Shown here: piece after piece, positions 1 to 64,000 of the stretch
Layout of the letters: each line of letters begins with the position of its first letter
How positions within the stretch are numbered: the stretch's first letter is position 1
Assembly: GCF_009914755.1 (NCBI RefSeq)
Contig: NC_060925.1
DNA from: the human T2T-CHM13v2.0 reference genome, Homo sapiens
Length of the DNA: 64,000 nucleotides
Strand: one strand, 5' to 3'
Notes under the pieces: generated by a model
What the model saw: the letters and a program-made list of their open reading frames with translations, nothing else
Told to the model about the DNA's origin: nothing
The model's database searches: none
Translations under genes and position numbers: made by a program

Positions 1-754
1 TGTTTCTGTGCATTTGCACATGCTTCCCCTCTGCCCACGCCTTTCCTCTCACTTCCTCACACAGGCTAATTCTTCCTTGTCCGAATGTCCCCATCTTTCA
101 GAAGTCATATCAACTCTCAGGAGGAATAAGTCCTGTGTGCTCTCCTAGCATCCTAAGCAAATTTCAGGCTGTCCCCACATGACAGAATAAACTGCTTGAC
201 TGTCTTGACTCTCCAGTGACAAGCACACTGTGAGGTCCATCAATATGCAGTGAATTAGCAAACAAATGTTCCTTCCTGCCTGGTATTATCTCAGGCACCA
301 TCAATATTTCTGTACAGGATTTACCTCTTGCACAAAGGGTATCTCTTCTCTAAATTCCCATTGTATCTCGTTTGTGATATTCATTGTGAAACACAATCAT
401 TTAGCACCTTGCATTGTTGTTCACTCATTTCTGTGTATTTTGCTCCCAAACCAGAATGTTTGCTGCTAAAATGTCCAGACTACATCTCAGATGTCATGTT
501 CTTTGTTACCCCCGCAGTTTCTAATATAATACTATACACACAGTAGGCCATCGATGAATGATTGATGGATGAGTGCATGAATCCAAAAAAATGCTTCTTT
601 AAATAGTGACCTCCATGAAGATTTACATGATCTTGGAGAGATTTTTACCATAAAAAATAAACCAGCCTTTACATGACAGCACCCATTTGGTGCCATAAGC
701 TATGCTTGCACTTTCTGTGGGTATACATTTTCCTCCTGAAGCGGCAGTTATACC

Positions 755-1000
755 TAGTGGATCTGAGCCTGGTCTCTGGAGCTAGACTGCCTGGGTTTGA
801 AGGTGGCCTCCCTTCTTGCTAGCCTTAGTCTATAAAAGACTTGGCTGCTTCATTTGTAAAATGAAGGTGATACTAATAGGACCTACCTCATTACGTTGTA
901 AGAAAGGTAATATAAAGCAGAAAACAGGGGAGGAGGGAAGGTAATCCACATTAAATACTTGGCGTGGTGTCTGGCTTCCAGTAAGTGTCTGATAAATGCA
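755..1000 (+). mobile_element. MIR SINE (degenerate)
   Basis: MIR core-like words: tctggagctagactgcctgggtttgaa, catttgtaaaatgaagg, acctacctcat, cagtaagtgtctgataaatg. Boundaries approximate. Confidence 0.65.
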
Positions 1001-2529
1001 GTTATCAGTGTGGCTTCTAAGATGATGACAGTAGGTTTAAATGGAACAAGAACTCTTAGAGAAGCCAGGGCTCAATCATACTGGTCTTTTCATTATTGCA
1101 CTTATTTATGTGGGCAGTGTCCTTGGTGGTATCACTGTAAGGAAAGTTATAGCAACGACTTTTAGAACTAAGAAGTTAAATTCCACAGTGGGACGTGTCA
1201 TGCTATGTAACTGGACAGGAGGCCCATCAGGTATGCAGGATGCATTTCAGTAATGTCTTAGTAAAATGAGTGTGCCTTCTGCTGGGATGATTGGGTGCAA
1301 TGACATGTGCATGATACATATGAAAGACTGAATGTTATCATTTATTCATCAAAAAACATGCTGTTAGCTAGCCAGAATACAGATACTGCAAACAGCTGGT
1401 TTGCCTAAAGGATTTGCTCCTTCAGATCATAAAACCTCCTCATTACTAAGTACAGAGATGAGTATAAATTAAGTTGTAAGTTAGTTTATGCAAATTATTT
1501 TACATTTTCCTGCCTCCCAGCTCCTCCCAAAAGTAAAATAAATGCAAAACAGTCTTTTTTCATTTCTTCCCTTTGTTTTGATCCCTACGAACTAAACACA
1601 ATATTTCTAGAAAGATGTAGAAAGGTACAGCACCCCAGAAATAAGAAAAGTTGGTATATTTTATGGGGTATAAAAGGTTTTTTATTCTGTGTGTTTGTTC
1701 ACCTACCTGTCATCCTGCTTATCTGAAAGTGCCTGTCTGCATTACACCAGGCAACAGCTAAGCAGCCATTTAATCCTGCATGACTCCCTCCTCTGTATCT
1801 TGACCACATCACAGGGAGGAACCTACACCAAGGCAGTCCAGGCTTAGGTTTCCCAGCAACCTGTGACCTGGCTGGAAAATGTGAACTGTGCCAATCCGAT
1901 TCCCTTTGCCTGGAATCCAGACTAGAAGCAAGGTAAGCTTTGCCAGTTAGCCATGGGAACTGCAGCTGCAGGATCATGAGAAAGGCAGGACCACAAGAAC
2001 CTCTGCCAATTGACCTGCATGGAAAACAAAGTTGGGCACTGGGAGAGCTGAAGAAGCAGAGAAAGTCAGGGTTGGTTAGAAGGAAGAAGCAGCATTTAGA
2101 GTTCAGTTGAGTCATTTCAGTGGGTAAATGCTAGAAGAGCCAGAACCAAGCTCTCTGGACCCTGGCCCAGCACCATCCCAGGACAGTCCTCGTGAGGACA
2201 GCATTTACAGTACCTTGTCCTAGAGATCAGGGATGGATGGCCCCCTGGCCTTATTGCTTCATAGGTATCCATTTCACTTGTGTTAGATTTTGAGGGAGGG
2301 GGGTTATCTCTGTTTTTTGCAAGTACAAGAGATTTTTCTAAAACACTTACTTGGCATCAGTGTTAGAGGGGCGTTGGCTCAAAAAAGCCATGAAGGCGTA
2401 GCTTTGTGATAACAGTAGTTGGCAAGATGATAATGTCCAGATCATACACAAACATTAGCTCCACTGAACTCTGATCTCCTCAGAACCAGAGTACCTGCTT
2501 TAAAGGGACATGAGCCAATGAGAAATCAT

Positions 2530-2890
2530 GCAGATGAAGGCAGCAAGTATAATGAGAGGGTTGGAAAGTTTTTCACACAAGTACTGAAGAAATACGAGAT
2601 TTTTTACTCGAAAAAGTGAAAATTAGGGAGACAAAGGATGTTTCTAATATATGTAGAGCTGCCACGTGGAAGATACACCAGGGTTGCATTTTGTTCCTCT
2701 AAAGGCAAGAACTAGGATTGGACAGAAGTTATAAGGAGCTAGGATTTAGCCCAGAGTTTCCCAACAATGGAATGAGAGCTGCAAGATAGGGAGTATACAG
2801 CCTCTGGAGGTGTTCAACAAGAGGCCAATTGACCAGCTACCTTGTCCCAGGAGAGGGGAGTTTGTACTAGAGAATATCTGATATTATCTT
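2530..2890 (+). mobile_element. Ancient L3/CR1 LINE 3' fragment
   Basis: Resembles the CR1/L3 3' end (agagctgccacgtggaag ... agaactaggattggacagaagttataaggag). Very diverged. Confidence 0.4.
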
Positions 2891-5369
2891 CAGTGTTAAT
2901 ACACAATGAGTTTATCTACAATGACTATGTATATTACCTCTAGGCTCTAAACAAACGCTGCTGAAAGAAGCTGAATATCAAGCAGACCGTAAAATAGATA
3001 TTCCTCCTTATCTCTAGAAGACTCCAAGTGGTCCAGCAAGAGAGGAGTCATGAAATACCTCAGATCCTCTCTCATCTACATTTGTCTCTGGGGCTGTTGA
3101 GACAATGCCTCTGTCAGGGGAATGATGTCGTGGGACCTCCTCTTATTGAGATTAGCCTCTCAGAAGGGTGTCTGCTCATTGCCTTTTAAGCAGATGGAAA
3201 ATTCTGGAAAGGAACTTTATTTTTTGAAGCTTAGAGGAGGTGCCGGTTGGTGCCAATTTTCCAAGGATAAAAACCAAATTCAACTAATTTACCCCCCACT
3301 GGGGGAGTACAAAAAAGCAGGCAAGCTAAGTCTGAAAGCTCTAACAATGGTTTAGCACCACTTATCCATGGGCCTTCAGGCCTACCACCTACCAATCATG
3401 CAAGTAAGTTCAGATTATTGCAAAGACCGGACACCTCTGCGGTCCTGCTAGAACAAACCAAACAAAAATCATTCTCTGTGTGTCTTCTTTTCTGTGCCTG
3501 CCTTGGTCACCTCCACTATCCACGTTTAATAATCTGGCAAAGGACATGGCAGGTGGAGAGAAATCCCAGTATTCTCACTATATCAGGGATGCTTTCTGGA
3601 CGTCCTCTCAGGAAACAGGAAACAGCACAGCAGAAAACAACTTCTGGGAGTCTGCTAGTCAAGGCCTGGGAGCCAAGGTGTTGAGCGGGTAACCTACCAC
3701 TCCCACTGATGACACGAATGGTCCGCTTACCAACATCCCTAGCAAAAAAAAAAAAAAGTCCTTTTTTTGTTATTTCCATACTATGTCCTCACACAAGGAT
3801 TCGATTCCAGATCCAGTAAAATAGGAAAGTGCCAGAACAGAATGCCTTCAGATGAAAGAAGTGAACGGATAGGGTTTAAACTGCAGCAGTGCTAAATTAT
3901 TGTTAGAAACCAGAACCATTTTGGAGAATGATTTGGTTTTCTGTCAAACAGGCCAGGTCCATTGTGCAGCACAGAATGAAGCCCCGGAGCAATCCGGCAT
4001 CCTTCTGTGATGGTAAGGCACTCAGCCCAGCCCCATGTTAGGTGCAACCCAGGTATCTATGCATGTCCTGGCCAAGGTGGCAAGTCCAGCAGCATTTCCC
4101 AGAGCTCGTCCTCTCCCAGCCCTCTTTGTCTTCCATTGCAGAGCTGTGCATTCCACTGCAAACAGAGCCTGCCATTGAGCCATTTTTCTCTGCACTGCAC
4201 ATAGTTTCTGCTGCCAGGATGAGTCACCATGCAACACATACCCTCATCCCCTCCACGCTGTACTTAAAATACTCTAGGGCTGGCCAAACAGAACCCCACT
4301 GTGAGTGAGCACGTGTGTGAAGGTGGGATTGGCAGCTCAGCCCTGCGGAGCCCTCTGAAGAGCAGTCTGCATTGTGTTTGGCAGAGAGATTCAGAGAGCC
4401 AATATTTGGGGAGGGGCAGAGAGGGGAAGGTCTGTTTTTCAAATCTGGTTCGACCTCATGCAGCCTGCCAAGTTGCGCCCTCTCTTTTGCAGGCACCCCT
4501 CACTTTAGCTTCTCTGAACAGAAGGATCTTACTGCTAGGGGTTGATTTGTCCTGCCTCTTCTCCCAGCCCAGCTTCTGACTGGCCACCTTGCTACAAACA
4601 GGACTGCTCTGTCCTGCTTTTACCTGCCAGCCTGTCTGCCTCCAGCGTAGATTTTTCTTCAATCGCAAGAGCATCTATTCATTTCCTGAGTTAGAACATG
4701 TCATCCTCACTGGGACGGAGGTCTCTCACCGCTCTCCTGCCATTCCTGCTCTCCGCTTCCCCTCATCCACCCACAGAGCACTAACCTTGGGCAGAACCAA
4801 TCACAGGACTCCAGAACCATGCCTCTTCCCCAGCCTGCACTGAAAAAAGGGATTAAAAATTGTTCTCTTCCTCCTGAGCCTTTAAACTGAACTGAATAAT
4901 TTCTTTCTCCTTTCTGCAGAGAAACACTGGGTTTCCATACGCATTGACTGAAAAGTTGTCTTAGTTCCCCGTGGTCCACACCCTCTTCCACGCCCAGCCA
5001 CACACTCCACCTGCCGGGGCACCCCTCCCTTTGGAGAACCACACATGTTCGGCTTTCAACCTGCTGCTACAGCACCCTTCACAGAAGGGGCCTTGGAACA
5101 AAAGCCCAGCTCAGCACAGCCCAACGGGACATAAAGTACTTGAGTTATTCATTACTTGAGTTGGAGGAGGTCACAGAGCAGGAAGCGCACTGGAAAGCAA
5201 GGGGAAAGGTGGCAGAGAGGGTGGGGAATGCGTCAGGGTGACCTTCTAGGGGCTGATGGGAACTCAGAGTCCTGGTATGGGGTGGGTATAAGAGTGGGAA
5301 GGTGACAAAGTCATAGCAACAGCCCCAAGGTTAGCCAAGGTCAAATGGAAACAGCTGATTATAATTAAG

Positions 5370-5560
5370 CTAGCTACTTAGCTCTTGCCATGCCTCAGGC
5401 ACTGTGCTTAACACTTTCCCATATCGCTCCTTTTATCCTTGCAATAATGTATCACTTCAATTTTATGACTGAGGGAACAGTCCTGGAGAGAACAAGTGAC
5501 TTGCCCAAGGTCACCCAGCTAGCATGCATGTTCTGAAGCTGGGAAGGTGAATGTAGGTCT
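5370..5560 (-). mobile_element. MIR SINE
   Basis: aggcactgtgcttaacacttt ... aagtgacttgcccaaggtcacccagctag, the reverse-strand MIR core. Confidence 0.7.
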
Positions 5561-7047
5561 TTACCAGCTTGTTCTGTGTGATGAAGTGGTTAGATGAGTG
5601 GTACAATTCCAGATGGTCTAGAGTGGCGGGGCAAGTGGAGTCTGAGATGAGCTACTGAGATAAATCTGGTTCCTATAGGGCTGAGATCATGTTTTCCAGC
5701 AGCAATCCCAGGACTGGGTGGAAACCTGGAGGTTTTCAGGAAGCCTGGAGGAGGCTGGCTTAGGATGAGCTGCTGCATTGGCTGTGCAGACGTGACCCTC
5801 AGGACTTCATCTGAACCTGTGAAGAGTTTCCATGCAGGGAAGGGGGGATGAGTAGAGCTAGGGACCTAAAATTTGAGAGGGGAAGATATTCCCCAGTGGA
5901 AGACAGTAAATCAAAGACTAGAGACCAAGCATCAGTCTACTGGGTGTTTGCTACACCTCTGAAGAGCTAAGGTAGGACACTTGTTTTAGGAAAAAAGAAA
6001 ATCTGTCACTGGAGACTCTCTTTATATATTTTGTCTTACCATATGCTTCTTTTGGAAGGGGGGTTGGGAATCAAGGTACAGGAACGGAGTGGGCACAAGT
6101 AAGGGCACCACCAACTCCCAGAACCGCCTCATCCCTTCCCATGCTACCCTTTCCCCACTCATCTCTTTTTGCTGATTCTGCCTACAGATTTTCCCTCCTG
6201 TTACAGTAATGGACACTCAACAACACATACCCTTCCCAGCAACCTGTCCTGCTGGAAAACTACTCGATAAGGTAACTTCTGCCTGAAGGGGACCAGGGTC
6301 ATCATACCCGCAAGTGCAGCATCTTCCTGCAGCTCTCATACTACCAAGCTGGGGTTTTTCCAACATAAACATTACAGGTGCTAAACGAGAGGTGGCTTCC
6401 TTTCTCAATAAGCTGTTCTCTCTCTCGGATGCCCTTGACAGAGCCCTGCAGCCTCCCCCACTGGGGCTTGGTGGATAGGTGGTCGCTTCTCCCCCGAATT
6501 TCAGGAATGTTTAGGTTTGCACAGGTCCTGCAGGCGAGCTTGGAGAAGGATTAGAAAAATGCTCATTCTTAATCAGTTCGGGCTTGTCTTTATGCCAGCG
6601 AGGTTGACCTTGGGGACAGAAGGGTGGCCAGGATAAGGACAAGCATCCTGGTATTGGGGAATTCTCTGATATGGGGCTGGGACGTCAAGATGGGCCATGA
6701 TGGCCCCTGGGGATAGGGCTTCTCTGCAGTGGAAGCAGAAGCATCCCGGTGTTTTCTGCTGTGTCACTGTCCTCAGAGGGATGTATAAAGCTGCTTGGGG
6801 GCTCATAGGAGAGGGATGAAACCAAGAGTTTGGCTTTCCAGCAACAGCGGACAAAGAGTGGGAAGGGGTACTCTATGCCCCAGGTCTGCAACATCTTGCC
6901 CTATGCGCTAGGTTTTCCCAAAGGTCCTTTGGCTCCAAGAATTTTACAGCAGAACAAAGGGATCGATACCCCCAAGGGGGCATAAAAGCATGCCAATGAG
7001 AATACCCGCCGCCGACCGGGCACCAAGAAAGTCCTCGGTGGCTGGGT

Positions 7048-7172
7048 CACGTGCAGATATTGTTGCCTGGGGTCTAGACTGGCCTGAGTCTCAATTGGTT
7101 TCTACGGGACAACTCACTGCGGGCTACCGCCCTGGGTGGGTTTGGCAATTGTCCTGCTCGAGGTGGTTCAGG
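7048..7172 (+). promoter_or_regulatory. ATP1B1: Upstream element cluster: E-box/HRE CACGTG (7048-7053), palindromic Smad element GTCTAGAC (7072-7079), MRE/GRE-like element (7138-7172)
   Basis: Motifs read directly. Positions of about -750, -725 and -660 from the TATA-linked start agree with my recollection of mapped ATP1B1 HIF, Smad3 and steroid elements. Confidence 0.6.
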
Positions 7173-7720
7173 CCGCCCACAAGGGGCACAGCCGGGCAGT
7201 CAGGAACCGGGGCTGCCGGCTGGGCTGGCCTGCAAAGAAGAGGGAAGGGCCGGAACTGCAACCGCAGTGGCGGGGAGTGCGAGGGGGCGGCAGGTGCAGG
7301 AGCGGGAGGCGGGGCGGAGCTGGGCAGAGTCCTCGCCAGTCCGGCGTCCCGGAGTGACCTTCCCCCACCCCGCCAGCGCCCAGGAGGGGTGGACCCACAG
7401 CCCAGGGAGGCCGAAAGCGCGGGCGGGCAGGCAGAGGCGTGGAGGCTGGGCCAGGACTGCCGGGCTGGGGTCCTCGAGGCTCCGGGCGACCCAGGTGCGG
7501 ATCCCCCAGCCACGGAAGGGGCGGTTCACGCCCAGCCGGGAGCTGGGAGGGGGCTGCGCGGCGCTGCCTGCGCGTCCCTCACCGCCGCCCCCGCCTCCTC
7601 CTCGCCCCGCGCCCAACGCCCCGCGCCCAGCGATCCAAGCGGCCCCTCTAGCCCCGGCGGCTCCTTTGTGCCGGCCCCGAACCCGCCCTCTCGGGCCGAG
7701 TCCCTGCCCCTGGCGCCGGC

Positions 7721-7801
7721 GATTGGCCACCGGGCCGCTAGAGGGCGGGGCGCACGGCCGCCGGGGCGCGGTATATAGTAAAGGTAGGGCGGGCGCAGCC
7801 A
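7721..7801 (+). promoter_or_regulatory. ATP1B1: Core promoter: inverted CCAAT (ATTGG 7722-7726), CTCF-like/GC box (7735-7750), TATA-like TATATAGTAAA (7772-7782); predicted TSS about 7801
   Basis: Canonical CCAAT-GC-TATA order; the only AT-rich word inside the island. A second CCAAT at 8039-8043 with GC boxes suggests a downstream TATA-less start. Confidence 0.75.
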
Positions 7802-8097
7802 ATTCCTCGGCTCCTGGCGGGAGTGCCGGTGGCGCCCCGCAGTCCGCTTGTCCGTCCTTCCCTCTCTGACTCTCCTACCCCGGGCCTGTCTCTGCAGAGG
7901 TCAGGGGAGGCGGGGGCCCAGCACACGTCCCCAGTGGCAGCGGGAGCGGCAGCTACGGGTTCGCGGAGCCCCCGACCCCCCAAGGGCTAGAGGAGCGCTC
8001 GGCGGACCAAAGAAAGCCCGCGAGCGGCTGCGCGCCCACCAATAGGTGCGGGGCTCGGAGCCGCGCAGCCTGCGCCGTCCCTCCCTCCGCCCCCGCC

Positions 8098-8123
8098 CCG
8101 CCGCCGCCGCCGCCGCCGCCGCC
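8098..8123 (+). repeat. (CCG)8 trinucleotide repeat in the promoter/5' leader
   Basis: Eight uninterrupted CCG units at 8098-8121. Confidence 0.95.
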
Positions 8124-8310
8124 TCCCCCTCCTCCTGCTCCTGCCTTGGCTCCTCCGCCGCGCGTCTCGCACTCCGAGAGCCGCAGCGGCAGCGGCGCGT
8201 CCTGCCTGCAGAGAGCCAGGCCGGAGAAGCCGAGCGGCGCAGAGGACGCCAGGGCGCGCGCCGCAGCCACCCACCCTCCGGACCGCGGCAGCTGCTGACC
8301 CGCCATCGCC

Positions 8311-8407
8311 ATGGCCCGCGGGAAAGCCAAGGAGGAGGGCAGCTGGAAGAAATTCATCTGGAACTCAGAGAAGAAGGAGTTTCTGGGCAGGACCGGTGGC
8401 AGTTGGT
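8311..8407 (+). CDS. ATP1B1: ATP1B1 coding exon 1 ([32 protein letters not shown])
   Basis: Kozak context GCCATGG; N-terminus of Na,K-ATPase beta-1; donor GTAAGT at 8408; 97 nt, phase 1. Confidence 0.99.
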
Positions 8408-9365
8408 GTAAGTACGGGGTCCGCAGCTCCCGGCCGCCGCGTCTGATCTTTCCCGGGCGGCGCATCCCCTGCGCAGGGTCCGCGGCCGGTTCCGCACCCA
8501 CCGCGCTGGCCGGGGTGGCGGGGGCGAGGGTGGTGGACGCTGCTGGGTCGCGCCGGCCTGGGCTTGCAGTCCTGTGCGGAATGCGGTGTCCCCAGAGTGG
8601 GGCGCAGGGTCGGGGCTGGAACACGACAGGCGGAAGGTTATGCATATCGTAGCGATCTTGGCTTGGTAATTTGCAGTCTTTCCTACCGTGCATCGGTTGA
8701 GCCTTTTACTCCTGGGAATAGTCAGGCTCTGCGAGACTACATTTGTCTCTCCCGTGTCCTGAGTCCTTAAAAAAAAAATGAGATCTGGGGTCTTGAGAGA
8801 ACCTCGTGAGGTGATGGGATCTAATGCAGACGAGGTTGTGTGTTACAGCATCTTTCTTCTAGTCTAAATACGTATCTCAAAAGAGAGGAAAGAGAAGGGT
8901 GGAGAGGAATCCATCCACACTGTAGTATTTCACAGCGATGGCTAAGGATTTCCCTCCATGACCTCCCCTGGAGTCATCACCACCCAGAAATGGTTCAATA
9001 AGCTCCATTTCAGGACTCCGATTCTTAGCTTTGGCCCGAAACCTGGCAAAGTCTGGTTGTTTTCAAGGTCTACACAGACAGTTGTGGATCAGTCAGTAGG
9101 TTGGGTTGATTATGGTGAAGGGAATATAAACGCAGAGCAGCTGATCTTAAAATATTTTGTGCAGCCTGTTGCTTGGTTGGATAGACTTTTTTCCATCGAA
9201 AATTAGATTTCTTGTTTTCAGCCTCTCCGGAAAGGTGACTTTTTTTTTTTTTAAAAAAAGGTCATTTTGAAGGGCAGAGTTGTAGGCGAATCTATGAGTC
9301 GTGACTGCGTGAGGGAAGGAGGGAGGGAACTCCCCCTGCTGCATCACTGCCCCCTCCTCCTCCAA

Positions 9366-9425
9366 CATCATCATCATCATCATCATCATCATGACCATCA
9401 CCACCAACACCACTGGCACCACCAC
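9366..9425 (+). repeat. (CAT)9 microsatellite followed by degenerate (CAC)n
   Basis: CAT x9 at 9366-9392, then gaccatcaccaccaacaccactggcaccaccac. Confidence 0.9.
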
Positions 9426-12400
9426 TGCAGTCATTCAGGGAGTCCTGAACAGAGGCCGATTGGTGTTCCTGCTTGGGAGGATCTGTGGGAATCGGCAGGA
9501 GAATGAGTCAGGGAAATAGTGCTTAGCTGACATTTTGAAATGGAAGAAGCTGGAATATATGAATTTTTGTAAAGAAAAAAAAATGCAGCCTGTGAGTCTC
9601 TCTTGATTGAAAATTAAAGGGTTAATAATGCATCACACTTCAAGGTTAGTCAAGGTGAAGCGTCTTTCCAAGGTGTTACTGGGAAGCATAGGTATCCCTG
9701 AGCCATGGAAAATGTAGTTCTTTAATGGCTTTTAGCTTTTGTTTTATATTTTATTTTGGGGAGACTTCTTCATTGAGATTATTGTCATAGTGTCTCAGGC
9801 ATAAAGGTAGTTTCCTGTGTTTTACTGTGGAAAGGAAAACCTGAAGAACTGTGGGGTGTGTGTAGAATGAACAGCTCCCTGGCAACTCCTTGTAACTTGA
9901 GGGAGGCCTGGAAGGTGCACTGCGGTATGGGCACCCTTCTCCCCAGGTTAGCTGGGGCTTCCTTCTCTGGTGGTCTGACCCTGCTGCGTCACAGGGGCAG
10001 GGGCTGCATTGACTCTAGGCACATTGTGAAATTTGCCTTCTTGTCTTTTTCCCCTTAGTATAATATGCATCTTTGCTCATTCCAGTTTCATGCTTCTCAG
10101 AATAATACTTGCTTTAGAGGGTAAGGCAGTATGGACTGACTCATTTTTAAGCCGACATTTAATGGGCAGCACCTCCATGAGAGAGAGAAAGAGAGACCGT
10201 GTGTGTCAATTTTTATGTCTTGATATCCTATCCAGCAAGCTATCAGTATGCTGATTTGTGAATGTAGACCCAGGACTGCTGTACTTGCCTCCTCTTCCCT
10301 TCCATGTTCCACGGTACAGGTGCTGGGCTAAAAATCCCCTTTTTGTTTTGTGCTAATATGTCTGCCCCTTTCTGGCAGTGTAAAAACTGTCAGAGCCTCT
10401 CTTAGGTAGAAAAGGCGGCAGCAATTACCGTCTCCTACGGAGAAAATGCCCCTTTTCCAGCACTGGGCCCAACATGGATGCCCTTGGGGCGAGGGCAGGA
10501 TGCCCTTGGCTCGATTTTGCTTATAGGTAGATTTTCACCAAGATGGACGCAGGAGACTCGCCTGTCACCTGCTGGAGAAATCACAGCATGCAAATCACTT
10601 TGTGCCTTCTGCCTTTTTATTAGGTTAATACAGACATTGGTAGGTTTTATATTTACAGCTAGGCCTGGATGCCTGCCTGTGACCTTTTGAAGGGTACACA
10701 CTGTTTGTTTGTTCATTTGTTTGTTTTTCCAAAAAAACCTCTGTATTACTTTTTTTTAAAAGAAGAAAAATTGCGTGAAAGGGAGATGCCTCTGAAGCCT
10801 CTCAGCTCCCCTCACAGTGCCACCCCAGATAGTTGGTGTGACTTATCTAGCCTTTTTTTTGGCTAGTGGGGAGCCCCTGGTGGCCTGTGTCTGAGTGAGC
10901 CACTGCATAGGCCCCTCTAGTCCTGAGTGCTCCACTCTCTCCCAGTGACCTCACGGCAGTAACTAGGGAGATTTTATCAACTAACATCTCAGAGCAAAAA
11001 GGGAAAATTCCTCACTTTTCTTAGGATATCGTGTGGGCAGAATAGAAAGGCTGTCTGTTTCTGAGCTTAATCGGCGTACTTGCAAAATGACTTGTTTTTC
11101 CGTTGCTCTTATTTGTATTTTAAACTGTAGCCTCAATTATGTACCCTCTTATGTTGTTAGAATTAGGCATCTGGAGTCCAGGGAATGAGTATAGAGATGT
11201 TTCAGTTGTTCGAAGGGGCACATGTAGGTAAGCTAAGAGCACCAAGATGAGGTGGGGGTGGGCGGCAGCAAGAGGAAACTTGAATCAGGGCTACGATAGC
11301 TGCCTTGCTGACTGTTACACCAACTCTTGCACCTCTTAGGAGCATTCACTGGAAAAATTTTCCAGATCTCTTGACGTCACAGCGTTGCCATTTGCCTACT
11401 GCTGCTTGGATACAGAATGCAGCACTTAACCCTTGTCCTGCGGGGAGGGAGTGATTGAGTTGGGTGCTGTAGTTCTGGATTACACAACCTTTTCTTTCTT
11501 CCTTATCTTTACTTCTGTCTTTGCTTTTTTCCTTGTTATTTGCTTTTGATAGAGGAGAAAAAGGATTATGATTAAGCATTTTGCTGTGGTTTTGTGTGTT
11601 TTGCTTGTTTTAACAGCTCTGTAGCCTGATTTCCTTTAACTGTTTAGTGCCTGATAGGAAAGTTGGGCTTTTAAATGTATGGACAGGGCAACAAGGCTAA
11701 TTCCTGCAGTTGTGTACCCACTCCCTCCCTGGCCCCCTCCTACCACATATACTTCTTTTCAATAATACTGTTTTTCAGTGGCTTTTCTCCAAGTACCCTG
11801 GCATTTTTAATGCATGAGATCTGGACCTTTTTAGCAGTAACCTAAGGCTCCTTTGTGCAGTCGTGCTTCTGACTCGATAACCTTACAGTTCACTTGTTCC
11901 CTGTTTTGCATTCACATTGAGTCGTTTGGCTGGCACAGGACTGCCAGGCAATGCCTAGTACAGCCTGTTACTATGCAGCTAATCAGGGAGATAATCCTTG
12001 TAAACCAGTAACTGATAGCCACCCTCATTCCCATCTATGTGTTGAGTCTTTTTTTTTTTTTTTTTTTGCTTTTGCAGCTATTTCAGCCTCCATCCTGTTG
12101 TCTTGTTAACTATGGGAAAAAGAAAATGCAGCCCAGCAAGTCAGTCATTATTCTTGTTCCAGTTCCAGAAGATGGAATTAAAATGTGCTGGTCATTTTCA
12201 CTATAGAATTTTCTTTTTTTCCCCTTGTCTTGTCCTCCGAGGGGAAAGAGTGTGCTTTGTTGATAATACAAACCAAAGGGAGAGTGATAGTAAAAAAAAC
12301 AGGAGGATATCATCACTGGGTTTCTCAGGATTCATTGCTCTGCCATAGCAAAATAACCCTCAGGCATCTGAGCATTTGGAGAAACAGCAGAGCTTGGATT

Positions 12401-12850
12401 GTAGTATTTAAATGTCAAGGGATATGCAAGCAAAGAAAACATAGGTCTCTAAGGGAGTATACTGTCATATTTTAAATTCATTGCATAAGCATCCAAACAT
12501 AGCTCTAGATTTTATTGGTGATCTTCATGATTTTTTTTATAATTTTGAGAATAAAAAATATGGATACTTTTTTTAAAATTTAGGGAATAAAAAAATATAA
12601 GGATCCTAGTTCTAGCTGAACATTCCTCCTACCCTTAACCACCTCCCATACACACTGCAAGTGGAGGGCTGCCCAGCTTCTCGATTTTCACCCTGTGTCA
12701 GTGGGGTGAGGTGCACTCTTGACGTTGGACAAGGAAGAAATCATGGGACCGGGGGAACCAGGAAGGAAGCTTGTTCATCCGTGGGAAGATTAAACTTTCA
12801 TTCTGAGCATATGACTGCATCACAGCTTTTTGTTTCTGTTCTTCTTGCAG

Positions 12851-12979
12851 TTAAGATCCTTCTATTCTACGTAATATTTTATGGCTGCCTGGCTGGCATC
12901 TTCATCGGAACCATCCAAGTGATGCTGCTCACCATCAGTGAATTTAAGCCCACATATCAGGACCGAGTGGCCCCGCCAG
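12851..12979 (+). CDS. ATP1B1: ATP1B1 exon 2 (transmembrane helix: [43 protein letters not shown])
   Basis: Acceptor ttcttgcag, donor gtaaaa at 12980; 129 nt; frame continues from exon 1. Confidence 0.99.
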
Positions 12980-14541
12980 GTAAAATCCACATGAATAGCT
13001 TCATTTCCTTCAGAGATAGCATGGGTGTCACTTTTTCTATTGAGAAAAAATTCTTTGGAAAATTACTCTATAATGTAGTCTTAAAGCAACCATGAAAAGG
13101 GAAAAGAGAAACTTCTCTCGGCTGCAGCCAGATGTCCTACCCGCATTGCAGGCAGAGCTCCCACGGGTTGCAGACATCTTATTTGCCCAGTTCTAGAGTG
13201 AGGGTGAAGCGTCCTGGTTCTTGGCCAGCCTGCTACCCACCAGCTATGTGACTGTGAACAGATTGAGTTCTGATGGGGGCCTCTGTCTTCTCATTTTTCA
13301 TATTCTAGGGTTTGGTTAGTGGGATCCTTTCCAGACCTTTTCAACTCTAACAGACATTTTTTTACTTCTTGAGGGGGGCTATGACTCAGGTAAATTCTTT
13401 TAAAAAAGTCACTTGGGCTCCTGTTTTAAAAGGTGAACTTATTTTTAGAGATGATAAGAAGCTGTGGAATGGGCAGCTACTCACAGGGAGAGGAGCCATG
13501 ACTTTAGGGGTCTATTGTCCCACCTGCTGTTAATTTGCAGTTTGAGCTTGAACAAAGTCACTCTTACTTCTCAATATTTATACCCATTGATTTAATAAGC
13601 ATCTCATTTGCCAGCTTTCTGGTCCCACTTTGTAGTTTAATTAACTGTCTCTTTTAGCTCTTAAAAACTTGGGTGAACAAAAAGATTATCATAAGAAATG
13701 CAAACTGCCACACGAGTCCCTGCTGTGACTTGGGTGCCATCAGTGTAGAGCTATGTGTGTCCACACCAGTCGTGAAAGGCCCATGGCCATCATGCCTGAT
13801 GCTGATAGGACAAGGCAGTGGAATAGCCACAAACGTGAATTTACCATCTGGCTGTTGTAAAAATCATTGTCTGGAGGACCTAGAGAGAAAGTGTTGCATA
13901 ACTTCCGGGCTCTCACTTACGAATGACCTTGAAGCTGCTGCTGAGGGATGGCAATGACTTGTCCCTTCTCTGCTTTCCCTTGGCAAAGGTTTAGTAACAG
14001 CTGTATTTAGGTGACAATCTTCAGATGATCTACGTGGCCCTGAGCAGCCTAGATCAAGGGCTACTGCCTGCCACAGGCTTTTCCTGCGTACCTCCTTGAA
14101 TGTGGGAAGGATTCACAGAGGAAGATCTTCAAAATACGGAGGTGGCAAGCATTGTTGTGTAGCCCTAAGTCAAATAGTTCTCCACTGTAAGAAAAACTCA
14201 AAATATTTCCAGATAAATTTAGAGCTGAGGGATTGGGGAAGTGGAAAAAAAAAATCACGTAAGTAAATAACATAACTTAAACCTGCTTAATAATCCAGTT
14301 TCCAGCAACTGTTTTCCACAAGAGGTGGGTCTGTGGAAAGGTTGAAGCAAGAATTCTGGAGTATGCAGAGAAGCTGAAACATGTTTTACGTTGGGTATGG
14401 TGATAGGGAAGCATTGTGTCTTTTCATGTCCTCTTCTGCTAGAACTTTGTGGTACCATTAGTTGTAATTTTAATTGGTGCGGATATTTTGTTTTTGTTCT
14501 TTGTTATGCCATTTAAAAGTTATTCTTCCATCATGATGTGA

Positions 14542-14922
<381 letters not shown>

Positions 14923-15496
14923 TAGATTAAAAAAAAAAATGGTCCTTGACTATATAAACTTTGAGGAGTCAGCCTTTAATGAAACTAAAAATTCTCTTTG
15001 TGCCCTTTGCAGAAAGGAAAATTTAACTTTGGAAAAGAAATAGCCAAAGGGCCCAACCTTGTAAGTAAGGACTTGGAAATGACCTTGCCTGTAAATCAAC
15101 TGGCTGAAGTGCTCAGTCCTTTCCAACACCCTCTCACGGTGCCTCCCTTCCCTTCCTTCCATCCCCTTCCTAAAAGACATGTTCTTAGTACCTATATTTA
15201 GTGTGCTCACAGCAGTTGGACTGACCTGACAAACCCTGACTTCTCCAAAGGAATGCTGGTGGCTCATCTTGGAAAAATGCATTCCTGTCCTGTGGTCTGA
15301 GTCACAGGAAAAGTCCTCAGTCCTCCATCTTCCTTGTTCTTTGGCCTGGTAATTTCTGTCTCTTCTTTTCCTCATCCCTTCCCCCATCACCTTTCAGGAG
15401 AGTCTAGGCCAGGCCCCTCCTCTTCACCTGCCTTACCCTGTGGGGTTTTTCGGGGGCCTTTACCAAGGGACATGACATTCATATGAAAATGACAGT

Positions 15497-15560
15497 AACC
15501 TTGATCAGGCCAGGCCAGCAGAGTGCCGAACCTTGATCAGGCCAGGCCAGCAGAGTGCCG
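15497..15560. repeat. Perfect 32-bp tandem duplication
   Basis: aaccttgatcaggccaggccagcagagtgccg at 15497-15528 and 15529-15560. Confidence 0.97.
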
Positions 15561-15612
15561 GCTGCCACAAAGTGCAGCTCTTGGGCCACCCCTTATGGCC
15601 CTGTGTTGCCTG

Positions 15613-15664
15613 AGGACCCTCCTTGGCATTTTTCAATGCCAAGGACCCTCCTTGGCATTTTTCA
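15613..15664. repeat. 23-bp direct repeat with an inverted internal copy
   Basis: aggaccctccttggcatttttca at 15613-15635 and 15642-15664; aatgccaagga (15635-15645) is the reverse complement of tccttggcatt. Confidence 0.95.
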
Positions 15665-16223
15665 GAGTACGTGTTAGAAGTTTGTATTTTGCATAGGAAA
15701 TAACTCCTTAAGTATGCAGACAAACAGTGTGTTTAAGAATACCCTGACAATTTTTTGGCTTCACATTAGTATCTTTAAAGCCTCCATTTTCATGTTTAGT
15801 TAAAGAGGGAAAATTGTAAATTTGAGTTAGATACACCTAGTGGGTGTGAAAGTTTGCATATGATTTAAAGATATAAAGACTTACTAATAATATTATCAGC
15901 TGAATTTGAGGCATGAATGCAAATCCAGCCTGACTGGGTATTGACTGCCCTTTGTACACCGGAATACCTTGTAGTTGGATCTCTTCTCAATAACGTGTGA
16001 ATGTGGCCATATCAAGCAGTGGCAATTGTGCAGTGAGTGTATTTGGGCCTGTATGGCGATAATATTGGATAAACTGAGAGGCCAAACATGAAATCTGAGA
16101 GGAGAGACTAAACTACAGAATGGAAGTGAAATGTAAGAAAAAATGGTGAATGTGTACAGCTTCTTGGCCCTGAACAATGGTGGCCGTTTAATGCACATGA
16201 TATTCCTTACAAAGTCGTGTTGC

Positions 16224-16354
16224 AGCCGGTGTGGTAGCTCATGCCTGTAATCCCAGCACTTTGAGAGACTGAGGCAGGAGGATCCTTTGAAGGCAGGGGT
16301 TCAAGACCAGCCTGGGCAACATAGCAAGACCCCATATCCACACACACACAAAAA
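16224..16354 (+). mobile_element. FLAM / Alu left monomer
   Basis: Single Alu left arm ending in a CA/A-rich tail. Confidence 0.85.
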
Positions 16355-16390
16355 ATTTTTTTAAGTCTCCTGTTAAAAAAAAAGGGGTGG

Positions 16391-17157
<767 letters not shown>

Positions 17158-18049
17158 TAGAAGCAGCAGTTTCTTCTTTTTGGACACTAAATTTCCAGAT
17201 ATGACAGGGATGCTTTGCACACTTAGATTTTCATGGAGTCAATAAAACCTTAGCTTTCCATGGAAATGTTTAAGAGACATTTGGGAAACATGTTTTTAAA
17301 AATTTTAAAGTGAATTTAAATGGCATTGTATTTGTTGTGCAGTCTCTCCCTTTAACAAACCCATGCTTGTTGGGTTAGCGCCTGCCAAGCTTTTCTCCAG
17401 AGGAGACCCCCTTAGGCAGTCCTGCAGTGCTGCTCTGCAGCATCGCTTCTCATCTGTTGATGCAGTTGGATCTGGGGAGAGACGCAGCAATTAGCTATGC
17501 TGGAGAGGGCTGAGCAGGCACAGGCACGCACACCCACGTGCATGCCCACGGACATGCAAGCGTGCACACACACGCATGCTCATGGATATACACACACACT
17601 CAGGCTACCAAGCCCTGGCCCTGATTTGACCCTGCTTGCCTTGCTGCCTGCCCAGTGGTGTAATGGAAAAGTCTCTTCTTCACATCCGCCATTGCCCTTC
17701 CCCCACCTCAGGCTCACTTAGCAACAGTGGAGTGAAATGAAGGTCACTGTGTGTCAATCGGTGGGTCCGGGAGATTCCCAGCTGGCTTGCTTCCTGGTAG
17801 GCAGGTATGAATGTATGCTGCTGTTCTCTCTTTTAAGGTTGTGGGTGGCTGTTTGTTTAGCTCTGAAGTATAGACGGCTCAGTGCTAGCAGACACATTTT
17901 CAAAGGGTCATATTCTTGGCTTGTTGGTAATCAGAATCGGGCAGGAGAAGTGGGGTGGATGCAGACCAGCTGACCACACTGGCACCACCAGCAGTTTCAG
18001 TTTCATCTTGATTGTAAAGAGGAAATATCTAATCTTAAAACTCATTAGG

Positions 18050-18367
<318 letters not shown>

Positions 18368-21160
18368 CCCATTAGGGTTCGAGTCATTATCATTCTATCT
18401 CAGCTTGATTAAGTAAAATTCCTGAGAAGTCATTATGTCAGTCTCAGAATACCTAATTTTTCCACCCCCCGCAAACTACCTCATACTTGTATTACTATCT
18501 CTCACTCACACTTCAAAGGAGAAATAAGGGGAAATTAGAAACATTTGGCTTCCTTATACTTTGGAGGGGTTGTTAGTGCAAAGTGCCAGTAAGGTGTTTC
18601 CAGTTAGAATACACTGCTTTGTAATCTCTCAGCTGACGCGATGTATCTGTATACACCCAGCTGTCTCTCACTTTCCCTCTCCTCCTCCCTTCCCACCCTC
18701 AAATGGATCCTGTCTACCTGGTCCCAGAATTTGTGGATGAGTTAGCATTGGTGGCAATTAGATTTCCAAAAGCTACTGCACAGCCTTATGACTTGGTAAA
18801 GGGTTTGTGGGGGGAACTCTGTTTGGCTTCAACAACTCAACTACCCAGGTGGTGATTTCTTTATTTCTAAAGACAAGGGTACAACTAGTAAGTCATCTCT
18901 TGGGTACACAGGAAACCTAATGATTTACTTTAAAATGTTCTTGGAGCCACAGAAAAACAGATCTTACATTGTATGCCCATTGTATGATGAATAAGCAGAA
19001 CAGAGACCTGATAAGTAGGAAGGACCAGGTAACAAATCTGTGGGAGTGATGGTGGGGGAAAAAAAAAAGCTGGATTTGTGAAGCTTCATTTAAGGATTTT
19101 TTGCTGCATTCACCCAAGGGTCATAGAAAGTGGGGTGGAAAGAGCAGTAGCCTGACAGGTCCACTTCTACCATAAAATCTGATGGGGTTATTGGACTGGT
19201 TGCTCTTAACTGTTGGTCAGTGCTCTCATGCTAGTAATCTGATGACCAGCTGGTCTGTCGGATGCAGTCAAGACTAGTGAGAAGCTGGGGAGATGAAGGG
19301 AACAGGGATGTATCATCCAGCTTTTTCCCACATACATGCATGAGTAGATCTTATCAAATGTCATGTAGAATGCAGTGTCTTGTTTCAGGATATTACTTAA
19401 CAAATGTTATGTTTTATATCTAGATAAGTCAAATATACTATATGTACTTGCTCTTCAGTTTGGCCTTGAGCATAATTAATGTAAAATACTAGGATTTATC
19501 TATTTGTTTATGTTATTCTTTTATAAAAGTGGCACCTTTCCTTTATTGTATTGAGAATAAGCACAATTATGAGCTATACAAAATACCAAGGATTTGCCCC
19601 TATGGAATATGCATTTTTAAAGATAGGTCAACTGAACTAAATAACTCCCTGCTTGCCTGAAAGTGAATATACAGCCACAGGAAGAAGAGGACGGATCAGA
19701 GAAGAGCCTAAATCAGAGTTCACGGCATTTAGCTTAGACAGGAGGAATGATTTCTTTACCCTGAGTGTTGGTAAACATCCAGATTGGCTGTAGAGACAGT
19801 CCGGGGATTCAGTTTTCTAAGACTTTGTAAAGGGAGCAGATTCTGAGTGTCGGAGGGTGTGAATGTGACCCTGCCTGCAGGCAGGGAGATTTATTCCTTG
19901 CTAATCTCAGAGCCTGAGTCTGGGAGCTGGAGGCAGAAGGTGAGTCAAAGGTGGCTAGTTTCCAGAAAGTGCAAAGGCGCCTTTTTTCTGTGCCTCTCCC
20001 CTTACTTTGCTAGGTAAGTTGATACCAACCCACAGATGTAAAACAAAAATAAACAAACAAAATCCAGAAATATCTTAGGTCCTACAGAGTGGCACTTAAA
20101 GGAGAAATTTCTATCTCATATATGTGCGTATGCATACATATGTGTGTGTTTATGTGTACATACACGTGTGAGTATGTATGAATTCATACCTCTGTGTATT
20201 TTTTTTTAAATTGGAAATTACTTTTCAACTCGGAATGTATAGGAGACACATGATTTGTGCATGGCTACATTTAAAAGCATTTCTTTGCTTCCTGTGCCCT
20301 TCTCAGTCATATGGGTACCTTCCTGGAGGTTTCCATGGGAAATGATTCCTATTTAGAGATTTGATCTAGTGATTCATCAGATGTATTAAATGACAGGTGC
20401 AAGCAGCTGTGCATTTGAATAACTTACAAGGTTGAAATGGCTACATTCTAGTTTAAATACTTTAAACTCACATGTAGATTGAGAAATGATGAACTTGCTA
20501 CATTATAAACCTAAAGAAACAAAATCCTTTCCCTCAAGCCTTTTCCCCCTTGTGCTATCAACACTTACTAAAGCTAAACCTGGAGGATCTTCCTTATTTC
20601 TCAAGAGATGGGGACCAAAGGCAGGTAAATGTGTCTTTGAAAAGCAAGTGGGAAGCCAGAAGTTTTTTCTAAATCTAAATCTTATGTAAAGTTGAAACAC
20701 TCATTGAAAACCAAATATTAAAATTTTACATACCCAGATTATGATTTCTGCCTCTTCAAGTGGCTTTGTTAATTAATGATATATAGCTTAAGGCAAATGA
20801 TCCTATCAGAACAAAGCTGTCTCTAGAGCTCAGGGTGGTTAATGTAAATTCAAGTTTAGAAGACTGGAGAGGGAAAAGGTTAGATTTGTTTCCTGGAATA
20901 TAACTTGAAATTGCGTGCCAGCGATTGGGTGTTCTGCTGTCTTTGGCCCTCTGGGAGTTACCAGTGCAAACAGAGCTCATCCTTGTCCAGAGTCATAACT
21001 AACAACTTTAAGAAGTGGGCAGTAGAAAGAGGGGCATGATGGGAGAAAGCGTCTGGTCTAGTGTGAAATATGACTCATGAGAACTCCAGTCAGCAAGGTG
21101 GGATTTGTGCAGCCCTTGGAGAATGTCATGGTTGGAGAATTTGGGTGTGGCCTCAAAATG

Positions 21161-21313
21161 CAGATGCTCTTCGATTTAGGATGGGGTTATGTTCTAGTAA
21201 CCCATTGTAAGTCGAAAATACTGTGAGTCAAAAATGCATTTACTAACCCTGCTAAACCCACTGTGAAGCTGAAAAATCATAAGGCAAACATTGTTAAGTT
21301 GGGAACTGTCTGT
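21161..21313 (+). mobile_element. MER47/Tigger-family DNA transposon remnant
   Basis: Starts cagatgctcttcgatttaggatggggtta and ends aagttgggaactgtctg(ta); Tigger-type TIRs. Confidence 0.7.
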
Positions 21314-22300
21314 AATAATTACCAAATCCAATCCCATTGCTTTCTATCTCTTCTTAACAGTCTGATAATCCTAAAGTAAATGATTTAAAGGATTTGGACA
21401 TCCTTTCAAAGGTCTTTCATCTTTCTCTTGTGAGTATCTAGTTGCTTTAGAGAAATAACTTGAGAAGAGGAATTTTTCTAATCTTTGGAGAAGACCTCAT
21501 CAAAAACTGTCCTAATTAAGACTATCCAGAACAGAACAGACCCGGGGGCTGATCTGTGGTAATTTCCAGGAGAAGTTCTCAGGCCATCAGGCTTCGGATA
21601 AAGAAAAGAGAGGAGGCAGAGATAGTGGGTGATGGAGTGAGAGACCTTGTGGAAATGTGAGGAAAGAGAGCAGAAGAGCTACTAAGGAGGCAGCGGCCAC
21701 TTGACTGTGGCGTGGCCTCCTGGACATTTGTTTATGTAGTAAGCATGTGTGAGCTGATTGCATGACCTAAACCCAGACCATCTGTTTTTTTACTGGAAAT
21801 GACGTTTGGATCAAAAGCTCTGTATCTTAAAAGAATGGTCATTAAGGCTTATGTTAGTTACCACCGTCTAAGACCCCTCAGACTCCAGAGGGAAACATGA
21901 GCTCACAAAACAGTAAGACATGACTGAGCTTTCTGGGGTTTATCTGTCATTCCTCGGCTCCTTCTACCAAGGTTCTCTGTTACTTAAAATGGAAAGGACA
22001 GGGCAGAGGCTTTGGCCTAGGGTCTAATCCAGCTGGGCAAGTCACAGGGTTCTAAGACTCCGTGCTTAGCTGTCTTATGTTTCACCCCTTGCTTTCTTGG
22101 TTTCACTAGTTTCTGATGCTTCTGTAAGAGCAAAGTCAAGATTCTTCAAGCAGCCTGCATCTATGTTTCCCTCACAAAGTAATTATAAACTTGACTGGCT
22201 TAGATCATGAGCTATGCTTACTGAAAAATTTGGGCTTTCAGGTTGAAAGGGATGTGATTCCATTACTTGGTTTTCATTATTTCTTATTTGCCCCGTCTAG

Positions 22301-22735
<435 letters not shown>

Positions 22736-24227
22736 TAGATGATTAACAACAGAGGCACTTACAAGAAAGATTTGTCATAGTCTATCAGTAAACATGAACT
22801 TAGTTTTGGTCATAGCCCCTAGGCTCCTGGGGAATGCACTAGCCTTATCATTTTGTTAGTAAAGAGCCCAGAGGACTGAGTGAGAGTTGCTGATGTTTTG
22901 AGTCTGACACATGTCCCCTGGTCACTTTTAATAGTGGAAACCGTGGACTTGACATTGTGAAGGAATGAAAAGCGCTCAGCATAATACCTCCTCCTGTTCT
23001 TACTCTCCTTTTTTTTGTGTGGGAGAATCTGAGAAATGGCATCACTATTCCTCATACTCATATCAAAGTAATGGAACCTTGAGCAGCCACTGGAAGAGAG
23101 AATGCAAGCAGCCAGAAAGTGAGAGGCAAACCACTGGAGAGGCTCACTGAAGCCAGGCCAGGGAGAACAAGGATGTTTGTGACACTTGCTTCGCAATCCA
23201 GGTTTTACCATGTTTACTCTCAACATGACCTTCTAGGGTCACTCCTCCTTTCAGCTTGTTAGGTGAGACTCTCCAAATCTCAGTATCAGGCTTGTTTATA
23301 TTTTGGCTTTTGCTGCATCCCGCCCTCTGCTGATGGACCACAGCTTGCATAATTGTTGTTTATCACACCAATGTCCCTATGGTCCCCTGGCTGTGGGTCT
23401 TCCCCTGACCTTCCCTGAAGGTCAGATGAGATCCCTCCTTGGTTTCTGACATTTGCTCTCCTTCACTTGTCTAGCCATCCACCACCCTCCTGCCTTGTCT
23501 TTCCCAAGCCTGGAAACACTGTTTAACCTTGTGTACATAAGTCCATTTCTGTTCCTGACTCCCAAACATCACACAGAATACTTGGAGGAGGTTCCTGCAG
23601 ACCTCCTGCCTGAGCGATGCACAGGCATTTGTCTCTCTCTCTGGCTGCCTATGCACTGGCTCTTCGGGTGGCCCCTCAGCATGACCGTCCCTCAAGGCTC
23701 CATTCTCTCTTGACTCCAGGATTCTCCCATTCTGAATTTTGTTGAGCCTCTGGCTTTGGGTCTGCTGGTGTACTTCCCCCAGGTCCAGGCAAGTCACCTT
23801 GACTTAAGTGTCTTATTTACAACTTAAACCAGGAGTGACCCTCCCTACCCGACTTCCCCATTTCACTGGGTAACTCTGTTTACCATTGCTGTCTCAAGCA
23901 TTAACTATCTGTGGAAGCTTCTGCTCACCTTTATTTTTGCAGGTATCTCTTCTCTTTACAATACTGCTGTTTTGCACCATAAATGATCACAATGCCAATT
24001 TTAACATAGAAAAAGATTGTTCAGGGTATATTTAAATTGCTTTAGAAATACTAAAAAATTATGGCTTGTAGGCATTTTTACAAAATTTTAAACTGTAATC
24101 TGTGTTTATTTTAAACTGAAGATTTTTATGAGCAAATTCTGCTACTTCCCCTTTGATTCATTTCTATCACTGTTGAAATTTTTGTCCCCCATAATTCTTC
24201 AGGTTCTACATCATCCTTTTCAGGATG

Positions 24228-24372
24228 ATTTTTTTTTTTTTTTTTTTTTTTTAATTGCGATAGAGTCTTGCTAGGTTGCCTGGGCTGGTCTTGAACTCCT
24301 GGGCTCAAGCGATCCTTCCATCTTGGCCTCCCAAAGTGCTGTGATTACAGGCATGAGCCACTGCACCTGGCC
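24228..24372 (-). mobile_element. FLAM_C / Alu monomer
   Basis: Poly-T plus a single reverse left arm. Confidence 0.85.
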
Positions 24373-24989
24373 TGAAGATGATTGTTAATGTCCTTAAGTC
24401 CTTTGCCCTGGGCACCCCTGTGCCTTGCTCCAGTGATTACTTGTCTTCCTCTCTATCCCTTCCATTCCTCTAGGGAACTACATGTGTGAAAAAGCATATC
24501 TATACAACCCCCTGAGCCCACCTCATTATGTAACCACTTTTAAAGCATCCTCAATCACTAGAAAGAATAGCATTTAGTCGAGCCTTACTGATGCCTGCTT
24601 CTCAAGCCCTACAAATGGTGCTGCACTCTAGTTATCACTTCCACATTCGTTAACGTCGTTGTCTTCATATCTGAGTCACTGTTGCCACTCTCAGATTATA
24701 ATTCCCTAGAGAAGCAGTTGTAAGCCAAGGGTGTTTAAAGATCTTTTCGTACTTATTAAACAGATTCTCAAATCTCTTTCTTAGAGATTACGATTTTGCA
24801 GGTCTGGAGGGGAGTCTCTGAGACTGCATGTTTGACAAGCCCCTAAATGATAGTGACATAGGTGCTTTCCTGACCTGCTGGGAGGTGGGGGTGGGAAGCC
24901 AGGGTAGAGTCACTTATCAAGGATAGTGATGATGTGCCTCCTTATGGGCCCCACACAGAGAGGGGAGATCTGGGAGTGAGGAGTAGAAT

Positions 24990-25540
<551 letters not shown>

Positions 25541-25989
25541 CAATAAAATGCAGTTGTGATGGACTTTTCCAACCATTGCTCCTGAGTAGTGCTGTGTAGT
25601 GTGGTTCACATACCCATCTAGGAAGTCTCATGAAGGCAGCGGCTTTTGGATATTAAAGAATGTAACAGAGTTTTAGAGAGTGCAAACCCAAGGCATACGG
25701 ACTTTGAATTTTATCTGACCGGCACTGACATGCTGAGACTTTCAGATTGGAAAGCATTTGTGGTTACTGCATGTATGTCCCAAATTCTTCCCGTTTAGTT
25801 TAAAAGATCCAAAGAAATATCTTGGTTAGGTAGGCTTGAGTCTAGAGAATTTGGAATGGTTATACATTTACTGACAATAAGGATTATAAAAGAAGACCTC
25901 TGTGTCCAAGGCTTACACGTAATTAGGGAGGGTAAAGCCACCTGCACACAATGCTAGCTAGCAGGGTATTTTAAAAAACTGTGCACGTT

Positions 25990-26200
25990 GGGGTACTAGA
26001 AACATAATGGGCTTTGGAGTACAGCACACCTGGGTTGGAATTCTGGTTCTACCACTTTCTGTGCAGCCTTGGCCCAGGTAGTTAATCTTTCAGTGCAAGC
26101 AGTGTTGTCATTCATAAAATGGAGGTGATGCCTACCATGAAGTGTTGCTATGGAAATTAACTGATCTGTGATATTAAAGCATAGTCACTGGTACTTGGGG
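25990..26200 (+). mobile_element. MIR SINE
   Basis: ggctttggagt..acctgggttggaattctggttctaccact..cataaaatggaggtgatgcctacc. Confidence 0.65.
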
Positions 26201-26363
26201 TTACCTAATCTAAATGCCAGAGGAGTGATTTAACAAGGGAGGCAAGACCCTTTCTTTTTAGCCAAGTGGAGTTAGCAAAGTATGTTTTGTATGTGGAAAG
26301 TCTACTTTTGAATTGTCTTCGTTTCTGCCTTCCTACTAATGTTTTTCTCTCTGCCTGGTCTAG

Positions 26364-26519
26364 GATTAACACAGATTCCTCAGATCCAGAAGACTGAAAT
26401 TTCCTTTCGTCCTAATGATCCCAAGAGCTATGAGGCATATGTACTGAACATAGTTAGGTTCCTGGAAAAGTACAAAGATTCAGCCCAGAGGGATGACATG
26501 ATTTTTGAAGATTGTGGCG
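26364..26519 (+). CDS. ATP1B1: ATP1B1 exon 3 ([52 protein letters not shown])
   Basis: Acceptor ggtctag, donor gtaagt at 26520; 156 nt. Confidence 0.99.
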
Positions 26520-27084
26520 GTAAGTAGACTCATTGTAGATGTCTGTGGCTAGTTTTCTTTCTCTTTAACTCTTATTTCCCACTTCTATTTTTTGTTTAAT
26601 GATCGAGAGATAATCCTGAAATAATGAAAGATTGAACTCTGGCCATATTTAGACACTTTTTTTAAAAAAAGCAGGAAGACACAATGAAAAACAGTACAGC
26701 CTCAAGTATGACTGTTTTCTGCATTGGAAAGGTGTCTTACTTTAAAACACTCCTAGGTACTATTTTTTACTATTCAGAGCCAAGACAGCAATTCCGGTTT
26801 TCTTTCTCTTACATCCGTTGCAAAGTACAGCTACTTATTTCCTTATCTTCCCCCAAAAAGTTCTCCCTATAGAAGAGTGCACAGGGCCTTCTCTCATCAG
26901 AAAGACCTTTTGGTGTGATTAGCTATCACTGCACTGGCATTCATGAAGGAGGATGTATGGTCAGGGTATACTTTTATTGATCCTGGTTGGGATAGATAAT
27001 GAAATATGTGTTAGGCAGCTGATCGTTTTGGATAAGGAAATGACTTATGAAGGGTAAAGAGAGGCTCTTAGTTTCATTAAGTCA

Positions 27085-27513
<429 letters not shown>

Positions 27514-27996
27514 TCATCCCTTCTGATTCAATTCAAGCATTTACCAACTCCAGTTCTTTATAAGGCAGGCTGTGGCTTGGTCAGAGTATGGGGCGAATTG
27601 CCATTTTAAGTTATTTTGGAAATATTTAGTAACTTAAAAGAACATTTTCAGTGTGAATTTTTCTCATTAGAATTTAAATGAGGTTTTCATCTTACTTTGC
27701 AGTAATTAAAAGGCCTGAGGGATAATCAGGGTGAATCACTTCAAGGAGATAGTCTAAATTCAGACTCTTCGCTATTTGAAGGGAAAATAGTTCATTTGTG
27801 AATTTAAAAACTATACATAAATTATGGTTTGCATTATTTTCCTCCAGCATGCTATACATTAACTTTGAATTCTATATTCACTTGGTCTTTTTCTGGCTTT
27901 TATATGAGGATTGAATTAAAAATGCCAGAATAAAATTTCTCAGTCCAGCAAATGCTTAATGCATAGCTTTAAAAGGCAGAAACTCAAATCAAAAAA

Positions 27997-28197
27997 GCCT
28001 GGGCAACACAGCAAGACCCCAGTCTCTGCAAAATTAAAAAAAACTAGCCACAGGGTGGCACACGCCTGTAGTCCCAGCTACTCAGGATGCTGAGGTGGGA
28101 GGATCTTTAGAGCCCAGGAGGTTGAGGCTGCAGTGGGCCATGATCATGCTGCCGCACTCCAACCTAGGCCACGGAGTGAGACCCTGTCTCAAAAAAA
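27997..28197 (+). mobile_element. 5'-truncated AluJ
   Basis: Begins at gcctgggcaacacagcaagacccc; full right arm present. Confidence 0.85.
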
Positions 28198-28703
28198 CCC
28201 TTAAGTGGTGGTTGAAAAGGAAAATACCAGTTCCTTTTTAAAAATTCTGACCAAAAAAAAAACCTAGTTCTGAAAATTATTGACAGTCCTTTTGTATTCT
28301 GATTATAATATCCCTGTTACTGAGCTAAGCCAGTGTTGACAGTGTGAATGATGCTACTCACGCAGTGTGATCCGTCTCCTTTCAGTCTTCTAAATAGCTG
28401 AGTAATCCATTATTTAAAAGAAGGGAAATATTGCCAGAGACTAAATATTACGTGCTGATCAAGTACTATGAAGCTTTGGTGTGGGGCCATATACCAGCTA
28501 TTCCTTTTGGTAAAATATCTTTTAATATGAGTGAAGAGGTGAGAGATGGTTTTCCTGGAGATCTTGCTTAATTCAGATCATGCATTAAATGCAGAATAGC
28601 GTACTCTCAGAATAGGTAACTATGACAAGGAAGACAGTTTCTTTTTCTTAGAACTGCTAAGGGAATTGCTGGTACAATATAAAAGTTGTGTTTTTATTTT
28701 TAG

Positions 28704-28888
28704 ATGTGCCCAGTGAACCGAAAGAACGAGGAGACTTTAATCATGAACGAGGAGAGCGAAAGGTCTGCAGATTCAAGCTTGAATGGCTGGGAAATTGCTC
28801 TGGATTAAATGATGAAACTTATGGCTACAAAGAGGGCAAACCGTGCATTATTATAAAGCTCAACCGAGTTCTAGGCTTCAAACCTAAG
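28704..28888 (+). CDS. ATP1B1: ATP1B1 exon 4 ([62 protein letters not shown])
   Basis: Acceptor ttttag; 185 nt. Keeping the frame into exon 5 requires the donor AAG|GCAAGT (GC-AG intron). Confidence 0.98.
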
Positions 28889-29222
28889 GCAAGTAATATT
28901 TTAAATGATAGAATTTAGATGAGTCATTTACACTAAGTACTTAATTGATCTGAGAAGACAATGTAAGATAGTTTTAAAGTATACTCAGTGCTGACTTTGA
29001 AACGTAGCCAGTAGAGTAACACCAAAAACTTCTGTATCCACCCTGCAATTCTTGTAGTTAGGACATTAATCTCATTTTCTAAAGTTAAAGGAATTCTGAG
29101 AGGCAAAGCTGCATTCTGAAGTGAGTCTGTGGCCCTTTTCTTAATACTCCTGCTCAGTATCCAGATAACAGTTTCTATAACATAAACTCTTTAAAAAAGT
29201 AAAAATGGAAAAATATATTTTT

Positions 29223-29244
29223 TCCCTGGTGGTCTAGTGGTTAG
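29223..29244 (+). pseudogene. 22-nt 5' fragment of tRNA-Glu (truncated retrocopy)
   Basis: TCCCTGGTGGTCTAGTGGTTAG matches the 5' end of mature human tRNA-Glu; followed by agaaaaaaaaaaa. Confidence 0.75.
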
Positions 29245-31489
29245 AGAAAAAAAAAAGTTTTTTATTTTTTACTTCATAAAGAATGGATTAAAAAAAAAAT
29301 TTTAACCCACTTGCATGTATAGTCCAGTTTTGGTCCTCTGGAAGCCACAGGAACATTTCAAAAAAATTGATAATCTGAAAAAATATTTTTTCTGAATTTT
29401 ATTGCGGAAGTAGAAGTTTAACATCATCTAGGCTGAATTTTGCTAGCCATGCTGTTGGCTTTTTGTATTACTGCAACTTATAATGGATAAACATTACTCT
29501 GGATCACTGAAAAATGAGCAAATTGCCATTGCTCACCATTTGGTGAGATTATATTCTCCATAAGAATGGAAAATTTATCGTTGTTGTCTGCTTTTGTAAA
29601 GCTGGTCATTTCATCCTCTCCTCCAGATCATGAATTAATGCTGTCCTTTCCCCTTAAGCCTGGCTTCTTCTGGCAGGTTTCCCCCTAATCACCCGTATAT
29701 GAGCGTTGGCATTATGAGTGTTGTTTCTAATTTTGATAGAAATTGACTGCAGTATATTGAGTTATGTGAACAAACTCATTTCATTTCTGAAATCTGGCAC
29801 TTTTGTTCATTAATTTTCTATTGAATGCTATTAATTTATTTCTACAATGCTTGTTACCCATGAATAATATTTTCAAAAGAAAATCAACACAGAGATAAAA
29901 AGTTTTGTTAACTGAAGGATGCATCAAAGTTCCTTTATTGCCATCAGAGGCAAAAATGAGTAGGTGGGGATGGATGGTTGCCTGGCTGGCTAGTTTGATG
30001 GACTGCTGGCAGAAATTAATGTACCTCTCAAAAGGATTTTAAGCTTCTTTCCACATAGACAGGATATAATGGAAGAAAAACGGTGAGAACCATTATGCCA
30101 AAATGTATTTGATATTCATATTGCTGGGGAATACTTCACTGAGATCAATCAGCTATTTAGCAGCAAAAGAAATTGTTGTGGCATGGCCAAGAGAAGACTC
30201 ATCCCATACTTTCTGAGTACCTTGCTTTTGACATTACTCATCGTAGACACTGAATGACATTTGGACCCCACAGAGGCAGTCTAGTCTATTGTGATTGATT
30301 TCTTCCCACATCTTTAGAGTTACTTGGTTCAGTGATAAATTCAGCTACTCTTTCTTTTCAGTCCTTTTTTTCTTTTTTCTTTGGTCTCTACTTGGTTATC
30401 CATTGCCACTGCCTAATTCATCACCTCCACCCAAATCTCCAACTATTTTGGAGTTATTTTTGTCAGAGATCAGAGTATCCCAGCATCTCACTATCCTCAC
30501 CATTGGAGGATAGATTCTGGCAACTTCTTAGTGAGCATTTTCTCTACATATTTTTAAAGACAAATACATTGCTGGCAGAAACGTCCCAAAGAGTCAAATC
30601 TAGACGATCATTTTCTTGCATCCAAAACAGAGTAGTAGCAAAATAGTAGTTCCTTCCTGATGTGGAACTAATATTTTATCTGACTTTGATTAGACTATGT
30701 ATGTGTTACATCTCACATCAAGACTCACTTGCTGTGCTGATCTGAGTAAGCAAGTGACTGTCTTCCAGCGAAGTATGTTCATCACACTTCTGAGATAGAT
30801 TTGAGCCATGGGTGTAGAAGAGGAGGCTCTGGATATTTCATGACAGCAGTAATTTTCAGACTGTCCTCTGGGTCCCTTCAGTGGATTCACCCCTTCAAGA
30901 CCACCCTTCCTCTTAGGGCAGTGACACCTCTGCCTTTTTTACATATTGGACTTTCCTAAGAAAATTGCAAAGAAACGCTCCTTAAATGGCAGTCTCCCCG
31001 ACTGGAGATTAAAACAACAAAAAAGGAAAGCCTACTTGAAGTCATGCTTGAGGGAAAAGGATGACATTATTTATTCATGACTCAGGAGGAAAGCCCACGC
31101 TTTATAAAAACAGAAATGTCAATCATCTTTCTCATGTAATCTAATCTTAGCAAATAACGAGCATTATATTTTGGGTTGACTTAGTTTTCAGTGTCTTTAA
31201 GCAAAGCTTATAATGGGCTACTATTAAAAGTTCCATTTAGTACTGGTTTGCATCACAGCTTAATTGTAGTCGTTATAAACTTGGGCACTTATTTTCATTT
31301 CAGCAAAATCACAAACATGACCTTAAATTGGTTAGGGGAGTCATTCATTCTGCTGTCCTGATGTCTTTTGTTATTTTGGTTGACTTACTGTGACCAGTGT
31401 GTACTTGTTTGGACTACGGAGTAGTTTTATTTTTCAGAAACTTAAGAAATCATTTACAATCTACTGATCATAATGGGTTTTATTTTTAG

Positions 31490-31570
31490 CCTCCCAAGAA
31501 TGAGTCCTTGGAGACTTACCCAGTGATGAAGTATAACCCAAATGTCCTTCCCGTTCAGTGCACTGGCAAG
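31490..31570 (+). CDS. ATP1B1: ATP1B1 exon 5 ([27 protein letters not shown])
   Basis: Absent from the ORF track; read by hand. Acceptor ttttag at 31488-31489, donor gtaaag at 31571; 81 nt, phase 0-0. Confidence 0.98.
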
Positions 31571-31987
31571 GTAAAGACAAATTTAGGGTTACTGGGGTGG
31601 TGGAAGGGTAGGCAGAGGAAGAGGGGAGAATGAAGAAGACTGTTTAAGTGACAGGTAGAATTTTAATAGAAGAAATAAGAAACATTGCTTTCAAGTATAA
31701 GTCTCAGTGAGATGAATTGTAGCTATACTAGGTAAAACTTTTTAAAAGAACAGAAAGATGTAATCAGAATAAGACTGATGTCAGTTTCTCCACTGGCATA
31801 AGAAACTCAAATATCTGAATTTAATACATTGGGATATTTGCTTATCAGAACTGAGAGGTGAATTAGCCCACAGAAGTACTTTCTGGCCCACAGCATGTAT
31901 TAAAAATTTGGGGCCAACATTAAAAAAAAATTAATGTCACATAAAAATTAGTGGTTTGGGCTTCTCTTTTAAAAATATTGAAATATC

Positions 31988-32292
<305 letters not shown>

Positions 32293-32772
32293 AAGACTAA
32301 GGTAACAATTAGTGCATGTTTCCTTTGGATCCAAAAACTAATGGACCGTTTAGAGAGAAAGGCAGAACAAAGAAAGGGAGTTCCCAGACAGTGCTAGCAC
32401 CAAGCAAGGAAGTGGAGATTGATTTCTCAACAAGAAAATGAGAGGCAAGTAGTAAACTTTGGAGATAATATCACTAGACAGATTATTTACTGGGCCAACA
32501 GCAAGGTGTTTCTGCCTTTCAATGTTGGCCTTGTTTCTAGGAGGCTTGAAGAATGCTTATTTGGCATTTGACTCAGCTTCCCCATCCATTTGCACATTGA
32601 GAATAGTCTCTTCTTATGACCATTTCTCAAGGCTGCAATGGAATAGACTGAGTAGATGTTCTTTCCTCTCTCAGTAGTTTGCAAACTACTGTGTAGATTG
32701 AGTCTTGTTTTTGAGTACACATAGTGATGCATGATGTGAGCCATTAAAATTTCATTTCATTCTGGATTTCAG

Positions 32773-33036
32773 CGAGATGAAGATAAGGATAAAGTTGGAA
32801 ATGTGGAGTATTTTGGACTGGGCAACTCCCCTGGTTTTCCTCTGCAGTATTATCCGTACTATGGCAAACTCCTGCAGCCCAAATACCTGCAGCCCCTGCT
32901 GGCCGTACAGTTCACCAATCTTACCATGGACACTGAAATTCGCATAGAGTGTAAGGCGTACGGTGAGAACATTGGGTACAGTGAGAAAGACCGTTTTCAG
33001 GGACGTTTTGATGTAAAAATTGAAGTTAAGAGCTGA
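32773..33036 (+). CDS. ATP1B1: ATP1B1 exon 6 coding part ([17 protein letters not shown]...[11 protein letters not shown])
   Basis: Acceptor atttcag; TGA at 33034-33036. Total CDS 97+129+156+185+81+264 = 912 nt = 303 aa plus stop. Confidence 0.99.
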
Positions 33037-34205
33037 TCACAAGCACAAATCTTTCCCACTAGCCATTTAATAAGTTAAAAAAAGATACAAAAACAAAAAC
33101 CTACTAGTCTTGAACAAACTGTCATACGTATGGGACCTACACTTAATCTATATGCTTTACACTAGCTTTCTGCATTTAATAGGTTAGAATGTAAATTAAA
33201 GTGTAGCAATAGCAACAAAATATTTATTCTACTGTAAATGACAAAAGAAAAAGAAAAATTGAGCCTTGGGACGTGCCCATTTTTACTGTAAATTATGATT
33301 CCGTAACTGACTTGTAGTAAGCAGTGTTTCTGGCCCCTAAGTATTGCTGCCTTGTGTATTTTATTTAGTGTACAGTACTACAGGTGCATACTCTGGTCAT
33401 TTTTCAAGCCATGTTTTATTGTATCTGTTTTCTACTTTATGTGAGCAAGGTTTGCTGTCCAAGGTGTAAATATTCAACGGGAATAAAACTGGCATGGTAA
33501 TTTTTTTTTTTTTTTTTTTTTTTGTTTTTTGGCTCTTTCAAAGGTAATGGCCCATCGATGAGCATTTTTAACATACTCCATAGTCTTTTCCTGTGGTGTT
33601 AGGTCTTTATTTTTATTTTTTTCCTGGGGGCTGGGGTGGGGGTTTGTCATGGGGGAACTGCCCTTTAAATTTTAAGTGACACTACAGAAAAACACAAAAA
33701 GGTGATGGGTTGTGTTATGCTTGTATTGAATGCTGTCTTGACATCTCTTGCCTTGTCCTCCGGTATGTTCTAAAGCTGTGTCTGAGATCTGGATCTGCCC
33801 ATCACTTTGGCTAGTGACAGGGCTAATTAATTTGCTTTATACATTTTCTTTTACTTTCCTTTTTTCCTTTCTGGAGGCATCACATGCTGGTGCTGTGTCT
33901 TTATGAATGTTTTAACCATTTTCATGGTGGAAGAATTTTATATTTATGCAGTTGTACAATTTTATTTTTTTCTGCAAGAAAAAGTGTAATGTATGAAATA
34001 AACCAAAGTCACTTGTTTGAAAATAAATCTTTATTTTGAACTTTATAAAAAGCAATGCAGTACCCCATAGACTGGTGTTAAATGTTGTCTACAGTGCAAA
34101 ATCCATGTTCTAACATATGTAATAATTGCCAGGAGTACAGTGCTCTTGTTGATCTTGTATTCAGTCAGGTTAAAACAACGGACAATAAAAGAATGAACAC
34201 ATTCC
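33037..34205 (+). terminator. ATP1B1: ATP1B1 3' UTR with tandem poly(A) signals: ATTAAA 33195, AATAAA 33482, 33997, 34022, 34184
   Basis: Hexamers read directly; AU-rich sequence; GU-rich cgtgtgtg after the last signal. End position estimated. Confidence 0.85.
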
Positions 34206-34266
34206 TCGTGTGTGATTCACTCTTGTCTAAATGTCCCAACCTGTGACTTCTTTACTTTCCACACCA
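34010..34266 (-). terminator. NME7: NME7 3' UTR with poly(A) signal (TTTATT at 34030-34035 = AATAAA on the - strand)
   Basis: First canonical hexamer found downstream of the NME7 stop on the - strand; cleavage site estimated. Confidence 0.75.
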
Positions 34267-34299
34267 CTAATTATCCAAGATCTTGAAGAAGTATTGAAC
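34267..34299 (-). CDS. NME7: NME7 (nucleoside diphosphate kinase 7) last coding exon: VQYFFKILDN*
   Basis: Reverse complement reads ttctccgtttcag|GTT CAA TAC TTC TTC AAG ATC TTG GAT AAT TAG; matches the NME7 C-terminus as I know it and the known tail-to-tail arrangement with ATP1B1. Confidence 0.92.
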   Translation of the reverse strand, partial: VQYFFKILDN

Positions 34300-36375
34300 C
34301 TGAAACGGAGAAACACATAATTTCTTAGTTCAGACAAATTTTGGTCTTTTCCACTTAACAGAGTCCAAGAGGTTGGTCAGGACTTCAGACACTGGCATAC
34401 CCCTTCCCAAAGACACTAAAAGTTAATCAATCAATCAGAGGCAGAGAATCGATGAAGCTCCAGTTTGAAGTTCCATTTAAAAAAATCATCTTGCAGTGCT
34501 ACTGCTACTTCACTCAGTTTAGAAAACATGAAGTGTTGGTTCCTGCTATTGCTTCACTAGACATATGTGTTAAAAAAAAAAGTTGTTAGCACTTCAGTTT
34601 TTAAAAAATGAGGTTAGGTTTGTGGTTCAGTAAATTAAGGTTCATACCTTGCTTTTTGGTTCAGGGATTGGCCTAAGTCCTTATTTAGCTGTATTTAAAA
34701 ATTAGCCTTAGTGTGAAAGAAGATAAAAAAGCTTTCCAAAAAACATTTTCCAGCTATAATTATTAAAGATTTAGTATCACTTAACTAACATGGGAAATGC
34801 CCACACTAAAATCAGGGCATTGTATTTCTGAAACGGAAACCTTTCGCAAAGCCTGTGCAGGCAGAGGAGCTCACACACATCCTTGACGTGGCACTGTGTC
34901 TTCAGGGGTGCTGCCCTCTTACAGAGAGACAGATCTGGAGGCCATGGCCGTTTTGGTGAGAAATGCCAGAAACAGCTTCAGTTTCCACCTACTGCTTCAT
35001 ATTTATAATCACAGTAATCTATTTCTCGTTTTGCTATTTCTAGAGCAACAAATTGTGTGATGCGAAATTAGTACCAGAGGAACAATGACTCCACTTAACA
35101 AAAAAATAGCAAGGGAACTATGAAAAATGGCACAACTGCTTAACTTTAATAGTTGAAGTCTTTAGGAGACTTCAGTAGTTGAAATGACACAGAAAAATCC
35201 TCAAACTAACATACCTACATGAAACTGAGTTTCTCAAAGTAACCCACATTTATGGAAATAGAAGTTTGTCTTGCAGAAACATCAGCTCATTTTGTAAGGT
35301 GTATGTGATATTTAAATTTGTGATGCTTGTGAATAAGGGAATGGGGCTTTAGGTCTGAGGAAAGGGGAGCATTCATTCAAACTGGAGGGTATTTTGCATT
35401 TTTAAGGCTGCTATAAGGTCACGACCTTGGTGAGACTTAACCTGTTTTCGTATGTATTGTGTACTTTCTGTTCTAAGCCATTGTGTGTGTCTGTAACTTT
35501 CTCCAAGATTCTCTCCAAATCTTGCTTCTCTTAATTTCTCCAGATTGTGCCAACCTATTTCCCACTCCTGATCTTTAGTGTTATATCACCACTAGGAGAC
35601 TGGGGAATGTGGTTTGTGTTCTTAGACTCAACAGATACCTACCATATGCCAAGCATTCTTCTAACAGCTAGTGAGAGATCTATCAGTGAACAAAACAGAC
35701 AAAACTCCATCTTTTTTCCTCTGCTGCTCATATTCTAGTGTTAACCATTTGCATATTTCTCAGACTCTTCAATACATTTATTATTTCTTTTTAATCAGTT
35801 TATTCTGACCCTCAGTAGATGACATATTTCATGGGTGTAGGGACAGTGCCATCTATCTCCCTTGGGGTGTTCTTACATTCAAGAAATGGGTTTTCACACA
35901 AGTCCTGTCAAATACTTAATTCCTTACACAATATAAAGGGATTGAGTTTTTCAAAGATAGGCTGACTACTTGGAATGAAAAGCATTTAAATACTGAAGAG
36001 AGAAAAAGGATTCTCTTTTCAACCCTTCATATTCTCGGAAGGAAAACTGAAATACCGAGTTAGTATGTCCTCAACCCTGGTTAATTTCCCTTGCAAACAA
36101 AGAGGGACAGGCCTTGGTGTCAGAAGCTTTGCCATAAGATGTTACCTAGCTAGGATTTTTAAACTGGTTTTCATTGTATTTTATTACCTTCAATTAAGAA
36201 TAGTTTAAAACAAGTAGTTTTCCATTTATAGCAGTAAAATAAATTTGTTCAAGTATAGCACTGAATGGATTTAAAGAAAAATAGTAAAATTTCAGGTGGT
36301 AAATATGATAAAAAGCATGGAAGTGATAAATGGTTGGCTAAAATTTAGGACTCTGCTTGACAGTATAGCATTTTA

Positions 36376-36680
36376 GGCCAGGCACAGTGGCTCATGCCTG
36401 TATCCTAACACTTTAAGAGTCTGAGGTTGGAGGATCACTTGAGCCCAGGAGTTCAAGATCAGCCTAGACAACATAAGGAGATCCCCCCGTCTCTACAAAA
36501 AAAAAAAAAAAAAAAAAAAAAAATAGCCGAGCATGGTGGTACACGCCTGTGATCTCAGCTACTTGGACGTCTGGGGTGGTAGGACAGCTTGAGTCCAGGA
36601 GGTTCAAGTCTTCAAGGCTTCGGTAAGCCTGGGCAACAGAGTGAGACCCTGTCTTGAAAAACAAAAACAAAAAAAACAAC
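36376..36680 (+). mobile_element. AluJ SINE
   Basis: Diverged Alu with expanded mid-A tract. Confidence 0.9.
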
Positions 36681-38666
36681 CAAAAACGGCATTACCCAGA
36701 ACCTATCTACTTTAGAACAATAGCATGCCCTGTCTGCTCCAGCTGCACCTAATACCAGAGGGAACTGCTCCAACTCCAAATTAAAAACATTATCAGTGAT
36801 CAGAAACAAAAGTTCCGTTATGAGAACCTTTCAAAGCTCAGTAATAGCTTAAACTCCTGGCTTCTTAAAGGATTAGTAACACTTTGATATCTGTGTATAT
36901 TTGGCTCACAGAGGAGAACCAAATAACATTACCTTGAAAATCTAGGACTAAGGGACCTTATGAATACAGAGGGAAACTATCCAAGGAACAGACAATAGCA
37001 GTTTTAATTGAGTGAATAAAGTGATCTTGGTTTCAAATTCAACTGAGAAAACATGACTTTCTCCTTTTTTCTTTAAGAGGGGGCTACTGTTAACCAGACA
37101 TGTTATCTGTAGTCCCCTGGGCTCTACACTGAGAAAGATGATCAAGAAATAGATAAGCCTGTTATTCTTCCAACCGATGGTTCCAATGAGCACCCATATC
37201 CTAGTCATGTGAAACAAAGGGGTGAAACAAGGCGGGTATCTTGGTTCATGCTTTAATTCTCTATTTTTCTCTGAGGGACTTTCAGCATCAGTCCTTTCTG
37301 AGGGATTAAGTATCTTACTAAGGTGTTGACTCTTATTGACTACAGAATTCAGCTCTTTCATTTAGTCACAAAGGCATCCTAGACCCTAAGAGAATGCCCA
37401 TATTGTAGTAAAGCATACTATCTGTAGCTAGCTTTATCACAAAGCCTTTACAAAACTTGGATTTCATAAAATCATAGGCGGCCTCTAGGGCTATCTTTTC
37501 CAAGGAGACACATACATTCCCCCTTAGTGTTGACCCTATACAGACCAGGCAGGAGGTGACACGGGTTAATTTAAAACAGCCAGCCACATATATCGGGCAC
37601 AGCCAGTGCCCGATATAGTCATTACTTGGTCTGTCTTTTGGAGTGCTTCAAGGAGTATGGAACAATCCTGCAGGAATAGGACATAGGATCCTTTCCTTTT
37701 GATAAGGAGCAGGGGTTCTGAAATAACCAGCAGGTAAAGATTAGGCCTTGGGGAGGTTCTGATGAGTCTGCTTTGGAGCCTCTAGACAGCAAGAGAATAG
37801 TATAATAGTATAATACAACTCAGGTTATACTGCAGAAAATGAAACATAATAGATGGAGAAGTCCATGCCTACCATAAACGTTTGAAACCTTTGCCTAGAG
37901 CAGGCCTTTCTTTTCTTTCATTTGCAAATTTCTCCTGAGCCACCTGCTATGTACCCAGCACTGACAATGAAATGTTGGGGTGGGGTAGAGGTAGGGGGTC
38001 ACAGGGGAGTGTCCAAACACACTAGGTCCTCATGAAATTTTTACTTTTGTACTTCTAAACGTCTTACATGGTCTAAACTATTCTCATCGATACCACTTCC
38101 TTCCCCTCCTTCTTCTGCCATTCATGTAACATATTCAACATATCCAACGGATAATGATACTTGACTACCTATAAGATTAAGTTGAAGGCTCGTTCTGTCT
38201 TTATCACCATTAAATTTAAATAAGAACAATAGCTTACATTTATTTACTACTTTATAGTGCATAGTCTAATTTCACATATAAATCTCATTTCCTTCCCAAT
38301 AGCTTTGTGAAGCTTGTTATTCTTTCATTAGTGTATCAGACACTTTAGAGGTGGAATGCAGGCATCTATTTTCCAATGGTTTTTAATGTTGATTGAGTAT
38401 CAGAAATGCCTATGGAGTTATATTTTCTTTTAAATAAGAGTACAGATGTGCTTGAACACTTAGAGAATCTATCGCACAGTTGTGGAATTCCAGCACCAAA
38501 TTAAAATATGTGTGCCTGTGTCACTACACTAGATTTTTGGATAAAATCTAGTCAGTTTGATTGAAGTGCAATTTTGTTAGTGTTCCAATAATATGATACT
38601 GAGTTTTAAATATATCAGTGTATTTAGTAGATGACCAACTTTCAACTCACTTGGGCCCCTTACAGC

Positions 38667-38810
38667 CAAGGCTGGCTGCATGGGCCTGCAGTCTGTGCAC
38701 GGGGCCACATGCCTAGAAGAGCCTTGTGTTTGGTTTAATGCTCTGCTGCTGCTGTCTTGAAATTCTTAATGAATTTTGAAAAAAAGGCCTGACATTTTTA
38801 TTCTGCACCA
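38667..38810 (+). mobile_element. MER45A-like hAT element
   Basis: ttggtttaatgctctgctg..gtcttgaaattcttaat..ttttgaa matches the MER45A core. Confidence 0.7.
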
Positions 38811-39510
38811 GTTCTGCTTAAAGCCAAGGGCGTCTACTGTAGGGTTGCTTTAGCATGGTTGTCCTAATGACTGAATGAAAAATGTGGTTGAAAAGGCTGC
38901 TTTTAAAATAAGCAATGAACAGATCGATGGTTGAGAGTTGGGCGGGTTGGGGAAGGTGCAGGGTGAGGCAGATTATGGAAGGTGTGAGCTGGCAGACTCA
39001 GCGGGCATGGAACAGAGGCCCTGTGATGGCGCTCTGCAGCCTTGGGCAGGGGTGAGGAGGGGAGGGCTTATGCTGTGGGGATGGCAAGAGGCAGCTACCA
39101 GTAGGGGATGCACATGTGAGCCTTGAATGAACCTTTGCTGGGCTCCCTTTCCCTTTTTGTCTTCCCTCTCCAAGGCACTACTTACTTTTCAGCTCCCAAA
39201 ATATGGGGCTCAGAAGTGGTCAATAGTGAGGAAAGGAGTGGTAACTGAAAGAAGTCTAGGGTTCTCTGGGTGGAAAGACTCAGAGGAAACATTCAAACCT
39301 TGATAGAAAGGAGATGAAAAATCCATCCTTGCCTATTGTTGTAGCTATAGAACCCCAAAAGCCCTTGGGCTGCAGATGTACCCCCCACAAATCTATTTAT
39401 GGTCTAATTAAAAAATTAAGTTGAACTTAATCATAACAGTGTCTTCTTCAGATATGCTTATCTTCTCCGTAGGTTTAGTTGACATATTTGAAATGTTTTA
39501 AGACTAAATG

Positions 39511-39834
<324 letters not shown>

Positions 39835-39908
39835 TCACATTAAAATGACTATACATTTTTCTAATTCTGGAAACCCAATGTCTTCAGAGTTCTCTTTTAA
39901 AAACCTCA

Positions 39909-40205
<297 letters not shown>

Positions 40206-40603
40206 TATATATAGATATGTATATATGAAATTAAAAACTCAAAAGATAAAAACCTCTTGATTCCTCTGACTGCCACCCACTAAGGAGAAAATTCCCTTTT
40301 AAAAGCTGGAAGGTAATTATATCTCAGCCCAGAGTAGAGTGGTGCTGACTTTTCTCTTTATGGAAAATATTTACCTTCTTTGCTAATATAACTAAAGGCT
40401 ACAACTTTCCATAAATTCATCATAAAATTGTGTTTCATGACTCATCATTATCTAGCCCCTTTTGCCTCGAAGATGGTTTTGGTTGTAACTGGTATCTCCC
40501 CAGTCTCTCAAAATATGAACAGATGTTTGTTGCTTCTGTTCCCTTCTCCTCCCTACCTGTAATGATTAAAAAGGTATTCTCTGAGAGTTTTCTCATCTCA
40601 GTG

Positions 40604-40684
40604 TGAACTTAGTCATAACAGTAACTTCTTAGTCATAACAGTATCTTCTTAGTCATAACAGTATCTTCTTCAGATATGCTTATC
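40604..40684. repeat. Three tandem 20-bp units, also copied once at 39422-39462
   Basis: (cttagtcataacagta(a/t)ctt)x3 followed by cttcagatatgcttatc. Confidence 0.92.
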
Positions 40685-40719
40685 GGTCAATTTTTCCATA
40701 TTTATATTTTAAATTTTAC

Positions 40720-41140
40720 TCTTAAAAAATGAAGTTCTTGCTACATACCAAATGCTTTAACAGATTATTGTGTGTAATCCTTACAACCACCTTTATGACA
40801 TTGGTATTATTAGTCCCATTTTCAGTTCATGAGACTCAAGTTTTTTGAGCTAATAATTTGCCTAAAGACATATCACTTTGTTAAATGTCTCTGGTTCAGC
40901 CTGTGCTGGTTCAGAGCTCACACTAGGGATGTAGCCTGGCTGTTGGAATTTGACTCCTAGCCCTGCCATCTCCTGGCCAGGTAACCTTGAGCAAGTTACT
41001 TAACTTCTTTGTTCCTCAGATTCCACATCTATAATGTAACAATACCTACTATGTAGGTTTGTTGTGAAGTTTAAATGAGGAATTATATGGAAGACATTTA
41101 AAATAGTGTCCAGCATAAATATTGCATAATAAATATCACT
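40720..41140. mobile_element. Two opposed MIR SINEs
   Basis: Reverse MIR (taatccttacaacc..tattattagtcccattt) followed by forward MIR (accttgagcaagttacttaacttc..gtttaaatgag). Confidence 0.65.
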
Positions 41141-41289
41141 ATTATTGGTTTCCAAATATTCTCCTAATGTTATGGCCCATCCTGCTGTATGTCACTGAAC
41201 CCAAGTATCTCTGAATAACTCCATCAAGTGCTGACAGCCAGAACTGTCAATTCCAGCTTATCAGATGATAGCATACATAATTATTCAAG

Positions 41290-41760
41290 TCATGAACAGC
41301 AGAGGCAGACTAAGAAAACTTTGAAAACTAAGATAGTAAACAGACGTGAGAACCAAATGCAATATGTGATCCCTGACTGGATCCTGAACCAGAAACTATT
41401 TTTCTTCTTTTGCCACAGAAGACATTTGTGGGTAAAAAATGAAGGTCTGTACCTTGATAATAGTATCGTATTAATGTTAACTTCTTGATTCGCAATCACT
41501 TTCTGTGGTGACTGTAGATAATATCAGTGTTTTTAGGAAATATACACTGAAGTATTGAGAGATAAAGGGGAATTACATCTATAACATACTGTTAAATATT
41601 ATAAATAATTAAATTCATATGTACAGAAAGACAGAAGAAAGGATGATTAACATGGTAAAATATTAACATTTGGCAAATATAGGTAAAGGGCTTGTGGAAA
41701 GTATTTTTTTAAACTTTTCTATAAGTCTGAAATTATTTCAAAATGGAATGATAAAAATAT
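41290..41760 (+). mobile_element. Old L1 (L1MC/ME) 3' end
   Basis: aaatgcaatatgtgatccctgactggatcctgaaccaga..ggaaatatacactgaagtatt..tctataagtctgaaattatttcaaaat. Confidence 0.7.
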
Positions 41761-42269
41761 TAATCAGTAGAAAGAACAGAAAGAGTACTAGATTTGGAGT
41801 TGGAAGAATTGAGTTTTATTCTAGCCACTATTTCCTAGTGCTCTTAGGCAAATCATTTAGACTCTCTGAGCCTGTCTCCTAATCTAAAAATTGAAGATAA
41901 TAAAACCTACCTCATTGGATTTAGTGGGCATGTAAGTTTCTGGGTGAATTTATAAAGTTGTAGCACATTATACAAATAATACTTTTTTAAAAAGGACATA
42001 TGGCCCCATGTTCCCACTCTGAAACTAGTAGCCCAGGATGGGCTCTGCTACAAATCAGCTACAGTAAAGCTTCAGGGATGGGTTTTCTCAGTTATGAATG
42101 CCAAGCAAGCAGAGGGGAAAAACTCAGGTGACCTTGACACTTCCTCTTAGAAATTCATTTTGTGGCTCCCAGAGAAGAAAAGATTTTGACAGGGAACAGT
42201 CTATCCTTAAAAAAAAAAAAAAAAGATTTCAAATAAAAGAAATTGTAGATATAAAGACCAGTTCTCAAG

Positions 42270-42460
42270 ATTGGTGATTTTCAACTTGGTTGTACATCAC
42301 AATCACCCTATGGATCTTTAAAGAACCAAAAAGTAGATGCTTACACCCCCACCCTGGAGAGTCTGATTCATTAGGTCTTGGGTAGGTCCTAGACGTCCAC
42401 ATTTTCAAAGAGCTTCACAGACACTTCTGATGTCCACTGGGGTTGAAAGCCACTGCCCTA
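42270..42460. mobile_element. MER5-type hAT element
   Basis: ttttcaacttggttgtacatcacaatcacc..tctgattcattaggtct..ttgaaagccactg. Confidence 0.7.
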
Positions 42461-44559
42461 GTATTGTTTATAAGGACTAAATAAGATCCTTTATACATAG
42501 TGCTCAATAAACATTAACCCTAATCTCATCTTTTCCTTTCTCTGTGCCTCAGAGGAATGACAAACTGAAATTAGAAATGCAGATCTTGTTGACAAATGAT
42601 TTACAATAAAGTTTCTGGATGAAGAAAAAAAAAGAAAACTACTGTCCTAGATAGTTAGTCAAAGTAGGTGCCTCCGAAATCAGAGCCCAAACCAAGCCCA
42701 TCTGATATCATTATATGTGATCTGGGGAAAGAATAAAACCCCTCACTTAATTTGGCATTTACTAGTATCCACAGTACCTTGGAGGCACTTAACATGGATA
42801 ATGTGCCAAGGAGACAGGTAGGCCTCAAAAGATGAAGTGGGGAATATGGGCAGAAAAGCAGAGTAAACTTCAACAGGATTACCTTGGGTATTGATAAGGA
42901 AATAAAGCAGGCTTACAAGATGAGTTTTATAAACAATAAACAGTGATTCGGGAAAAGGATCTTGGAGTATGTCCTCGTCATTCCCTGAATACTTGGGCCA
43001 AGACTGCTGTCTACGAGGCCATCAATGCTGATATGCTGAGTGTCCTCATAAAGGATGTTGTCAATTAAACCCAAGGAATTACAGTACTCTTTACAAGAAA
43101 AACAAACCACAGAATATTTTATTTCTTGGGAAGTTCCTATTGCTATACTTCATACACATTTCAGTTAGAAAAGCTCCAAGACAAAAATAATAGAGTTAGA
43201 AAATAGAAATAAAAATTTTTTAGAAGATGGAATGCCTTTTTTTTTATAAGGACAGATGAGAAAAGTGAAAAAGCTCTTAGATTGGATAAAAGCTGAGAGA
43301 ATACATAATCAGAATTCATGAGATAATGAAGTGAATAGCTGGGATGGACTTTGTCACTTAAAATTGGAAAGAAATTGTGAAAGCATATGCTGAGGTAATT
43401 TAAGATTTAAGAGAAAATTACTTCATATATTGCTTCATTTAATTTTTACTGTGAAATGTCATTATTTCTACTCTTCAAGTAGATAAAATGAGTCTGAGAA
43501 AGGTAATTTTTCCTAAGTCATGAAGTTGGTAGGAGGAGAAGCTGGGGATTTGAACTCAGACCACCTGACTCCAGAGTCTGTGCCCAGAATCACTATACTC
43601 CTGGACCTCCCTTATACTTTAGATTTTCCAGAAGGCTAAGGAAAGCCTATATGGCATAGTAAGATTCAAGTTCAACTTTAAACTTTTGATTTACCTTTGA
43701 ACTCAAGTTCAAATCAAGTAAAAGTCATTAAGAGCTCAGCTAACATCTTTCTATTCATCACTTCTGTATGCTCACAGCCTTTGGGCTGATTTTGAAATAG
43801 AAATGCTAGTCTTGCAATATTTTCAGCTAAGCCAGAATAAGATAAGATGTGTTGTTTTCCTAGGAATTAATTTCTCCATTTCTAGTCTTCAAGTTTTAGT
43901 AAAACGATGCTTGATGACTTACAGCAATAAATTCTTAACTGGTAATCAAAAAAGAATAAACTGTACTTCTGTTCATAAATAGAGGAAAGAAAAAGAAGCA
44001 CCTGCAATTTGATAATTATAATAATTCATTATACTGCTTACAAAGGATACAGAGACAGTATGGCAAACTAGAAAAACCCAGGATTACTAGTTAGGAGAGT
44101 AATGTTCTATACACTAAGCCATGCAATTTTAGGTGAGCCATTTTCCTTCTTTGGGCAACACATTCCTCAATGGTAAAACCAAGGTGTCGGATTAGAATTT
44201 GATTTCCTCAAAACCTAGAATCATGGAATGTTAGTGCAGGAAAGGGGTTTAGAGGAGGGCCTCTCAATCTTTGTCACCTCATGGTGCACCTAGAAAATGC
44301 TCATTCTCGCATGGCATCCTGGAGCCGGCACAGGAAGTGGTTAAGGATTGGAGCTGCTGCCTCCAGGTCTCAGAGGATCAATTATTCAGCTCATTTGTAG
44401 GGGAGTCCAAGCTTTGAGAATTACAAGTTCAGCCTCATCATTTTCCACATGGAGAAACTAATGCCTAGACACATTTTATGAATTTATAACAACCCATAAA
44501 TTAAAGTACATGGTATCAATGTATTTTCAGTTGTTATACTATTATTTAACAAATCTATC

Positions 44560-45186
44560 CCAACCTGACCCCCTTCAGTCCATTTTCCACATGGTAACTG
44601 GAGAGACCTCTTAAAAACTATAAACCTGATTATGTCAACGCCCATTCCCCTCAAGGGTTGCCTCCTGATGTTTTGAGGATAAAGATCCATATTCTTAAAA
44701 TAGCCCACAAAGCCCTGCATGGCCCAATCTCTATTTCTCCAGTGTCACCTCAGGCTTTTTTTTTTTTTTTTTTGCATTTTATATTTCTTCTTTCCTTTTC
44801 TAAAACACACCAACCAATTCCCCGCATAAGGGCTTTAGCAAGTGCTATTTTCTCGGCCTGGAGTCAACTACCTTTTTCCTCAGCTGACACTCATTTCAGG
44901 CCTCAGTTCAAATGCCATTTGCTAAAGGAAACCTTTCTTAATCCCCCATCTACACCAGGTTCCCCGATTACAACTCATCCTGTCTTTCACTACACAGCAA
45001 TAATCAGAATTTATACTTGTCCATTTCCTTTTGTGATTATCTGATTAATGTCTGCCTTCCTCATTAGACTATGAGCCCTGAATGGAATGTGTGTCTGAAT
45101 AGGAGCTCTTGTTCATTACTGTCTCCTCAGTGCTTACCAATTTCTGGTGTATAGGAAAAGTTCAGTGAAATGTTCAATGAATGAAT
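44560..45186 (+). mobile_element. L2 LINE 3' region
   Basis: cctcagttcaaatgcca..tgattatctgattaatgtctg..attagactatgag, ending in a tgaatgaat tail. Confidence 0.7.
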
Positions 45187-45630
45187 TTACGGTTTAGTTT
45201 TGGCTACAGAAGTCTTCCTGGCAACTTCCATTCATTGCACTGACAGCTCTGTACATCACATTTCTTGTAATATGAAACATGGATATGGTTATGCCTTACT
45301 TCACTCTAATTAGTGAACAGTATGGGCATTTACTTAAACTTTTCACTGCAAATATTCTCAACAATTTTTTTTTATTGTGGACAACTTTGAGATCTAATAA
45401 GCTACGGACCATTTCCCCCCCAGAATGAATACATCCACAACATTTTGCAAACAATTTCAGCCAGTCAGTCCATGGACTAACCCTATGAATAAATTTCAAA
45501 CTCCTAAATTTGGCATAAAATAATTATATGACTTGAGCCTTAGCTACCTTTCCATGCTCATCTGCAATTCTCTAATGTCTTTTTAAGCTATGCTATATCA
45601 AATTCCATGTAGTTTCCCTACATGGAATTA

Positions 45631-45718
45631 GGGATTGCTCCTGTGAGTAGCTACTACACTGTAGCCTGGGCAACATAGTGAGACTCCATCTCAGGAAACA
45701 AAGACAAAAATAAAAAAC
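45631..45718 (+). pseudogene. 7SL/FAM 3' fragment with A-rich tail
   Basis: gggattgctcctgtgagtagctactacactgtagcctgggcaacatagtgagactccatctc carries the CCTGTGAATAGCCACT segment found in 7SL/FAM and absent from dimeric Alu. Confidence 0.75.
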
Positions 45719-47420
45719 CAAGGTAAAGAGCTAAGAGAATGGATACATAATATCCCTCAAATGAGAAGACAAACTGGAATACTAGCAAATAAAATTGAAT
45801 ACTTGCAATGTGTAATTATCCACAAAGGCCATTACAAGAGAATATATTATACAACATACACACTATTTCTTCAGCCTGGAATACTATTCTATGTTTTGTT
45901 TTTTTTAACATATCCTCCAATACTTGGAGCAGATTTCATATCTAACAGGAGGCTCATCTGATTCTTGTGCTGAAACCCAATAAGGATCAACCTCCTAGCA
46001 TTTACTTCCTGATAGGGGCTTTCATGAAACCCAGGAAGGATCAATCTCCTAGCATTTACTTTCTGATGTCAATTTCGATAACAATTTTTCCTGGAGAATG
46101 TTAAATTCTTTGAGAATGAGGAGTGTGTCTTATTTAGCCGTAGTGCCTAGAACAGTGAATGGCACAAACAGGCCTTCAATAAATGTATGTTAACCTGAGA
46201 AGGACCAAAATTATCAATGTGAGAAGAAGCCAGGCACTGTGGCGTGCACCTGCCATCCCAATTACTGGAAGCTGAAGCAGGAGGATTGCTTCAGCAATTT
46301 GTTTATTATACAACAAAGTTATTTTTACCCCAGTAAAATGACTAAAAATTGCATTAGCCTAAGGTATCAATGTCAGTATCAGTTTCTGTTACAGAAAATC
46401 ATCATGTAAACACTAGAACAATGAATTCTTTATTAAAACAAACTGAAGGCAATACTCAGAAAACGTACCATTATGATGACTTTATGGAAAGATTCAAAGC
46501 TATGCTGTGTGCTACTATTGTATAACGTTTTATAATTCTCTCTGCCTTGTGAATAGTAAGCAGCAGATTTTAGCTCTCAGATGGAGATTGTAGAGTAACA
46601 AACAAGTTAATGGGTAATGAGAAAAGTGGAGAACTTTGCACGGAAAGATATGTACACTGATATTCCAAGCAAAGAAATTATTTTTGCTGTTTTCAACTTG
46701 CGGTTTTTATTCATTTACTCAACAGATTAAGCTATTTCTAACTCTAAGGTTGGTACCAAAGGGGACCAGTATTTATCATTAGAAGAATTACCATTCATTA
46801 CACAATGGAATATAAGCATAATGCATAATGGACTTTCACAGTGTGATTGGGTAGAATCCAACGAGACGGCTAATTCACTCAATTCTGTTTCACTTACTCT
46901 GGTGCTCTTCTCTCTTATGCCAGATTCATTTGTTGTCATAAGGCCAGTTATAGAAGCACAGTGGGAGGCGGGGTGGAGGTGAGGACAGAAGCATTATCAG
47001 AAGCTTCCATGGAGGCACAGTTTTTAAAATTACCCACTGAAAATCCATAGATAGCCTCATTGTAGCCTCTTTCCAGCCCCTACTCTTGCTCAGACCATAG
47101 TGGTAATGACAGAATGGGAGATATCACTCACTGATAGAGTAGACTATTCTGTAAGATGACAAGGTCAGTAAAAGCAGTAAATAAGGGTGTGCTTACAACA
47201 AAGATGGAATTCACAATGTATGTTGACCCGAATTTAAAAACAAGAAATAGAATTATGGAGGAAAATCGAATTGTTATAACCCCTAGAAACAAAAACAGCA
47301 TCCAGCACAATTGTGAGTGCACAGTGCATACCACAAGAGATGTGAGCTAAATGTGGTATAATATGAGAGTATAGTGGGCCTGAAGAAGAAAGTAAAAAGT
47401 GGAGAGATACAGCATTTCAT

Positions 47421-47670
47421 ATTATTTTTATTGATTCAGAGGGTACATGTGTAGGTCTGTTACATAGATATATTGTGTGATGGTGAGGTTTGGGCTTCTA
47501 GCATACCTGTAACCATAATAGTGAAGATTGTACTCAATAGGCAATTTTTCAATCTTCATCCTCTTCTCACTCTCCCCGCTTTTAGAGTCCCCAGTGTCTA
47601 TTATTTCCCTATGTATGTCCATGTGTAACCATTGTTTGGCTCCCACTTACAAGTGAGAACACAGCATTTA
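47421..47670 (-). mobile_element. L1 (L1PB/L1MA) 3' end fragment
   Basis: gggtacatgtg..gttacat..ctcccacttacaagtgagaaca; acagcattt repeated on both sides. Confidence 0.8.
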
Positions 47671-48859
47671 ATATTATCGGAGGGAGAAAAGATCCCATAC
47701 TACACATTTGTCTCAAATAATAAATACATCTGTGGTTTTTCAAAGAATAAGCCCTAATTTCCAAGGCAGACTTCCTAGTCCATAGCTATACCATGAGATG
47801 GAAATTTAAATGCTACAGTGATTTGGGGTGATTCACACAGGCATTCTGTATAAATTAAGCAAAAATGAATGTATTTATCAATAATTACAGATAAACTCAC
47901 CAAAAGTACAGCCAAAGCCCTTTGGAGTATGACATAATTTAGCAATAAAATCAGGTGGTGTACCTAAGGGACAGACTATAACATACATATTCTTTAAATC
48001 CCAGTGACCTCTTCCCAGGGGTTAAATCAGAGGAGTCATATCAAATCCAAGAAATATCATCTTTGAATATATTTCAAAAGCCTCAAATGATTAAACCCAA
48101 TGACCTTTTAATAAATGTAAAATAAATACACAAGGATATCAGCTCTAGGTCTGCCTTACTCCTTCCCTTCCTTCCACAGCCATTTGTCAATAATCAACTA
48201 AGTTACTGATAAACAGAGGCTAGGTTCTTGGGATACAAAGGTAAGACATGGCCCCTGCCCTCAAGGAGTTCACACTAAGGGGTGAACTACACAGAAACAA
48301 ATAATTATTTAACAATACACCAAGTATGTTAACAGAAGTATGTATAAGGACAATGGGGACAAAGAGGAGAAAGTACTTGTGATTTTGTTCCTCATATGAC
48401 ACATTATTATTAGAATGGGAGATGAGAATTATGTACTTGGTCATTCAACAAATACTGACTATGCCCCTCTCATGGGTAAGCACAGTGAAATCACAGTGAG
48501 ATCAGAATAATCCTTTGGAATTCCAGGGGCACGTGACCTTCTCTCATCCCCCTCAAGAACTCAAAGGCCTCTTGCTGCTGACAATACAGCAGCTTGATAG
48601 TTAAGAATTTTTTAAGGAATAAATAACTTTATATTTTTAATCTAAAACTGAGTTGGACAAGTTTGTGAATAAAAATATCAGTTAATAAGGATAAAACCTA
48701 AGTAAATATCTAATCATTCTAATTACTTTTGAGGGAGGCCAAATATTCTGACTCTATTTCCTATTATATCTTCCCTCATGCTTAGTTTTTCTAGTCTCAC
48801 TCCCCATCCTATCATGAACTCTAAAGAAATAATACTTGTTACATTTAAGATCACACAGA

Positions 48860-49070
48860 AAGGCAGTGAGGTTAGAGAGTATAAATTCTGGACCCAGATT
48901 GCCTGGGTTCAAGTCTGTGCTCTGTTATGTTCTAGCTGTGTGGCCCTGGGGAAGTTGCTTAACTCTTCTATGTTTCAGTTACTCATCTGTAAATGAAGTC
49001 GTCAATTAATGCATATAAAACACTTAGACCAATGCTTGGCATATGGCCAGGACTCCCTACAAGCTAGTTA
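48860..49070 (+). mobile_element. MIR SINE
   Basis: cagattgcctgggttcaagtc..tagctgtgtggccctggggaagttgcttaactcttct..ctcatctgtaaatg. Confidence 0.75.
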
Positions 49071-49339
49071 ATATTCCTACCATATACATAAAAATAAAAA
49101 ATCAATAAGCAATAAGAAAGAGTTAATGCAAATAAATTTAATAGCAGAGCTATCTTTTAAACTTCATCAAGAGCATGACTGTATCAAATTCGTAACTATA
49201 TCAAGTAAGCATTTGCCCAATATGAGATTTAAAAGTAACGACTATAGTAGTTTGGATTTCATCTATGCTTAAGAAAGTGTGACTTTGCTGTGGATAAGAT
49301 ACTTTCAAGATGTTGTCTTATTGCTATCTTTGTGGCTAA

Positions 49340-49781
<442 letters not shown>

Positions 49782-50502
49782 ACTCATTTCTTTAAAAGCT
49801 TTCCATAACCTGCAAAACCTTCTCAATACATGTGCTCTTGAAAACATTGAGCCTAATATTTTCCTGTTAGACTAGTCTTCTGTTTCCTCTTAAAACAGGA
49901 AAGCCCATAACTGTCTAAAGGACAAAGAACAGTAGTAGGTTTAACAATTTTCACCCTAAAGCCAAAGTGGGAGTAGCTGTAATATTTTATGAATGAAAAA
50001 CAGGATGAATTCTATTAGGGCAACCATGTTTTAGACTCCTTTCTAAGTCACCTCCTAGAATTTTTAATCAGTCACCTAAGAGTTACTTATTAACTCAAAA
50101 ACTGCTTAGTCACTGACTGAAAAATGAGGCAGGGAGCAGACCAAAGTCAAGAGTTCAGGGTCAAACTGCAGAGAGCAAAGCACAATGAGTGAATTGGTTT
50201 CATCTTTCTCCTCAGTCTTCCAGAGCCAGGAAAATGAAGGGACTGGACAGTGTTGGTGGTTGGTAATGTGAACACAATACCAGCTGTCTTAGGTGAGTAG
50301 ACACAAAAGTCACAGGTTAAAAAGGGCACTTTGTCTCCCTTACTTGATATGTGGATCAAAGCCATGTACCCATACATGTATTGTCCTTGGCATCTTTTCT
50401 CAGTTTTCTCTTTCACAAGATGCCCATACACACAATATATTCTATACCAATGCTCTTCTGGAAGTTCTTTCAACTTCAAGATTACTAGAAATAAGAGCAC
50501 TA

Positions 50503-50866
<364 letters not shown>

Positions 50867-50921
50867 TTAATATTTTAGTTACACATTTCTCTCTACTGCT
50901 AGAGGATTATATTTGGTTATT

Positions 50922-51373
50922 ACAGTATTTCCCCCTTATCCCTAGGGGATACATCCCAAACCCCCAGCGGATACCTGAAACCACATATAGTACCAAACCC
51001 TACATATACTATGTTTTTTCTTATACAAACATACCTATGATAAAGTTGAATTTATAAATTATGCACAGTTAAGGGATCAAAAACAGTAACAATACAATAG
51101 AACAGTTATAACAATATGCTGTAATTACAGTTATGTTGTGAATGTGGTCTTTCACTTAAAACATCTTAAGTACTGTATTCATCCTTCTTGTGATGATGAA
51201 GGGTCAAAGCAGAACAGCATGAGATTGCATCATGCTACTCAGAATGGTGTGTAATTTAAAACTTACGAATTGCTTACTTCTGGAATATTCCATTAAATAT
51301 TTTTGAACTACAGTTGATTGAGAGTAACTGGGACCAATGGAAAGCAAAACTGTGGATAAGGGGAGATTACTGT
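50922..51373. mobile_element. MER2/MER2B (Tigger) DNA transposon
   Basis: TIRs cagtatttcccccttatcc and ggataaggggagattactg. Confidence 0.85.
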
Positions 51374-51506
51374 GATACTGACTTATTGAATTCGGATTAT
51401 ACAGTTCTGATATGAGCCAGTCTTTTAACATCTTTCTAGTTTATGACTTTGGGTCCCTTCATGATTCTTAATCACTTCCATTCAATTATAAAATACTTAT
51501 TTTATT

Positions 51507-51653
51507 AGCTGGGCATGGTGGTGCATGCCTGTAGTCCCAGCTACTTGGAGGCTGACAGTGGAGGACTGCCTGAGCACAGGAATTCAAGGCTGCATTGAGC
51601 TATGATTGCACCACTGTACTCTAGCCTGGGTGACAGAATGAGACTCTGTCTCT
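51507..51653 (+). mobile_element. Alu right monomer (FRAM/AluJ)
   Basis: Single right arm. Confidence 0.85.
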
Positions 51654-52385
51654 AGTTTACAATATGTATATATATTGTCTCTAATTTACTCTGTATGTCT
51701 GTATGTGTGTGTGTGCATATTAAGCCCATAACAAATATTTTTGTGCTCTATAAGACAGCTGAGAAAAATATATTTAAGAGTCTAAGGGCAAGCTAGTCTA
51801 TCTGTATACTTGTTATAAAAAAGGTAAGGTATATTGTAAATACATTGCATTTAATGGACAAATAGTTGCTAGTATCTCTCTGGATTTCAAGGGCCCTTGC
51901 TAACCCCTTAATTTCTCCATTATGATAAAAGATCAAGAATTGGCCAAACTCACTTAATATATTAACATTACTGAAGATCATCATAGTAAAGGCCTACAAA
52001 ATAGAGACAAGCATTGCTTAGTGGTGATGGAACAAGCTTTTGATTTTATTTGTTTTTAATAAACAGTAGGCAAAGGGATATTTTGGTTGTCTAGAAAAAA
52101 CATGTATTCTCACTTCCTTTCTATTAACCAGCTAACTTTTGCCTCTCAAACTTCAGCTACAAAAGGGAATCATCCATGAGTTTAATTGTACTGCCAGGTG
52201 ACAGACAAGAGGGTTTATATGATGAGAAGAGAGGCTGGAAAAGGAAAAAAAAAAAAAAAAGAGGAGCAAGTTCAGATAGGTACAGAGGCTAGCACCTGGG
52301 TACTGACCTTTGAATTTCTTGCAAGGCAATATAATTTGCTCTTCAAACATAAAAGGCTACACTAAAAGAATAAAAGCCTTTTCCC

Positions 52386-52579
52386 CGCTATGTTCCTATA
52401 AAACTTTATTTATGGACATTGAAATTTGCATATCACATACTTTTCATGTGTCACAAAATATTATTCTACTTTTGATGTTTTTCAACCATTTAAACATGTG
52501 AAAGCCATTCTTAGCTCATGGGCCGCACAAAAACAGGCAGCAAGGGATGGGCCCTTAGACTAACATTGGTTGACTGCTG
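52386..52579 (+). mobile_element. MER58B, 3' half only
   Basis: tgttcctataaaactttatttatggacattgaaattt..ccattcttagctcatgggccgcacaaaaacagg; the 5' half is absent. Confidence 0.8.
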
Positions 52580-52672
52580 GATTGGAGCATTAGAGCTTGG
52601 GTATGAGTCCCACCCCAGGGCTTCCAGGAGAGGGGGCCCAGGCTGATGCCATCTCCACCCTCATTGCTCTAG

Positions 52673-53252
52673 GCGGGAAGGCAGAGCTGGTGCTGTATGA
52701 GGTGTGGCTGTAGATCCTGGGCCAGCCCTTCACCAAGGCCTTGGAAGATAAAACCAGTCCTGAGTCCCGGGTGCTTCAGGGGCAGCTGATGAAATGAGTG
52801 AAGTGGCAGGATGGAGTGGGAGATCAGGGAAGAGGCCTCGAGGGGATGGAGGATGACTGGACAAGGCTTTGGTAGAACTGTGACCCTCTTCACCCGCTCC
52901 TGACTCCCCAGCTGACCACCATCCTCAGACCTCTACAGAACTTGACCTACTGGAGGTGGAGGGATTCCAATGAATCCAGGGTGGCCCTCGGTGACCCAGG
53001 GCTCAGAGCTGGACTTGGTTGAGGGCAGGAGGCTGGAAGAGATGACCTCCGCTAGTCCCCCCCAGGCTGTCCAGCCCCCTGAAGCCTGTGATGATCCTTC
53101 CACCAGGCCAGACCCACTGACTGCCAGAGTGGGTGCCACCTTCTTGAGGGCTGTGCCAGCCCAGGCCCTTGGGTAAGAATGTGTGCACCAGTGTCTGGAC
53201 ACCCTGTGGGAGGCAGAGGGCCTCTTGGTAGAGATGGTCATTCCAGACCTCG
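52673..53252 (+). pseudogene. Intron-containing pseudogene fragment: three decayed exons (52673-52797, 52912-52969, 53107-53252) of a SEA-domain-like protein resembling Trcg1
   Basis: Spliced reading: GKAELVLYEVWL*ILGQPFTKALEDKTSPESRVLQGQLMK* | LTTILRPLQN(fs)DLLEVEGFQ | PDPLTARVGATFLRAVPAQALG*ECVHQCLDTLWEAEGLLVEMVIPDL. AG acceptors at 52671-72, 52910-11 and 53105-06; donors gtgaag, atgaat (mutated) and gtcagt; phases are compatible. The family assignment is from memory and was not searched. Confidence 0.65.
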
Positions 53253-53719
53253 GTCAGTATCTCTTTCCCTCTGCAGACCCCCTCCCTCTGTCTATGTCCT
53301 CTGTCCATCTGCCTCCTCCCTCGGGTTCATTGCCCCTACATGACCTGATCTGAAGCCTGCCTCCTCAGCCTGCCTTGCATCCTCATGGGAGCCCTCCCAT
53401 GATAAATTTCCAATTTATCTTTAAAAATACATTATTTGAAACCAGATTTGTTAAAGCCCATAATCAGTTGAAATGAAAAGAAAATCCAGATTTGTGTGGG
53501 TTTTATATTTGGTAAAAAGATAATTAAGTAAGTTCTGACAGTGAAATTAGAGTTTTAACTTAGCTGGGATATCATTTATAAAAGAGCCTAACAGGCCTGA
53601 CACGAAACAGGCCTGCCATAGAAGTTATATATAGCCTTTCCTTTGACTCTACTATATTTATTTTCTAATGGACAAGTTAAGTATAGAATGGTAAAGATAA
53701 TAATTTAAAAAGATAATAA

Positions 53720-53930
53720 TAATAACCAATATTTAATTGAATACTTCCTATTCTTATTGTTTTACCTATATCACCTAATCTATTTCTTGCTGCTGCTCTC
53801 TGAGGTAAGTACTATTATTATTCCCACCATAAAGATGAGGCAATTCAGGCACAAGAGTTTAACCTGCTTGCTTGGACAGCTAGTAAGTGGCAGAGCTAGA
53901 ATTCAAACCCAGGTAGTCTGATTCCATATG
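53720..53930 (-). mobile_element. MIR SINE
   Basis: tgaggtaagtactattattattccc..agatgagg..cagctagtaagtggcagagctagaattcaaacccagg. Confidence 0.75.
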
Positions 53931-54539
53931 CATTTGCTGTACTGAAAGTACTTAACCCAGTCTGGGCACAAAGTGAGTGCTTTCTATGATCATCATTGCT
54001 TTTATTATTACTGGATTTAAGAAAACTATATTGAATGCCTACCCACTGGAGAATTGAGGAATGAACAAAACACACAAGGTCACTGTTCTCATGGATCATA
54101 GAGGACAGGGGAGGAGACAGATACTCTTCAAAGAATTACACCTTGATAGTAGAAATAGATCACTTGAAGGAGAAGAAAATTTCTGAATGGTCCTATTTTA
54201 GACTACCAGGTCCTTAAGACTTGTTACTGGATGATCAGAGTATACGCGTCCATTACTCCTATTATCTACTCACCTTAAACTCTGCTGCTTGGTTAAAGTT
54301 TTGGAACCTTTATCGAGTCACTTCCCTGTTCAAAAACCTTTGATGGCTTCCAGTTTTCTAGAGCCTAAGTAGCCACTGTGTGTCATACATACCAAGAAAC
54401 TCCCATCCAGCATTTACAGCAAACATCAGTAATCCATCATGGTGATTTTTTTTTTCTATTTGGTTGTAGTTTTATCAATAAATCAAAAACTGGCACTTGA
54501 ATTGAAACACTTTTGTCATCGTTGACCTAGTTTGCTGTA

Positions 54540-54760
54540 TAGAAACACTGGTTTTGGACTTAGACAAACTTGGGTTCAAATTTCAGCTCTCTGCCACTCA
54601 TTGGTGGGGTGATCCTGGCCAAGTCATTTCACCTATGGGAGCCTCACTCTCTTAGCATATAAAATGGAGATAATAGAAACTATTCAACAGAGTTTTTAGG
54701 TAATGCAGGTAAACAATTTGGCATAGTACCTGGTATATATTGCTTAGTAAATTAAAGTTA
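54540..54760 (+). mobile_element. MIR SINE
   Basis: ttttggacttagacaaacttgggttcaaat..gtgatcctggccaagtcattt..taaaatggagataata. Confidence 0.7.
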
Positions 54761-55181
54761 TTATTTTTATCACTGTTACCATAATGTTCATTATTGCCAT
54801 CAGAAAGCTTTCCAAAGTCTCCACAATCTAGCTCTAATTTACATTTCCAAATTTATCTCCCATACTCTACCAAAGGAACCCTCCACTTCAACCAGAGGAA
54901 CTCAATGTCTCCTAAAACCAGCCTGCCATGTTCTTTTTCTGTGTGTATAAAAATCTGCCTTATTCTTCAAATACCATTTCATTAAATTCATGAAATTTAT
55001 TTCATGAAATTTTCCTGACCCCCTTCAGCCACACTCATACTGCTCTCCATTGAACTCTCATACTTACTGTTTCTAACACTTCATCATACACTATCTGGTA
55101 ACATTCTCTTATGCTGGTGTTTAATTTTATATTACAATTTAATTTTACATTTTTTTTATCTTTTCCATCTAAACCCTCTAC

Positions 55182-55792
55182 TTTTCTTTTTCTTTGAGAC
55201 AAAGTTTCGTTCTGTCACCCAAGCTGGAGTACAGTGATGTGATCATGGCTCACTGCAATCTCGAACCTCCCAGCCTCAAGAGATCCTACCACCTCAGCCT
55301 CCTGACTAGCTGAGACTTTAAACACCTGCCACCATGCTCGGCTAATTTTTTTTTTTTTTTTATTTTTTGTAGAGACATCTCCCTCTGTTGCCCCGACTGG
55401 TCTTGAACTCCTGGGCTCAAGTGATCTTCTTGCCTTGGTCTTTCAAAGTGTTGGAATTACAGGTGTGAGCTATTGTGCCCAGTCAAATAGGGATAATCAC
55501 ATTTTATTTTTTGAAACAGAATCTCACTCTGTCATCCAGCTGGAGTACAGTGGCATGATCACAGCTCATGGCAACTTTGACCTCCCAGGCTCAAGCAATC
55601 TTCCTGCCTCAGCCTTTGGAGTAGCTGAGACCACAGGTACATGCCACTACACCTGGCTAATTTTTGTATTTCTTTAGAGACTGGGTCTTGCCATGTTGCC
55701 CAGGCTGGTCTCAAACTCCTGGGCTCAAGTGATTCTCTCACCTCAGCCTCCGAAAGTGTTGGGATTACAGGTGTGAGCCACTGTGCTGGGCA
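55182..55792 (-). mobile_element. Two tandem AluJ SINEs (55182-55481, 55502-55792)
   Basis: Two diverged reverse-complement Alu dimers. Confidence 0.9.
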
Positions 55793-55938
55793 GAAATGTG
55801 TATCTTCAAAACAATACCTGGTGAAATGACTGCGGATTCATATCAATGAATGAATGAAATTTAAATAAAATAACATGTGGTAGTTAACTTAAAATTAAGC
55901 CATGGATTAAGGAGATAAAATTAATTTTTAATTCCTCA

Positions 55939-56315
<377 letters not shown>

Positions 56316-56458
56316 TTAGTCCTAGTTAAATAAATATTTTTAAAAATATTTGTGCCCATGTATAAGTGTTAAAGAATACTCTATTTCTCCAAATAATTAT
56401 AAAGGATTTTTTCTTTATTTTTAAAATATGTTTTTAAAATTTGTATAATTTAAAAAAA

Positions 56459-56570
56459 TTTTTTTTTAAGATAGAGACAGGGTCTTGCTGTGTTGTCCAG
56501 GCTGGTCTTGAACTCCTTGGCTCAAGCAATCCTTCTGCCTCAGCCTCCCAAAGTGCTGGGATTACCACAG
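56459..56570 (-). mobile_element. FLAM_C / Alu monomer
   Basis: Single reverse left arm. Confidence 0.85.
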
Positions 56571-57366
56571 CACCTGTCCCAATTTTCTTTAACATAGATA
56601 AAATCACCACTCGCAGGACTCAACTAGTTTACATTCCTCTTTGACCTATGAAATGTGATATATGTTTTCCATATCAAGTTTGAATAAAATTATCAATCAA
56701 AGACTCCATAAGCATGTGTAACTTAGCCCAGTTGCTCCCAACCACCAGATGGTGAGGGTCTAGGATGACATTTCACTGCTTTCTGGCAAAATGGGAAAAA
56801 TGAGGGCAACAAAGCAGTGATGAAGCAAGGGTTGGCAGGAGTAGTCCACCCTGGGGAAGGGGCAGTATTTTCTCACTGACGTTGTTTGGAACTGCCTGTT
56901 TATGGTGATAACAAAAAGCAGACAAACTATTAGTGGATTCTATTATTGTTTTAAAATGATCTACAGAAGATGCAATGCTGTTTTGCCTGTGCCTGAAGTG
57001 GACTGCTTCGACCATCATGCCTTTGGCATGCAATAGCAATAAAGTGAGCTTCAGGTAAAGCTGAATTTATTCAGTTGAAGAGACAGTCCATTATTCTGTG
57101 ATAAAATGCTGTTGGTGATTAAATGTCCTTTTAAAACAAAACGATGATGATGGGAAACAAATTTTTCTAATGTCTTCATTTGTTAAATTTTAAAAACTTT
57201 ATCATTGTGTCTATCCCTGAAGTGGGTTTTATTACTGTTTAGTTTTTTTTTTTTTTTTGAAATGTTCCAGGTCTGTGAAATGTCAAATCTGACAACAGCT
57301 TGACAAAAATTAATCAAGAGAACAACTTGACTTAATGGAGAGTGCACAGTGTTTTTTGGCTCAGAA

Positions 57367-57850
57367 CAGTGGCTCTCCAAGTGTGGTACTCTAAACCAAT
57401 AGCATCAGCACTAACTGGGAACTTGTTAGAATGCAAATTCTCAGGCTCTATCTCAGGTCTACTGAACTAGACACTGGGGGGTACAGCCCAGCAATCCGTA
57501 TTTTTAAAAAGCCCAGCCAGGCATGGTGGCTCACACCTGTAATTTCCAACACTTTGAGAGACCAAGGTGGGACGATTGCTTGAGCCCAGGAGTTCTAGAG
57601 CAGCCTGGGCAACACAGGGGGACCCTGTCTCTACAAAAAAAAATTAGTGGGGCATGACGGTGCATGCCTGTGGTCCTAGCTGCTAGGGAGGCTGAGGAGG
57701 GATCACTTGAGCCTGGGAGGTCGAGGTTGCAGTGAGCTGTGATCATGCCACTACATTCCAGCCTGGGTGACAGAGTGAGACTCTGTCTCAAAAAAATTAA
57801 AAAAAAAATTAAAAAGCCATCCAGGAATTGTGCTACTGTTTGAGAACCAT
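57367..57850. mobile_element. MER5A interrupted by an AluJ (57515-57815, + strand)
   Basis: cagtggctctccaagtgtggt..gggaacttgttagaatgcaaattctcagg before the Alu and tttgagaacca after it; TSD aaaaagcc. Confidence 0.85.
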
Positions 57851-59330
57851 TTCCCAGGGAATAGGTAGAGAAGATGCAAAAAGTGCTGAGACAAAATGCC
57901 TGGAGATTCTTAAATGCCCCCTGTAAGGTCACTTTTAGTCCAATGATTGTGTCTATTTATTTTATATGGATTTTCCATAGTTATTAATTAACCAATTTAT
58001 ACAAAATAAATTAATCTAAAATAATCCTAGAGTCTTCGGCAAATGATTTTATAAGTGCCTATATAAAGTGGGATAAATTATATTAAATACAGTTCTTAAG
58101 TCATTAAGCTTGTTACTTTTCAGATTCAGAAGGCAGCCTATCTGAAGAAAGGTGGAGCTGGCACTGTACTTGAGAAACAGAAAGACCTATGAACCTGTAA
58201 CTCCCTTTGAATCTAGCAATGAACTTATGCCCCACTATGACGGGATATAGGAGGGAATGTGAAATTGCTCCTTATCCAAGATTCTTTTATCTGAGAAAAC
58301 AACCAATGCTGATGAAATACTAACTGGGCCATAAAGAATTACAATTTGATAGCTTAAGGCCTCTTATATTATCATGATGTTTTTACGATGAATGTAGAGA
58401 CTTCTGAAATATCAGGTTTGAGAAGGAAGAAAAGAATCCATGCAAACCATTCGCTTTCCACATGCACATATTTCAGGTTTTACTTGAATAAACAGCAATG
58501 AAAGAAGATGCTGGTGGACGTGGCCTTTTTAATTGATACATAATAATTGTTCACATTTTTGGGATGCTGCAGTGGACTTTTCTGGCAACTGGCAGGTGGA
58601 GGGAATGGTGAGATGTGGTACTTGAAAGTGGGGCTCACTCTCATCAGGTCATTGAGACATTTCCGCCACATAAAGAGAGAGAGGGTATGGAGGTGCACTG
58701 TCCCCATTCATGATATATTCCCACATGCATTTACTCAACAGACTAAAAGCCTGCAATATGTTAGCAGCTGGAGATACAAAAGTCCCTTATAAGCCCAGGT
58801 CCTCAAGGCACTTACACAACCCACAGGGAGAATGACAAGAGTTGGTCCCCTGTACACCTCTGAGCCACATGACCATGCCAAATGGTGAGTGCAGATTTGA
58901 TGAACCTGCAGATAACTATTTTAAGCTGCAAGAAACCCAGGGCCTCTGCCCTTGTTACCCTCAGCATCCATGCAATACATGCATACCACATATCTCAGGC
59001 CTCTCCTCCTCCCTGGGAGGGCAAATGGCAGCCTTCACATTGAGACTTCCCCCCAAAAAATCTGGGTAATCAATCAGGTCATGGCTGGCTCCTTCCACAG
59101 AAGCCACAGATTCCCCCATTCAGAGACTGGAGTTCCCTTGGAAGTGTAACAACCCTTGGCTACAATTAAATCCATCTAGAGAGGCTATTGATCCTTTCAA
59201 AGTTAAGAGGCTGCTGCTGCTTCCAACTGTCAGTTAAGTCCTGAAAGCAAAACAATCCCTTTGCTGGCCTTCTCACAGGGTCTAGGCTTTCCTCAAAAGC
59301 AGAACCAAAGCCGACTTCGAAGAAGTCTGG

Positions 59331-59512
59331 TGTATGTCTTCTTTTGAGAAGTGTCTGTTCATGTCCTTTTTGATGGAGGTTTTTTATCTTTTTGGTAAAT
59401 TTGTTTAAGTTTTGTATAAGTGCTGGATATTAGACCTTTGTGAGATGCACAGTTTGCCCAAATTTTCTCCCATTCGATAGGTTGTCTGTTTACTATGTTG
59501 ATAGGTTCTTTT
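59331..59512 (-). mobile_element. Internal L1 ORF2 fragment
   Basis: tatgtcttcttttgagaagtgtctgttcatgtcc..tggatattagacctttgt.agatg..ttttctcccattc..taggttgtctgtttac. Confidence 0.85.
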
Positions 59513-59554
59513 ACAAGTTTTAAAAAAGTCTGGTGTGCCCCTACTCACTGGGAC

Positions 59555-60145
59555 AGTGGTTTCTAAATGCTAGTTTAACTATCAGCCATATCAGAATATC
59601 AGAATCACCTGCAACATAAAATACAGTAGTGCCCCCTTATAAGTGGGGAATATGTTCCAGTTCCCCCAGTGGATGCCTGAAACTGTGGATAGTACCGAAC
59701 TCTATCTATACTACGTTTTTCCATATGTATGAGAGATAAAGTTTAATTTATAAATTAGGCACAGTAAGAGATTAACAATAAAATAGCATAATTATAACAA
59801 TATACTGTAATATTTCCTCATACTACTCAGAACGGCATACAATTTAAAACTTTTTATTTTTTAATTTTTGCAACCCTGCTCTTTAAGGTACCATACAATT
59901 TAAAACTTATAAATTGTTTATTTCTGGAATTTTCCATTTTATATTTTTGGGCCATGGTTGACCATGGGTAACTGAAGCTGTGGAAAGTGAAACCATGAAT
60001 AACGGGGCTCTACTCTATAGATATAAGGAGCTCATACCAGACCTCCTTAACCAGAATCTTCTATAATAGGGCTCTAGGCTTACATAGTTAAAAAAAACTC
60101 TATAGGTGATTTTAATGCATGCCATTGATTGGGAACCGCTGCACT
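59555..60145. mobile_element. MER5B-like element interrupted by MER2 (about 59624-60015)
   Basis: cagtggtttctaaa..cagaatcacctg, then MER2 TIR cagtagtgcccccttat, then ccagacct..ggtgattttaatgca..gggaaccgctg. Confidence 0.75.
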
Positions 60146-60149
60146 AGGA

Positions 60150-60335
60150 CGGTAGTTCTCAAATTTCATGGGCATCAGAAGCACCTGGAGGGCTTGTTAA
60201 AGCACAGATTCCTGGGTCAAATCCCCGAGTTGCTAAGCAGCTGGCCTACAGTGGACCCCGAGAATTTCATTTCCCCTAAGTTCTCAGGTGATGCAGCTGT
60301 TCTGGAGCAGGGGAGGACACATAAGAACCACTGCA
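60150..60335. mobile_element. MER5A hAT element
   Basis: gttctcaaa..gcatcagaagcacctggagggcttgttaaagcacagatt..agaaccactg. Confidence 0.8.
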
Positions 60336-60399
60336 CTAGGGATTAGCTAGGGCCAGTTCCATTGGAAGCCTGTTTACTAGCTAAATGCCTCTTGACCAC

Positions 60400-60935
60400 C
60401 TGGAGAAGATACTGCTTTTTACCTTTCCAACATTCATTCTCCCTTTCTTCCTTCTAACAGTATCTTGATTTTTGCTAGTGGGAGCAATGTTCCCAAGTAA
60501 CAGAACTACATTTACTCACTTCCTTTCTAAAAAGGGGCGGCCACAGTACTAAATCCCAGCAACAACAAAAATCATAACCTGAAGCTGTTGGGTGAGGGCT
60601 CTGGTTTTTGGAAAAGCTTAAAGGTGGGCGAGGGAGGAAGTGTTAGCTCAGCTGGCATTCTTCGCCTTTTGCCCTCACTCTTCTTTCTTTATGCCTGGAA
60701 AAAAGAAGTGATAACTCGAGTTCTGACAACCATTCTGTGGCAACAAGGCAAAAAGCACATACTAAAGATGATGACGGTACCAAGGAGGAGGAGACTGGGT
60801 GACTGATGGTATTACGGAGTTGCCATACCAGTCCCACATGCCTACCTTCAGATCTCAAATTATGGGGCGGAAAAATAAAAGTTCTCATTTTTAAAGATGA
60901 TTTTAAGGTCTCTATTTACTAGTGACCAGAAAATT
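60400..60935 (+). mobile_element. MLT1-type (MaLR) LTR remnant
   Basis: cattctccctttcttccttctaacag..actacattt..ggagttgccataccag..cctaccttcaga..aataaa. Confidence 0.55.
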
Positions 60936-61059
60936 AATTATTAATTTGTCACACCCCAACCCACCAACATGGAGGCCATTATATTCACCTCTTTTCTCCG
61001 ATCCTGCTATTCTCACATGGCTCTGAGATTCTTCTTCCCTTCCCCAATCTCTAACTATT

Positions 61060-62830
61060 CCTATTGCTTTCTGCAGAACTTCAGTGCCATTGTAAACTCC
61101 CTTGAAACTTGAATCTCTTCATAGGCCTCTTAGCCTTAAATGAAACTTGGATATCCCCTAAGGGCATCAATTCCTTGGAGTCCGCAGGATAAGAATCTCT
61201 GGCCAGGAGGGTAGGAGTAGTTCTATCCTTTGTCCCAGTGCTACTTTAAGACCTCCTCCCCTTATATATGAACTCCTGACTTTTTGAGGCTTATGCCATC
61301 TGGCTAGATCTTTTCTCCTTGTTGCTGTCACACCTTTGGTTCACAAACTTCCCTAGTTTGTGAAAGACTTCAGAATTTGAGTCACCATTTTCTTCTCCAC
61401 CCTACCTCCTAACCATGATCCTAGGTGATTTCAATGCCACTCAACATGAAAGCTTCTCTCAGTTCCTAGACTTACATATCTCTAGTGACTGATACTGATC
61501 TCCACTCCACACTGGCTACCTCCTTCCATGGCCACACCCTGAATCATATCATCCATTACCATGGAAAGCTCCACTTCTGAAGTGTACAGTGACACAGCTC
61601 TTTCCCTGTTATTCCTGGGGTCTCTGTAGGTACCTTAGAAAAGCATTCGGTCCCTTGGCCCATCTACTTTATCCCTTTCTTCAAGCACCTCCTGCCATCA
61701 CATCTTTCCTTGTTTATAACTTCAACTATAGTTGCTAACATCCTCAATTATCTTTCCTCATCGTACCCTCCTGTAAAAACCTCACCCCTGGGCCAAACTG
61801 TTCACCAGAAAATAATAACACCATAATACATGTAATCTCCTAAATCAACTGAATTGTAAATACAACCCATAAATATATATTCTGTCATCAGCACTTTCTC
61901 CATGGCCACTTCAAACTTTGTCTACTATCTCTTATTCAAGACTCCTGGTACTAGATGTTTTGGAATTTACAATAATAATCTGGAATATATAGTATATATT
62001 ATATAATACTCCAAGGGGTCTGGGAAGTCACTCATCATCAAATACATTAATATTTTTACAGCAGTGTGAAGAGTCACACTAAATAGGTTAAATAAAAATG
62101 ATATACATTAAATGTTTTGTCAAGCTACTGAAACAAAACTGTTTAATGATACACAACTTGATATAAGACAGGTTAGGTTTTACCATTAAACTTATGAAAA
62201 AACTTTGGTTTTCAGACATTTTTAGATTATTAGATTTTGGTAACACAGATAAAGATGGTACTATCACGTTTGCTTGGGGATAGGCATTAATCTGGATTCA
62301 TTCCCACAGGCTACCTTTCACATCCAATTAGTCTCTGAGGCTTTCTGTTCTACCCCACTAAATGTCTTTTGAAGCTCACTGCTTCTGGCTATCCCTTCTG
62401 CCATAGCAATTCAGGAAACCAGAATTTTCTCCTGAATTACTTAATAGACTTCTACCTAGTCTCTGTCCCCCTAGACTCCACCCACTTGTTTCCCTGCCTG
62501 ACCCCAGGGCCCTTTCATCTGTTCTCTATACTGCAGCCAGAGTGACCTCTATAACACAGGTATCATTGTGCTATTCCCCTGAGTAAAACATTTATTTGGA
62601 TCCCTAATGGCCTCAAGATGAAGTTCAGTTGTCTTAATATGACTTTACGAGGCCCCTGCTGATGTTTCCAGCTTTATCTCTTGCCATTTTCTACCTCCTG
62701 GTCAAAGCCCCAGTCTTACTGCACTATTTTTAGATCTCTAAGAGAAAGCTGTTTGCTTTTGTATTTGTACAAGTTGTTCCCTCTTTGACAATGTACTACT
62801 AAAAATCACAACTCTTCTTCTTTCAAGATA
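61060..62830 (+). mobile_element. Fragmented L2 LINE with a nested DNA-transposon remnant (about 61945-62265)
   Basis: Pyrimidine-rich L2-like words (gccttaaatgaaacttgg, cctaggtgatttcaatg, catggccacaccct, actgcagccagagtga). Approximate. Confidence 0.55.
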
Positions 62831-63050
62831 GAAGCTAAAACTAAAGATAAATTATGAGTGTCAGTATGTGCAGAGGCCTGCGTTAATCACGGCCAAGAAA
62901 TTGGGGCCTGTCCAATCATCTTAGTCACCATGCACCTATGTTTATTTCTGATTAATCCTTGATTCACTATTTTTTCCCCCAGAGTGTACCAGAATAAGAA
63001 TCCATGCAGAAGTAATTATGTATCCAAATTCAGATTTGATCAACTACTTA

Positions 63051-63793
63051 TGAAACTGACTTTGCAAAGATTATGACAGTGAGAGGAGTCTAGCATAGCT
63101 GACTCCATCTTGCTTCTGGCCTCACAGACTGGCTGTCTTCACTCATTCCTGGGTGTCAGCCAAGCTCACCATGAGAGGAACTTAGTCTATAGTTTAACCT
63201 GAAAACAAGAACTAACCCCTTCCTGGCTAGGGAACTGAAAACTGTCTTTGTAAAACTAATGAAAAGCCACAATATTAATATTATGGGAGGGGCCTGAATG
63301 CTGCTAAAATGTAGACCTAGGTTCTATAATGCTTTACTGCTCAGGGGTCATGTGGTCCAGAGGTCACAAGATTTGTGATCTCCCCAATTGATCCCATAGG
63401 TAACATCACTATCGTAAAACCTAAGATTGGTCTTTTGAGATGTTTTTTTTAGATATGCATTCCGGCAACCGATGGACCTCACCTTGACCCTGACTTATGA
63501 CTCAACTGATCCTGTGGCCCCACCCAGAGGTAGACTCAGCACAAGAGGACCGTTTTCTACATCTCTATGATTTCATCCCCAGTCAGTCAGCAGTACACAC
63601 TTCCTAGCCCTTGCCCACCAAATTGTCCATAAAAACCTTAACCTTTGATCCTTTGGGGAGACTGATTTGAGTAATAATTCCATCTCTTATGTGGGCGGCC
63701 TCTTGTCAATTAAAATGGTAACTTCAATACCACAGTCTTGGTGAACTGATTTTCTCTGTGCAGGGGGCAGGAAGAACCCGTTGGGCAATTAAA
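63051..63793 (+). mobile_element. Solo ERV1 LTR, LTR8A/LTR8B-like
   Basis: Starts tgaaactgactttgcaaagattatgacagtgagag..gactccatcttgcttct and ends gaagaacccgttgggcaattaaa; 4-bp TSD CTTA on both sides. Confidence 0.85.
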
Positions 63794-64000
63794 CTTATAC
63801 ATACAATTAAATATTTTATATGCTTCTTAAAATTTTATAATCACAAAAGTGGTATCACCAAGTTACAGAACATTTAGAAAAAAAAAAACAGGAAAGACCT
63901 ATGTTTTCATCATCCTATAAAATATTTGCTATACATAACTGTCTCCTGAAAGGTAAGCTCTGTGAAGATAAGAGCCACATGTATTCTGTTTACTGCTGTG

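What the first reader, a model, noticed from the sequence alone, without database searches (positions are those of the whole stretch)
52386..53400. Hidden captured gene fragment: three intron-separated SEA-domain-like exons (Trcg1-like) inside the NME7 intron
Seen: a sharply bounded GC-rich block in AT-rich DNA. On the + strand it parses into three exons with pyrimidine-tract/AG acceptors: 52673-52797, 52912-52969 and 53107-53252, with introns of 114 and 137 nt and phases 1-0-2-1. They splice into about 110 codons: GKAELVLYEVWL*ILGQPFTKALEDKTSPESRVLQGQLMK*LTTILRPLQN(F)DLLEVEGFQPDPLTARVGATFLRAVPAQALG*ECVHQCLDTLWEAEGLLVEMVIPDL. Lesions are stops at 52711, 52795 and 53174, a 1-nt loss near 52942, and a donor decayed to atgaat. 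Known: the F-x-x-x-L-x-D-x-x-S-x-E pattern followed by helix and strands is SEA-domain-like, and SEA modules are typically phase 1-1. From memory the peptide closely resembles the C-terminal region of rodent taste receptor cell protein 1 (Trcg1), whose human counterpart is a pseudogene on another chromosome. Inference: because introns are retained and no poly(A) or TSD is evident, this is a DNA-level (or pre-mRNA-templated) capture of about 1 kb. The half MER58B on the left was probably carried along and cut at the breakpoint. It would preserve a dated snapshot of a gene lost in humans and is a symmetrical domain cassette about 18 kb downstream of, and co-oriented with, ATP1B1.
Basis: partly seen in the sequence, partly recalled or inferred. 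Interest (0 to 1): 0.85.

Follow-up and report, generated by a model that had tools for sequence, protein, structure and literature searches.

The report
Dead TRCG1 gene fragment in NME7 intron
A 1-kb piece of the chromosome 15 gene TRCG1, with three exons and their introns, was copied long ago into an intron of NME7 on chromosome 1 and has decayed there; it is a real but ordinary kind of pseudogene fragment.

Summary
Window 52387-53397 (1,011 bp, T2T chr1:168506387-168507397) is a sharply bounded GC-rich block. It is an 84% identical, intron-for-intron copy of part of one locus on chr15 (C15:73096347-73097308, minus strand).

That chr15 locus carries all exons collinear with full-length Otolemur 'taste receptor cell protein 1' (TRCG1). 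There, the same three exons (125/59/146 nt, phases 1-0-2-1) splice into an open 109-codon frame.

The chr15 copies hold a complete MER58B-type transposon that is cut mid-element at the chr1 left edge, so the direction was chr15 to chr1.

The intact orthologous module matches Pfam SEA just under threshold in 6 of 6 orthologues. It folds as beta-alpha-beta-beta-alpha-beta, and solved SEA domains are its top structural matches.

There is no target-site duplication, no poly(A) and no adjoining mobile element. This fits a double-strand-break 'patch' type templated insertion, from DNA or unspliced RNA.

The age is tens of millions of years, probably early primate, and poorly resolved. No evidence of function.

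The parts
52387..53397 (+). Whole inserted copy (1,011 bp) of part of TRCG1 from chr15. It lies antisense to NME7, in NME7's last intron.
   Evidence: Homology to C15:73096347-73097308(-) is 84% and to C15:73631675-73632616(+) 82%. Edges come from the junction alignment. BLAST stops at 53364 because of a chr1-private 15-nt stretch; homology resumes to 53397.
52387..52578 (+). Right half of a MER58B-type hAT DNA transposon, cut mid-element at the left breakpoint. It was carried over from the TRCG1 intron.
Evidence: It matches 7 of 7 sampled genomic copies at 81-84% identity, all starting at window 52384-52391. The chr15 copies continue about 120-148 nt further left to the terminal repeat.
52673..52797 (+). 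Exon A relic (125 nt, phase 1 to 0). It has TAG at 52711-13 and TGA at 52795-97; acceptor and gtgaag donor are kept.
   Evidence: The parent has CAG (Q) and TGG (W) at these codons. It matches orthologue residues about 708-756 of P0003.
52912..52969 (+). Exon B relic (58 nt; 59 in the parent). One nt is lost after 52941, and the donor at 52970-75 has decayed from gtgggt to atgaat.
   Evidence: It matches P0001 residues 281-305.
53107..53252 (+). Exon C relic (146 nt, phase 2 to 1). It has TAA at 53174-76; the gtcagt donor is kept. The next parental exon (transmembrane) is not included.
   Evidence: The TM exon matches only on chr15 (query residues 321-370).
53365..53379 (+). chr1-private 15-nt stretch, an imperfect tandem copy of the preceding GCCTGCCT motif. 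It stands where all five chr15 copies have 2 nt.

Best explanation
Window 52387-53397 is a non-functional, intron-containing ('unprocessed') fragment of TRCG1, the taste receptor cell protein 1 gene. It was copied from chr15 into unique AT-rich DNA in the last intron of NME7.

The copied tract starts in the middle of an intronic MER58B-type transposon. It runs through the three exons that encode the membrane-proximal SEA-fold module and ends 145 bp into the next intron. It lacks the promoter, the upstream exons and the transmembrane exon, so it was dead on arrival. It then picked up three stops, a frameshift and a lost splice donor.

Both ends lie inside introns. There is no target-site duplication, no poly(A) and no mobile element at either edge. 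The most likely mechanism (inferred, not shown) is a patch-type templated insertion during repair of a chromosome break. The template was either donor DNA or unspliced TRCG1 pre-mRNA; the whole tract lies inside the transcription unit, so the two cannot be told apart.

The event is old, tens of millions of years. The best tree puts it at the base of primates.
For: Shown:
- The genome-wide DNA search finds only chr15 relatives (5 matches besides self). With the wider query, homology is limited to window 52392-53364.
- Only C15:73096444-73104063(-) carries all exons collinear with Otolemur Trcg1 residues 13-824.
- The parent's three exons have AG/GT sites and join into an open 109-codon frame.
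- The lesions are chr1-private.
- The transposon is complete in chr15 and truncated at the chr1 edge.
- Flanks 51700-52391 and 53400-53790 are unique in the genome.
- No direct repeat of 6 nt or more occurs at the edges, and there is no A-tract at either end.
- Hits are named Trcg1.
- SEA evidence: Pfam 6 of 6; the AF2 model has pLDDT 82.6 and pTM 0.75 with a b-a-b-b-a-b layout; the only three Foldseek matches at E<=0.001 are TMPRSS6 (9nrc_A; that the aligned part is its SEA domain is my recollection, and Foldseek gave no ranges), a protease SEA domain (2e7v) and MUC16 SEA5 (7sa9_B).

Age:
- K2P chr1 against parent is 0.161 (0.137 without CpG). That compares with 0.061 between the two long chr15 copies.
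- In the protein tree, chr1 sits inside a primate clade (86/84) and outside the simian orthologues (86/88).

Mechanism class: class 2 templated insertions are described as lacking TSD and poly(A), with end-joining junctions (PMC5110952, abstract and sections 8-9).
Against: - The pre-insertion (empty) site could not be seen, because no other mammalian genome was available. Microhomology, microdeletion or a short decayed TSD cannot be judged.
- Flanking 5-mers ATAAA and TTTCC occur on both sides. They are trivial in AT-rich DNA but are not excluded as relics.
- 1 kb may be large for this class; I did not read insert sizes in PMC5110952 and have no figure to compare.
- Dating is weak. AU tests reject no placement, from sister-of-human-parent to basal primate (p 0.14-0.27).
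- Rates are very unequal in the transposon part: 6 chr1-private changes against 22 chr15-private changes in 166 columns. Halving the pairwise distance therefore overstates the age.
- Function was not tested at all: no expression, chromatin or conservation data were available.
Confidence: 0.78

Rival explanations
1. L1-mediated retroposition of an unspliced, internally primed TRCG1 pre-mRNA fragment (class 1 templated insertion). Its poly(A) and TSD have since decayed.
For: The tract lies wholly inside the transcription unit. The target is AT-rich (GC 0.35-0.36 in the flanks). Short ATAAA and TTTCC words flank both sides.
Against: There is no A-tract at the 3' edge, although other features of similar age survive. 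Homology to the parent runs right up to 53397. There is no direct repeat of 6 nt or more. The 3' end lies in an intron; I did not scan the parent for a polyadenylation signal there.
Confidence: 0.08
2. Remnant of a once larger interchromosomal segmental duplication from chr15q, whose outer parts were later deleted.
For: The donor region is duplication-prone; four more partial TRCG1 copies lie on chr15.
Against: In 10 kb around each copy, the only other alignments (apart from a few to 51504-51654) fall in window stretches that are all on the annotation table's repeat-masked list (49427-49784, 50512-50859, 55320-56570, 57496-57821). The immediate flanks are unique sequence. The chr1 copy split off well before the chr15-internal copies (0.16 against 0.06). 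Two independent deletions ending exactly at the present edges would be needed.
Confidence: 0.1
3. The block has been co-opted, for example as an enhancer, an antisense exon in NME7 or a read-through exon of ATP1B1, and is not merely a relic.
For: It is GC-rich in AT-rich surroundings. Two of three donors and all three acceptors still look usable. It is co-oriented with ATP1B1, which ends about 18 kb upstream (annotation table supplied with the finding).
Against: The reading frame is broken five ways. CpG observed/expected is 0.11, so it is not island-like. The supplied RefSeq table lists no gene or exon there, and none of the enhancer/silencer spans it prints overlaps it ('4 more' are not shown).
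Confidence: 0.03
4. chr1 is the original site and the chr15 copies are derived.
For: The chr1 copy keeps more ancestral character states than the chr15 parent.
Against: Only chr15 has the whole gene, collinear with orthologues. The transposon is whole on chr15 and cut on chr1. Slower decay in AT-rich chr1 DNA explains the ancestral states.
Confidence: 0.01

Closest known systems
Duplicated (unprocessed) pseudogene fragments
   Same: It retains introns and splice sites, lacks a promoter and most exons, and has accumulated stops and a frameshift.
   Different: It is very short (1,011 bp, three small exons) and interchromosomal. It is isolated in unique DNA rather than embedded in a larger duplicated block.
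Class 2 templated sequence insertions (Onozawa & Aplan; PMC5110952; abstract and sections 8-9 read)
   Same: Sequence templated from a distant locus, including intronic sequence, is inserted without TSD, poly(A) signal or poly(A) tract.
   Different: Those described are polymorphic, recent events. This one is fixed and ancient. Its junction microhomology cannot be assessed without the empty site.
TRCG1 / taste receptor cell protein 1 (LopezJimenez et al. 2005, Genomics 85:472; seen only as reference-list entries, not read)
   Same: The exons are homologous to the last extracellular module of named Trcg1 proteins from primates, rodents, artiodactyls and a marsupial.
   Different: It covers only 110 of about 800-880 codons and is broken. 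It is not at the gene's locus.
SEA domains of mucins and type II transmembrane proteases (Pfam PF01390; PDB 2e7v, 7sa9, 1ivz)
   Same: The intact orthologous module has the b-a-b-b-a-b fold, and SEA structures are its best matches. It is a phase 1-1 symmetrical cassette.
   Different: The sequence match is just below Pfam's cut-off. The G-SVVV type self-cleavage motif seen in the upstream SEA module of P0001 is absent from this module in every orthologue aligned. That this motif is the cleavage site is recalled knowledge.

Membership tests
TRCG1-derived sequence | Significant protein similarity to named Trcg1 proteins | tested here: met
   One search gave 2 hits at E 3e-16 and 6e-16. One search gave 13 hits, 5 of them named Trcg1(-like). 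The window's own exons match P0001, P0002 and P0003 at E 1e-8 to 1e-17. The chr1 peptide is up to 81% identical over 94 columns.
TRCG1-derived sequence | DNA homology to the gene locus through introns, with matching exon boundaries | tested here: met
   Identity is 84% over 981 columns including both introns. Parent AG/GT sites lie at the same positions. Orthologue HSPs break at the exon B/C junction.
TRCG1-derived sequence | Intact reading frame (a functional gene copy) | tested here: not met
   Three stops, a 1-nt deletion and a lost donor. It is a pseudogene fragment, not a gene.
SEA domain (PF01390) | Pfam profile match at or above the gathering score | tested here: inconclusive
   The window pieces give no hit at E<=10. 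The intact orthologous module hits in 6 of 6, best 25.6 bits against a cut-off of 26.4, E 1.4e-5.
SEA domain (PF01390) | Alpha/beta sandwich fold matching solved SEA domains | tested here: met
   Tested on the Otolemur orthologous module, not on the broken chr1 peptide. The model has pLDDT 82.6. The Foldseek top three are 9nrc_A, 2e7v and 7sa9_B, with TM 0.61-0.67. Other ferredoxin-like folds follow closely, so the fold alone is not specific.
Processed pseudogene / L1-mediated retrocopy | Introns removed, 3' poly(A), flanking target-site duplication | tested here: not met
   Both introns are present. There is no A-tract and no direct repeat of 6 nt or more.
Class 2 templated sequence insertion | No TSD or poly(A); end-joining signatures at the junctions; an RNA-derived template | tested here: inconclusive
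   Absence of TSD and poly(A) is met. Junction signatures and template type cannot be tested without the empty site.
Segmental duplication (usual working definition of at least 1 kb and at least 90% identity; recalled) | Length and identity thresholds | tested here: not met
   The block is 1,011 bp, but identity is only 84-86%.

The most novel reading that the evidence does not exclude
The block is a fixed, tens-of-millions-of-years-old example of the break-repair 'patch' insertions so far described mainly as recent human polymorphisms. It landed in slowly changing AT-rich DNA, so it preserves the early-primate sequence of the TRCG1 SEA module better than the gene's own locus does. That locus has since changed about four times faster, with a weak-to-strong bias. 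The fragment could therefore serve as an internal outgroup to reconstruct how and when human TRCG1 decayed.
Probability: 0.45. Interest if true: 0.35.

Novelty: new member of a known kind. Interest (0 to 1): 0.3.

Why it matters
The practical value is small. It adds an unlisted pseudogene fragment to the NME7 intron; the RefSeq table supplied for this window has no entry there. This explains an odd GC-rich island, and could prevent spurious exon or 'novel ORF' calls and mis-mapping of TRCG1-like reads.

It is also a clean, datable case of a small intron-bearing interchromosomal copy without retroelement hallmarks. The truncated passenger transposon fixes the direction of copying.

It gives a slow-evolving comparison for a gene whose human locus carries a premature stop and lies in a duplication-prone, fast-evolving part of chr15.

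Tried and rejected
- Pfam on the window's own exon pieces and on three read-through frames: nothing at E<=10.
- Profile search of the module against PDB sequences: only noise (apolipoprotein A-IV at E 0.0094).
- The original Trcg1 paper (PubMed 15780750): not held.
- Full-text search for 'Trcg1': 10 papers, none with the term in title or abstract. I opened passages in 4. Three only cite LopezJimenez 2005. In the fourth, 'TRCG1' denotes gamma-delta T-cell receptor transcripts, not this gene. The other 6 were seen only in the listing. So I found no description of the chr1 fragment but cannot claim there is none. GENCODE and UCSC tracks could not be consulted.
- At first I took window 51504-51654 for the missing half of the transposon. 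One search shows it matches the same repeat copies in the chr15 loci as the window's other interspersed repeats (Alu-type is my reading), so it is unrelated.
- Dating by protein tree: AU tests could not reject any of three alternative placements.
- Rows dropped or masked for the tree: P0007 (no species name) was dropped. Twelve residues of P0001 and 20 columns of P0002, where the monkey gene models appear to read intron (or lack exon B), were masked.

Full report
**What is in the sequence.** The window is T2T-CHM13 chr1:168454001-168518000 (annotation note; confirmed).
- Between about 52500 and 53400, GC content in 200-nt windows is 0.565-0.62. On both sides it is 0.28-0.43.
TAG is at 52711-13, TGA at 52795-97 and TAA at 53174-76.
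- All three exons have pyrimidine-rich AG acceptors. The donors are gtgaag, atgaat (dead) and gtcagt.
- Lengths of 125, 58 and 146 nt give phases 1-0-2-1 once the lost base is allowed for.

**Where it came from.**
- A DNA search of the window's own genome with 52580-53400 found five relatives besides itself, all on chr15.
- The two long copies are C15:73096347-73097308(-) at 84% and C15:73631675-73632616(+) at 82%. Three shorter copies (79-81%) start at window 52868.
- In 10-kb stretches around each chr15 copy, every other alignment falls in window stretches that (apart from 51504-51654) are all on the annotation table's repeat-masked list, and these match several places in each chr15 locus.
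- The multiple alignment runs through both introns.
- At the right end, a chr1-private 15-nt stretch (53365-53379) interrupts BLAST. Homology resumes to 53397.
- The insert is therefore 52387-53397, or 1,011 bp.

**Direction of copying.**
- The left 192 nt (52387-52578) match 7 of 7 sampled copies of a dispersed repeat at 81-84% identity.
- All these matches start at window 52384-52391.
- In both long chr15 copies the same element runs further left. Five of 7 sampled copies align contiguously from 120-148 nt left of the breakpoint, one from 42 nt left, and one in two pieces.
- The alignment shows the chr15 elements reaching the terminal inverted repeat.
- The element is whole on chr15 and cut on chr1, so the copy went from chr15 to chr1.

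**What the donor is.**
- In the chr15 copy at 73.096 Mb, the same three exons have AG/GT sites. They join into an open 109-codon frame.
- Every chr1 lesion is private. The parent has CAG, TGG and TGG where chr1 has stops. The parent also has the extra base in exon B and a gtgggt donor.
- Parent exon C found two primate proteins (2 with E<=0.01 among 45 candidates). One is named 'Taste receptor cell protein 1' by UniRef.
- A second search found 13 proteins of 777-880 residues (among 2,618 candidates). All 13 have Pfam SEA precomputed. Five are named taste receptor cell protein 1(-like).
- Mapped back on the genome, these proteins hit only chr15 and the window.
- Only C15:73096444-73104063(-) holds all exons, collinear with Otolemur residues 13-824.
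- The copied module is the last extracellular one. The next exon, present only in the chr15 copies, matches P0002's hydrophobic C-terminal stretch, which I read as the transmembrane segment.
- The human large exon has an in-frame TGA at C15:73102807-09 in this assembly. This fits pseudogene status but does not prove it.

**Is the module SEA-like?**
- The window's broken pieces give no Pfam match.
- In P0001, the Pfam SEA hit is an upstream module (residues 35-105).
- The intact orthologous module matches SEA in 6 of 6 species tested. The best match is E 1.4e-5 at 25.6 bits, just under the 26.4 cut-off.
- An AlphaFold2 model of the Otolemur module, built on a six-sequence alignment, has mean pLDDT 82.6 and pTM 0.75. 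Its layout is strand-helix-strand-strand-helix-strand.
- The only three Foldseek matches at E<=0.001 are 9nrc_A (TMPRSS6), 2e7v (SEA domain of a transmembrane protease) and 7sa9_B (MUC16 SEA5). More MUC16 SEA entries follow, mixed with other ferredoxin-like folds.
The G-SVVV motif of the upstream module is absent from this module.

**How it got there.**
- The flanks at 51700-52391 and 53400-53790 are unique in the genome.
- No direct repeat of 6 nt or more brackets the insert, and neither end has an A- or T-tract. A 16-nt A-run at 52245-52260 lies 126 nt outside the insert.
- Introns are retained, and both breakpoints are intronic.
- This excludes an ordinary processed retrocopy. It argues against an L1-endonuclease event.
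- It fits the 'class 2' templated insertions described by Onozawa and Aplan. These lack TSD, poly(A) signal and poly(A) tract and show end-joining junctions. Their templates include intronic sequence and are possibly RNA-derived (PMC5110952, abstract and sections 8-9).
- The whole tract lies inside the TRCG1 transcription unit, so a DNA template and a pre-mRNA template cannot be separated.
- This step is inference. The decisive evidence, the empty site in another species, was out of reach.

**Age.**
- K2P distance from chr1 to the parent is 0.161 (0.137 without CpG sites). The two long chr15 copies differ by 0.061. Two short copies are identical. The chr1 copy therefore split off first.
- The chr1 peptide keeps states shared with Otolemur, rodents or artiodactyls that the human parent has lost.
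- The best protein tree has 16 rows and 109 columns. P0007 was dropped, and two mis-spliced stretches were masked. It puts chr1 in a primate clade (86/84), outside the simian orthologues (86/88).
- AU tests reject none of three alternative placements (p 0.14-0.27).
- In the 166 transposon columns, using the majority of seven other copies as outgroup, 12 changes are shared. Six are chr1-private and 22 are chr15-private, 15 of the latter weak-to-strong. The clock is thus strongly unequal.
- I can say only tens of millions of years, most likely early primate.

**Function.**
- No tool here could test this.
- CpG observed/expected is 0.11.
- The frame is broken.
- The block is antisense to NME7.
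- The supplied RefSeq table lists no feature there.

**Verdict.** It is a new member of a known kind, a small unprocessed pseudogene fragment. Its main interest is as a clean old example of a hallmark-free templated insertion and as a slow-evolving record of TRCG1.

Noticed in passing
L008 (C15:73631675-73632902); L009, L010, L011 (C15:71961356-71962116, 70458351-70459111, 75802009-75802732): There are four further partial copies of the TRCG1 3' end on chr15. One has exons A-C plus the transmembrane exon, and three have exons B-C plus the transmembrane exon. L009 and L010 are identical over 487 nt and lie in opposite orientation about 1.5 Mb apart, as expected for recent chr15q segmental duplications.
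   Followed up: partly
L007/L008 against window 52387-52578: In the shared transposon part, the chr15 lineage has 22 private changes (15 weak-to-strong, 6 strong-to-weak). The chr1 lineage has 6. This is about a fourfold faster, GC-biased evolution of the donor locus, possibly from biased gene conversion. The sample is small, at 166 columns.
   Followed up: partly
L019, C15:73102807-73102809: There is an in-frame TGA in the large mucin-like exon of the human TRCG1 locus, upstream of the SEA modules, relative to Otolemur, Marmota and Bos proteins. Between the two long chr15 copies, exons differ more than non-exon sequence (K2P 0.0895 against 0.0475). This suggests relaxed constraint.
   Followed up: partly
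P0001 (Semnopithecus) and P0002 (Saguinus): Both deposited monkey gene models mis-handle this module. One replaces the end of exon A with sequence matching the translated intron, and the other lacks exon B, with 14 unrelated residues in its place (intron-derived is my guess).
   Followed up: partly
window 51504-51654 and 53793-53940: A short Alu-monomer-like repeat lies about 730 nt upstream of the insert. An old dispersed repeat (71-95% matches genome-wide) lies about 400 nt downstream. Neither abuts the insert.
   Followed up: no
window 53282-53294: A 13-nt stretch is present in chr1 and absent from all five chr15 copies. It lies inside an imperfect CCTCTGTC tandem motif. Whether chr1 gained it or the chr15 ancestor lost it cannot be told without an outgroup.
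   Followed up: no
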